Shown here piece after piece: positions 1-38,975 of a DNA stretch of 38,975 nucleotides. Positions within the stretch are counted from its first letter, which is position 1. Each line of letters starts with the position of its first letter. A model generated the notes under the pieces. That model saw only the letters and a list, made by a program, of their open reading frames with translations, did not search any database and was not told the origin of the DNA. The position numbers were made by a program, and so were the translations under genes. This DNA comes from a virus (taxonomy: Duplodnaviria; Caudoviricetes): the IMG/VR virus record IMGVR_UViG_3300005804_000002, positions 1-38,975 of that record; one strand, 5' to 3'.

Positions 1-47
1 CCTTGGGGTGGTAGAGGCCGCAAGTTCAAGTCTTGTCGCTCCGACCA
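1..47 (+). tRNA. 3' part of tRNA-Pro (anticodon GGG), probable att core
   Basis: cc-TTGGGGT-ggtag anticodon arm, GTTCAAGTC T-loop, ends CTCCGACCA; truncated at window start and adjacent to integrase. Confidence 0.9.
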
Positions 48-59
48 GTTTTAACTAGT

Positions 60-98
60 AAATCCGGGGTTTTCGAGAAATCGATTGCCCCGGATTTT
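60..98 (+). terminator. Hairpin/terminator after tRNA
   Basis: AAATCCGGGG...CCCCGGATTTT inverted repeat. Confidence 0.75.
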
Positions 99-115
99 AT
101 TCTAAAACAGAGCTT

Positions 116-284
116 TGGATGCACAATGGATGCACAATTAAAGCTACTTATTCAGTAATGGTATAGATATGCGCTTTAAATGCATAAAATTACTTGCGAT
201 TATGCATGAAAAAATTTAATTTTTAGCAAAAAAATAGAGAGCAGCTCTCGCCACTCTCTGTTTGGATGCAAAATGGATGCAGAA
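116..284. repeat. Tandem 11-bp direct repeats TGGATGCANAA (116-137 and 263-284), probable integrase arm-binding sites
   Basis: Two pairs of direct repeats between att core and integrase stop codon. Confidence 0.7.
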
Positions 285-1526
285 TTACTTTACCACTTGC
301 AAGTGATTCTCTTGATTTTCCTCTTTTGGTTTTTCTCCTTGGAATAGGAAATCCAATTTTGTTGCCACATCGTTCTTAGCACCCTTTATAAGATGCCCAT
401 AGATACGAAGAGTAGTGCTGACATCGGAATGGCCTACAAGCTCCTGTACGAGCCGTATAGGGACATTCTGAGCCAATAGGTGAGATACATAGTTGTGTCG
501 TAGTTGGTGGAATGTAATATCGCCAATTTTGGCCTTCTTAACCCACCGCTTGAAGATCAGGTCAAATCGTCTGTGTTTTATTGGGCGACCGTCCAAGTAG
601 CAGAACACGAGATTATTTTCATCGTACTTTTGACCGTCTGCCTCGATTTTCTCTCTTTCCTCGATCTGGCGTTTGCGATGCTCTTTAAGTTCACGCACAA
701 TCAGATCGGAAATAGGTACGGTTCTATAGCCAGACAAGGACTTAACCTCACTCTTAAGGTGTTTGCCAGTAGCAGTCCTTACACGACTCTCTGCAATGGT
801 TATATAGCCTTCACCTTCCTTGAGGCCTACATTGCTCCATTTTAGCCCTAAAAGCTCACTGCGCCTTGAGCCAGAGCCAAGTGCGACAGGGATTATTGCT
901 CTTAGCCTGTGGGTTGCAGCAGCGTTTTGCAATTGCTCAACTTGAGCAGGGGAGAGGACTTCGATTGTTGTTTTTGGGGGTCTTTGGATGCTTACCTCGT
1001 CCAAAGGGTTAATCGTTATAAGACCCTCTTTTAATGCTTGATTTAAGGCGCAATTCAGTGTCTTAAATATGTCTTTGACCGTAGCAGGAGATAAGCCCTC
1101 ATGCTCACGGTCTTTTCTTTTGTCTTTTCTTGCTCCCGGCTCATAGCATGAGTTAATAAACTTCTGGCATAGATCGGTGGTTAAATCTTTTAGCTTAACC
1201 TTTCCGATAGCTGGAATAATATTAACCCTAGATTTAATCTCGTAATTATCCCATGTGTTTTCACGAATAGCGTTCTTCTTGCGGTGATGCAGCCAGGTAC
1301 TCAGCCATGACTCAATCGTATGATCCTGCGCCAAGACATCAAGCCCTTTGGCCTCTTTGCGTCTGATCTCTCGAATCTCGTCAATTAGACTATCCTCGCT
1401 ATCGTTACGCATGGTAACTCTCTTGTACTCACCATCAACATAAACCCCTACAGATGCCTCATATTTTCTCCTTTTCTCGTTCCATCTGATCTTTGGCATA
1501 CTGGCAATATCTCGCCCAACAGCCAT
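285..1526 (-). CDS. int: Tyrosine integrase
   Basis: R (GSRRSEL), HQLRH, LVGH and Y (LRIYGH) catalytic motifs; RBS AAGGAGGAG before ATG at 1526. Confidence 0.96.
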   Translation of the reverse strand: MAVGRDIASMPKIRWNEKRRKYEASVGVYVDGEYKRVTMRNDSEDSLIDEIREIRRKEAKGLDVLAQDHTIESWLSTWLHHRKKNAIRENTWDNYEIKSRVNIIPAIGKVKLKDLTTDLCQKFINSCYEPGARKDKRKDREHEGLSPATVKDIFKTLNCALNQALKEGLITINPLDEVSIQRPPKTTIEVLSPAQVEQLQNAAATHRLRAIIPVALGSGSRRSELLGLKWSNVGLKEGEGYITIAESRVRTATGKHLKSEVKSLSGYRTVPISDLIVRELKEHRKRQIEEREKIEADGQKYDENNLVFCYLDGRPIKHRRFDLIFKRWVKKAKIGDITFHQLRHNYVSHLLAQNVPIRLVQELVGHSDVSTTLRIYGHLIKGAKNDVATKLDFLFQGEKPKEENQENHLQVVK

Positions 1527-1674
1527 AAAATCTCCTCCTTGTCTTATTGGATATAAGGATATTTTACAGATAATTATCACCTTAGTCAATATTAAGCATC
1601 GAAAAGGCGATAAATATCATTAAAATAGGTACAAAAATATTCCACCAAAATAAAAGTGAAATATTTTCGTCATT

Positions 1675-2061
1675 CTATTCTACTTGTTTAACATTCCCAG
1701 TACTTAAGATCAAAGCATCAATTGTCTTTTCAAGAGCCTCAGAAGGAACACCACTTGCAACAGCCCTGTGGATCATCTCAATGTAGGGGAGGTTTCTTTC
1801 GTTCATAATGAACTCTTTCAAATCCTCCGACATATTTGGCAGTAGCTCTGATGGTAACCCACCTTCGTCCATATAGAAGTAGATCGGGTTTACATTAAAT
1901 AGCTCTGCCAGAATATCGACCGTTTTTGATCTTGGGTTTTTAATGTTGTTCTCCATCTGGGATATAGCACCTTGAAGCAACCCGGTCTTCTCCTCGATAT
2001 CTTTCATAGTCAGATTCCGAGATTTTCGCAGGGTTCGTAGTCGCTGTCCATTAAATTTCAT
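1675..2061 (-). CDS. XRE-family HTH repressor (CI-like)
   Basis: LRTLRKSRNLTMKDIEEKTGL...ISQMENN..NP HTH_3 pattern; next to integrase. Confidence 0.88.
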   Translation of the reverse strand: MKFNGQRLRTLRKSRNLTMKDIEEKTGLLQGAISQMENNIKNPRSKTVDILAELFNVNPIYFYMDEGGLPSELLPNMSEDLKEFIMNERNLPYIEMIHRAVASGVPSEALEKTIDALILSTGNVKQVE

Positions 2062-2094
2062 ATAATTCCACCCTTCAATAAATGGTATGGTTGA

Positions 2095-2123
2095 ATTATA
2101 CCATATAACTTAAAGTAATACAA
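2095..2123 (-). promoter_or_regulatory. Sigma-A promoter for repressor
   Basis: TTGTAT-17-TATAAT on minus strand. Confidence 0.65.
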
Positions 2124-2166
2124 ATAATGCAAATTCAATAAAAAATAGTACCAATTAACTATTGTA

Positions 2167-2196
2167 TTGACGCAATATCACTTTATGTTATATAAT
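2167..2196 (+). promoter_or_regulatory. Rightward sigma-A promoter
   Basis: TTGACG-18-TATAAT. Confidence 0.6.
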
Positions 2197-2348
2197 AATT
2201 TTTGTCGTAGCAATGCATTCTTGGAAAATAATTTAAATATCGACATATATTTTCCTCTTGAAAAACGAACGAGCGTTTGATAAAATATGCATATAGCTAA
2301 TCTTAACTCGACGAATGTGCGGAAAATATGTGCATTGTGCAGATATTA

Positions 2349-2378
2349 TTGACAAGATGCATAAGCATATGATATAAT
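2349..2378 (+). promoter_or_regulatory. Rightward sigma-A promoter with overlapping operator
   Basis: TTGACA-18-TATAAT with TGn extended -10. Confidence 0.7.
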
Positions 2379-2404
2379 ACATATTACGGAGGTGCTATTT
2401 AGTA

Positions 2405-2638
2405 ATGAACGAAGTTGAAAAAATTACCGAACAGCAGCTTGGCAACTATGTATTGGGGTTTGTTAATACCTACACCAAATGCCCGATCCAGATTCCATGC
2501 CAAAGGGAAAGAGAGGTGATTAGCACGGTTGAAGAGATCATCAAAGAAAGTTCGGATTTAAGCCTTTCCGACTTTGCGATCACTGGTAACGATGGTAGCC
2601 AATATCAACTTCAACTGTCGCTAGTTAAGGTAGCATAA
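2405..2638 (+). CDS. Hypothetical protein
   Basis: RBS GGAGGTG; followed by terminator. Confidence 0.7.
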   Translation: MNEVEKITEQQLGNYVLGFVNTYTKCPIQIPCQREREVISTVEEIIKESSDLSLSDFAITGNDGSQYQLQLSLVKVA

Positions 2639-2645
2639 GCCACAC

Positions 2646-2671
2646 ACCCTAGTCGAAAGACTGGGGTTTTT
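2646..2671 (+). terminator. Intrinsic terminator
   Basis: ACCCTAGTC-GAAA-GACTGGGGT followed by T tract. Confidence 0.8.
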
Positions 2672-2731
2672 ACACCGCTAAAATATGCATGGTGTAAATA
2701 AATATTAATAAAATATGAATGGAGGAGTTTT

Positions 2732-3391
2732 ATGACAAGTATCACAAAAAAATATCTTAAGGTGATGGAGGCCTGTGGCTACATTCAGAAAAAAGGCCGG
2801 AATGACTTCCACAAGTACAACTATGCAATGGCTGCAGATGTGCTTGAAAAGGTGAACGAGGCCTGTGTGGCAAATGGTATCGCCACTATTGCGAATGTGG
2901 AGCTTGTTGACATTAAGGATGTTACGACAGCCAAGGGAAATGTTGAAAAGTTAGCCACGGTAAAGACCACCTATACCTTAATCTGCACAGATACAGGGGA
3001 AACCCTAACTATTTCCGGCATGGGTTCTGGGCAGGACGCAGGTGACAAGGCCATTATGAAGGCGGAAACAGCATCGGCTAAGTATGCGTGGATGCTCTCG
3101 ATGAATATTAGCACTGGTGACGATCCAGAGGCCGATACTGGCGTTGATGAGCGTATGGCTAATGTGAAACCGCATTACAGCAAAAATGCGCCTGTTAATC
3201 GAAAAGCCAATGTTCCTGCTGATGCGCCAAAAGACATCATCACATTTGGCAAATATGTCGGGAAATCCTTACATGAGATCGTCAAAACTGATCGAGCTTA
3301 TGTTCAGCGTGTTGCTGATGGAGATTGGCAGGGCTTTGGTGCTATCGCAAGAGAAGTGCTTGAGGCCAATCCAGAAGGAGATGCAGCTTAA
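2732..3391 (+). CDS. ERF-family single-strand annealing protein with C-terminal FGKY(x)G domain
   Basis: KKGRNDFHKYNYA...GSGQDAGDKAIMKAETASAKY...ISTGDDPE; C-terminal ITFGKYVGKSL. Confidence 0.88.
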   Translation: MTSITKKYLKVMEACGYIQKKGRNDFHKYNYAMAADVLEKVNEACVANGIATIANVELVDIKDVTTAKGNVEKLATVKTTYTLICTDTGETLTISGMGSGQDAGDKAIMKAETASAKYAWMLSMNISTGDDPEADTGVDERMANVKPHYSKNAPVNRKANVPADAPKDIITFGKYVGKSLHEIVKTDRAYVQRVADGDWQGFGAIAREVLEANPEGDAA

Positions 3392-3435
3392 GGCGAGGGG
3401 TAACCCTCGCTTTTCTGCTTACTAGGAGGTTTAAC

Positions 3436-3657
3436 ATGGTAAAGCACATATACGAGAGCCATATGGGCGGTTTCTTCTTTACTGATCGTATCTTGGAGGA
3501 CACATACTGTGACTCATGCGGTGATTCCGACACATACATTGGATCAGCCGAGACAAAAAGCGAAGCTATTAAATTGATTCGCAATTCCATGTTCGGCGAT
3601 CTTTACACCAAAAAATACATTCGTGAAATCGTAAATGAGGAATTTGGAGGGAATTAA
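3436..3657 (+). CDS. Small CxxC phage protein
   Basis: RBS AGGAGGT; YCDSCGDSD motif. Confidence 0.7.
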   Translation: MVKHIYESHMGGFFFTDRILEDTYCDSCGDSDTYIGSAETKSEAIKLIRNSMFGDLYTKKYIREIVNEEFGGN

Positions 3658-3658
3658 T

Positions 3659-3856
3659 ATGGCAAATTTTATCATCAAGTATATGGACAATTATGACAAT
3701 GCAGACCAAATCACAATTGAGGCCGACGATGCAGTAGAAGCTATGAAACGAGCCATGAATGAACCTGGGGTTTGCATGATTACAGGTGTGGCTAGAAAGG
3801 TCTACGAGATTAATGATCCACAAAAGAAAATTAAAAGCAAAAAAACTGTTGCATAA
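3659..3856 (+). CDS. Hypothetical protein
   Basis: RBS GGAGG; directly follows previous gene. Confidence 0.65.
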   Translation: MANFIIKYMDNYDNADQITIEADDAVEAMKRAMNEPGVCMITGVARKVYEINDPQKKIKSKKTVA

Positions 3857-3922
3857 TATCACTAAAAGGTATATTATAATCTTAAATATAACTTTGTGGT
3901 ATTTCAGAGGGGAGAAATATTT

Positions 3923-4312
3923 ATGTTCTTCTTCGGTCATGTCAGGTTGCACCGTAGCATTATGAACAGTGAAATCTGGACAGAGGCAACGCCATCAACT
4001 TTAAAGCTATTCACATACCTAATAATGCGAGTGAACTTTAAGGATGTTGTCAGCAATGGTCGCCAGTATAAAAGGGGCGAGATTGTAACCTCATACGAAA
4101 CTATTATGAGTGAGTGCAAACTATCAAGGGATACTGTTGCCAAGTCGTTAAAATGGCTTAAGGCAGGTGGGTATATTGATATCCTTGATAGTAAAAAAGC
4201 CTTCACACACATCCGTATTCCCAATTACGAACTCTATCAAGCTATCGAAACTGAAATGACTGAGCATGAAGAAAAGCGTTCAACATTTCGGGTTATTGAG
4301 GGTAATGGGTAG
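3923..4312 (+). CDS. Phage replication initiator-like HTH protein (N-terminal domain only)
   Basis: GHVRLHRSIMNSEIW...KLFTYLIMRVN...KRGEIVTSYETI...IRIPNYELYQ resembles replisome-organizer N-termini. Confidence 0.7.
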   Translation: MFFFGHVRLHRSIMNSEIWTEATPSTLKLFTYLIMRVNFKDVVSNGRQYKRGEIVTSYETIMSECKLSRDTVAKSLKWLKAGGYIDILDSKKAFTHIRIPNYELYQAIETEMTEHEEKRSTFRVIEGNG

Positions 4313-4370
4313 TCTGATTTTTAGTAAAATGTAGTCCGATTTTTCGTAATACCTAGTCAGAAAATCAGAC
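4309..4370. repeat. Iteron-like repeats, candidate replication origin
   Basis: TAGTC(T/C)GATTTTT at 4310 and 4332, TAGTCAGAAAATCAGAC at 4354 (22-bp period). Confidence 0.6.
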
Positions 4371-4503
4371 ACAAGATAATAAAGAGAGAGAAGAATGAAA
4401 GAGAAGCACGAAGTGAGTGTCGGCTCTGCCGACAGCTCTATCGAGCTGCTAAAAAAAGATCAATATTACGATTGGTAACGAATCACCAAGGAGGAATTGA
4501 TGT

Positions 4504-4875
4504 ATGGCAACTATGACTAACTTACCAGAACCAGTGGCGTTTCGTAATCTCCCTTGGAACAAGAGGATCGACTTGACTACCAAAACTTATATTTTCAAAT
4601 GCACAACTTACAAGCTGTTCGTTGGCAATAAAATGAATCCCAAGTACTTTGCAATCCGTAAATTCTTCATGGGGTGCAAGGAGGAAGACTTGTGGGCAAT
4701 CTACGATTATCTTTATTCTCTATCTGGTAAATTTCAGCAATCAATGACAGAAGTATTCTGCAAGGCAGAAGAGCATCGCAAAAAACTCATTAGCCTTGAT
4801 AACAAGAAAAAGATTGCCGAGCTAAAGGTTGAGCAATATCAAGACTATGGCTTGAATGACATTATGAACTGGTAG
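4504..4875 (+). CDS. Hypothetical protein
   Basis: RBS GGAGGA; 123-aa ORF. Confidence 0.7.
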   Translation: MATMTNLPEPVAFRNLPWNKRIDLTTKTYIFKCTTYKLFVGNKMNPKYFAIRKFFMGCKEEDLWAIYDYLYSLSGKFQQSMTEVFCKAEEHRKKLISLDNKKKIAELKVEQYQDYGLNDIMNW

Positions 4876-4884
4876 GAGGTATTT

Positions 4885-5061
4885 ATGGCTGACATTGCAA
4901 TGTGCAACGGAAAAGGCTGCTCCAAGAGAGAGCAATGCTATCGATTTACAGCACCAGTTAATTATTACTGGCAACCATATCTCGTTATGGACGATAAGCC
5001 CAAGAATGGGTGCGACAAGTTCTTAAGCAATAAGCGCAGGGTGGATAATCCCTCTGGCTAA
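4885..5061 (+). CDS. Small Cys-rich phage protein (58 aa)
   Basis: RBS AGGAGGT; MADIAMCNGKGCSKREQCYRF; below ORF-track cutoff. Confidence 0.7.
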   Translation: MADIAMCNGKGCSKREQCYRFTAPVNYYWQPYLVMDDKPKNGCDKFLSNKRRVDNPSG

Positions 5062-5090
5062 AACAGCAGCGGTGGAATAGGAGATGGAGC

Positions 5091-5513
5091 ATGAAGAAAA
5101 AATTAACGATGGGAACGGTGATTTTGGCCTTGGTGTTTGGTATGCCTATGAGCAAAGCTGACACAGGGCATAAAGAAATTGAGTACGAAATTGCAGCTCA
5201 AGATCAGGCCGTAGAGGCAGATTCAATGCACGAAGAGGTTATCCTTGAGGCCACGGCTTACACAGCAGCAGACGATGAATGTGGCAACGGTGATGGCATT
5301 ACTGCATCTGGCAGACCAGTTAGGCCAGGTTATGTAGCCATGAGTAGATCAATTCCATTTGGCACAAGGGTCTGGATAGAGGGGATGGGTATGTATGAGG
5401 TTCAAGATCGTGGGGGCGCAATCGAAGATGGCAAGATTGATATTTATGTCGAAACCAAAGACGAGGCGTTTGAATTTGGCAGAAGGCAAATCAGGGCTAA
5501 ACTGTATTATTAA
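5091..5513 (+). CDS. Secreted 3D-domain (MltA-like) cell-wall protein
   Basis: Signal peptide; EATAYT...GITASG...IPFGT..QDRGGAI...IDIY. Confidence 0.88.
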   Translation: MKKKLTMGTVILALVFGMPMSKADTGHKEIEYEIAAQDQAVEADSMHEEVILEATAYTAADDECGNGDGITASGRPVRPGYVAMSRSIPFGTRVWIEGMGMYEVQDRGGAIEDGKIDIYVETKDEAFEFGRRQIRAKLYY

Positions 5514-5540
5514 TAAATATGTGCAATGGCAATAACAATA

Positions 5541-5569
5541 TTGACATTATGCATAAATAGAGTTAAAAT
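5541..5569 (+). promoter_or_regulatory. Sigma-A promoter
   Basis: TTGACA-17-TAAAAT. Confidence 0.7.
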
Positions 5570-5605
5570 AAAATAACAGCGAAGGTCTGAAAAGGAGGAA
5601 ACAAA

Positions 5606-7585
5606 ATGTCTGGAATCGTTAACTCGATTATTGCAAAGGCCGATCCCCTAGATTATTATCGCAGATTTACCCGATTGAAATCTGTTGGAAACACACATCG
5701 TGGATGCTGCCCAATTTGTAATGGCAGCAACGAAACAGAGTTCTCGGTATATGCAGATGGCAAGTATCACTGCTTCAAATGCTTGTCCTCTGGCACGGTA
5801 ATTAATTTCTATGCCGATATGAATAGAGTGCGCTATGATGAGGCGATCCAAGCACTTGCCGAAGAGTTTAATCTTGATATTAGGCGTGATCAGCAGTATG
5901 TCAATCAAATGTCGCAAGTGGAGAAAAACGAGCGCATTGTAGCAACATATGCTCGTCAGGTTGGTAAGGTTGCTGACTACTTGCTTAAGCGTGGCCTGAC
6001 CGAAGAGCAAATCATGGACTATAAACTTGGCTCTGATGGAACTAACTTGGTGTTTCCTCTTCGAGATATCAATGGGCGCACAATCGCATTCGCCACTCGG
6101 CAATTTGACCGTAAGCCCAAATACATCAACTCCAAAAACGACGATCTGTATGACAAGTCGAAGTTTTGGTATAACCTCGATAGGGCAAGAAAACGGATCA
6201 CAAATCGCTTGGTATTGGTTGAAGGGTATTTTGATGTTATTGCAGGTGACTCCCAAGAGCCAACCGTTGGTTACTGTGGGATTGAAATTACTCGTGATCA
6301 AATCTTGGTTCTTAAGGAATTGCTTGCAACCAATCCGTATATGGAGTTACTTTGGTTGCCAGACAATGATGGTAAGGCCATTGAGATAGTTCCAAAGGTC
6401 AGGGAGAGATTCATCAACATTGCACCAAGTCTGAATGTGCGTGTGGGCATTATGCCGGATGGTGTGAAGGACTTATCCGACTACATCCAAGCCGGAGGCA
6501 GAATTGAAGACCTTGAAACTGAGGCCTTGGATATGTTCGTATTGAAGCTGATGCTTAGTAAATGTCAGTCGCTTCAAGCAGAGTATAAGGTCACAGAGGG
6601 CTTTATCAAATCGGTATCGTCGCCACTGGTCAAATCCGATATTGCAAAATATCTTGCCAAGCGGTGGGATAAGACCGAAAAGGAAATGCGTGATTGGTTG
6701 TCCGTTGGTGTTAAGTCGGTAGATGACCTGATGGGCGAATTTAAAGACCCTCTGCAATGCGTCACAGAGTACAGTGAACTGCTTGGTGGTGAACCTGTTC
6801 AATTCGGTTTCCCCGGCCTCGACAAAGCACTTCGTGGTGGCGGTAGAAAGCAGGATGTAGTCTTCCTAGGTGCTTACTCAAGCGTAGGTAAGACGATGGT
6901 CGTAATTCAGATGGTCATCGACATGATCATTCGCCAAAACAAGAGAGTATTGTTCTTTTCGTTGGAAATGAATGCAGGATCGCTTTACGAGCGCATTATT
7001 GCAAACCTGCTTGGCAAACCAACCCAAGACATTGAATCGCTTATGAAGGCAAAAGACCCGATGGTGTATCAGATCATTGAAAAGCTCAATAAGCGACTGT
7101 TTGTGGTCGATACCAACTATCTGTCCATCGAAGATATGGAAGAGCGCATTAAACTGGCAAACACTCGGCTTTGCGAGGAAGGGAAGATTGATGTAGTTGT
7201 CGTTGACTATCTGCAATATATGGCAGGTACGGATGACTACGAAAAGCTTTCCAAAACGGCTAGAACATTCAAGCCAGTTGCCAAGGATCAGAATGTCATG
7301 TTTATTATCCTGTCGCAGTTGAATCGTGGCGCACAAGCTTGGGAAACCCCAACACTCAATATGCTTAAGGGCGCAGGTGACATTGAGGCTACAGGCGATA
7401 TCATTCTCTTCCTCTGGAAACCAGCTCTCAATCCAAAGCTAACAGCAATCGAGAAGGAGCAGCTAAAGAATAAGATCATGCTTGGTGTCGGTAAGGCCAG
7501 AAGGGGCTGCTTGGCATTTGAGTTTGAATTGCTGTTCCATGAAAAAGAAACTCGTGTCCGTGAAGTATTTTCAGAAGTAGCATAA
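5606..7585 (+). CDS. DNA primase-helicase fusion (Zn finger + TOPRIM + DnaB-like SF4 helicase)
   Basis: CPIC...CFKC; PKYINS, VEGYFD, DND; GAYSSVGKT, FSLEM, VVDYLQ, LSQLNR. Confidence 0.93.
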   Translation: MSGIVNSIIAKADPLDYYRRFTRLKSVGNTHRGCCPICNGSNETEFSVYADGKYHCFKCLSSGTVINFYADMNRVRYDEAIQALAEEFNLDIRRDQQYVNQMSQVEKNERIVATYARQVGKVADYLLKRGLTEEQIMDYKLGSDGTNLVFPLRDINGRTIAFATRQFDRKPKYINSKNDDLYDKSKFWYNLDRARKRITNRLVLVEGYFDVIAGDSQEPTVGYCGIEITRDQILVLKELLATNPYMELLWLPDNDGKAIEIVPKVRERFINIAPSLNVRVGIMPDGVKDLSDYIQAGGRIEDLETEALDMFVLKLMLSKCQSLQAEYKVTEGFIKSVSSPLVKSDIAKYLAKRWDKTEKEMRDWLSVGVKSVDDLMGEFKDPLQCVTEYSELLGGEPVQFGFPGLDKALRGGGRKQDVVFLGAYSSVGKTMVVIQMVIDMIIRQNKRVLFFSLEMNAGSLYERIIANLLGKPTQDIESLMKAKDPMVYQIIEKLNKRLFVVDTNYLSIEDMEERIKLANTRLCEEGKIDVVVVDYLQYMAGTDDYEKLSKTARTFKPVAKDQNVMFIILSQLNRGAQAWETPTLNMLKGAGDIEATGDIILFLWKPALNPKLTAIEKEQLKNKIMLGVGKARRGCLAFEFELLFHEKETRVREVFSEVA

Positions 7586-7595
7586 ATCAGGAGGG

Positions 7596-8321
7596 ATGCT
7601 TATGAGCAAAGAAGTAATGAAAGTGTTTGAGTATACAGGCAAGGAGGTGAGAACGGTCATTATTGATAATGAGCCTTGGTTTGTAGCGAAGGATGTGTGC
7701 GATATCTTGGAGCTGAAAAATAGTCGCAAAGCAGTAGGTGATCTTGATGAGGACGAAAGAGCAAGTGTAACTATTAGTGACACTTCCCTATCTACTAGGG
7801 AAACAATCACAGTTCAAGCCATTAATGAACCTGGCCTTTATTCCTTGGTTCTAAAGTCTCGCAAGCCGGAGGCCAAGCTGTTCAAGCGATGGATCACACA
7901 CGAAGTCATTCCGTCGATCCGTAAGCATGGTGCTTACATGACACCAGAAACCATTGAAAAGGTGCTATTAAACCCAGACACGATCATTAACCTAGCCACT
8001 GCGCTGAAACGAGAGCAGGAGGCCAGAGTGGAGGCCGAGAGGGTTAACAACTTACTGATGCACACCAAGAAGGTATACACATCAACCGAAATCGCAAAAG
8101 AGCTTGGGTATGCTTCACCACAGTCGCTTCATAGAGATTTGGCTAGAAGAGAAATTATCTATCGTGTGAACGGAACTTGGGTGCTGTATGCTAAATACGC
8201 TGATCTTGGCTACATGGAAACCAAGCAGCAAGTGTCACCAAGTGGTCATGTATTCTATGCGTCATTCTGGACGCAAGAAGGAAGAAAATTCTTGTTAGAA
8301 ATGCTTGCAAAAACTGCGTAA
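7596..8321 (+). CDS. BRO-N/KilAC-type antirepressor
   Basis: EPWFVAKDVCDIL...INEPGLYSLVLKSRKPEAKLFKRWITHEVIPSIRKHGAY; C-terminal WTQEGRKFL. Confidence 0.92.
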   Translation: MLMSKEVMKVFEYTGKEVRTVIIDNEPWFVAKDVCDILELKNSRKAVGDLDEDERASVTISDTSLSTRETITVQAINEPGLYSLVLKSRKPEAKLFKRWITHEVIPSIRKHGAYMTPETIEKVLLNPDTIINLATALKREQEARVEAERVNNLLMHTKKVYTSTEIAKELGYASPQSLHRDLARREIIYRVNGTWVLYAKYADLGYMETKQQVSPSGHVFYASFWTQEGRKFLLEMLAKTA

Positions 8322-8337
8322 AGGAGAATGTGGGATT

Positions 8338-8628
8338 ATGAAAATTGAATTTGCAAAGAAGACGAAAACTCAAGTTTTGGCAGAGAGAATTTACGAATAC
8401 TTGGCAGGCCAGAGCCGACAAGGCAAGGTTCAGATCGGGTATAACGAGATTGGTCGCAATATGGGCGAAGCAAACCTTGGCATGATTCATGGTGCGCTAA
8501 ATCAACTTATCAACGATGGCAAGATTATCGTGCTGAAAGATAATGGTGGTCGTGGTGGCAATAGATCGCCGAGAACATACGGCATCACATCTCTTTTAAG
8601 GTTCTTTGAGTCAATTTCTGTTGCTTGA
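8338..8628 (+). CDS. Winged-helix DNA-binding protein
   Basis: YNEIGRNMG...IHGALNQLINDGKI pattern. Confidence 0.55.
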   Translation: MKIEFAKKTKTQVLAERIYEYLAGQSRQGKVQIGYNEIGRNMGEANLGMIHGALNQLINDGKIIVLKDNGGRGGNRSPRTYGITSLLRFFESISVA

Positions 8629-8654
8629 TTTTATGCTTGTAGGCAATTGAAATA

Positions 8655-8683
8655 TTGACAATATGCATAAAATGTGATATAAT
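8655..8683 (+). promoter_or_regulatory. Consensus sigma-A promoter
   Basis: TTGACA-17-TATAAT with TGn. Confidence 0.8.
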
Positions 8684-8712
8684 ATGTGTGTAAAAGTCAA
8701 GGAGGTATTGAG

Positions 8713-8820
8713 ATGTTTAAGCTGAAAGAAGTTGCACGAATTACCGTTTCCAGGGGTTCTGATGGCAAGCTTATGAAGCTGTTTGCTAAAAGAAAGGCAA
8801 GCAAGGAGGGCAATGCATGA
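8713..8820 (+). CDS. Small basic protein (35 aa)
   Basis: RBS AGGAGGT; ATGA overlap with next gene. Confidence 0.55.
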   Translation: MFKLKEVARITVSRGSDGKLMKLFAKRKASKEGNA

Positions 8821-9185
8821 AAATCGCAGTTGTAAGATTTCCAAACCAATACGGACAATCAAAGAAGTACGAGTTCAAGACGGATATTGAACTGCAGGTC
8901 GGCGATAAGGTGGTCTGTGATACAGCAATGGGCTACACGGTGGCTGATGTAGTTGAAATCAAGGAAGATTCAAGCATTGCGAAAAAGTGGATCGTTTCTA
9001 AGATTGATCTTACGGCGCACTTGATTCGACTAGAGAAGGAAAAGAAACTTGCGGAAATTAAGGCCAAGCTTGATCGTAAGCGCAAGGAGATTGAAGAGAT
9101 GCAAATCCTGCAGTTGTTGGCCGAAAGGGATTCCGAATTCGCAGTATTGTTGGAGGAATATATCGAGCTTCAAAAGGTGTCTTAA
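8817..9185 (+). CDS. Conserved phage protein (SH3-like N-terminus plus coiled coil)
   Basis: KKYEFKTDIELQVGDKVVCDT; RBS AAGGAGG. Confidence 0.7.
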   Translation: MKIAVVRFPNQYGQSKKYEFKTDIELQVGDKVVCDTAMGYTVADVVEIKEDSSIAKKWIVSKIDLTAHLIRLEKEKKLAEIKAKLDRKRKEIEEMQILQLLAERDSEFAVLLEEYIELQKVS

Positions 9186-9204
9186 TCTAGGAAAGGATGG
9201 TTAG

Positions 9205-10167
9205 ATGGGGTACAACGCTTATATTTGTCCTGATGGCAAGACCTGCCTGATCGATGACTGCTTAAAGAAGTGTCGCCTTGGAGAAGGGTTTGAGGCAGGG
9301 CGATGCCTATCACGCCGGACACTAAAGCGAATGGCGCAACAAAGAGAGTGGACAGGGTTACCATCAACGACACAGTGCATTAGTGGTACTCGATGTGAGT
9401 ATCTAAAGATCAAACACACTTACGCAGTAAACCCTCAAGATTTGGTCTTTGCTCTTTTTGGTACTGGTGTTCACTCGGTGCTTGAGCAGGTAGAGCTTGA
9501 AGGTGCGGTATCTGAGGAGAGATTGAGCAGCGAACATTCTTCTGGCGCATATGACTTGTACGATGAAGAAGAGGGTGGAATCCTGTACGATGTCAAAACA
9601 TATGGCAGCTATAAGACGCAGAAGGTTCTTGGTTTAAAGAAAGTTAAAGTCCCAATCTTGGATGAGAACGGCAAGCAGCGCAAGTATCGCAATGGGAGGT
9701 TAATGTTCAACACTTATTGGGAAATTGGACGCAGGGAACGAAGTGAGCTTGCATACCAGTTAAATGATTATCGCATGAAACTTGAGGCCAATGGCAAACC
9801 AGTTAAGGCGATCATCGCAGAGATCATTACGAGGGATGCAGGAACACATTCAGCAAGGGATCGTGGAATCTTCACCAATGCACAGTTGGTCAAGATCAAT
9901 AAAATCTCGGATCGATGGATCGGCAGATACTTCGCCAAGAAGTCAAATGACCTGATTCATGCGGTAGAAACAGACACGATGCCTCCAGTGTGCAAACCCA
10001 AAGAAAGATGGGGAGGGAAGAGGATCAAGAATCCAGACGGAACTTATACGCATACGCCTGGAATGAAGTGTGAACGGTTTTGCCCTGTGTGGATGCATTG
10101 TGAGCTTGGGATCATGGCGAAAAATCAAGCAAAGAGCGAGGATGGTGGGGATGACAGAGCAGCGTAG
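9205..10167 (+). CDS. PD-(D/E)XK Cas4/AddB-like exonuclease
   Basis: GTGVHSVLE, SGAYDLYD, LYDVKT, QLNDY, C-terminal CERFCPVWMHC. Confidence 0.78.
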   Translation: MGYNAYICPDGKTCLIDDCLKKCRLGEGFEAGRCLSRRTLKRMAQQREWTGLPSTTQCISGTRCEYLKIKHTYAVNPQDLVFALFGTGVHSVLEQVELEGAVSEERLSSEHSSGAYDLYDEEEGGILYDVKTYGSYKTQKVLGLKKVKVPILDENGKQRKYRNGRLMFNTYWEIGRRERSELAYQLNDYRMKLEANGKPVKAIIAEIITRDAGTHSARDRGIFTNAQLVKINKISDRWIGRYFAKKSNDLIHAVETDTMPPVCKPKERWGGKRIKNPDGTYTHTPGMKCERFCPVWMHCELGIMAKNQAKSEDGGDDRAA

Positions 10168-10237
10168 TGAAGCAGTGGTGTTATTTTTTATGCCTCGACA
10201 TATGCTTGGTATGCATAAAAATATGTGAGGTGTAGAT

Positions 10238-10852
10238 ATGAGGAAAAACTTTATTTTGGTTGGTGCGATGGCCTCCGGCAAAGATGAAGTTGCAAAAATT
10301 ATGCGAGGATATTTAAGGGTTGCCTTTGGTGATGAAATACGAGCCATCGCCAAAGCTCTTCGCATCGATGGAGTTGATAGAGCATACTGTTGCTTGTGCA
10401 GACTGTTTGATTATCGGCCTCCCGGTGACTTGCGTGAAAAGCTTCAAGGGATGCAGAACATTCCAAAGCGCAACGAAAAGGACAGAGAGCTGCTACAAGA
10501 GCTAGGCACTTACTGCAGAATGCACTATGATCTAATCTGGGTCAGAACAGTCCTAGATAAGATTAGTAAGGACTCCAATTATGTCATCACTGATTGTCGT
10601 AGGCGAACCGAGCTAGAGTCTTGTTTGCAAGAAGGATTTGTTCCGATCTACATTGATGCCGATCTTGAGATTCGCAAGCAGAGACTGCTTGATCGTGATG
10701 GTGGTTACGACGAAAAGGCCTTCTCCCATGTTGCTGAAATTGAAATACCAGAGTTGAGGCATTCATGCAAGTGGTTTATTGAGAATAATGGCACACGAGA
10801 GGAGCTTGCCGAAAAAGTAAAAGCTATTTTGAAAGCAGAGGGTGTATTTTAA
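10238..10852 (+). CDS. Deoxynucleoside monophosphate kinase-like P-loop kinase
   Basis: GAMASGKD, RELLQELGT, VITDCR, IENNGT. Confidence 0.8.
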   Translation: MRKNFILVGAMASGKDEVAKIMRGYLRVAFGDEIRAIAKALRIDGVDRAYCCLCRLFDYRPPGDLREKLQGMQNIPKRNEKDRELLQELGTYCRMHYDLIWVRTVLDKISKDSNYVITDCRRRTELESCLQEGFVPIYIDADLEIRKQRLLDRDGGYDEKAFSHVAEIEIPELRHSCKWFIENNGTREELAEKVKAILKAEGVF

Positions 10853-11055
10853 TGGCGTTTGTTCAAATTACCGAACCTAAGTATAAATGGGTATGCGATG
10901 TTTGTGGCAAAGATATTGAGGTGTTTGGCGACATGGTTACAATTAAGATCACAAGCCATAAAACAGGTCATATCAACACCGTTCATGCCCATGATGGTTG
11001 CTTGATTGGGAAAGGTATTGTGAATTTCTTGCCATCCAATCAGGAGGTGGCGTAG
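10852..11055 (+). CDS. Small CxxC protein
   Basis: CDVCG...HDGC; TAATG overlap with upstream gene. Confidence 0.65.
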   Translation: MAFVQITEPKYKWVCDVCGKDIEVFGDMVTIKITSHKTGHINTVHAHDGCLIGKGIVNFLPSNQEVA

Positions 11056-11433
11056 GTAGAGATCAATCTCACTTTGCCAGTAGTCCCATCGGTCAATCAC
11101 TGCTATACCAACACACGATTTGGATCAAGGGTATTAACAAAGAAAGGCAAGGCGTGGAAGGAGTTAGCACAACGGATCGCACGAGAGGAAGTTGTGCGCC
11201 AGGGTTGGCAGTTTATCAAGGGGCAGAAAGTGGTAATGGAAATATTGGCCTTCTACCCTGATGCCAGAAAAAGAGACATGAGTAATATGCACAAACTATT
11301 ACCTGACTCACTGGAGGGCATACTGTTTGATGACGATAGGTGGCTACTAATTAGAGATATTGACTTCTCTGTGGATCGGCAAAATCCAAGAGTTGAAGTT
11401 AAACTATATCCGCATGAGGAGGATGTGACTTGA
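11056..11433 (+). CDS. rusA: RusA-family Holliday junction resolvase (start uncertain, 11056 or 11074)
   Basis: LPVVPSVNH...PDARKRDMSN..K...DSLEGILFDDD..NPRVEV. Confidence 0.88.
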   Translation, partial: VEINLTLPVVPSVNHCYTNTRFGSRVLTKKGKAWKELAQRIAREEVVRQGWQFIKGQKVVMEILAFYPDARKRDMSNMHKLLPDSLEGILFDDDRWLLIRDIDFSVDRQNPRVEVKLYPHEEDVT

Positions 11434-11690
11434 AGATTACAATGCACCCAACTGGGGTTGTTGTTCCAAATGAGGTAGGAGAGAAGATTCACGATGTGTT
11501 TCCAGTTGATGAGGCTGTGAACTACTTCCTGCCACTCACAACAAATAATGTTCAAGTGGTGTTCTTTGGCGATATTCTTGACGAATCATTTACTGTGAAT
11601 AGGATCGAGGTGAATGGTTATCCGCTAGACGAGGAAACAATCAACGATATTATTAAAGTGCTGAAAATTAACTACAAAAAGGGAGAATGA
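11430..11690 (+). CDS. Hypothetical protein
   Basis: RBS GAGGAGG; TTGA overlap. Confidence 0.6.
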   Translation: MKITMHPTGVVVPNEVGEKIHDVFPVDEAVNYFLPLTTNNVQVVFFGDILDESFTVNRIEVNGYPLDEETINDIIKVLKINYKKGE

Positions 11691-11694
11691 TTTA

Positions 11695-11934
11695 ATGAGC
11701 GAAAATGGAGTGCAGTTTATGAAATTTATTGAGAACATTGAACGATTGCAGCGAGAAGTTATTGCAGCAAAGGTGACTGTGAATGCGATTGTCATGCATT
11801 TGGGTGGTCAAGTTAAGCTGCAGAAGGATGATTACGAAAAAGGCCTCAAGCATATCTTGAAGTTTGAAGAGGATGAAAGCACAGGCGAAATGATCATTAC
11901 GGCAATGCCAATGGAGGAGAAAAAAGAAGAGTAG
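11695..11934 (+). CDS. Hypothetical protein
   Basis: RBS GGGAG; operon context. Confidence 0.6.
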   Translation: MSENGVQFMKFIENIERLQREVIAAKVTVNAIVMHLGGQVKLQKDDYEKGLKHILKFEEDESTGEMIITAMPMEEKKEE

Positions 11935-11979
11935 GCAGTTTTTATTTCCCTCGAAATATGCATAGCGTGAATAATAATA

Positions 11980-12008
11980 TTGACAAAACGAATAATGTGT
12001 GGTATAAT
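11980..12008 (+). promoter_or_regulatory. Consensus sigma-A promoter for RNR operon
   Basis: TTGACA-17-TATAAT with TGn. Confidence 0.8.
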
Positions 12009-12068
12009 ATGTATGTGGTTGAGGGGAGTAACCCTTGATCACATACATCCTAGAATTAGGAGGTCATA

Positions 12069-14387
12069 ATGAGATCAAACACGAATCAGTTTGAAAACTG
12101 GTGGGATACAAAAATTGGTTCGGAGATTTTAAGAAAAAAGTATATGCACGAAGGCGAAACCGAATCATATGATGTGTCGGCAAGGTTGGCCGGGATTTTC
12201 TCATCCGACAAGCTGCATGACGATATGATTGATGCGTTTCATAATGCAGACTTTTTCCCAGGTGGGCGAAGCATTTATGGAGCAGGGAGCAAGGGCAAAT
12301 TCAAGGCAAGTATGTCGAACTGCTACATCTGCCCAATGCCGAATGATAACATCGAGGATATCTTTGAGGTTGCCAAGAAAACAGCTCGTATTTTCAGCTA
12401 CGGTGGTGGCGTTGGCATCAATATCAGCAATCTTCGTCCATCGGGTGCGGTGGTAAACAACGCTGCCAGAACAAGTACCGGGGCAGTGAGCTTTATGCAA
12501 ATCTTCGATTCCGTTGGCAATGTCATCGGGGCAAATAATCGCAGGGCAGCTCTCATCTTAGGCTTGAATTGCGATCATCCCGATATTGAAGAATTCCTGA
12601 CGATCAAGCAAAACAATACTGCGATTCAGTCAGCGAATATCTCGATCTTATTTACAAATGAGTTTATGCAAGCCGTTCAAAGTGGCGATAACTTTGAATT
12701 GCGGTTTGTAGTTGAATCAACAGGCGAGGTTATCAAGAAGACGATTAATGCAAGGGACTTCTTTATGGAGTTTGCAAAGGTCAACCATGACTGGGCAGAG
12801 CCGGGATGCCTCTTCATTGATCGAATACGATCTTACAATCTTTTGGCAGGTTATCCGAAAGAGCTATATAAGATCGACATCAGTAATCCATGCGCCGAGT
12901 ATGTGGGAAATGCCTATAATAGCTGCAATCTTGGTTCACTGAACCTCTACAATGTGGTCGATGATCCCTTCACTCCACAGGCCAAAATCAACTATGAAAA
13001 GCTTGCATCTTTTATTAAGCTTGGCGTTGAGGCCTTGGATGAAATCTTGGATTATGGTGCTGAAATGCAGCCACTTCAAGAAAACAAGGATTGCATCCAT
13101 GACTGGAGAGCAATCGGTCTTGGTGTGTTTGGTCTAGCAGATATGCTTGTGGCTCTTGGCGTGAAGTACGGTAGCCATGCATCATGCAATCTTGTAGATG
13201 CGGTAATGCGCTTCGTAATGAATGAGGCGGTTAAAGCCTCTGCTGAGTTGGCGAGAACGAAGGGTACTTTTGGTAAGTATGACTATAAGTATGTAAGCAA
13301 GTCGCCGATCCTAAAAGCACTGCCTGTCGAAACTCAAAAACTGGTTGAGAAATACGGCCTACGCAATGGAAGTCTGCTGAGTATTGCACCAACAGGTACA
13401 ATCAGCACAATGTGTGGTGTTAGCGGTGGCGTAGAACCGATCTTCGCAATCAGCTACGAGCGCACAACCCATGCCTTGAGTAACAAGAATCATTTCTTCA
13501 AGGTGTATGCCAAGTCGGTTGAGGCACTGCTCAGATTTAATGGTATTGATCCGCAACAAATCACGGATGAAGAGATAAAAGCCAGATTCCCCTTCGTGGT
13601 TGCATCTCACGACATCGATCCGCTTGATCGGGTTCGAGTTCAAGCAGCGATGCAGAAGTGGGTTGACAATGCGATCAGCAGTACGGTTAACCTCAAAGAA
13701 GAGGCCACGGTACAGGATGTTTTCGATACCTATCTGCTAGCTTGGCAACTTGGATGCAAGGGATTGACGATCTTCAGAAATGGCTGTGCAAGAAATGCAA
13801 TCTTGGTCACCAAGAAGAATGAAGATGAGCCGAAGATTGAGAGTGAGAGCAACAGTGCAAGCATGGTCAAATTCAACTCCATTTCCCCGGTTAAGCGTGG
13901 CAATATTAACCGTGTTGATGGCAGCACGATTGTTCGGCATACGGCTTGTGTACCAAACCTCTATACTACTGTAAACAATCTTAATGGCAATATCTTTGAG
14001 GTGTTCACCAATGTTTCAAGCGGTTGTCGGTCGAACATTAATACGATCACTCGGCTTGTATCGCTAGCACTTCGCTCTGGGGTTAAAGTTGAGGAAGTAA
14101 TTGCCGAGTTAAAAGCAAATGTTTGTCCGGCTTGCAGTGTCCTTAAGCAGCAGGGGCGAAAAGAGATTGCATCTAGCTGCGGTGGATCGATTGGCGAGGC
14201 AATTGAGGAGGTCTACAAGACCCTACAGAATAAGCAAGCAGCATTAGTTGTTGAAGTGCCATTGGTTCATAGCGCAGATCAAATCGAGAACGGCTTGCTG
14301 CCATGCCCCCAATGCAATGAAAAAACACTTCGTCCAGAGGGGAGATGCTTCAATTGTAGCTCTTGCGGATATAGTAAATGCGAGTAA
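12069..14387 (+). CDS. nrdJ: Class II (B12-dependent) ribonucleotide reductase
   Basis: SNCY, GGGVG, RRAA, NPCAE, CNLGSLNL, IAPTGT, KGLTIFR; C-terminal Zn ribbon; no adjacent beta subunit. Confidence 0.93.
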   Translation: MRSNTNQFENWWDTKIGSEILRKKYMHEGETESYDVSARLAGIFSSDKLHDDMIDAFHNADFFPGGRSIYGAGSKGKFKASMSNCYICPMPNDNIEDIFEVAKKTARIFSYGGGVGINISNLRPSGAVVNNAARTSTGAVSFMQIFDSVGNVIGANNRRAALILGLNCDHPDIEEFLTIKQNNTAIQSANISILFTNEFMQAVQSGDNFELRFVVESTGEVIKKTINARDFFMEFAKVNHDWAEPGCLFIDRIRSYNLLAGYPKELYKIDISNPCAEYVGNAYNSCNLGSLNLYNVVDDPFTPQAKINYEKLASFIKLGVEALDEILDYGAEMQPLQENKDCIHDWRAIGLGVFGLADMLVALGVKYGSHASCNLVDAVMRFVMNEAVKASAELARTKGTFGKYDYKYVSKSPILKALPVETQKLVEKYGLRNGSLLSIAPTGTISTMCGVSGGVEPIFAISYERTTHALSNKNHFFKVYAKSVEALLRFNGIDPQQITDEEIKARFPFVVASHDIDPLDRVRVQAAMQKWVDNAISSTVNLKEEATVQDVFDTYLLAWQLGCKGLTIFRNGCARNAILVTKKNEDEPKIESESNSASMVKFNSISPVKRGNINRVDGSTIVRHTACVPNLYTTVNNLNGNIFEVFTNVSSGCRSNINTITRLVSLALRSGVKVEEVIAELKANVCPACSVLKQQGRKEIASSCGGSIGEAIEEVYKTLQNKQAALVVEVPLVHSADQIENGLLPCPQCNEKTLRPEGRCFNCSSCGYSKCE

Positions 14388-14478
14388 TTTTTTTGCCTGA
14401 CTTTATGCGCTGTATGCATAAAATATTAACGGTGGTTGATTTACTCAACCACCTGTCCCGAAAGGGATTGGAGGTAAC

Positions 14479-15681
14479 ATGGAGATTGATTTGCTTGATT
14501 TAACTCCTATGACAGCAAAAACTTGCCCAAGAAAGATTCCTCATAAGCGTACAATCGCTGAAGAGAAGTTCGATGGGTATAGGGAGTTGATGGTCATCGA
14601 GAATACAGGAAATACAATGCTATCAAGGTCTTTGAAAAACAACACGGCATTGTTACCGCACTTAGCAAAGCATCAAGCTCCGTTCTTGGAAGGCACTGTA
14701 TTAGATGGCGAATTGGTTTCACCAACTGGCTTATTTGAAGACTTGCGAGGTATGTGTGGCAATGGTACGCTGCCGGAAACTGCCATTAAGAATCAACAAG
14801 AGAAGGGTTGGGTGCATTTCAAAGCATTCGATATTCTCTACTGGCGAGGGCAGGATGTTCGCAGCGAGCCTTGGTGGAAAAGAAGAGAGCTTATGGTAAA
14901 GGCCGTAACGATCTTTGATCACGCAGCGGTTAAGCCAGTAGACATCTTCACAACGCAAGAAACAGCACTAGAAATGTGCAAGCTTTATCAAATCCCCATG
15001 ATTAAGGAAGTGTACGGCACAATCATTGTCGATGACTACAAAGCACTTCTTGAGGAAATGTGGAGTCGTGGCAAGGAAGGTTTGATGATAAAAGATATCT
15101 ATGGTATCTACGAGCCAAAGAGATCAAAGTCAGTGCTGAAATTAAAATCGGTTAAAACATACGATGTGATTATCACAGGATTTCAAAAGCCAAAAAGAGA
15201 GTTTGAAGGCAAGACAGATTTGAGCCTGTGGCCTTATTGGGAGGATTCACAAGGAAGAATATCGACTTCGGGAATGTTTAATGATCCTACTGTCGAGCAA
15301 TGGCCTGTAACGAAACCACACGCACTTGGATATGTTGGTGCTATCGAGTTTGGCGTTTATAAGACAGTGGCTTGGATGGATATAATTAGTGGCAAGGTGT
15401 TTCCGCTAGAAGAAGATGATTTTGACGGCATCTCATTCGACTATATTATGCCAGTGAGAGAACTGGTTAAGGTTGGTGAATGCCGGGGATTAACGGATGA
15501 AACCTGCGAGATGATTAAGCAGCATGATCCGAAAGACTTGATCGGCGAGGTGATAGAAGTAAAAGCACAGGGGATTTATGACAAGGAGAAAGGTACGCTG
15601 CGCCATCCACGATTCAGCAGATGGAGGCCGGACAAGCTAGGCGATGAATGCACTTGGGAAAATCACCTGGAGGTTGGATAA
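14479..15681 (+). CDS. ATP-dependent DNA ligase
   Basis: EEKFDGYR, VLDGEL, AFDIL, EGLMIK, LKLK, LRHPRF. Confidence 0.92.
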   Translation: MEIDLLDLTPMTAKTCPRKIPHKRTIAEEKFDGYRELMVIENTGNTMLSRSLKNNTALLPHLAKHQAPFLEGTVLDGELVSPTGLFEDLRGMCGNGTLPETAIKNQQEKGWVHFKAFDILYWRGQDVRSEPWWKRRELMVKAVTIFDHAAVKPVDIFTTQETALEMCKLYQIPMIKEVYGTIIVDDYKALLEEMWSRGKEGLMIKDIYGIYEPKRSKSVLKLKSVKTYDVIITGFQKPKREFEGKTDLSLWPYWEDSQGRISTSGMFNDPTVEQWPVTKPHALGYVGAIEFGVYKTVAWMDIISGKVFPLEEDDFDGISFDYIMPVRELVKVGECRGLTDETCEMIKQHDPKDLIGEVIEVKAQGIYDKEKGTLRHPRFSRWRPDKLGDECTWENHLEVG

Positions 15682-15794
15682 TGGCGAAGGTCAAAGAGTT
15701 AATTAACAAGCTTACCTGCTTGGTTTTTGGTCATCAATTCCTACCATACGAGTTCACGCAATGTCAACGATGCAAAAAGTGGAAAAATAAATGA
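15681..15794 (+). CDS. Small C..GH..CxRC prophage protein (37 aa)
   Basis: RBS GGAGGT; CLVFGH...CQRC; TAATG overlap. Confidence 0.6.
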   Translation: MAKVKELINKLTCLVFGHQFLPYEFTQCQRCKKWKNK

Positions 15795-15806
15795 GGAAGG
15801 TGTAAT

Positions 15807-16070
15807 ATGTTGGGTTTCTTTGCGAGTTTTGTAGATTGGATCAATTGGGATCGGTTTGGTGAGTTAACATTCTGGCAAAAATCTAAGGTGATCATTCGGT
15901 TAATGTGGGCGATCCTGATGTTTTGGGTGGTAATCTTCCCGATTCTGCTTGTTGTTGGGTTGACGAGTCTGGTGCAAAAAGCCATTGAAAAGACCCTTGG
16001 TGCTATCATTTGGTTGGTTACACATGACCGATATCTTAGTGCGGTATGCGATTCTGTGATTGATAACTAA
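15807..16070 (+). CDS. Small membrane protein
   Basis: Hydrophobic segment; RBS AAGGTG. Confidence 0.55.
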   Translation: MLGFFASFVDWINWDRFGELTFWQKSKVIIRLMWAILMFWVVIFPILLVVGLTSLVQKAIEKTLGAIIWLVTHDRYLSAVCDSVIDN

Positions 16071-16095
16071 TTATTGATAGCGAGGTATTGTAGCA

Positions 16096-16707
16096 ATGAA
16101 TTCGGTTAAGGCAACATTGGTTTCATATACGCCAAACTATCTGGATGTGCTTACAGGGGCGATCTCCAAATGCTATGAGAAAAAGGCCGGAGTGAAAACC
16201 CTAATGAAGCATTGCATCGAGGCCGGACACTTAAGTGTTCTTGAGCATATTAACATTACTCTCGACCTGGAGTTCTCATTCGGTGTTTTAGGACAATTTA
16301 CTCGGCATCGGCATATGTCGCCAACCGTGAAATCAACCAGAGGCGCAGACTTCAACGAAGAGTTTTACACGCCGACAGGCATTATCAGTAGTCCATTCCT
16401 TATGGAATATATTGATCATCAGCTAGCGTCATTTGCGCTATATAAGAAGATGATCGCCGGGGGCATTGCTCATCAAGATGCAGCATATGTATTAACGAGA
16501 GCAACAATGACCAAGCTTCGAGTTACGGCAAATGGCAGAGTATGGTGGGAGTATCTACCCAAGAGATTGTGCAGCAGGGCGATGCCAGAGCATATTGAAG
16601 TAGCAAGCCTTATTCAACAAGAGCTTGCGAAGGCAATGCCAGAAATCTTTGATCGCAATTTTAAGAACTGTGATAAATGCACCGAACTAAGCTGTTCGTT
16701 TCATTAA
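16096..16707 (+). CDS. thyX: FAD-dependent thymidylate synthase
   Basis: GHLSVLEH and RHRx7S (RHRHMSPTVKS) motifs. Confidence 0.9.
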   Translation: MNSVKATLVSYTPNYLDVLTGAISKCYEKKAGVKTLMKHCIEAGHLSVLEHINITLDLEFSFGVLGQFTRHRHMSPTVKSTRGADFNEEFYTPTGIISSPFLMEYIDHQLASFALYKKMIAGGIAHQDAAYVLTRATMTKLRVTANGRVWWEYLPKRLCSRAMPEHIEVASLIQQELAKAMPEIFDRNFKNCDKCTELSCSFH

Positions 16708-16757
16708 TCATGCCTTTCGATATGCATAGTATCAATAAAATATGAAGGGTGGTAAGT

Positions 16758-17042
16758 ATGGCTAGGTGCAACATGAAAACTGTTGCCGAAAGAGTCCTTG
16801 ATATTTGCTTGAAAAATCCAGACTTTATTGGAAACCACAATAAGATCATTTTCTCCTACTGGAGTACCTATGATAAAGAGCTTAAAACACCAGTACTGAC
16901 AATCACAAGAAGCTATCAGAAGCTTTGTGAAACAGGCAAGATTCCTCTTACAGATGAGCAGAAAGCTGCCAGACATAAACGGCAAAAGCCATATAAAGAT
17001 TTCTTCTGTGGCTATGAGCCAATCTCATTATTTGCTAATTAA
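16758..17042 (+). CDS. Hypothetical protein
   Basis: ORF between thyX and dut. Confidence 0.6.
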   Translation: MARCNMKTVAERVLDICLKNPDFIGNHNKIIFSYWSTYDKELKTPVLTITRSYQKLCETGKIPLTDEQKAARHKRQKPYKDFFCGYEPISLFAN

Positions 17043-17057
17043 CGGAGGTAATGACTA

Positions 17058-17579
17058 ATGAAAAAAATCAATGTAAAAATCGCAAAAACCAACAAGGACG
17101 CTGTAATTCCTGCTTACGCCACGAGTGGCTCGGCTTGCTTTGACTTAGTGGCTGTTGAGGATGTTGTTGTTACGCCGGGCAGCACAGCACTGATTAAGAC
17201 AGGCTTAAAAGTTGAAGTGCCGGAGGGTTATAAGTTGGCAATCTATCCTCGGTCAGGCATCTCGCTTAAAACGCCTCTTCGGATGGGGAATAGCGTAGGC
17301 CAGGTTGATTCTGATTATCGTGGTGAGGTTGGCGTAATCATTCAAAATACTGGTATCTATAGTCCGTACAATATGCCGTTGGCTATGACGATTGATAATA
17401 AACCGTTTGAACTGGAAGGGCAAGTGCCGATTGGCAGCTATATTATCCGCAAAGGTGATCGAATTGCACAGGGCGCTATTGAACAAGTAATCCAAGCAGC
17501 GTTTGAGATTGTTACCGATCAAGAGCTTAGTGAAACGGATCGTGGTCAAGGTGGGTTTGGATCAAGTGGCATTCGATAA
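17058..17579 (+). CDS. dut: Trimeric dUTPase
   Basis: ACFDL, PRSG, GQVDSDYRGE, GDRIAQ, RGQGGFGSSG. Confidence 0.95.
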   Translation: MKKINVKIAKTNKDAVIPAYATSGSACFDLVAVEDVVVTPGSTALIKTGLKVEVPEGYKLAIYPRSGISLKTPLRMGNSVGQVDSDYRGEVGVIIQNTGIYSPYNMPLAMTIDNKPFELEGQVPIGSYIIRKGDRIAQGAIEQVIQAAFEIVTDQELSETDRGQGGFGSSGIR

Positions 17580-17620
17580 TTACTGACTAAACGATAATTG
17601 ATAAAATGGAGGAATGTAGA

Positions 17621-18172
17621 ATGTTTTTTGCCGGACAAAAAGTGATTATTGTGAAGAACTCTGATTGCAAGGAAATGGATAAATACAATGGGGCGGTTGG
17701 CACAGTGGCAGCGTTTAATCCTAATGGTGGCTACTTGGTAAAGATGAATGACGGAGTAGCTATGTGGAAACATGAGGATGAGCTTAAATTAGCCCCGGCT
17801 GACCATGATGAAATCGAAGCTCACATGGATGCTGTGGCGCAAGAGCTTAAGAAGGCCGTAAGTGAGTACAATGCGAAGCATGGCACAGAGATTTTCCTAC
17901 ATCAGGCAGGACTTGGTGTAAAGCGCAAAAGCGATCATATTGAAGAGGAACAGCCCGACGAACAGGCAGCAAATGAGATTATTCAAGCGATTCAAAAGAT
18001 GCTTGAAGAGAATACAGTTCCATTTGAAGACAATGAGTTTTTGGACGAAGAACCTGACTACTACGAAGTTCTAGTAGAAACGGCAGACAAGGAGGATATT
18101 GCAGCAGTAATTGATGCGCTAGCACCGCTTGGCTTTGAGGTCATTGTCCGTCCTGTTCGAGGTGATGAGTAA
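17621..18172 (+). CDS. Acidic hypothetical protein with SH3/KOW-like N-terminus
   Basis: RBS GGAGGA; FAGQKVII..GTV. Confidence 0.6.
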   Translation: MFFAGQKVIIVKNSDCKEMDKYNGAVGTVAAFNPNGGYLVKMNDGVAMWKHEDELKLAPADHDEIEAHMDAVAQELKKAVSEYNAKHGTEIFLHQAGLGVKRKSDHIEEEQPDEQAANEIIQAIQKMLEENTVPFEDNEFLDEEPDYYEVLVETADKEDIAAVIDALAPLGFEVIVRPVRGDE

Positions 18173-18710
18173 TGACAAAGCTGCCTGTTGTTAACCTTTT
18201 TGGTCAACCGAATGCAGGAAAGTCAACGATCCAAGGCGATGTGTTCTCAATATTAAAACGAGCCGGGGTAAATTGTGAGATGGTTCGTGAGTTCGCCAAG
18301 GAGCTAGTATGGCGAAACGATTTGGAAACACTGGCAAATCAGATTTATGTATTCGGCGAACAACAGCGCAGACAAAATGAATTGTCGGTAAGGTGGAGGT
18401 TGCAATTAGCGACTCTCCACTTCTCCTATCAATTATTTACGATATTGAAAAATGCCCCGATTTGGCAAAGCTAGTATGGGCAACATTCAATAAATATGAC
18501 AATCTCAACTTCGTCATCATCCGATCAGACTCTAAGCCATATGACAAGAGAGGCAGACTGCAGACTGAGGAAGAGGCAGAAGCAAAGCATAATGAGATTC
18601 TTCAACTGCTAGTGGACAATAACATTCCGTTCCAGACTTGTTATGGCGATGGCGAAGAAACAATCAATAAGATCGTAAGCAGCACATTAAAACACATAGG
18701 GAGGTTATAA
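18172..18710 (+). pseudogene. NadR/AAA_28-like P-loop kinase split by a frameshift near 18378
   Basis: VNLFGQPNAGKST..EFAKELVW in one frame; GKVEVAISDSPLL...GRLQTEEEA in the -1 frame. Confidence 0.75.
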
Positions 18711-19037
18711 ATGATCCACTATTTCCAGACGATGGATAAGCACCTTGATTACTATAGGTGGGCTATTGAGGGAGATAGAGAGCTTGCGGAGAGATACCTG
18801 CATGGTCTTTTTGTAGATGTAAGATATGTAAACTCTAAAGAGGAAGACCCATATGCCAAAGGGAAGAAGGTGCTACCCAATGGTTTGATTGTTCGTGATT
18901 GCAGGTTTTCTTACACCTTCAAAAGCCAAAGAAATCCGAACCACTTACGCACAAACACATTGCCAACCGACTCCAGGCATAAGCAACTTGGGGGTGATGG
19001 GCGTGGACAGACTAGCAGCCCTGCTGCAGGATATTGA
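18711..19037 (+). CDS. Hypothetical protein
   Basis: RBS GGAGGT. Confidence 0.6.
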   Translation: MIHYFQTMDKHLDYYRWAIEGDRELAERYLHGLFVDVRYVNSKEEDPYAKGKKVLPNGLIVRDCRFSYTFKSQRNPNHLRTNTLPTDSRHKQLGGDGRGQTSSPAAGY

Positions 19038-19617
19038 GGATAAGATTTGCGACGATGACACCTTAATCGATCAATACACTAAGATTGAGGGCATGACACC
19101 GCTAGATATAATGGTTGAGAAGGAAAGGCGAAGAGAAGCAATTGAGATATTAAAAATTGCATTCCCTGCCTTGAGTCGCAAAGATAGAAAGATATTGTGG
19201 CTATATGGGATAAGAGGGTTGAGTCAAGTTGAGATCGGTAAAAGAGCGAGAATGAACCAATCATCTGTAGCTCGGCGTATTGATAGGATACACAGAAAGG
19301 TTCAAAAGCTACTGCAAAACTATTCTCAATATGACGATTGGAAAGATACTTTTCGCCCTCCACAATCGAAAGAAGAGGCGCACACTCCAGAAACAAGAGG
19401 ATACCCATACGACATAATGATGAAGGTTGGGGTTGAATGCGTAAAAGTAAAGCTTGATGGGGTTATTCATTATAGGAGCAGATGGGAGTGCAGGATTCCA
19501 GAGTACCTTCGCAAGGCCTTTGGCAACGACGATACTATTTGCAATATTTGCGATAACTGCTCAAGGCCAGAGATGCAACGAAAAAGAAAAGGAACACAGA
19601 AAAGAGCAGCAGCATAG
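19003..19617 (+). CDS. Sigma-70 region-4-type HTH regulator (probable late activator) with Cys-rich C-terminus
   Basis: LSRKDRKILWLYGIRGLSQVEIGKRARMNQSSVARRI; start placed from RBS GGGGTGA. Confidence 0.75.
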   Translation: MDRLAALLQDIEDKICDDDTLIDQYTKIEGMTPLDIMVEKERRREAIEILKIAFPALSRKDRKILWLYGIRGLSQVEIGKRARMNQSSVARRIDRIHRKVQKLLQNYSQYDDWKDTFRPPQSKEEAHTPETRGYPYDIMMKVGVECVKVKLDGVIHYRSRWECRIPEYLRKAFGNDDTICNICDNCSRPEMQRKRKGTQKRAAA

Positions 19618-19647
19618 CTGCTCTATTTCATTCGCAGAGGTGATGCT

Positions 19648-20460
19648 ATGCTCTTTATGAACAAAGAGAAAATAATTCAAGAATCATATTTGCCCCATGT
19701 GGTACGCAAGGTTGTGACCGGGAAGAAGGCCTACTTTGTCAATATCGCCGATCTTCACATGGGATTAAGTCACAGAACATTATTTCAAGCCACTGTCGCA
19801 TTCCTATTAACGATCCCCAATCTATTCTTTGGCCTTGGTGGCGATAGCACAAACTGCGCCACAAGGGTTTCAAAGGGCAATGTCAAAGAGGAAACTCTAA
19901 CTGGCAATAAGCAGCTATTTGCCCTGGCAGAAGATCTTAAGCCTGTGGTCGAGGCAGGTAGGTTGCTTTATATTATCGATGGTAATCATGGGGCAGGGCG
20001 CATGAAAGACCTAACCTATGACACGCCAGAAGAAACACTGGCGCATCTTCTTGGTCGCCCAGACCTTTATAAGAGGGAATTGGCGATCCTATACCTATCC
20101 GTCAATGGCAATGTTTATACTCACTATGTAAGCCATAAGTCGCCCAAGAAAGAGGAGCATTTTGCGTGGGTTGGTGCTGATACCGTCTGGCGTGAGCATA
20201 CGCACCAATACAAGGCAATTTCCCATTTGGTAATGGAGCATGACAAGAATGCAGGAAACCCAATAATTAAAGAGATGTGGGAGGTTTACTCTGGCACATA
20301 TCAAATCATGCCAAGCTACAGTAAGATGGCAGGATATCGGATTGGTCTTCCTGGCTGCTACATTATGGAGATGTCTGGCGAAAAAGATGAGTGGAAACAA
20401 ATCCCTTGGCGTGACGATCATCTGTTTAATGCGATCATAAATGGCTATAAGGTTGCATAA
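19648..20460 (+). CDS. Calcineurin-like metallophosphoesterase
   Basis: DLH, GGD, GNH, H, HTH motifs. Confidence 0.82.
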   Translation: MLFMNKEKIIQESYLPHVVRKVVTGKKAYFVNIADLHMGLSHRTLFQATVAFLLTIPNLFFGLGGDSTNCATRVSKGNVKEETLTGNKQLFALAEDLKPVVEAGRLLYIIDGNHGAGRMKDLTYDTPEETLAHLLGRPDLYKRELAILYLSVNGNVYTHYVSHKSPKKEEHFAWVGADTVWREHTHQYKAISHLVMEHDKNAGNPIIKEMWEVYSGTYQIMPSYSKMAGYRIGLPGCYIMEMSGEKDEWKQIPWRDDHLFNAIINGYKVA

Positions 20461-20462
20461 GA

Positions 20463-20488
20463 AGACCCTCACCTTTTGGTGAGGGTTT
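20463..20488 (+). terminator. Intrinsic terminator ending the rightward arm
   Basis: ACCCTCACC-TTTT-GGTGAGGGT followed by T tract. Confidence 0.85.
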
Positions 20489-20583
20489 TGTCCTATCAAA
20501 TAACCATCAAATAAGATAAGCTAGGATTTATCGTGGGTTTGGCGTTTTACTATGCAGACAATGCAGGTTTCATCAAATGAAAG

Positions 20584-21063
20584 TTATTGGGTTGTGGCCT
20601 TATTGTAGAAGTCTATCAGCCATTCACGCCCCTTGGCAGTCCATTTGATAGTTATGCCGAGTTCGCTTGCAACAATATAAACATAGCCATCGTTTTCAAG
20701 ATGCTTGTATTCAGTGCAAAGCTCATAGAATGCTAGTGGCTTTTCAATGACACCATGCTCAACAAGGAATTTGTTTAGCTTTACAGCGGTAGTGCCAAGC
20801 TCCTTGGCAATAGCTGTTGTTGTTACCAGCTCGCTAAAGTTGATCGAAGGCCTTGCCTTTGGCATTTCCTTTTTCTTTTTGTTTTCCTCGATCATGGCTT
20901 GAATTTTGGCCTTTTCCTCTTTGGTTAAGATATTGTAGCACTCTTCGCCATAATATTCGCTGCCATACCCTATGGCATTTTCAAGGTAGACCTTCTTTTT
21001 GCATCTGGCGCACACTACAACAGGCCGGACGCTTGAATGGTACTTCTTTTTCTTTCTTTGCAT
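20584..21063 (-). CDS. KilAC/ANT-like antirepressor domain protein with N-terminal CxxC
   Basis: TTTAIAKELGTTAVKLNKFLVEHGV...KWTAKGREWL; RBS AGGAGGT. Confidence 0.75.
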   Translation of the reverse strand: MQRKKKKYHSSVRPVVVCARCKKKVYLENAIGYGSEYYGEECYNILTKEEKAKIQAMIEENKKKKEMPKARPSINFSELVTTTAIAKELGTTAVKLNKFLVEHGVIEKPLAFYELCTEYKHLENDGYVYIVASELGITIKWTAKGREWLIDFYNKATTQ

Positions 21064-21067
21064 TTTA

Positions 21068-21898
21068 CTACCTCCTAGCGAATGCATTTTTAACATCGTC
21101 TTTTCTTGCATCTGTAATATGAGTGTACCTCTGAGTGGTAGTGATGCTCTTATGACCCAAGAAATGCTGGATCACTCGAAGATCAATGCCATTCTCAAGC
21201 AAATAGGTTGCCGATCCATGACGGAATGCATGGCAGTTCAGATCGAATCCGGCCTTCTGTGAATGCTTAGTGACTTGCCGTTGAACAACATTTTGACTGA
21301 TTCTACCATGAGCAGTATTAAACATTGCCTCGGAAGTATCCTCTCGGTCATGCTCAATGTATTTTTTTAGCAGTGCCACAGTGCGATCCTCTAGGCGCAC
21401 AATCCGTTCCTTTTTGTTTTTTGGGTCACGGACAATTATTTCTCCATTGGCAGCATTAAAGTCGGCCAGATCAAGGCCAACTGCCTCAGATACCCGAAGG
21501 CCACCAAAGAAGAGTAGGGAGATAATGGATTTGTATTTTAAGTCCTTGCATTTCTCAATTACAGCATCAACTTGATCTCTAGTGGCTATGGTTGGGATTT
21601 TGTCTTGTTGCTCGACAGACGAGATAATTGCTTGCAGTTCCTTGTAGCCGGGAATCTCGATTTCCTTAATGGTAATGAAGTTAAGGAATTGATTGAGAGT
21701 ACGCAGCCGAGCGTAGATTGTGTTTATAGAAGTCCCGGCCTTGCGCCATTCGCCGATCTTGCGATCTACATATGCCGGGGTCAAGTCCAAGTGCTGATTG
21801 GGAAACCAATACTTCATGTGGTAGCAGTATGTATTGTAAGTGTTTTCTGCTTTAGTGTTTTCAGTGCGTTGAAGAAATTCCTTGATAAGCTTATCCAT
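21068..21898 (-). CDS. XerC/D-like tyrosine recombinase
   Basis: GLRVSE, HAFRH, LGHKSITTTQRYTH. Confidence 0.92.
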   Translation of the reverse strand: MDKLIKEFLQRTENTKAENTYNTYCYHMKYWFPNQHLDLTPAYVDRKIGEWRKAGTSINTIYARLRTLNQFLNFITIKEIEIPGYKELQAIISSVEQQDKIPTIATRDQVDAVIEKCKDLKYKSIISLLFFGGLRVSEAVGLDLADFNAANGEIIVRDPKNKKERIVRLEDRTVALLKKYIEHDREDTSEAMFNTAHGRISQNVVQRQVTKHSQKAGFDLNCHAFRHGSATYLLENGIDLRVIQHFLGHKSITTTQRYTHITDARKDDVKNAFARR

Positions 21899-21929
21899 CT
21901 ACAATACCTCCAAGTGATTTATTGATTAT

Positions 21930-21958
21930 ATTATATCACTTATAGGTATATAATGCAA
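21930..21958 (-). promoter_or_regulatory. Sigma-A promoter for Xer-like gene
   Basis: TTGCAT-17-TATAAT with TGn on minus strand. Confidence 0.7.
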
Positions 21959-21986
21959 TAACAATATTAACTAATGCATATAAAAC

Positions 21987-22012
21987 GCCCAAGCTTGCAA
22001 GAGCCTGGGCGC
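21987..22012 (-). terminator. Terminator ending the leftward accessory block
   Basis: GCCCAGGCT...AGCTTGGGC stem followed by TTTT on minus strand. Confidence 0.7.
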
Positions 22013-22018
22013 ATTTTA

Positions 22019-22249
22019 TTAGTTCATCTCTTCGTTAGTCATGTTGGATTCAATTGATATGACCCTATATGTGTCCTCGTCATTGGGGTTTATGGCCTCA
22101 ATGGCTGCGCTGTATACGCCATATTCGTCGCACAGGATCGCCTTGGCCTGATAGTTTTCATCCCCAAGCTCGAATTCCTCATAAAAGCCTACGATCTGAA
22201 AGGGGATAGTGTTGGCAAGTCGCTGCTTATCAATATCTTTGATACTCAT
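22019..22249 (-). CDS. Acidic hypothetical protein (76 aa)
   Basis: RBS AGGAGGT before ATG at 22249. Confidence 0.65.
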   Translation of the reverse strand: MSIKDIDKQRLANTIPFQIVGFYEEFELGDENYQAKAILCDEYGVYSAAIEAINPNDEDTYRVISIESNMTNEEMN

Positions 22250-22295
22250 AAATAACCTCCTAATCATTATGTAGAATTGAAGAGCCAAATGGAGC

Positions 22296-22481
22296 TTACT
22301 TTTTATCACCACCACCTTGCTCCTCGTACTTTTTACGCAAGGGGTTAAAGTCAAACTTATCCTCCATGCCATGAGCGATGTGGTAATTTCTCGACACCCA
22401 ACGATTCCAAGCTTTTTGCAGCTTAATGCCAATATACCAAATAAAGAGCAGAAATCCAAGTATATAACCCATAACAAGCAT
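22296..22481 (-). CDS. Small membrane-anchored protein
   Basis: N-terminal TM helix; RBS AGGAGG. Confidence 0.6.
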   Translation of the reverse strand: MLVMGYILGFLLFIWYIGIKLQKAWNRWVSRNYHIAHGMEDKFDFNPLRKKYEEQGGGDKK

Positions 22482-22482
22482 A

Positions 22483-22941
22483 TCAGCTAGCCCTCCTTAC
22501 AATATAGTCCACAGTGAATGTATCCTTCAGATACGCCTTTTTCTCTTCACCACAGTAGAAGAACTCCACGCCAAGATAATTGAATGAGGATTTTATGATC
22601 TTGCGTCCAGACCTCCAATAGGCAATAGAGCTATTTCCAGTAAGTTTATAGTGAAGTCGTGAAAAATCACGCAGTGAGCGAATCCCACAGATGTATGTTG
22701 TCATTATATGGCAAAGACCTGCAAGGCCATAACCTTCATATCTAGTATTTACCCCATGCGCCTTTAACTGGTCAATAGCCTCACGGATGCGATTATAATT
22801 GCGCTCGTTTTCGCTCATAGTCCCAAGTTGAAAACCAAGAAAACCGTTGGCCTCTTCCTTAACGCATACAAATTCAGCCATCAATATACCTCCGAACATG
22901 GTTTCTACAGTTATTATATACCCTAGAGTTATATTATTCAA
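22483..22941 (-). CDS. Hypothetical protein
   Basis: TTGA overlap with upstream gene. Confidence 0.55.
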   Translation of the reverse strand: MNNITLGYIITVETMFGGILMAEFVCVKEEANGFLGFQLGTMSENERNYNRIREAIDQLKAHGVNTRYEGYGLAGLCHIMTTYICGIRSLRDFSRLHYKLTGNSSIAYWRSGRKIIKSSFNYLGVEFFYCGEEKKAYLKDTFTVDYIVRRAS

Positions 22942-23405
22942 GAGATTCTTGGCTCTAGGCCATATGATTTAAGTAGGGAATCCCAGTATTTTGGATTGCC
23001 GATCCTCTTGCGATCAATGTGGCACAGGGCTGCAGTCCATGACTCAGAGCGCCACTGCGAATCGCTTATATCAAAGCCCATGTAGTCAGCACCAACCATC
23101 ATCCATTTATGGTGCAGGATTTGCGTACCCTTCACGATCTTTATGCTGCCATCTTGGCGAACATTTATATAGCGAGTCGGCAGCGGTTCTTGCGATATGT
23201 CGAAGTCGGGGCATTCGATGAAGGCAACATTGCCAGTTTTAGTATTGTACCGCACAAGGTTTGCTTGGCTTAGATCGTGTCCGGCATTTGTAGCTATGGC
23301 CTTGGCCTCAAGTATTCTCTCCAGTCCTTCAGAGGGCAGTGTTTGAATGTAGCTCATATGAATATAGACTTGCCCATGAATGTGTTTCCCGATCTTGTTT
23401 ATCAT
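22938..23405 (-). CDS. Protein resembling the non-catalytic domain of the DNA phosphorothioation-associated putative methyltransferase
   Basis: GK....VYIHxS...NLVRY....VAF..CPDFD...EP......QILHHK.MMV..DY pattern, recalled from the TIGR04096 family. Confidence 0.6.
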   Translation of the reverse strand: MINKIGKHIHGQVYIHMSYIQTLPSEGLERILEAKAIATNAGHDLSQANLVRYNTKTGNVAFIECPDFDISQEPLPTRYINVRQDGSIKIVKGTQILHHKWMMVGADYMGFDISDSQWRSESWTAALCHIDRKRIGNPKYWDSLLKSYGLEPRIS

Positions 23406-23424
23406 GTTTGTACCTCCATGTCAT

Positions 23425-23491
23425 TTGGTCTGCCATCGTCAGAGCAGGGGAAACCAACCACCTGCTGACCGGGGATCATCCCGGTTTCGGC
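23425..23491 (-). ncRNA. Type II hammerhead ribozyme HH1
   Basis: gcc-GAAAC-stemIII-GUC-agcagg/ccugcu-CUGACGA-uggc on minus strand. Confidence 0.88.
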
Positions 23492-23706
23492 TAATTGGCT
23501 GCAGCAGCATTCCAGGCTTTGAGTGCAGCCCTCTTTGTGTCCTCCATTACGCAAGAGCTATCTAGCAGATCGGCAAAGTCGCAGGTATCAGGATCAGGAT
23601 GCTCGTACTGGTACTGATCCCTTTCATAGCCTTCAAACCTATAAAATGTCTTCAGTACTGGCAACTGACCGCAATATGGGCAGGGGAGGGTCTTAAACCT
23701 TGGCAT
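23491..23706 (-). CDS. Lar-family restriction alleviation-like protein
   Basis: LPCPYCG...TKRAALKAWN. Confidence 0.65.
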   Translation of the reverse strand: MPRFKTLPCPYCGQLPVLKTFYRFEGYERDQYQYEHPDPDTCDFADLLDSSCVMEDTKRAALKAWNAAAAN

Positions 23707-23926
23707 TTTCAACACCCCTTTCATATCCCAACATATAAGCAAAGCGCAGGGCGTTTAAGACAGGGCTTCTAGCTTCACCGCTAATGCCACCCTGCATGAT
23801 CGTTTCAAGAATGGCGAAGTTAATATCAGAGTCAGGGGAGAGGCCATGATGGTCTTCCATGCTTTTAATTGAGTTCTTAAAGGCAGGATTGTGCTTTTTC
23901 AAGAATGCAAGATCAATGTTTTTCAT
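23693..23926 (-). CDS. Hypothetical protein
   Basis: RBS GGAGGA; AYMLGYERG C-terminus. Confidence 0.65.
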   Translation of the reverse strand: MKNIDLAFLKKHNPAFKNSIKSMEDHHGLSPDSDINFAILETIMQGGISGEARSPVLNALRFAYMLGYERGVENAKV

Positions 23927-24030
23927 TGTTTAAGTCCTCCATTTTGTGAGTTTTTATGGGGTTTTTGCAGGTTACCTCGGTGTTTTCCCGGTGTTTTTGG
24001 GGTTTTATATGGGTTTATGGGGGGTTTCGA

Positions 24031-24873
24031 TTATGCGCCCTTCAGCGCAGCCATTTTTTCAGACAGCAGCCACAGGGCTTTGTTAAGCTTCACATTATTA
24101 TCAATACTGGTTATTTCTCTTGTCCTAGTGCGCTTGCCGTTGGCTGTTCTTCCATGCAGACCACCACGAATGACATTTTCTTGCACTCTGTTAAATACTG
24201 ACCACAGATCAGTGCTGCGATCTTCACGCCTCCTGCTAGTTAGTAGTTGATGGGCTGAAATAGGCGCATCGTCGGGGTTGTCATACTTAATGCTTAATGC
24301 TGCCTCGGCAAAAATGCGACTCTCAGGAAGCGAAAGGGTTGTGTCCTTCATAATCTGAATGGATTCTTGCACAGGTTCGGCGTTTTCAACGATTGTATAG
24401 GCTGCGTCGATCACATTATGGACAATATTGCCACGGTGTGGCACTTTCACATCTTCGTAGGTGTCGCCTGTAACCATCCCATTTTGGCAAACAAAGCGGA
24501 ATACACCTGCCATCATTTGATAGCTGCTTGTGCCATCATGTGAGTTAATGAGGATAATTTCAAAAGCTTCTTGGGCGGTTATTTGGCCTTCACGGCGTAG
24601 GCGCAGCATATGCTTGGTAAACTCGGATTTGCCTTCAATGCGTGACTTGCTTTGTACTGCCATAAACGGCTGAAACCCTTCACGGCGTAGGCCGTTTAAT
24701 ACTTCAATGGTTGGAATGTAGGTGTATCTTTCAGATCGTGACTCATGCGCCCCAATGGCAAAGATACTAGGGGCTGTTCTGAAAATTTCCTCGTCGGTCA
24801 GCGGTCTTTCAGCACGAATGTTAAAAGAATTTCTCCCAAAAGTAGTTGCTAAAGCCATTTTCAATTCCTCCAA
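24031..24873 (-). CDS. DUF932 family protein
   Basis: APSIFA..AHESRSERYTYIPT...FTKHMLRLRR..EIILINSHDGTSSYQM.AGVFRFVCQNG. Confidence 0.92.
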   Translation of the reverse strand: MEELKMALATTFGRNSFNIRAERPLTDEEIFRTAPSIFAIGAHESRSERYTYIPTIEVLNGLRREGFQPFMAVQSKSRIEGKSEFTKHMLRLRREGQITAQEAFEIILINSHDGTSSYQMMAGVFRFVCQNGMVTGDTYEDVKVPHRGNIVHNVIDAAYTIVENAEPVQESIQIMKDTTLSLPESRIFAEAALSIKYDNPDDAPISAHQLLTSRRREDRSTDLWSVFNRVQENVIRGGLHGRTANGKRTRTREITSIDNNVKLNKALWLLSEKMAALKGA

Positions 24874-24903
24874 TATTTGTGAATTATTTTAGAATGGTTT
24901 TAC

Positions 24904-25149
24904 TTACTTCAAGCTGTTAAGCTGCCGAAAGAATTTGTCTTGCATATTGCAATGGTATTCCCATTTTTTGGTGCATTTATCGTCGTCGTTGTAAACTGAT
25001 CCGACTTTATTATCCCAATGATCTGCCATAAGGGAATGATGTTCTACCATTTTTTGCAAGTATTCAGCTTGCTTTTCTGGATCGGCCTTCATGGCCTCGG
25101 CTTGATCTTTCGCAGCCTTGGCAAGTTGCAACAGGCTTTTTTCACGCAT
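24904..25149 (-). CDS. Hypothetical protein
   Basis: RBS GGAGGT; TAATG coupling. Confidence 0.6.
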   Translation of the reverse strand: MREKSLLQLAKAAKDQAEAMKADPEKQAEYLQKMVEHHSLMADHWDNKVGSVYNDDDKCTKKWEYHCNMQDKFFRQLNSLK

Positions 25150-25256
25150 TACCAATGACCTCCATTTTTAAAGTAGCGATCCCAGGCTGCTTTTCTCCGT
25201 CTTTCACGGCGCACCGCTTGAATATAGTTAATTACCTTTAGAATTGCATTAGCCAT
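25149..25256 (-). CDS. Micro-protein (35 aa, basic)
   Basis: RBS GGAGG; MANAILKVINYIQAVRRERRRK. Confidence 0.55.
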   Translation of the reverse strand: MANAILKVINYIQAVRRERRRKAAWDRYFKNGGHW

Positions 25257-25347
25257 TTTTCTTCGCCTCCGTTGCTTTTTTCTTGAGTGCTAAAACAGTT
25301 AAGAGAGCAAGTTGCTCACGCAGGGGCATTTTTCGATTTTTACGCAT
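25249..25347 (-). CDS. Micro-protein (32 aa)
   Basis: Overlaps both neighbours; MRKNRKMPLREQLALL. Confidence 0.45.
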   Translation of the reverse strand: MRKNRKMPLREQLALLTVLALKKKATEAKKNG

Positions 25348-25441
25348 GAAATCCACCGTCCTTTTCAGATTTATAAACTGTGTAGGCCATAAGGCAAAAC
25401 ATTGACCAAATACCAAATACACCTAAAATCCAATCTTCCAT
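25340..25441 (-). CDS. Hydrophobic micro-protein (33 aa)
   Basis: RBS AGGAGG; MEDWILGVFGIWSMFCLMAY. Confidence 0.55.
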   Translation of the reverse strand: MEDWILGVFGIWSMFCLMAYTVYKSEKDGGFHA

Positions 25442-25545
25442 GAGTGCCAGCCTCCTAAAAATTGATCTTCAGAGCTTATTTTGTGGGCGTTTATCGTCCA
25501 CCCCTAGAAGGCCTGTGTAAGTCACAGACCCTCTAGGCGTAGGCC

Positions 25546-26091
25546 TTAAACGGCCTTTGCAAGCTTGCAGCATTTCGGCAGCTTGGCAATGATTACGCCA
25601 TTTTTAACGGCTACAGAATCAAAGTGCTTGGCGATTTCAAGCAGGTAGCTTTTCGTTGTCCTGTTTTCCTGCCATCCCTTGGATGTCTCGCAGCCATTGC
25701 CGGACTTATTACCTTCATAGATCGTGAAATAGGCGACCCCATCGGGCTTTATGGCTTGTGACACGGTGAAAATAACTTGTTCTCTGGCCTCGGCCTCGGC
25801 GATCACATTTAAAACATTGCTACAGGTGGCAGTGTCGGCAGGGGTTGCCTTAAGCCTTGTGGTTACCTGCTCGTTATGGCTTTGCGTCCTGTTGTAGGGA
25901 TCGAAAATCAGGTTTTCAACGCCTACAGAGGCGAGAAAGGCCGTTGCGTTATCGAATTTACCGCCTCCAATATCGGCATTTACTGTTCCCGGCCTCCATG
26001 CGACTTTAGAGAACACCGCAGGGAGCTTGTGGGAATTAATGGATGTTTCAGCAGAATCAAATTTTTGTGCTACAGTCTTGAAAGCTTGCAT
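25546..26091 (-). CDS. Small class I SAM-dependent methyltransferase
   Basis: ADIGGG motif I, FDPY, ADTATCSNVLNVI, KPDGVAYFTIY. Confidence 0.85.
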   Translation of the reverse strand: MQAFKTVAQKFDSAETSINSHKLPAVFSKVAWRPGTVNADIGGGKFDNATAFLASVGVENLIFDPYNRTQSHNEQVTTRLKATPADTATCSNVLNVIAEAEAREQVIFTVSQAIKPDGVAYFTIYEGNKSGNGCETSKGWQENRTTKSYLLEIAKHFDSVAVKNGVIIAKLPKCCKLAKAV

Positions 26092-26152
26092 ATAAATTCC
26101 CTCCGTAAATACAATTCATATATTGTGCATAAAACTGGGTATAGCAAAGCAG

Positions 26153-26228
26153 GGCTTGCCATCATCAGGCCACAAGTTGCCATCTTGCGACGATACCGGG
26201 AGGCCATGAGGCCTCGCAGTATTTCGGC
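26153..26228 (-). ncRNA. Type II hammerhead ribozyme HH2
   Basis: gcc-GAAAU-stemIII-AUC-gucgcaag/cuuguggc-CUGAUGA-uggc. Confidence 0.85.
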
Positions 26229-26234
26229 TAATTT

Positions 26235-26414
26235 TTAGTCTTCGACTTGGATTTCCCATGTCCAACGGCTTAATGATACAGAATACCCTTTGCATTCCAT
26301 CATGTCTTTAAAGGCCTCGGCTTGCTGCTTGTCATCAAAAAAGGAATGATTGATTTTATTACCTACAGCAGCCCCTTCAACGGTGGTTACTCGATACATT
26401 AGACGCTTGCTCAT
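26235..26414 (-). CDS. Hypothetical protein (59 aa)
   Basis: RBS AAGGAGG; MSKRLMYRVTTVEG. Confidence 0.6.
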   Translation of the reverse strand: MSKRLMYRVTTVEGAAVGNKINHSFFDDKQQAEAFKDMMECKGYSVSLSRWTWEIQVED

Positions 26415-26454
26415 TTTTTTAATGCCTCCTTATAGTGTGTGTGTTTTAATGCCT

Positions 26455-26727
26455 TTATATTTCATCTAAATTGATCGGCTCAACATAATTGCCCATATTA
26501 TCCCAATAACCTATGAGCAAAATATCAATTTCAAGATCGATCAAAGAGGGGATGCCATAGGCCTTTTTATAGCCTTCAACATCAAAGCGAATAGGCCAAT
26601 CTTCAAAACCGTCCCGGCATTCATCGCAATTGCAATCATGCCCGTAAATCTGCAATGCTTCGCCTGTGGTGGCATTTACATCAATAGCCCCATGCGATCC
26701 GCTAACGGTGAAAATATCCATCTTCAA
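26455..26727 (-). CDS. Acidic hypothetical protein
   Basis: RBS AGGAGG with TTG start; CNCDEC. Confidence 0.65.
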   Translation of the reverse strand: MKMDIFTVSGSHGAIDVNATTGEALQIYGHDCNCDECRDGFEDWPIRFDVEGYKKAYGIPSLIDLEIDILLIGYWDNMGNYVEPINLDEI

Positions 26728-26746
26728 AGCCTCCTGCTGTTTATAT

Positions 26747-26818
26747 TGGCTTGTCTCATCAGGCCGGGGGTTGCCATCCCATCGGCGACCGTCGCCCCTT
26801 TAGGGGCTAGGTTTCGAC
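26747..26818 (-). ncRNA. Type II hammerhead ribozyme HH3
   Basis: guc-GAAAC-stemIII-GUC-gccg/cggc-CUGAUGA-gac. Confidence 0.9.
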
Positions 26819-26851
26819 TTATCACGCATATTTTAATGCATAGCGTACATA

Positions 26852-27433
26852 TTAGTGCTGATCAAAAATTACAGCTTGGCCTTTTTTCAAATTCCAGCAA
26901 ACCTTGCAATCTTTGCAGCTACCTGCACAATCTACAGCATTCGCCGGGGTTTCCCATGTTTCGCCTTTGGCTCTTACAATGGCCTTTGGCAGATCGTCGC
27001 CCCATGTATATTCGCCCCATTGGCTAGCTACAATATTCAAGTTTTCCGGCAAGTCGCTGAAATCTAAGCTGCTGTTCTTGGTAAAAGCTAGGAATTTCAC
27101 AGCAGGAAACATTTTTGCAATTGCCTTCATGCCTTCTAGGTAGCTTTGCGAAGGAATATCACCTGCAGAATGCCATCTGAAAAATTCCATCTTTTTGGTG
27201 CGTTGGATCGTGTCGGCGATCCCTTCAAAATATGCCTTTTCGTTATCCTTCAATAATTCCCAATTACCGCCCCATGCCTCACGAACATTTTTATATTGTC
27301 TCCATGCCTTCATAGCATAGCAGTCTTTAGCGCAAGGAATGCCTTTTGGGCAGCTAATCACAGGAGGCAGGTTAACATTCATAATTTTACCAATTTTGCT
27401 ATTCCCTTTTGAAACATTTACGCAGTTAGTCAT
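26852..27433 (-). CDS. Gp88-like Fe-S/radical-SAM-like phage protein
   Basis: GNSKIG..NLPP..SCPx4Cx3CYA...FRWHSAGD...AFTK...CAGSCKDCKVCW. Confidence 0.8.
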   Translation of the reverse strand: MTNCVNVSKGNSKIGKIMNVNLPPVISCPKGIPCAKDCYAMKAWRQYKNVREAWGGNWELLKDNEKAYFEGIADTIQRTKKMEFFRWHSAGDIPSQSYLEGMKAIAKMFPAVKFLAFTKNSSLDFSDLPENLNIVASQWGEYTWGDDLPKAIVRAKGETWETPANAVDCAGSCKDCKVCWNLKKGQAVIFDQH

Positions 27434-27481
27434 TTTGATCAATTCCTTTCGTTTTGTTTTGTTTTCTTTTCTACTATATAT

Positions 27482-27508
27482 ATTCGCCGTTAAGTTATAA
27501 ATTCCTTC
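27482..27508 (-). promoter_or_regulatory. Sigma-H-type promoter
   Basis: GAAGGAATT-N11-GGCGAAT matches RNAGGAWWW-N11/12-RNNGAAT. Confidence 0.6.
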
Positions 27509-28611
27509 TTAAAAATACCCGAAAGTGATATTTTTTTAAAAAAATGTTTATGCAAAAAGGCTGATAAAATATTCGTATTATGCATAAAGGGCGATAAAAG
27601 GCAAGGGCTTATAATGGGCGAATAGGCGTATAAGGCCGTAGAATGGCCTATGATTAATTATTGACGCTATGCATATTATCATATTCGACAGGATTTATAC
27701 AGGCCTTAAAAAGGCCGGAATGATTGGAATAGATGGTAAAGAATGGTATGGTGGGCAGCGTAGCGGATCGGCAAGGGATCGGCAGCGGGTTTGCATCTGG
27801 TAGTATAAAATAATAATAGTTATTAATAAAAGACAAAAACTCATAGCATGATTATATGAAATGAAATGTAATATAATCATATCTAGTATAACTAGATCCA
27901 ATATAATAATTATTATTAATAAATCTATATACTAAATCATAATGAGTATAGATTAATAATTGATGAATAAATGATGATAGATAAGGGATAGATAAAAGGG
28001 TTAAGTTCTCAGCCATGCTGCCTACCATATAATGGCAGCATATAGGCTGTTAGCCAGAAAGGCCTAGAAGGCCTAAAAAGCTACTGTTAAAATATGGTAC
28101 TAGCAAGCAAGACCCTGTATTCTGACAGGGTTGAAGCTTTATTGTAAATACCTGTAAAATAGCATTTAAAATGCAATAGTTTGTATAAACTAATTCATAG
28201 TTAAGGCCGGGACTGTCTAACAGACCCGGTAATTTTTCGTAGACCAATTTCCGTTTTCTGGAAGGCCGGAGGCCGGTAAGACCCTCGCTCATTTTTTCTA
28301 CCATATCACTCATTATTTCCACTAATATTATGCACATATTATTCATATTCTCATTATGTTACATGAAATGTGTTAGTCATCTAACACACAAATAAATCAT
28401 CATAAAAGCTTGAAAACCATTGAGAAGACTGAAGTCTTCATATTACCTCACTGTTGTTCTACCCCAGTGGGTAATATGCTCTAGGCCAACTCCTTTTAAT
28501 AAAAATAAATAATGGGTATATTATATTACCAGTGAGAGATGGGGCGCACTGAGCGCATAATGTCATGCTATATGTAAATATTCCATACTGCGCCTCTAGC
28601 GCACAAACAAA

Positions 28612-28637
28612 AATAGAACCCAATTAAGGGTTCTATT
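28612..28637 (-). terminator. Terminator of moron gene
   Basis: AATAGAACCC-AATTAA-GGGTTCTATT. Confidence 0.75.
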
Positions 28638-28640
28638 GCT

Positions 28641-29183
28641 TTATTTGGGGTCGTAGCTTTTCCATCTTTTGAGTTTATCCTCTACGCCCAGGTCTTGAAG
28701 AGAGCCAGTGTAGTCGCCCCATTCATAATTATTGTAGGTCGTTTGGATTCTTTTTAGCGCCCAACTATCGCCCTGGAAGAGGTATGTTATTTTATGCTTA
28801 AAGACCATTGGCTTATCGTCAGATGTGTTGTCTTGCTCTGCAGTGGTTCTGTCTGGTTGCTTCTTGCCGAAGTAGGCGGTGTATGAGAAGAATACTGTTC
28901 CTTGATAGGGGCTAACGAGGGAGCTTGTTTTCTCGATATCAAATGAGTACGACCCATCTCCAACCAGTGTTGTCTTTCGCCAAGCTGGCTTGGGGTTGTA
29001 GCTGTCTACCCCATAATACACAGGGTATGAGATCGTGGCCTTGTATCCGTCTAGTATTGGCCTTAAATCCTGCTCGACTTTAGCTTGGAAGCTTGATATT
29101 AGCTGCTGCTGTTCATTGGCGTATGCGGTACAGGCCATGCACAATGTGAGCATGAGCAAAATTAGGATTCTGGATAGGCGCAT
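28641..29183 (-). CDS. Secreted hypothetical protein (moron)
   Basis: Signal peptide ending AYA; RBS AAGGAGTG; own terminator. Confidence 0.75.
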   Translation of the reverse strand: MRLSRILILLMLTLCMACTAYANEQQQLISSFQAKVEQDLRPILDGYKATISYPVYYGVDSYNPKPAWRKTTLVGDGSYSFDIEKTSSLVSPYQGTVFFSYTAYFGKKQPDRTTAEQDNTSDDKPMVFKHKITYLFQGDSWALKRIQTTYNNYEWGDYTGSLQDLGVEDKLKRWKSYDPK

Positions 29184-29376
29184 TAATATCACTCCTTAAT
29201 CTGTTTTGATCATATTTTAGCATTGAATTATTAGTAAATTCAAACTCAAATAGGCTGAATTATGTTCAATAGGCATAAAATATGTGCTGTTTTTAAATTT
29301 TTTTTGCGAAAATCATAAAAATAGTGCATAGCCTCCCTAAGAATATATATATGAAAAGACTTTCGGGAGAAAGGAT

Positions 29377-29937
29377 TTGAATATATACATTATGAGTAAT
29401 AGTAAGATAGAACAACTTGGTCTTTCTGAAAAGGTATTAGAGCTTCGTCAGAATCTCAGTCTTGAAAAGACTGCTGAAGTAATTAACACGAAGTATCTAC
29501 CAGATGGAGCTGAACCAATCAATGCGATGACCATCTTGCGGTGGGAAAGAGCTAATAATGCAGTTCCAGAAGTGCAGGGGCAAGCCCCTGTTGCTATGCA
29601 ACAAGTCAATGCATGGGCTGAGATGGTAACACTTAAGAATCGCAGCGAGAAGAACATTCAGCGGTTGAACAAGCTAATTGAAGAACTTCGCCACGATCAA
29701 GAGCGACTATCTGACTTGGCATCAATCTCTAACGCTTATGTCAGCGCAATGAAACAGCATCAGTCGATCACAAACGATATTGCAAAGTTTCAGCGTGAGA
29801 TGGTTAAGGTTGAGAATGTTAAGAGGGTAGTTGGCCTAATGATGAAGATTCTGCAGCAGTACCCGGAAGTGTGGAATGAGTTCCTATTGGAGCTTCGCAA
29901 GCACGAAGAGGAATATCAACTTATGAATATGCTGTAA
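29377..29937 (+). CDS. Putative terminase small subunit
   Basis: N-terminal HTH-like region plus coiled coil; first gene of the late operon; positional inference. Confidence 0.5.
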   Translation: MNIYIMSNSKIEQLGLSEKVLELRQNLSLEKTAEVINTKYLPDGAEPINAMTILRWERANNAVPEVQGQAPVAMQQVNAWAEMVTLKNRSEKNIQRLNKLIEELRHDQERLSDLASISNAYVSAMKQHQSITNDIAKFQREMVKVENVKRVVGLMMKILQQYPEVWNEFLLELRKHEEEYQLMNML

Positions 29938-29949
29938 GGGAGATAGCTG

Positions 29950-30651
29950 ATGGCTAGAAAGAAAAACGAAGTATTTGAGGCATGGCAGAAAGAGAATATG
30001 CTGCAGTCACGACAACTGATGAAAACGCCACCTAAACTTCAAGCCTTGAAGAGGGATTTGCTTGATCCTTCTAAGAGGCTTATTTTTATTGTTGGCCTAC
30101 CATCTACTGGTAAAACCAAATGCACGATTGAGCTAGGTGTTGAGCAAGTCCTTGCCGGGAAGTATGGCAAGCTTGTCTTAATCAGGCCTATTCTGATTCC
30201 TGAGTTTGGTTATTTGCCGGGGGATGCCGAAAGCAAAATGGCTTACTACTTACGGCAAGCAAAGGTTTATGTTGATGGCAGCACACTTGAGGGCTTTAGG
30301 AAGTTGGTTGAGGCCGACAAGATTGAAATCCTTCCTGCCGATCAGCTACAGGGTTCTCGATTCTTCGATTGCTTTGTGGTGGCAGACGAATTTCAAAACA
30401 TTCCCGAAGAGTACGCATTTAAATTCCTTAGTCGTGTAGGCGAGGGATGTAAGTTTGCTGTGATTGGCGATATCTCAAGAGGGCAAGCAAATAAGAAGAT
30501 CAGACAGGGGGCTACCTTACTAGACTATGGTCTGAGCAAATTTGCTGAGAAGGCTTATGCCTCCTGTCATCGTTTTTATGATGAGGAGGATATTCTGGGC
30601 GATCCAGAAACAATCGACATCATTAAGACGATGTTGCCAGACTTTGTATAG
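29950..30651 (+). CDS. phoH: PhoH-family ATPase
   Basis: GLPSTGKT, LIRP, GYLPGD, DEFQN, SRVGEGCK..VIGD. Confidence 0.9.
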   Translation: MARKKNEVFEAWQKENMLQSRQLMKTPPKLQALKRDLLDPSKRLIFIVGLPSTGKTKCTIELGVEQVLAGKYGKLVLIRPILIPEFGYLPGDAESKMAYYLRQAKVYVDGSTLEGFRKLVEADKIEILPADQLQGSRFFDCFVVADEFQNIPEEYAFKFLSRVGEGCKFAVIGDISRGQANKKIRQGATLLDYGLSKFAEKAYASCHRFYDEEDILGDPETIDIIKTMLPDFV

Positions 30652-30660
30652 GGTGAAAGC

Positions 30661-30813
30661 ATGGACTACAACGATTTAGAGCGTAAGATTAAGAGATTCA
30701 ATCCAAAGAAAAGAAAGCTTGATAAACTGCGTAAGACCGAATGGCAACGCTATGGATATGAGGATGAGCTAGATGGCAAGACCGCAGAAGACCAAAATAG
30801 AGATAATGAGTGA
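30661..30813 (+). CDS. Small charged protein (50 aa)
   Basis: RBS AGGGTG; MDYNDLERKIKRF. Confidence 0.45.
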   Translation: MDYNDLERKIKRFNPKKRKLDKLRKTEWQRYGYEDELDGKTAEDQNRDNE

Positions 30814-30961
30814 TGGCACTCAAAAAGGAACAAAAGTACTTCTCAATGGCACTGAAATACGGTGCTTTGGGCTTGTGTTCCGTGGTGATCGGATCAATGG
30901 ATATGAAATTACATTTGATCTGACTGAGCCAGAAGAGGGCGATGCTCAAACGGGGCGATGA
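30773..30961 (+). CDS. Hypothetical protein
   Basis: 62-aa ORF; stop codon overlaps tRNA 5' end. Confidence 0.5.
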   Translation: MARPQKTKIEIMSDGTQKGTKVLLNGTEIRCFGLVFRGDRINGYEITFDLTEPEEGDAQTGR

Positions 30962-31025
30962 TGTAATGGTAGCATAACTGACTCCAAATCAGTTTGTCTT
31001 GGTTCAATTCCAAGTCGCTTTGCCA
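30952..31025 (+). tRNA. tRNA-Trp (CCA)
   Basis: D stem ATGT/GCAT, anticodon arm ACTGA-CTCCAAA-TCAGT, T arm CTTGG-TTCAATT-CCAAG, ends G-CCA. Confidence 0.88.
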
Positions 31026-31147
31026 AACAAATTAACGGCATGACCACAGCACCGTGTAGCCGGGGTTTGAGTAGCTACCATGCTGTAATATTATAAGATG
31101 CCCCGGTTAGCTGTGTGCGCCGGGGTTTTTGCCAAGGAGGTGAGCAT

Positions 31148-32761
31148 ATGGCTAGAAAGCAAATTGGGGGCAGCAGCATCTTTGGCGAATTCATCAAGGT
31201 TGCAACTCCATTAGAGGTTGAAACCGAAGAGGAAAAGCGAGCCAGGAGAAAGCAACAATGCGCTACCAATATGGCTTTATTCGCCAAGACTTACTTCCCC
31301 GAAATATTCAAATCAGATTTTTGTGAGTTTCACACAGAAATCATTGAGAGCATCCAAAACACGATCCTTTATAACAAGGACAAGAAGAACTACTACTGTC
31401 GGAGTGCGCCTCGTGGTCACGGCAAGAGCCAAGTCATTTCATTCCTGCTGATTCTCTGGTGCATCTGCTATGCGTATAAGAAGAACATCCTTCTGGTGTC
31501 AGACACAAACGACCAAGCAAAGCAGTTCATTATGGCGATTAAGCAAGAGCTTGAGGACAATGACTTGCTGCGAGAGGACTTTGGGGATTTAGTTGGTAGG
31601 ATTGTATGGTCGCAGGACAAGATTGTTACCGCAAACGATATCCAAGTGTTTGGTCGTGGCGCAGGACAAAAGCTGCGTGGTGTTAAGTACAGAAATACTC
31701 GTCCAGACCTTGTAATTATCGACGATCTTGAGAACGATGAATCTGTTGAAACCGAGGCGCAGCGCAAAAAGCTACGCAACTGGTTCTTAAAGGCATTGAT
31801 GCCAGTTGGTAATCCTCAAACGGACTTTGTTTATATCGGCACTGTCTTGCACTATGAATCACTGCTGCAAGAATTGCTGACCAGTAAGAAGTTCTCGAAC
31901 TGGAACAGGAAAAGATATCAGGCCGTTTACAAGTTCTCAAGCTCTCCTTTATGGGATGAGTGGGAGAGGATTATGTCTGACATAAGTCGTGAAGACCCTG
32001 CAGAGGATGCGTACAATTTCTATAAGACCAATCGTAATGAGATGATTGGCGACACGGAAACACTGTGGCCTAGCTCTGATCCAGATTACTACTACAATCT
32101 TATGATTATGCGGTGGCAGGACGAGGAGGCGTTTGCCTCTGAGTATCAAAACGATCCTATCTCTGATAAGTTAAGGGTTTTCCCAGAAGAGTGGATTCAG
32201 TACTGGGAAGAGCTGCCTGAGATTGTGGAGGTTCATGGGGCGATTGATCCATCAATGGGCAAGGATAAATCAGACCGTGCAGCCATCATTTGGCTTGGTA
32301 AAAGCCGTGATAATTATCTCTATGCTATGGAGGTAATTATGGGGAGATACAAGCCCGATGTTCTTATTGATATGCTGATCGCCGGGGCAATTAAGTACCA
32401 AGACAAGCTCAAGAGTCTTACCGTTGAAACAGTTCAATTTCAGGCCATGTTTAAGGATGAGCTGCAGAAGAGGGCAATGAATATCGGCCTTCCGCTGCCA
32501 ATTGAGGAATTCAATGATAAGACAGATAAGCACTTGAGAATTCGTGGCCTAGCCCCGAAGATCAAGAACGGATATGTGAAATTCAATCGTAATCAGCTTG
32601 CTCTGCTGAATGAATTACGCCGATTTCCCAAGTCTTCGGACGATGGCCTTGATGCGTTGCAAATGGCAGTATCGAATGCTTATCCTGCGGTAAGTGGATT
32701 GGTGTTCGGGAAGGTTGATTATGGTTCTGGGCAGTACTATCGATTCAATTATTCAATGTAA
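31148..32761 (+). CDS. terL: Terminase large subunit
   Basis: APRGHGKS, GQKLRG, IIDDLE, IGT, EYQNDP, AIDPS, DDGLDA; RBS AAGGAGGTG. Confidence 0.95.
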   Translation: MARKQIGGSSIFGEFIKVATPLEVETEEEKRARRKQQCATNMALFAKTYFPEIFKSDFCEFHTEIIESIQNTILYNKDKKNYYCRSAPRGHGKSQVISFLLILWCICYAYKKNILLVSDTNDQAKQFIMAIKQELEDNDLLREDFGDLVGRIVWSQDKIVTANDIQVFGRGAGQKLRGVKYRNTRPDLVIIDDLENDESVETEAQRKKLRNWFLKALMPVGNPQTDFVYIGTVLHYESLLQELLTSKKFSNWNRKRYQAVYKFSSSPLWDEWERIMSDISREDPAEDAYNFYKTNRNEMIGDTETLWPSSDPDYYYNLMIMRWQDEEAFASEYQNDPISDKLRVFPEEWIQYWEELPEIVEVHGAIDPSMGKDKSDRAAIIWLGKSRDNYLYAMEVIMGRYKPDVLIDMLIAGAIKYQDKLKSLTVETVQFQAMFKDELQKRAMNIGLPLPIEEFNDKTDKHLRIRGLAPKIKNGYVKFNRNQLALLNELRRFPKSSDDGLDALQMAVSNAYPAVSGLVFGKVDYGSGQYYRFNYSM

Positions 32762-32770
32762 GGAGGTGAT

Positions 32771-34102
32771 ATGTTGGAGCTGACAATGTTTGGTTATGAA
32801 TTGCGATTTGGCAGACCAAAGAAGCAGCCAGAGCGACAAACGACTCAGCCATTCTTTTCGGTGTTTCCGATGAGTATTGGCAAGTCTAAGCAGACACAAA
32901 AGAAACCGAATGCAGAGGTTCTGCGAAGGTTTGCTAACACCTCTATTCCAAGAAGAGCTATTAATCTCGTAAAGGACGGAGTGCTTGGGCTACCGTGGGA
33001 GATTGCCAAGCTTGATCCAAACGATAAGACCGACTACACGGATATTGTTAAAATGATCAGCGGTATCATCCGAAACCCTAACGATATTGATACTTACAAG
33101 TCGTTCTGGGGTGCTTTACTGGAGGATACTCTTGTCGGGGATTGCGGATCGGCAGAAGTAGTTAAGGCAGGACGGATAGATAAGCCATTATACTTATTCC
33201 CTGTTGATGGCTTCACTATGGAGTTTGTAGAGGGTTGGTGTGGTCAGCCGGACTATCCCCGGTTCGCACAGACGCAAGGATTTGCAAAGAAGTCCTACTT
33301 CATGGATAACGATATCCTCTACATTAAGAAAAACTCCTTTACCCATGTGCCGTGGGGCTTATCCCCACTGGAGGCAGCTTTCCGATATGTTGATTATCTG
33401 CTCAATGCTCAGATTTACGCTAACTCCGTTACTGGTAAGGGGTTGCCTAAATTTATCCTTAACCTGGGCGAGAATGTGAATGATGTTCAAATTCAAGCAT
33501 TTAGAAGATACTTGCTTGATGATATCTATGGCACTGGCAATCTCCCTGTGATCGGTGGGACGAAGGGTGCTAATGCAATGCAGATCGGTGCTATCAATGA
33601 TGATGGCCTTTATCTGGCATGGCAGCACTTTCTGATTAGCATTATCGCATTCACTTTTGGGATTGACCCCAAGAAGCTAGGTGAGGGTTCTGCAACAGAC
33701 AGATCAACGGTTGAGGAGCAAAACGCCAACATTCTCCAAGAGGCAATTAAGCCTTACGCAGAGGTTGTGGCTGATGCTATCAATAAAAAAATTCTTGCTC
33801 GATTAGGCCTTGATAATGTTTTAGAGTTTCGATTTGTTTTTGAGGAGACTTTAAAGCAGAAGAAGGAAAAGGCTGATATCGTAATTTCCAAGTTTCAAGC
33901 TGATGCCATTACCCAAAACGAGATGAGAGCAGAGCTTGGGTACGAGCCACTAAAGACTAAGTACTCAAACCTTACCTATAGCGAGATGAAATCCGCTATT
34001 AATAAGGACTACCTGCCGGAACAGTCAACTGGAGGATTTAATGGCGTAGGTAAGAACAGGAAAGAGGACGCAGCAGGGAAGGGAGGTGACAAGAGTGGAT
34101 AA
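32771..34102 (+). CDS. Portal protein
   Basis: Follows terL; PWGLSPLEAA, ITQNEMRAELGYEP. Confidence 0.9.
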   Translation: MLELTMFGYELRFGRPKKQPERQTTQPFFSVFPMSIGKSKQTQKKPNAEVLRRFANTSIPRRAINLVKDGVLGLPWEIAKLDPNDKTDYTDIVKMISGIIRNPNDIDTYKSFWGALLEDTLVGDCGSAEVVKAGRIDKPLYLFPVDGFTMEFVEGWCGQPDYPRFAQTQGFAKKSYFMDNDILYIKKNSFTHVPWGLSPLEAAFRYVDYLLNAQIYANSVTGKGLPKFILNLGENVNDVQIQAFRRYLLDDIYGTGNLPVIGGTKGANAMQIGAINDDGLYLAWQHFLISIIAFTFGIDPKKLGEGSATDRSTVEEQNANILQEAIKPYAEVVADAINKKILARLGLDNVLEFRFVFEETLKQKKEKADIVISKFQADAITQNEMRAELGYEPLKTKYSNLTYSEMKSAINKDYLPEQSTGGFNGVGKNRKEDAAGKGGDKSG

Positions 34103-35084
34103 GAGGTTTTTGCTTAGTATTCAAAACTTCCAATTTAATGATGGGGAAGTAACCCACATTAATAAGATGCCCTTCTCTGGCACTGTGGCCTTTGTCGATA
34201 CGCCTAGTGACGGATCGCCATGTGGCGCAGGTGGGAAGAAGGTAGTATTCGCCAAGGATGCAGTTGAAAGAGCCATCGATACCTTTGTTGGTATGGGGGT
34301 AAATTGCGTTTACAACGACAGAAATCCTTGGAACGAACCGCAAGATTGCCTTACAGGACACGATGAACGATTCAAGATCGGAATGGTCGAGAGTGCAGTT
34401 GTCGATGGCAATGAAGTTAAGGTCGAGGGCATTTTATGGCGATATGATTTCTCTGATGTGTGCCAAATGATTAAGAATGCAAAAGAATCGCTCGGCTTTA
34501 GCGTAGAAGTAGTTGCCAATAAGGTAGAAGAGGTTGATGACTATCTTCTTGTCACCGACTTGGTGTTTACCGGGGTTGCTATTTTATATGCTGACCTCGG
34601 AGCATTTAAACAAACTAGACTAATTGCTCAAAGGAGTGGTGCTATGAATGAGGAACAAGTAAAGGCACTGGTTGCCGAGGCCGTTCAAGCAGTGGAGGTT
34701 AAGCTCTCTGAGGCCTTGGAGGCAGCAAACGCAAAAATTGAAGAGCTAAGTGTTTCCTTAAATGATGCAAATGCAAAGGCTGATGAGTTTAAAGCTCAAG
34801 CCGAGGGCATTGAAGCATTGAAGGCTGACAATAATGCTCTGAAGGCTGAAAACGCCGAACTAAAGGAAAAGGTGGAAGGCCTTGGCCTGGAGCTTGCCGA
34901 TGTGAAGGCAAAGAAAGTTGATAAGGTTGAACGCAAATCCATGCAATTTGCAACTATCGCCAAATACGGCGAAGACAAATCTTTGGATGTGCTGTGCAGC
35001 GAAATCTCCGATGACAAGGAGCTTACCCCTGCTCAAAAATGGGCATTGAAACTACAGGCTTGGAAAAAAGATCAAGCTGAGTAG
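34086..35084 (+). CDS. Prohead protease/scaffold
   Basis: GH...LGFSVE catalytic-like motifs followed by long coiled coil. Confidence 0.75.
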   Translation: MTRVDKRFLLSIQNFQFNDGEVTHINKMPFSGTVAFVDTPSDGSPCGAGGKKVVFAKDAVERAIDTFVGMGVNCVYNDRNPWNEPQDCLTGHDERFKIGMVESAVVDGNEVKVEGILWRYDFSDVCQMIKNAKESLGFSVEVVANKVEEVDDYLLVTDLVFTGVAILYADLGAFKQTRLIAQRSGAMNEEQVKALVAEAVQAVEVKLSEALEAANAKIEELSVSLNDANAKADEFKAQAEGIEALKADNNALKAENAELKEKVEGLGLELADVKAKKVDKVERKSMQFATIAKYGEDKSLDVLCSEISDDKELTPAQKWALKLQAWKKDQAE

Positions 35085-35148
35085 TTCTTTTTTATTTCCC
35101 TAAAAGTATGCATTAAGCGAATAGTTGTATTTGAAAGGATGATGTGGA

Positions 35149-36117
35149 ATGAATGGTATGCATATGGACGGAGCTAGATTTGTATTGAACGCAGCCGATT
35201 TCATCGGCACTGGTGCGATTCATGTACCTGTATTTGAAAAGGAGATTCTTGATCTCACTCGCAAGCGTGGTGTTGCTTTCCAACGCATTAAGGCCAAGAA
35301 GGCAACTGGTCATCCGACTCGTTATTTTGAGAAACTGGTGCAAACGAACAAGGCCGGGTTTGTTGATCCTCGTGCGCTGACTCATGCAATGAACAGCACT
35401 CCGAATCGTGTAGAACGGTCGGCAAATATTCGTGCTTTGGTGAACGGTATTACCTTCTCCAAATTCGATATTGAGGTTACGGAGGATCAAGGCTTGTTCA
35501 ATGATCTGCAAGCGGAAGACTTGCAGGAAATGATCACCGACATGGGTCGTCTGCAAGACGAATTGCTGTGGACGGGTGCTGCAGCTAACCTGTTGGATGG
35601 CACTTCTGCGGAATATTGCGGTCTGTTGACGCAGATTTCTCGCACTGGTCTTGTTGGCGATGTTCGCATGACGCAAGCCATTAAGTCCGAAGTGGCTGCT
35701 ATGGCTGCTGTCAAGGGGTATGATGTACGGCCTACGGCTGTTTACATGAATCCGCTTACGCTCGATATGTTGGAAAACGAAGAGCTGGCTGCCAATGACA
35801 AGACCAAATGGTACGATGTCGAGGTTGTTGCAGGTATCAAGGTTAAAGGCATTATGACGGCTGTTGGTATCTTGCCGTTGATCGCCGATCCGTTCCTGCC
35901 GATTGCTGACGGTGGCACGACGAACGATCACAAGATCGTAATTGCATCCGAAGGCTTGTTGGAACGCCACTATGTGAAGTCGGAAGTTCCTCGTCTGTAT
36001 CAGATGGGTACTACGGCTGACCTGGCTCAACGGTTCGTGGCTGTTCAGTTCGATACGGTCATTGCTAAAGGTGCAGGTTACGCTCACGCTGTCCTCACCA
36101 AAAAGGTAACGAAGTAG
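35149..36117 (+). CDS. Major capsid protein
   Basis: Position after scaffold, 322 aa, HK97-like features (EYCGLL, PTAVYMNP), terminator downstream. Confidence 0.88.
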   Translation: MNGMHMDGARFVLNAADFIGTGAIHVPVFEKEILDLTRKRGVAFQRIKAKKATGHPTRYFEKLVQTNKAGFVDPRALTHAMNSTPNRVERSANIRALVNGITFSKFDIEVTEDQGLFNDLQAEDLQEMITDMGRLQDELLWTGAAANLLDGTSAEYCGLLTQISRTGLVGDVRMTQAIKSEVAAMAAVKGYDVRPTAVYMNPLTLDMLENEELAANDKTKWYDVEVVAGIKVKGIMTAVGILPLIADPFLPIADGGTTNDHKIVIASEGLLERHYVKSEVPRLYQMGTTADLAQRFVAVQFDTVIAKGAGYAHAVLTKKVTK

Positions 36118-36121
36118 TTTT

Positions 36122-36146
36122 AAGGGTGGGTTAATCCCACCCTTTC
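36122..36146 (+). terminator. Terminator after capsid gene
   Basis: AAGGGTGGG-TTAAT-CCCACCCTTT. Confidence 0.8.
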
Positions 36147-36172
36147 TATTTCAGCCTTGGAGGTGAAGAATA

Positions 36173-36409
36173 TTGGCTAATGTCGGTAGAAGCAAGAAGA
36201 TCCAAATGATTAAGCAGGAAGTAGAGGCCAAAACAACGGAGGCTATTGAAGCTGCTTTTGAGGTGGTCGAGCTTATTGGTGACATCATTGATTCGGTTGG
36301 CGACCATACTGTTTACCTTAAGCAGGGGTATGTTAGATTCAAGGATGGTGTAGCTGAAGTCCGAGCCGAGGTTGCAGCAGAACTCCGCAAACTAGGGTTG
36401 GTGAAATAA
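36173..36409 (+). CDS. Small head-associated protein
   Basis: RBS GGAGGTG; FKDGVAEV motif. Confidence 0.6.
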   Translation: MANVGRSKKIQMIKQEVEAKTTEAIEAAFEVVELIGDIIDSVGDHTVYLKQGYVRFKDGVAEVRAEVAAELRKLGLVK

Positions 36410-36410
36410 G

Positions 36411-36962
36411 GTGGCTTACTTAACTGAGGCAGAGATTGAACAATACTGCCGGACGATTCCCGGCGTAACGATGACAGAGGTCGAAATCGCCTCTGGATTG
36501 ATTGATAGCTTTGTCGGCAAGACATTCGATGTTCAGACCGTTACTGAAACTGTTCATCTAAACAGGCAGAGAAGGGGCAAGCTCAATAGTGTCCCGGTTG
36601 TGAGTATCGATAAGGTAGTTGCAAAAGGACATGGAATGTTTGGCCTCACCACGGAAGAGCTGTCGGTTAATGACATTGAACTAGATGGCGAAGGCGATGG
36701 TCGCTTTACCTACTATGGCTCTGGTGGCTTGAATAACCTGATTTACGGTGGTTCTTTCCATAGCCTTACCGTTACCTATAAGTCTGGTTATGCTCAATAT
36801 CCGAAAAATCTCAAGCTTGCCTGTGCTATGCTTGCCCAGAATGTTAAGCAGCGCAGTTCATTTGGTGGCGAGAAAACTATTTACTCCTTGGACTACCGTG
36901 TTGAAATGTCCGATGATAGCTTTTTCACTTCTGACATCAAAATGCTGTTAAAGGGGTTGTAG
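36411..36962 (+). CDS. Head-tail adaptor
   Basis: YLT..E...ASGLIDSF...VTYKSGY..YPKNLKLAC. Confidence 0.8.
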   Translation: MAYLTEAEIEQYCRTIPGVTMTEVEIASGLIDSFVGKTFDVQTVTETVHLNRQRRGKLNSVPVVSIDKVVAKGHGMFGLTTEELSVNDIELDGEGDGRFTYYGSGGLNNLIYGGSFHSLTVTYKSGYAQYPKNLKLACAMLAQNVKQRSSFGGEKTIYSLDYRVEMSDDSFFTSDIKMLLKGL

Positions 36963-36964
36963 TA

Positions 36965-37516
36965 ATGATAAATTTCTTCGCTAATCAAAAAAGAATGGTT
37001 GCCATTGAGGGCAAGGGGCAAGAGGGAATGGTTTTTTCCAGATCAGGACGGTCATCTTCGCTGTTTAAGATGAACAATGTCTACGAGGCACTCTTGGATG
37101 ATAACTCCCAAGTTACCGATGGCGACATTGTTACTGATGGCGAAGATAAGTATTTTATTGTCGGTATTCGGCAAGGATTCCGGGCAGCGCAAGCTCGATT
37201 ATATAAAGCCAATGCAACAATTGATGTCATTAGAATCGTTAAGCACTTCACCAATGGTACGCATGATGGTTTTGCCGAGAGTCTGGTTGTCACATTACCT
37301 GCTATGCAAGAAACCGTAACGGCAAACATGAAGGTGTACGATGCTGGCCTTCTCCCTAATACGGTAAAACGAATCGTCATCCCGATTTGTGGTGTGCAGC
37401 TATTGGATCGGATAAAGATTGGCTCTGATAAATTCCAAGTCGATGCCATCGACGATACGACATACAGCGGATTGCTGTCCATTCAATGCTCTATTGACAA
37501 GAGGGTGACCAAATGA
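36965..37516 (+). CDS. Head closure/neck protein
   Basis: Position; beta-rich (LDRIKIG..KFQVDAID). Confidence 0.6.
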   Translation: MINFFANQKRMVAIEGKGQEGMVFSRSGRSSSLFKMNNVYEALLDDNSQVTDGDIVTDGEDKYFIVGIRQGFRAAQARLYKANATIDVIRIVKHFTNGTHDGFAESLVVTLPAMQETVTANMKVYDAGLLPNTVKRIVIPICGVQLLDRIKIGSDKFQVDAIDDTTYSGLLSIQCSIDKRVTK

Positions 37517-38088
37517 AGTCATCCGATAAGCTAATGCGAGAAATTAAGGCCGTACTCGAAATGTGGTCTGAGCATATCGCAACAGAGGTTATGACTCGTT
37601 GGATGCAGATCGGTTATAGTCCAAACCTAAAAGGACAGGCCGAAGTAAAGACTCGCATTAAGAAAGAAGTCGAGAGTGTTATTCTCATGGAGATTTCTGG
37701 AATGGGGCAAAGGGCTTTAATCATGGAATATGGTCGTGGTTCGGAGATGGATATGACTAATCCTTACTTGGATGAATATATGAGATGGTCTGGATTCAAC
37801 CAGAATCGTCAAAGTCAAGGTATGGCAATTTTAACAAGACAGCCAGGTGAAACATATTCCGATCTTGATGGCAAAAAGCGTAAAAGCACTGCGAAACAAG
37901 CCGGGTTCAACTTGGAGAACACAGGCAAGCCACAGTATCAGCCGGAAGAGCCACATCATGTTATTCGCAATATTGTATGTGGCGATGATGGTGAGCAAGG
38001 AGTGCTTAATGCCATTCTGGACGATATAGCAGAGGTAGTTTTACTGTATGACTTCTTTGAAAAAATGCCTAAAGACTTAAAGCTCTAG
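37513..38088 (+). CDS. Neck/tail completion protein
   Basis: ALIMEYGRG motif; position. Confidence 0.6.
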   Translation: MKSSDKLMREIKAVLEMWSEHIATEVMTRWMQIGYSPNLKGQAEVKTRIKKEVESVILMEISGMGQRALIMEYGRGSEMDMTNPYLDEYMRWSGFNQNRQSQGMAILTRQPGETYSDLDGKKRKSTAKQAGFNLENTGKPQYQPEEPHHVIRNIVCGDDGEQGVLNAILDDIAEVVLLYDFFEKMPKDLKL

Positions 38089-38099
38089 GTGGTGATCGT

Positions 38100-38501
38100 G
38101 TGCGAACTGCATTTAAAACGCAAGACCAAATTTTTGACTTGCTACGCAACGACCAAGAGCTAATGACCTTACTAGGTAGTCCGGCAACGGATGAAGAGAT
38201 AAATATAAAGCTCAAGCGAGAGATGACTTCGATTGATGTGTTTAACACAGACGATCTTGATTTCATCTCTTTTTATTTTATCAACGCAATGCCGACTCGA
38301 AACCACAAGGTCAATAGGGGAGTATTGGTCATTGATTACTTCACATCCCTTCGCTATAACGCAGGGGAGTTGAGCGAGAGAGTTAAGACGGTGCTTGCAG
38401 ATAAGCTCGATCTTCAGATTATGTCTGAGGGTCAAATACCAAGTGGCATTGTTGGTGTTTACCAATATCGCCAACGCTTTATGCCCCTTATTTGGGGTTA
38501 A
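38100..38501 (+). CDS. Tail terminator-like protein
   Basis: IFDLLRNDQELMTLLG; precedes tail tube gene. Confidence 0.6.
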   Translation: MRTAFKTQDQIFDLLRNDQELMTLLGSPATDEEINIKLKREMTSIDVFNTDDLDFISFYFINAMPTRNHKVNRGVLVIDYFTSLRYNAGELSERVKTVLADKLDLQIMSEGQIPSGIVGVYQYRQRFMPLIWG

Positions 38502-38533
38502 ATTTTACAAATCACACGAAAGGATGATGTGGA

Positions 38534-38975
38534 ATGGCAAAGAAAAGTTTCTTCCTTCAAGGCGTAGGTTCTGGTTACTTGATTGGTTCGGATGGTGGCC
38601 TGTTGCCGTTGTGCGACCTTCAAGACATGACGATTGAAATCAGCACGACTATGGAGAATGTGTATGGTGGGGATGGTGCTTTCCCGATCTTCAACTTCAT
38701 TAAAGAGAAGTCTGCACAGTTCACCTTCACGAGTGCTTCTTTCGACATTGATATGCTGAAAGTTAGTCAGGGTGCTAGCGTGGTAAGCGGTGGCGATGTA
38801 GCAGGTGAGGATGTAATTACGGTTGCTACTGGCGCAGGTGCTTTAAGCGTAACTTCTGGCATTGATGTTTCTAGCGTGGTAGTTGTCGAAGAGGCTACTG
38901 GCAAGGTGTTCACGAAGGTTGCTTCTGCTCCTACGGCGGGACAATTTACGGTCACCAGTGGAGGTGTCTATTTAG
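38534..38975 (+). CDS. Major tail (tube) protein, truncated by window end
   Basis: Open frame MAKKSFFLQGVG...LQDMTIEIS...VYGGDGAFPI to the end of the window; RBS GAAAGGA. Confidence 0.7.
   Translation, partial: MAKKSFFLQGVGSGYLIGSDGGLLPLCDLQDMTIEISTTMENVYGGDGAFPIFNFIKEKSAQFTFTSASFDIDMLKVSQGASVVSGGDVAGEDVITVATGAGALSVTSGIDVSSVVVVEEATGKVFTKVASAPTAGQFTVTSGGVYL

What the first reader, a model, noticed from the sequence alone, without database searches (positions are those of the whole stretch)
22938..26228. Apparent split phosphorothioation-associated methyltransferase, each half behind its own ribozyme
Seen: 25546-26091 is a minimal SAM methyltransferase (TSI...DIGGG...FDPY...AD...SNVLNVI....R..V). 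22938-23405 has GK/YIH/NLVRY/PDFD..EP/ILHHK/DY motifs. From memory, these match the central MTase domain and the flanking repeated domain of the single-chain dnd-associated putative methyltransferase (TIGR04096). Here they are separate genes ~2.1 kb apart, with no dnd cluster in the window. HH2 lies just 5' of the MTase and HH1 just 5' of the other half, so each becomes the first cistron of a cleaved mRNA. Inference: a phage two-component nucleic-acid modification or anti-restriction (possibly anti-phosphorothioate) system with ribozyme-coordinated expression. I do not know of this being described.
Basis: partly seen in the sequence, partly recalled or inferred. Interest (0 to 1): 0.85.

Follow-up and report, generated by a model that had tools for sequence, protein, structure and literature searches.

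The report
Unfused phage methyltransferase pair behind ribozymes
A temperate phage encodes, as two separate genes that each sit behind a predicted self-cutting RNA, a small methyl-transfer enzyme and an unnamed partner protein that many other phages and bacteria fuse into one chain; the two are predicted to bind and likely help the phage against host defences, but their target is unknown and the self-cutting RNAs are a known, general feature of such gene cassettes.

Summary
ORF M (25546-26091) is a class I SAM methyltransferase distantly related to the TIGR04096 methyltransferase domain. ORF D (22938-23405) is related to its C-terminal domain and has no solved-fold match. The pairing is real: 51 of 72 long D relatives carry this methyltransferase family in the same chain, in either order, often inside phage polyvalent proteins, and a complex model scores 0.67 against 0.00 for the best control. 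It is not a split TIGR04096: both score far below the cutoff, the family's middle ~165 residues are absent, and phosphorothioate genes lie near 18 of 34 true TIGR04096 loci but 0 of 160 viral loci. The pairing is loose: only 1 of 20 near-complete M-carrying phages without D nearby has D elsewhere. The ribozymes are genuine type II hammerheads, but there are three, related phages carry them in the same cassette without M or D, and none of 240 other M/D loci has one beside the gene. That layout has been published since 2011. This scan found the unfused pair before in at least five notes on other phage DNA.

The parts
22938..23405 (-). ORF D, 155 aa: partner domain of unsolved fold with invariant K7, P74, H98, K100, Y108 and near-invariant Y14, H16, E73, H99, W101, W141; related to the TIGR04096 C-terminal domain
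   Evidence: phrog_16075, E 2.8e-22; pLDDT 96
23421..23495 (-). Type II hammerhead with pseudoknot; predicted GUC cleavage after position 23467, leaving a 61-nt leader to the D start codon
   Evidence: (RF02276, 42.3 bits)
23491..23742 (-). 83-aa Zn-ribbon ORF, weakly similar to Lar restriction-alleviation proteins (below cutoff)
   Evidence: TIGR03655, E 6.5e-5, 23.2 bits against cutoff 39.6
23693..23926 (-). 77-aa ORF, no family
24031..24873 (-). DUF932 protein
   Evidence: PF06067, E 1.6e-52
24904..25422 (-). Three small ORFs (24904-25155, 25149-25256, 25249-25422); the two that were scanned have no convincing family
25440..25589 (-). Strong hairpin region at the end of M; begins with a 14-of-16 match to the 5' core of the hammerhead before M; possibly a decayed fourth ribozyme; not scored by the hammerhead model
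   Evidence: z -4.95; 3 of 100 shuffles
25546..26091 (-). ORF M, 181 aa: minimal class I SAM methyltransferase with NxDxGGG, DPY and NVLNV motifs; no (D/N/S)PP(Y/F/W) motif
   Evidence: (pLDDT 91)
26147..26232 (-). Type II hammerhead; predicted AUC cleavage after position 26192, leaving a 100-nt leader to the M start codon; pseudoknot only 3 bp
26235..26414 (-). 59-aa ORF, no convincing family
26455..26727 (-). 90-aa ORF, no family; first gene behind the third hammerhead
26742..26822 (-).
   Evidence: 23.5 bits, below the gathering score; 55 bits
26852..27442 (-). GP88-family protein, likely first gene of the operon
   Evidence: PF17338, E 9.9e-24
27473..27501 (-). Promoter-like site upstream of the operon (consensus match only; 35 such sites found against 22.7 expected)
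21985..22012 (-). Intrinsic-terminator-like hairpin closing the cassette (11 pairs)

Best explanation
M and D are the unfused forms of a widespread mix-and-match phage module, a small SAM-dependent methyltransferase plus an unnamed partner domain, which are predicted to bind each other and likely methylate an as yet unknown nucleic-acid or nucleotide target to blunt host defence, while the three hammerheads likely cut the cassette's long message into gene blocks as they do for many unrelated phage genes. Shown: the ORFs, the Rossmann fold of M (model), the repeated fusion of the two domains in both orders, their presence in phage polyvalent proteins, and the ribozyme layout. Predicted: D lies against the substrate-side loops of M (M 15-22, 125-141). 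Inferred: D's conserved His/Lys/Glu/Tyr cluster binds or positions the substrate; the reaction is not classical N6-adenine, N4-cytosine or C5-cytosine DNA methylation because M lacks those motifs; the pair acts early after entry or induction; cleavage gives M and D messages a 5'-OH end behind a hairpin, which would stabilise them, but that is the cassette's general habit and not a device built for this pair.
For: Fusion: 51 of 72 D relatives of 280 aa or more carry this methyltransferase family, 48 within 100 residues, 31 D-first and 20 M-first; 14 of the 150 listed D relatives carry the window's own M subfamily at over 100 bits. Viral D loci: 42 fused, 9 separate within the locus, 29 without, of 80 (near-copies included). 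Both genes occur 52 kb apart in KVP40-like Vibrio phages. D-bearing giants carry LPD38, LPD3, DarA_C and ddrB-ParB, domains of polyvalent proteins that PMC5512222 reads as early-invasion effectors. Complex model: score 0.67, best of 3 controls 0.00; that mark was reached by 116 of 157 solved complexes and 2 of 215 mismatched pairs (counts hold only roughly here); runs agree in at least 94% of contacts, partner pLDDT at least 91. The model puts D's C-terminal part near M's N-terminal part, which fits D-first fusions with short linkers (inference). M: class I fold, best Z 13.2 (rmsd 3.3, 161 aligned), with Trm9, METTL6 and small-molecule N-methyltransferases among tied neighbours; 0 of 55 members have a (D/N/S)PP(Y/F/W) or PC(Q/E) motif. 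Ribozymes: covariation in all four helices; same cassette position in 7 of 22 terminase-relative loci, ahead of unrelated small genes.
Against: M often lacks D: 77 of 80 viral M loci have no D within the locus, and of 50 of these checked genome-wide only 6 have D (1 of 20 near-complete). Of 42 records in which one search found no strong M match near D, only 3 have an M match under E 1e-10 anywhere (13 at E<=0.001). D domains are not sorted by the subtype of their fused methyltransferase (12 changes against 12.4 shuffled, quick tree). The D residues in the predicted interface (114-129, 147-149) are mostly variable in the family, and halves of commonly fused domains tend to pass such tests. No substrate, activity, expression or anti-defence effect is shown; no PADLOC model matches; the Lar hit is below cutoff.
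Confidence: 0.5

Rival explanations
1. M and D are independent cargo: M is a self-sufficient methyltransferase, D a separate enzyme, and they travel together only because both are useful early-infection effectors.
For: M without D in 44 of 50 checked records and 19 of 20 near-complete ones; 78 of 150 listed D relatives are short stand-alone proteins, and D also fuses to GNAT, NUDIX, NFACT-R, ART and Tpt1-like domains; no co-sorting on the D tree.
Against: 48 of 72 long D relatives have the methyltransferase directly adjacent, even inside 2,000-5,700-aa chains and in both orders; complex model 0.67 against 0.00; both genes were gained by this phage while 0 of 14 terminase relatives have either.
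Confidence: 0.2
2. D is not a helper but M's counterpart or substrate: M methylates D's 124-129 loop to switch it, or D is a His/Glu/Lys hydrolase acting on M's product (a writer-eraser or two-step pathway).
For: D has an enzyme-like invariant set (K7, H16, E73, H98, H99, K100, Y108); in the model D 124-129 touches invariant M residues T16, Y125, T136, Q141.
Against: The contacting D residues are not conserved, so a conserved methyl acceptor is unlikely; no enzyme fold was matched.
Confidence: 0.15
3. One reading: a split TIGR04096 that counters host phosphorothioate (Dnd/Ssp) defence, for instance by methylating the backbone sulfur or blocking its readers.
For: Homology to both end domains of TIGR04096; true TIGR04096 genes lie near phosphorothioate genes in 18 of 34 genome loci against 2 of 37 without; in Planctomycetes a D of the window's subtype is fused to or beside TIGR04096. 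An anti-defence gene need not lie near its target, so the absence in phages does not exclude this.
Against: Scores far below cutoff, middle region absent; window D does not group with TIGR04096-linked D domains; 0 of 160 viral loci near phosphorothioate genes; the family is far wider than dnd clusters.
Confidence: 0.12
4. The ribozymes are placed to give M and D matched, stable messages (pair-specific coordination).
For: Two of the three ribozymes precede M and D; chance about 0.03-0.04 for 13-15 genes, computed after the fact.
Against: Third ribozyme before an unrelated ORF; 6 of 14 relative genomes have 1-3 such ribozymes and none has M or D; 0 of 240 M or D loci has one beside the gene; 0 of 127 hammerhead loci (80 with long flanks) hold M or D.
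Confidence: 0.1

Closest known systems
TIGR04096 (NCBIfam dnd_rel_methyl), DNA phosphorothioation-associated putative methyltransferase
   Same: Both end domains are homologous: M to positions about 30-153, D to about 322-475. Uncharacterised in the searches made.
   Different: Two genes instead of one chain; no counterpart of the middle ~165 residues; scores 30.7 bits and none against cutoff 150; different methyltransferase subtype (DIGGG against DYGCG); no phosphorothioate genes nearby.
Phage polyvalent proteins (PMC5512222; passages read)
   Same: M and D occur side by side as modules of 1,000-5,700-aa phage proteins with LPD38, LPD3, DarA_C, ddrB-ParB, ART.
   Different: The methyltransferase described in those passages is the DarB-like NPP(Y/F) adenine enzyme, which M is not; here the modules are stand-alone genes of a temperate phage. 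The paper's supplementary domain lists were not read.
Clustered type II hammerheads flanking prophage genes (PMC3088659, PMC6765202; passages read)
   Same: Same ribozyme class, pseudoknot and layout: several hammerheads flank single genes or blocks whose identities vary; the published case includes the anti-restriction gene ardA and is active.
   Different: Only the cargo differs; purpose is still unproven in print.
Class I methyltransferases Trm9, METTL6, Bmt2 and small-molecule N-methyltransferases
   Same: Fold (Z 11-13) and a hydrophobic motif after strand 4 instead of NPPY; Bmt2 profile hits 2 of 55 members weakly.
   Different: Identity 9-21%; many tied neighbours, so no substrate can be read from the fold.

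Membership tests
TIGR04096 | Whole-protein score above the curated cutoff of 150 bits | tested here: not met
   D 30.7 bits; M no hit at E<=1; true members score 450-613
TIGR04096 | N-terminal methyltransferase domain homologous to the family's | tested here: met
   hhalign probability 86%, E 5.1e-6, shared DP, NVLNVI..ER and G..T..G..Q motifs; distant only
TIGR04096 | C-terminal domain homologous to the family's | tested here: met
   (probability 96%)
TIGR04096 | Middle region (about positions 155-320) | tested here: not met
   Neither M nor D aligns to it; 12 other cassette ORFs scanned have no TIGR04096 hit
TIGR04096 | Location beside phosphorothioate (dnd/dpt) genes | tested here: not met
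   None in the window or 160 viral loci; 18 of 34 true TIGR04096 loci have them; the window is a partial phage genome
Type II hammerhead (RF02276) | Core CUGANGA, GAAA, NUH with stems I-III | tested here: met
   All three; only the one before D passes Rfam's gathering score
Type II hammerhead (RF02276) | Pseudoknot between loop I and the 3' tail | tested here: met
   Covarying in 38 aligned sequences, 84% of cells paired; only 3 bp in the ribozyme before M
Type II hammerhead (RF02276) | Self-cleavage | not testable with these tools
   No RNA holder listed
Class I SAM-dependent methyltransferase | Rossmann-like fold with acidic motif I (DxGxG) and acidic residue after strand 2 | tested here: met
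   D40, G42, G44, D64 invariant in 55 of 55
DNA amino- or C5-methyltransferases (DarB-like, Dam-like, Dcm-like) | (D/N/S)PP(Y/F/W) or PC(Q/E) catalytic motif | tested here: not met
   0 of 55 members
DpdM (dPreQ1 methyltransferase of KVP40-like phages) | DUF3109 family with CxxxCxxCC metal motif (10.1101/2023.04.13.536721, passages) | tested here: not met
   neither ORF has the motif or that Pfam hit
Known fold for D | Structural match to a solved protein | tested here: inconclusive
   Best Z 4.1 (rmsd 3.3, 72 aligned) among 48,161 chains; Foldseek best E 0.15; a weak match does not show a new fold

The most novel reading that the evidence does not exclude
M+D is the catalytic core of an undescribed nucleic-acid or nucleotide methylation chemistry, built on a partner domain of a new fold, that bacteria attach to phosphorothioate defence clusters and that phages inject or express early as a counter-defence, possibly acting on the phosphorothioate sulfur or another non-canonical position; this phage offers the smallest two-gene version.
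Probability: 0.25. Interest if true: 0.8.

Novelty: new variant of a known kind. Interest (0 to 1): 0.45.

Why it matters
The methyltransferase-plus-D module is common in phages (810 clusters at 50% identity for D), sits in injected-type polyvalent proteins and beside bacterial phosphorothioate clusters, and no function turned up in the literature searches made. The window gives two small, well-modelled, stand-alone proteins (155 and 181 aa) with a predicted interface and candidate catalytic residues, which makes it a convenient test case for the whole family. The ribozyme part adds little that is new.

Tried and rejected
Word-index search for D found only itself; single-protein scans of viral contigs found no relative of D or M, so alignments were used. 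No solved-structure sequence match for D and none significant for M. No fold match for D in PDB; BFVD gave one unnamed 1,232-aa viral relative; the Atlas feature search gave nothing for D. DpdM rejected. PADLOC: no hit for 13 proteins. The Mahella-1 match at 25480-25587 (22.7 bits against gathering 70.7, E 0.49) is treated as chance. No RNA holder listed; the one DNA holder may be the source sample. The first broader-profile count dropped true fusions through an over-wide overlap filter and was redone. My pattern descriptor missed the third window hammerhead, so a covariance model was built. The M tree did not finish and the D tree is the quick one with 22 of 50 forks open. DUF932 as an anti-defence marker is not supported by my search: the term is absent from the main texts listed. 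PMC9927239 was irrelevant. Host not determined.
Full report
Setting. The window is a whole 38,975-base virus record of a temperate phage: integrase and repressor, a plus-strand replication block, then terminase, portal and connector genes. Between them lies a minus-strand accessory cassette. A likely operon runs from a GP88-family gene (27442) to a terminator-like hairpin at 22012-21985. It includes M, D, DUF932, a weak Lar-like gene and small unknown ORFs. The host was not determined.

The two proteins. D (155 aa) matches the C-terminal domain of TIGR04096 below cutoff. It has 810 relatives at E<=0.001 among 50%-identity representatives; of the best 150, 62 are 200 aa or shorter and 17 exceed 1,500 aa. 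Its model is confident (pLDDT 96) but matches no solved fold (best Z 4.1). It has an enzyme-like invariant set. M (181 aa) has 348 relatives of similar length and mostly viral look-alike clusters. It is a class I methyltransferase without the motifs of DNA amino- or C5-methyltransferases (0 of 55). True TIGR04096 members were taken from Planctomycete-rich genome loci (450-613 bits) and 20 were aligned. M aligns to their N-terminal methyltransferase (86%, E 5.1e-6) and D to their C-terminal domain (96%, E 2.3e-9). The middle of the family has no counterpart here.

Is it a pair? Fourteen of the 150 listed D relatives carry the window's own M subfamily at over 100 bits. With a profile widened by iteration, 51 of the 72 relatives of 280 aa or more carry a methyltransferase of the same NVLNV-type family: 48 within 100 residues, 31 D-first, 20 M-first. 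None of the 78 shorter ones does. Loci: viral 42 fused, 9 separate, 29 none, of 80; genomes 19, 24, 28 of 71; metagenomes 21, 14, 44 of 79, many on short contigs. These sets contain near-copies. KVP40-like Vibrio phages carry both, 52 kb apart on opposite strands in ValKK3. The complex model scored 0.67 against a best control of 0.00, a mark reached by 116 of 157 solved and 2 of 215 mismatched pairs (roughly applicable), with at least 94% contact agreement and partner pLDDT at least 91.

Against a strict pair. 77 of 80 viral M loci have no D in the locus. Of 50 of those 77 (contigs of 28 kb or more), 6 have D elsewhere, and 1 of 20 near-complete ones. Of 47 D loci without a strong nearby M match, 42 were held; 13 have an M-profile match, only 3 under E 1e-10. 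On a quick tree D domains do not sort by partner subtype, and the window's D groups with one stand-alone relative, not with TIGR04096-linked copies. The D side of the predicted interface is variable. So M commonly works without D, while D leans on a methyltransferase of this family, and partners are exchanged. This is a mix-and-match module, not a fission of TIGR04096.

Phosphorothioate link. Using seven cluster proteins from the fetched genomes as queries (five counted as core), 18 of 34 loci with a true TIGR04096 have a core gene nearby, against 2 of 37 other genome loci, 0 of 160 viral loci and none in the window. The link belongs to the bacterial family. An anti-phosphorothioate role for the phage genes is neither shown nor excluded.

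Ribozymes. There are three type II hammerheads, before D, before M and before a 90-aa unknown ORF. All four helices covary in a 38-sequence alignment. Predicted cuts leave 61-, 100- and 65-nt leaders. The subtype is common: about 1,800 stretches estimated in the viral collection, ahead of Mu-like transposases, ArdC, Ku, a C5 methylase and mostly unknown small genes. None of 127 such loci holds M or D (80 had long flanks). None of 240 M or D loci has a hammerhead beside the gene; one locus has one 8.5 kb away on the other strand. Phages with the closest terminases carry 1-3 hammerheads in the same minus-strand position (7 of 22 loci; 6 of 14 genomes held) before unrelated small genes, and 0 of 14 have M or D. 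The ribozymes therefore belong to the cassette. That two of three precede M and D has a post-hoc chance of 0.03-0.04 and is the only hint of pair-specific use.

Literature (what I saw). PMC3088659, passages: clustered hammerheads flank variable prophage genes including ardA, and tested clusters cleave. PMC6765202, passages: purpose unresolved. PMC5737381 and PMC10085705, passages: bacterial ribozymes are enriched near certain, often Mu-like phage, genes. PMC5512222 and PMC7824862, passages: polyvalent proteins and phage methylases; this module was not named in those passages. PMC10853773, passages: no mention of TIGR04096. 10.1101/2023.04.13.536721, passages: DpdM is a different protein. The family's full name occurs in one paper, seen as a listing only (PMC8416521). 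Searches found no functional study of the module; subscription papers and all supplements were not seen. That a 5'-OH end behind a hairpin stabilises bacterial mRNA, and the motif names of DNA methyltransferases beyond what state, are recalled.

Earlier scan notes report the same unfused pair in other phages and ribozyme-punctuated cassettes in others; they are unchecked and not counted as support.

Verdict. Real features, real but loose pairing, unknown substrate; the phosphorothioate and pair-specific ribozyme claims are not supported. New variant of a known kind; interest 0.45.

Noticed in passing
L187-L192 (IMGVR_UViG_3300033112_000310, contig positions 1461-13859): A 112-kb viral contig has 21 type II hammerheads in 12.4 kb, one before nearly every gene, including ArdC, DUF3085 and Ku; an extreme case of the ribozyme-punctuated cassette.
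   Followed up: partly
window 25440-25589 (-): Very stable hairpin region (z -4.95) overlapping the low-confidence tail of M, starting with a 14-of-16 copy of the upstream hammerhead's 5' core; may be a decayed fourth ribozyme, suggesting cassette exchange at ribozyme repeats.
   Followed up: partly
window 21929-21958 and 22912-22941: A 30-nt AT-rich imperfect repeat (77%) lies upstream of the second integrase and overlaps a promoter-like site at D's stop codon; possible shared operator or promoter.
   Followed up: no
window 285-1589 and 21068-21898: Two tyrosine recombinases and two antirepressor-like genes (7596-8321, 20584-21111) in one phage.
   Followed up: no
window 27450-28600: About 1.1 kb AT-rich stretch upstream of the operon with short imperfect repeats and no recognised gene.
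   Followed up: no
window 30952-31022 (+): A tRNA gene just before the terminase.
   Followed up: no
L291-L361: In Planctomycetes a D of the phage-like HHKW subtype is fused to either end of, or lies beside, a true TIGR04096 whose own C-terminal copy has lost those histidines in the consensus.
   Followed up: partly
P0139, P0147, P0172, P0201, P0221, P0227, P0247: D is also fused to GNAT, NFACT-R, ART-PolyVal, Tpt1/PARP-like, DUF5662 and NUDIX domains; M-like folds occur fused to ParB_N.
   Followed up: no

Follow-up and report, generated by a model that had tools for sequence, protein, structure and literature searches.

The stretch of DNA analysed here (the window, 38,975 nt) carries on its minus strand a block of accessory genes belonging to a temperate phage. 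The phage encodes two integrases (285-1589 and 21068-21898), a repressor, a terminase, a portal protein and an ERF single-strand annealing protein. The best matches of the terminase, at 33-39%, are to Mu-like phages of mixed hosts, the integrase homologues have an identity of at most 34% and PhoH has best matches of about 30%. One DNA sequencing run (X1), which may be the source of the sequence, agrees with the region and shows no differences, gaps or joints. No confirmed locus related to the block was found in viral contigs with the GP88 and methyltransferase-like proteins as queries, and blastn of the block against phage records gave no more than short matches to DUF932 and a single one of 41 bases.

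Three type II hammerhead ribozymes, designated HH3, HH2 and HH1 in the direction of the genes, are predicted to divide the message of the block into four pieces. A weak promoter-like site (9/12; 27473..27501, minus strand, like all features below) lies ahead of the first gene as a putative transcript start; the consensus scan gave 35 such sites in comparison with 25.0 +/- 4.8 in shuffles. Piece 1 encodes a GP88-family protein of 193 aa (26852..27433; PF17338, E 1e-23). Piece 2 (26192..26786, 595 nt) contains two ORFs of 88 aa (26721-26455) and 59 aa (26414-26235) with no family match in PHROGs, Pfam, NCBIfam or PADLOC. The eight ORFs of piece 3 (23467..26191, 2725 nt) are a SAM-methyltransferase-like ORF (26091-25546), which has many homologues with PF13489 and for which no solved structure was found by sequence, four short ORFs listed between it and the DUF932 gene, the DUF932 gene itself (24858-24031; PF06067, E 2e-52), a 77-aa ORF listed between DUF932 and the last gene, and a Lar-like ORF (23724-23491; TIGR03655, E 6e-5, sub-cutoff). 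A perfect 15-bp hairpin with G-U pairs is found 3' of the methyltransferase-like gene (25503..25537), and the 125-nt stretch that holds it has a z of -4.97 (0/200 shuffles).

The first gene of piece 4 (22938..23405, 155 aa; phrog_16075) has a sub-cutoff match to TIGR04096 (E 1e-7, positions 322-467 of 478) and resembles the C-terminal part of this phosphorothioation-associated putative methyltransferase family. The 3' end of the block is likely an intrinsic-terminator-like hairpin with an 11-bp stem and a T-rich tail (21985..22012). The earlier note on this DNA treated the block as a single operon, which is putative, and a promoter-like site at 22941-22913 from the same type of scan may divide the block below HH1. 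PADLOC gave no defence-system match (0/16).

The hammerheads and their relatives

By direct reading of the minus strand the three motifs are type II hammerheads with complete cores and three stems each. The core elements CUGANGA and GAAA and a NUH triplet are present in all three. HH3 (26747..26818) has the triplet GUC, a stem II of 3 bp and internal loops in stems I and III, with a predicted cut (C17/N1.1) at 26787/26786. HH2 (26153..26228) has the triplet AUC, a stem I of 8 bp and a predicted cut at 26192/26191; its U15.2-A16.2 pair is a real compensated change. HH1 (23425..23491) has GUC and a predicted cut at 23467/23466. An extra U is found between A9 and G10.1 in HH1 and HH2. Stems I and III have closing loops and stem II is open, with the pairs G10.1-C11.1 and A15.1-U16.1 present. 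The pseudoknot between the stem I loop and the 3' tail can be read as 4 bp in HH3 (UGGC/GCCA), only 3 bp in HH2 (GGC/GCC, the next position being a U-C mismatch) and 6 bp, including one G-U, in HH1, where a C-G to U-A change has occurred on both sides relative to the subfamily described below. All three motifs lie within 3.4 kb on one strand and in sense to the ORFs. Their best shared stretch is 19/23 bases; HH2 and HH3 have only this length of 23 nt in common (83%) and their stems differ.

A type II descriptor applied to both strands of the entire window matched HH1, HH2 and HH3 only, and placed C17/N1.1 at the same positions. In dinucleotide shuffles (n=200) the loose descriptor gave a mean of 0.025 matches per window and the strict one none (0/200). 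With RNAfold, the three-stem fold is the minimum-energy structure of each motif in isolation. The earlier note had given the locations of the hammerheads, the cut positions, the compensated pair in HH2 and the loop-tail pairing, all of which are borne out. It had also placed every motif in the gap that runs from a stop codon to the ribosome site following it. This holds, HH3 lying 33 nt below its stop, except that HH1 is not wholly intergenic: the last G of the TAG ahead of it (23491) also serves as the opening base of its stem II. The Rfam comparison that the note proposed (Hammerhead_II, RF02276) was passed by HH1 with 42.3 bits (gathering score 37); HH3 reached 23.5 bits (E 0.46), below the threshold, and HH2 was absent from the matches up to E 5.

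Because the descriptor missed three of the five hammerheads of the related locus L042, a model was built from 33 motifs, among which HH1, HH2 and HH3 are included by construction. Neither Rfam, the descriptor nor this model with filters off found a fourth ribozyme in the window; the next-best match of the model (16.7 bits) is inside the ribonucleotide reductase gene and has no core. Twister, twister-sister and pistol ribozymes were not found in the window at the Rfam threshold. Of 74 viral and 29 genome loci, 54 and 27 respectively carry motifs that the model assigns to the HH2 subfamily; the pattern matches without model support (20/74 and 2/29) were dropped as chance. Several relatives have more than one copy, with five in L042, three in L116 and two each in L035, L040, L104 and L115. 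Among the 33 members, 13 of 19 pairs have changes on both sides, and 87.6% of cells pair as compared with 70.4% in shuffles, a difference that is partly circular since members were chosen for pairing. Rfam calls a type II hammerhead in only three of the 33 related loci. The HH2-type subfamily is thus under-annotated by Rfam. No match to the motif strings was found in 11 of the 12 supplementary files of Perreault 2011, in which the sequences of figures are broken up, and this does not imply absence of the subfamily there.

The motifs are close to stop codons. In 20 of 31 clusters the GAAA has a stop on the same strand no more than 12 nt away, compared with 4.7% and 6.5% in controls that take in antisense positions. 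Among the hand-picked representatives the distance is at most 12 nt in 37/48 and at most 3 nt in 19/48. The dense packing of phage genes alone would place stops beside any intergenic element.

Relatives of the DUF932 gene have a nearby ribozyme of Rfam grade in seven of 21 loci, with nine matches that are all in sense to the gene. These belong to four other families, namely twister, twister-sister, pistol and type III hammerheads, and in 4/21 loci a twister-P5 begins no more than 5 nt from the stop codon of DUF932. We infer that the cut at the gene boundary, and not the particular motif, is the selected feature, because related genes use these other classes at comparable places. The main text of the leading-region paper (PMC11541004) contains neither 'ribozyme' nor 'DUF9'.

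Possible roles of the cuts

Hammerheads cleave 3' of the NUH triplet, leaving a 2',3'-cyclic phosphate and a 5'-OH, and the loop-tail pseudoknot confers fast cleavage. Judged from their anatomy, the three hammerheads likely (with a probability of about 0.75) cut the nascent polycistronic mRNA into four linear pieces and serve as punctuation and caps. Cutting would take place without protein or ligand and would most likely be constitutive. The products would be linear mRNAs with hairpin-capped 5'-OH ends, the internal ones of 595 and 2725 nt, in agreement with the sizes of ~0.6 and ~2.7 kb expected earlier. Each downstream piece would have the stem I hairpin from its first base and the stem III hairpin at its 3' end. 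The ribozyme may in this way be both punctuation and end cap, shielding a gene group from the decay of its neighbours, and could give every group a standard 5' end comparable to that made by the engineered insulator RiboJ, which raises mRNA about twofold, possibly via the terminal hairpin (PMC6206723). With less confidence, the genes served may be early host-takeover or anti-defence genes. The anti-defence label derives from sub-cutoff matches. In the relatives, 17 of 85 flanking proteins have a Pfam match, including one AcrIC5 and one sub-cutoff ArdA.

Interference from upstream sequence is no worse than in shuffles (mean z 0.07, 48 motifs). Against punctuation and capping, the pairing probability of stem II is 0.00-0.17 in ViennaRNA ensembles with flanks, in which pseudoknots and co-transcriptional folding are outside the model. 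In the same kind of ensemble, 60 nt of upstream sequence lower the value for stem I of HH2 to 0.07-0.40, and 150-nt flanks lower that for stem I of HH3 to 0.1. Shortening of the pseudoknot lowered the rate 20- to >100-fold in the ribozyme assayed, and HH2 has 3 bp. It also counts against this reading that one motif of three, HH1, reaches the Rfam threshold.

A tentative proposal, compatible with punctuation and capping, is that the ribozymes are RNA cutters and at the same time borders of portable cassettes, the flanking genes being swapped by recombination in or beside the motif. An incoming gene would then inherit the cut site, the cap hairpin and the ribosome site. For two of the related loci, L002 and L066, an identity of 99.3% extends over 2715 bp and ends 10 nt past the ribozyme's 5' edge; upstream of this point the two differ. 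Local identity between L004 and L022 is limited to 45 bp, which start at the cleavage triplet and finish at the tail, and L004 and L003 have 414 bp in common, ending at the tail. No Pfam family recurs among the 17 annotated flanking proteins, and the ERF protein of the phage is of the single-strand annealing type. The swap pattern is, however, seen in one phage family only, and a similar pattern would be expected wherever an intergenic element is conserved inside a variable region. No relatives of the window's own block were found in viral contigs or phage records, and the 19/23 bases at most that are common among the three local copies offer little for recombination. A wider form, in which any self-cleaving class fills the slot behind the stop, each gene group has a hairpin-capped 5'-OH mRNA and anti-defence genes are swapped at the ribozyme, is possible to the same limited degree. 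A literature search, with most subscription papers outside it, gave no paper on function or cassette swapping beyond those cited.

It is rather unlikely that the cuts are decay signals which feed 5'-OH pieces to RNase J1 and make accessory expression brief or stepped down along the operon. The subfamily is found mainly in Clostridia-type genomes (20/29 record titles), which would have RNase J. RNase J1 requires a single-stranded 5' end, however, and every downstream piece has its first base paired within stem I. That a cut can destabilise is nevertheless clear from the glmS ribozyme of B. subtilis, because RNase J1 degrades the 5'-OH product of that ribozyme; 5'-OH ends also lose two bases in this species (bioRxiv 2023.03.12.532304).

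A translation-coupled switch, in which cutting is gated by a ribosome at the stop codon or by an alternative upstream fold, or else releases a ribosome site, is very improbable. In HH1 and 19/48 relatives the stop touches stem II or overlaps with it, and HH2 together with the upstream coding sequence is misfolded in the minimum-energy structure. HH3, on the other hand, is located well below its stop, and upstream interference equals that of the shuffled controls for each motif (z +1.8 for HH1, -0.4 for HH2 and -0.7 for HH3). The energy needed to open the downstream ribosome site shifts by <1 kcal/mol on cleavage at all three sites, which gives no support to the separately tuned translation suggested earlier; the separately tuned stability suggested with it may apply. 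Gating through alternative folding and cleavage-gated ribosome access are rejected on the shuffle controls and the opening energies.

The least probable outcome is that host RtcB, or the ribozyme itself, closes the internal pieces into circles, an idea that the earlier note had raised on the ground that hammerhead ends suit RtcB. In a circle of the 2725-nt piece the joint would again form a complete hammerhead and reopen. Ligation by the ribozyme is disfavoured because only 3 bp hold its two halves together. The 5'-OH base is paired, and hairpins enclose the two ends of every piece. RtcB is not among the 50 of 192 ORFs scanned in this incomplete contig, and circles and spliced forms were sought in tandem sets and not detected (Perreault 2011, PMC3088659). 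The 595-nt joint has an A-C mismatch in stem II and no hammerhead in its minimum-energy fold, and a 595-nt circle could therefore stay closed; that this piece forms a circular mRNA with a crippled hammerhead unable to reopen is equally remote.

Comparison with known systems

Clustered and triple hammerheads flanking single prophage genes or short blocks of them, with a predicted cutting of polycistronic RNA, were described in Clostridium scindens, Azorhizobium caulinodans and, as a triple set around ardA, Agrobacterium tumefaciens (Perreault 2011, PMC3088659). Each of three tandem sets underwent cleavage in vitro, which for the triple set was seen in E. coli too, and 14 of 18 consensus hammerheads assayed were active. 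The protein-free cutting into four pieces put forward in the earlier note is well backed by the anatomy and by these tested homologous arrangements, but as a hypothesis it is not new, having been published in that study. The present locus is similar to those clusters in having sense hammerheads that separate small accessory genes in a temperate phage, with integrases nearby, anti-restriction-like neighbours, and the type II fold with a pseudoknot that joins loop I to the 3' tail, typically of 4 bp there, which HH2 falls below. It differs in the phage and genes, in that all three motifs are type II and in having one long piece of 2.7 kb with eight ORFs. Core, stem order and pseudoknot are those of Hammerhead_II (RF02276), whereas HH2 and HH3 score below its threshold.

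Twister, twister-sister and pistol ribozymes (PMC6765202) are likewise interchangeable at phage gene boundaries, with other folds. Self-cleavage of RiboJ (PMC6206723) likewise produces, before the ribosome site, a standard 5' end capped by a hairpin; RiboJ is synthetic and placed after a promoter, whereas the phage motifs are natural and intercistronic, and the likeness is a working analogy rather than membership. Retrozymes and viroid-like circular RNAs (PMC6155905) share the RNA unit between two hammerheads. They consist of repeats of one ribozyme around non-coding or infectious circles, while divergent motifs bound ordinary phage genes here, and direct-repeat copies of one ribozyme at the unit borders, as in retrozymes, are not found.

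The purpose of ribozyme cutting in phage accessory messages is an open question according to reviews (PMC6765202, PMC6155905), and this uncultured phage makes it no easier to test than the 2011 examples. The layout has been known in phages since 2011, and the locus is a clean further example of it and no new kind of system; the modest additions are a subfamily mostly missed by Rfam, the tight stop geometry, the interchange of classes at DUF932 and, in related phages, gene swaps with their breaks at the ribozyme.

Identity and anatomy of the three hammerheads

The window carries three real, well-formed type II hammerhead ribozymes on the minus strand, HH1 (23425-23491), HH2 (26153-26228) and HH3 (26747-26818). 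The sequences of the earlier note were all recovered exactly as given, and a type II hammerhead descriptor reproduced its cut sites at 26787/26786, 26192/26191 and 23467/23466. The three motifs were the only matches on either strand, while 200 dinucleotide shuffles gave 0.025 loose matches per window and a strict match in none. Each motif takes the three-stem form when folded in isolation. The Rfam check that the earlier note called for (Hammerhead_II, RF02276) bore out HH1 (42.3 bits, threshold 37) but not the others; HH3 was below the threshold with 23.5 bits and HH2 was missed in the scan of the window. The trio has all the testable features of the class except the Rfam score in two of three. 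An additional U follows A9 in HH1 and in HH2, and the HH2 pseudoknot is only 3 bp long. The description of all three as intergenic needs correction for HH1, which shares one base with the upstream TAG stop. No fourth copy was found in the window with a covariance model built from 33 family members.

The phage and its minus strand gene block

The window, 38,975 bases long, comprises the entire contig of a temperate phage; genes for integrase, a repressor, ERF, a primase-helicase and ribonucleotide reductase, as well as terminase and portal genes, were found among the 50 of 192 ORFs scanned. The ribozyme block is opposed to the direction of the other genes and lies on the minus strand between a weak promoter-like site (27501-27473) and a terminator-like hairpin (22012-21985), both recognized by consensus only. 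The predicted cuts would divide it into pieces of about 684, 595, 2725 and 1492 nt. A GP88-family gene lies on piece 1 and two small ORFs of unknown type on piece 2. Piece 3 encodes a methyltransferase-like ORF, DUF932, a Lar-like ORF (below cutoff) and short ORFs, and piece 4 opens with a gene similar to the C-terminal region of TIGR04096 (below cutoff). A promoter-like site by consensus at 22941-22913, repeated at 21958-21929, may subdivide the lower block. A hairpin of 15 uninterrupted base pairs, some of them G-U, and without a U-tail (25503-25537, minus strand, z -4.97) directly follows the methyltransferase-like gene and may serve as an RNase III site or a stabiliser subdividing piece 3. 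This hairpin has a weak, sub-threshold Rfam match to Mahella-1.

The accessory block ends with the gene for another tyrosine recombinase, which is short and resembles XerA/XerD (matches below cutoffs; 21068-21898), and an Ant/KilAC-domain gene (20584-21111), both on the minus strand and with their own promoter-like site. A tRNA gene is found at 30952-31022 on the plus strand, between phoH and terminase. The best matches of the terminase are Mu-like phages (33-39%), yet the phage has a tyrosine integrase. The 39 bases preceding the terminase block (29316-29354) were found again in DNA run X1, on another contig with similar depth; X1 may be the source of the phage sequence, and the repeat is perhaps a repeated late promoter in a missing part of the phage.

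Related hammerheads and ribozymes around DUF932 genes

Searching with an HH2-derived pattern yielded 74 viral and 29 genome loci, 54 and 27 of which were matched by the covariance model. Because many viral loci belong to one phage family, the distinct clusters number about 30. Twenty of the 29 genome loci bear the names of Clostridia-type taxa in their titles. Clustered hammerheads were found in L042 (five), L116 (three) and L035, L040, L104 and L115 (two each), and L015 has a hammerhead together with a pistol. The five of L042 (3459-6060, minus strand) are type II and lie among small unknown genes, each separating a stop from a ribosome site. In the alignment of 33 rows, two-sided changes were seen in 13 of 19 pairs and pairing cells reached 87.6%, against 70.4% in shuffled and 24-33% in slid controls; the rows were picked for pairing and loop sequence, and the stems are therefore favoured and the pseudoknot variation confined to one or two rows, including HH1. 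For 20 of 31 clusters a same-strand stop is no more than 12 nt from GAAA (4.7% and 6.5% in two lenient controls); this also holds for 37 of 48 representatives, and in 19 of the 48 the distance is 3 nt or less. The flanking proteins, 85 after removal of three near-duplicates from 88 picked automatically, gave a Pfam match in 17 with no family found twice; among the families matched were DUF932, AcrIC5 and, below the cutoff, ArdA. A second shared motif seems to trail the hammerhead tail in L012, L020, L030, L034, L098 and L099, widening the gap to the next gene in several Clostridia-type loci; L012 also has a RAGATH-8 RNA.

In five loci of the large phage family (L002, L003, L004, L022 and L066) the pairwise similarity stops at the ribozyme edges or at the cleavage triplet, and on both sides of the hammerhead other genes have been swapped in. 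Such breaks point to gene exchange at ribozyme borders in this family. No description of gene swapping at ribozymes was found in the literature searched, which covered few subscription papers.

Rfam-grade ribozymes are present in 7 of the 21 loci that contain a DUF932 relative, some of which are close kin and not independent. The nine matches, all sense to the gene, are of the twister-P5, twister-sister, pistol and type III hammerhead families (L083 2609-3609, L075 6838-6895, L093 2153-2213, L094 2324-3144, L084 5611-5665, L085 5684-5764 and L086 8286-8363). In L083 the DUF932 gene is bracketed by two twisters, and in 4 of the 21 loci a twister starts at most 5 nt from the DUF932 stop. The DUF932 genes of L084 and L085 are similar, but a type III hammerhead lies upstream in the former and a pistol in the latter. 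GP88-like genes are also found in L086 and L089. Strong hairpins lie behind many other DUF932 stops. In the window, the sequence just past this stop (23940-24030, minus strand), a slot often taken by a twister in relatives, starts like a type II hammerhead 5' arm, with two bases, GAAAC and a run of C, much like L116 at 3998, and then gives way to a G-poor, unstructured A/C repeat tract. It is possibly a decayed fourth ribozyme; the likeness may also be due to chance.

Predicted fate of the pieces and comparison with published systems

From their sequence we infer that the motifs cut the nascent mRNA constitutively and co-transcriptionally into linear pieces. ViennaRNA folding with flanks, ignoring the pseudoknot, counts against activity, with stem II at most 0.17 and stem I often weaker. 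In the type II order the downstream piece opens with stem I at base 1 and the upstream piece closes with stem III, so that both ends would be hairpins. The main rival explanation is that the cut pieces are decayed by RNase J1, which needs a free single-stranded end that such hairpins would not offer. The analogy is the glmS ribozyme product, degraded by this enzyme (bioRxiv 2023.03.12.532304). We think that the hairpin ends instead protect and standardise the pieces, as proposed for the engineered insulator RiboJ (PMC6206723). The circles suggested in the earlier note were considered for both internal pieces. At the joint of piece 3 a complete hammerhead would form again; at the joint of piece 2 an A-C mismatch in stem II prevents this. 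The 50 ORFs scanned, out of 192, included no RtcB. Gating of the cut or of the ribosome site, including the separately tuned translation proposed earlier, is not supported, since cutting barely moves the opening energies of the ribosome sites (8.15 to 8.81, 6.59 to 6.2 and 5.78 to 6.6 kcal/mol) and upstream interference across 48 motifs is at the shuffled level.

Hammerhead cleavage chemistry and end types are established (review PMC6765202). Differing stability or translation is an idea repeated in the reviews PMC6765202 and PMC6155905, where several ribozyme classes are noted to share gene neighbours and their purpose is called open; no paper settling the function was found in the literature searched, few subscription papers being covered. 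According to Perreault et al. 2011 (PMC3088659), individual prophage genes or short gene blocks often have several hammerheads around them, processing into operon- or gene-length mRNAs is proposed, and the pseudoknot raises the cleavage rate. Three tandem sets were tested successfully in this work; the triple set, which surrounds ardA, showed activity in E. coli, and neither spliced nor circular products were detected. The alignment dataset of that study may include the hammerhead subfamily of the window. The trio is a further example of the kind described in 2011 and, by analogy, would work in the same mode as the published prophage clusters.
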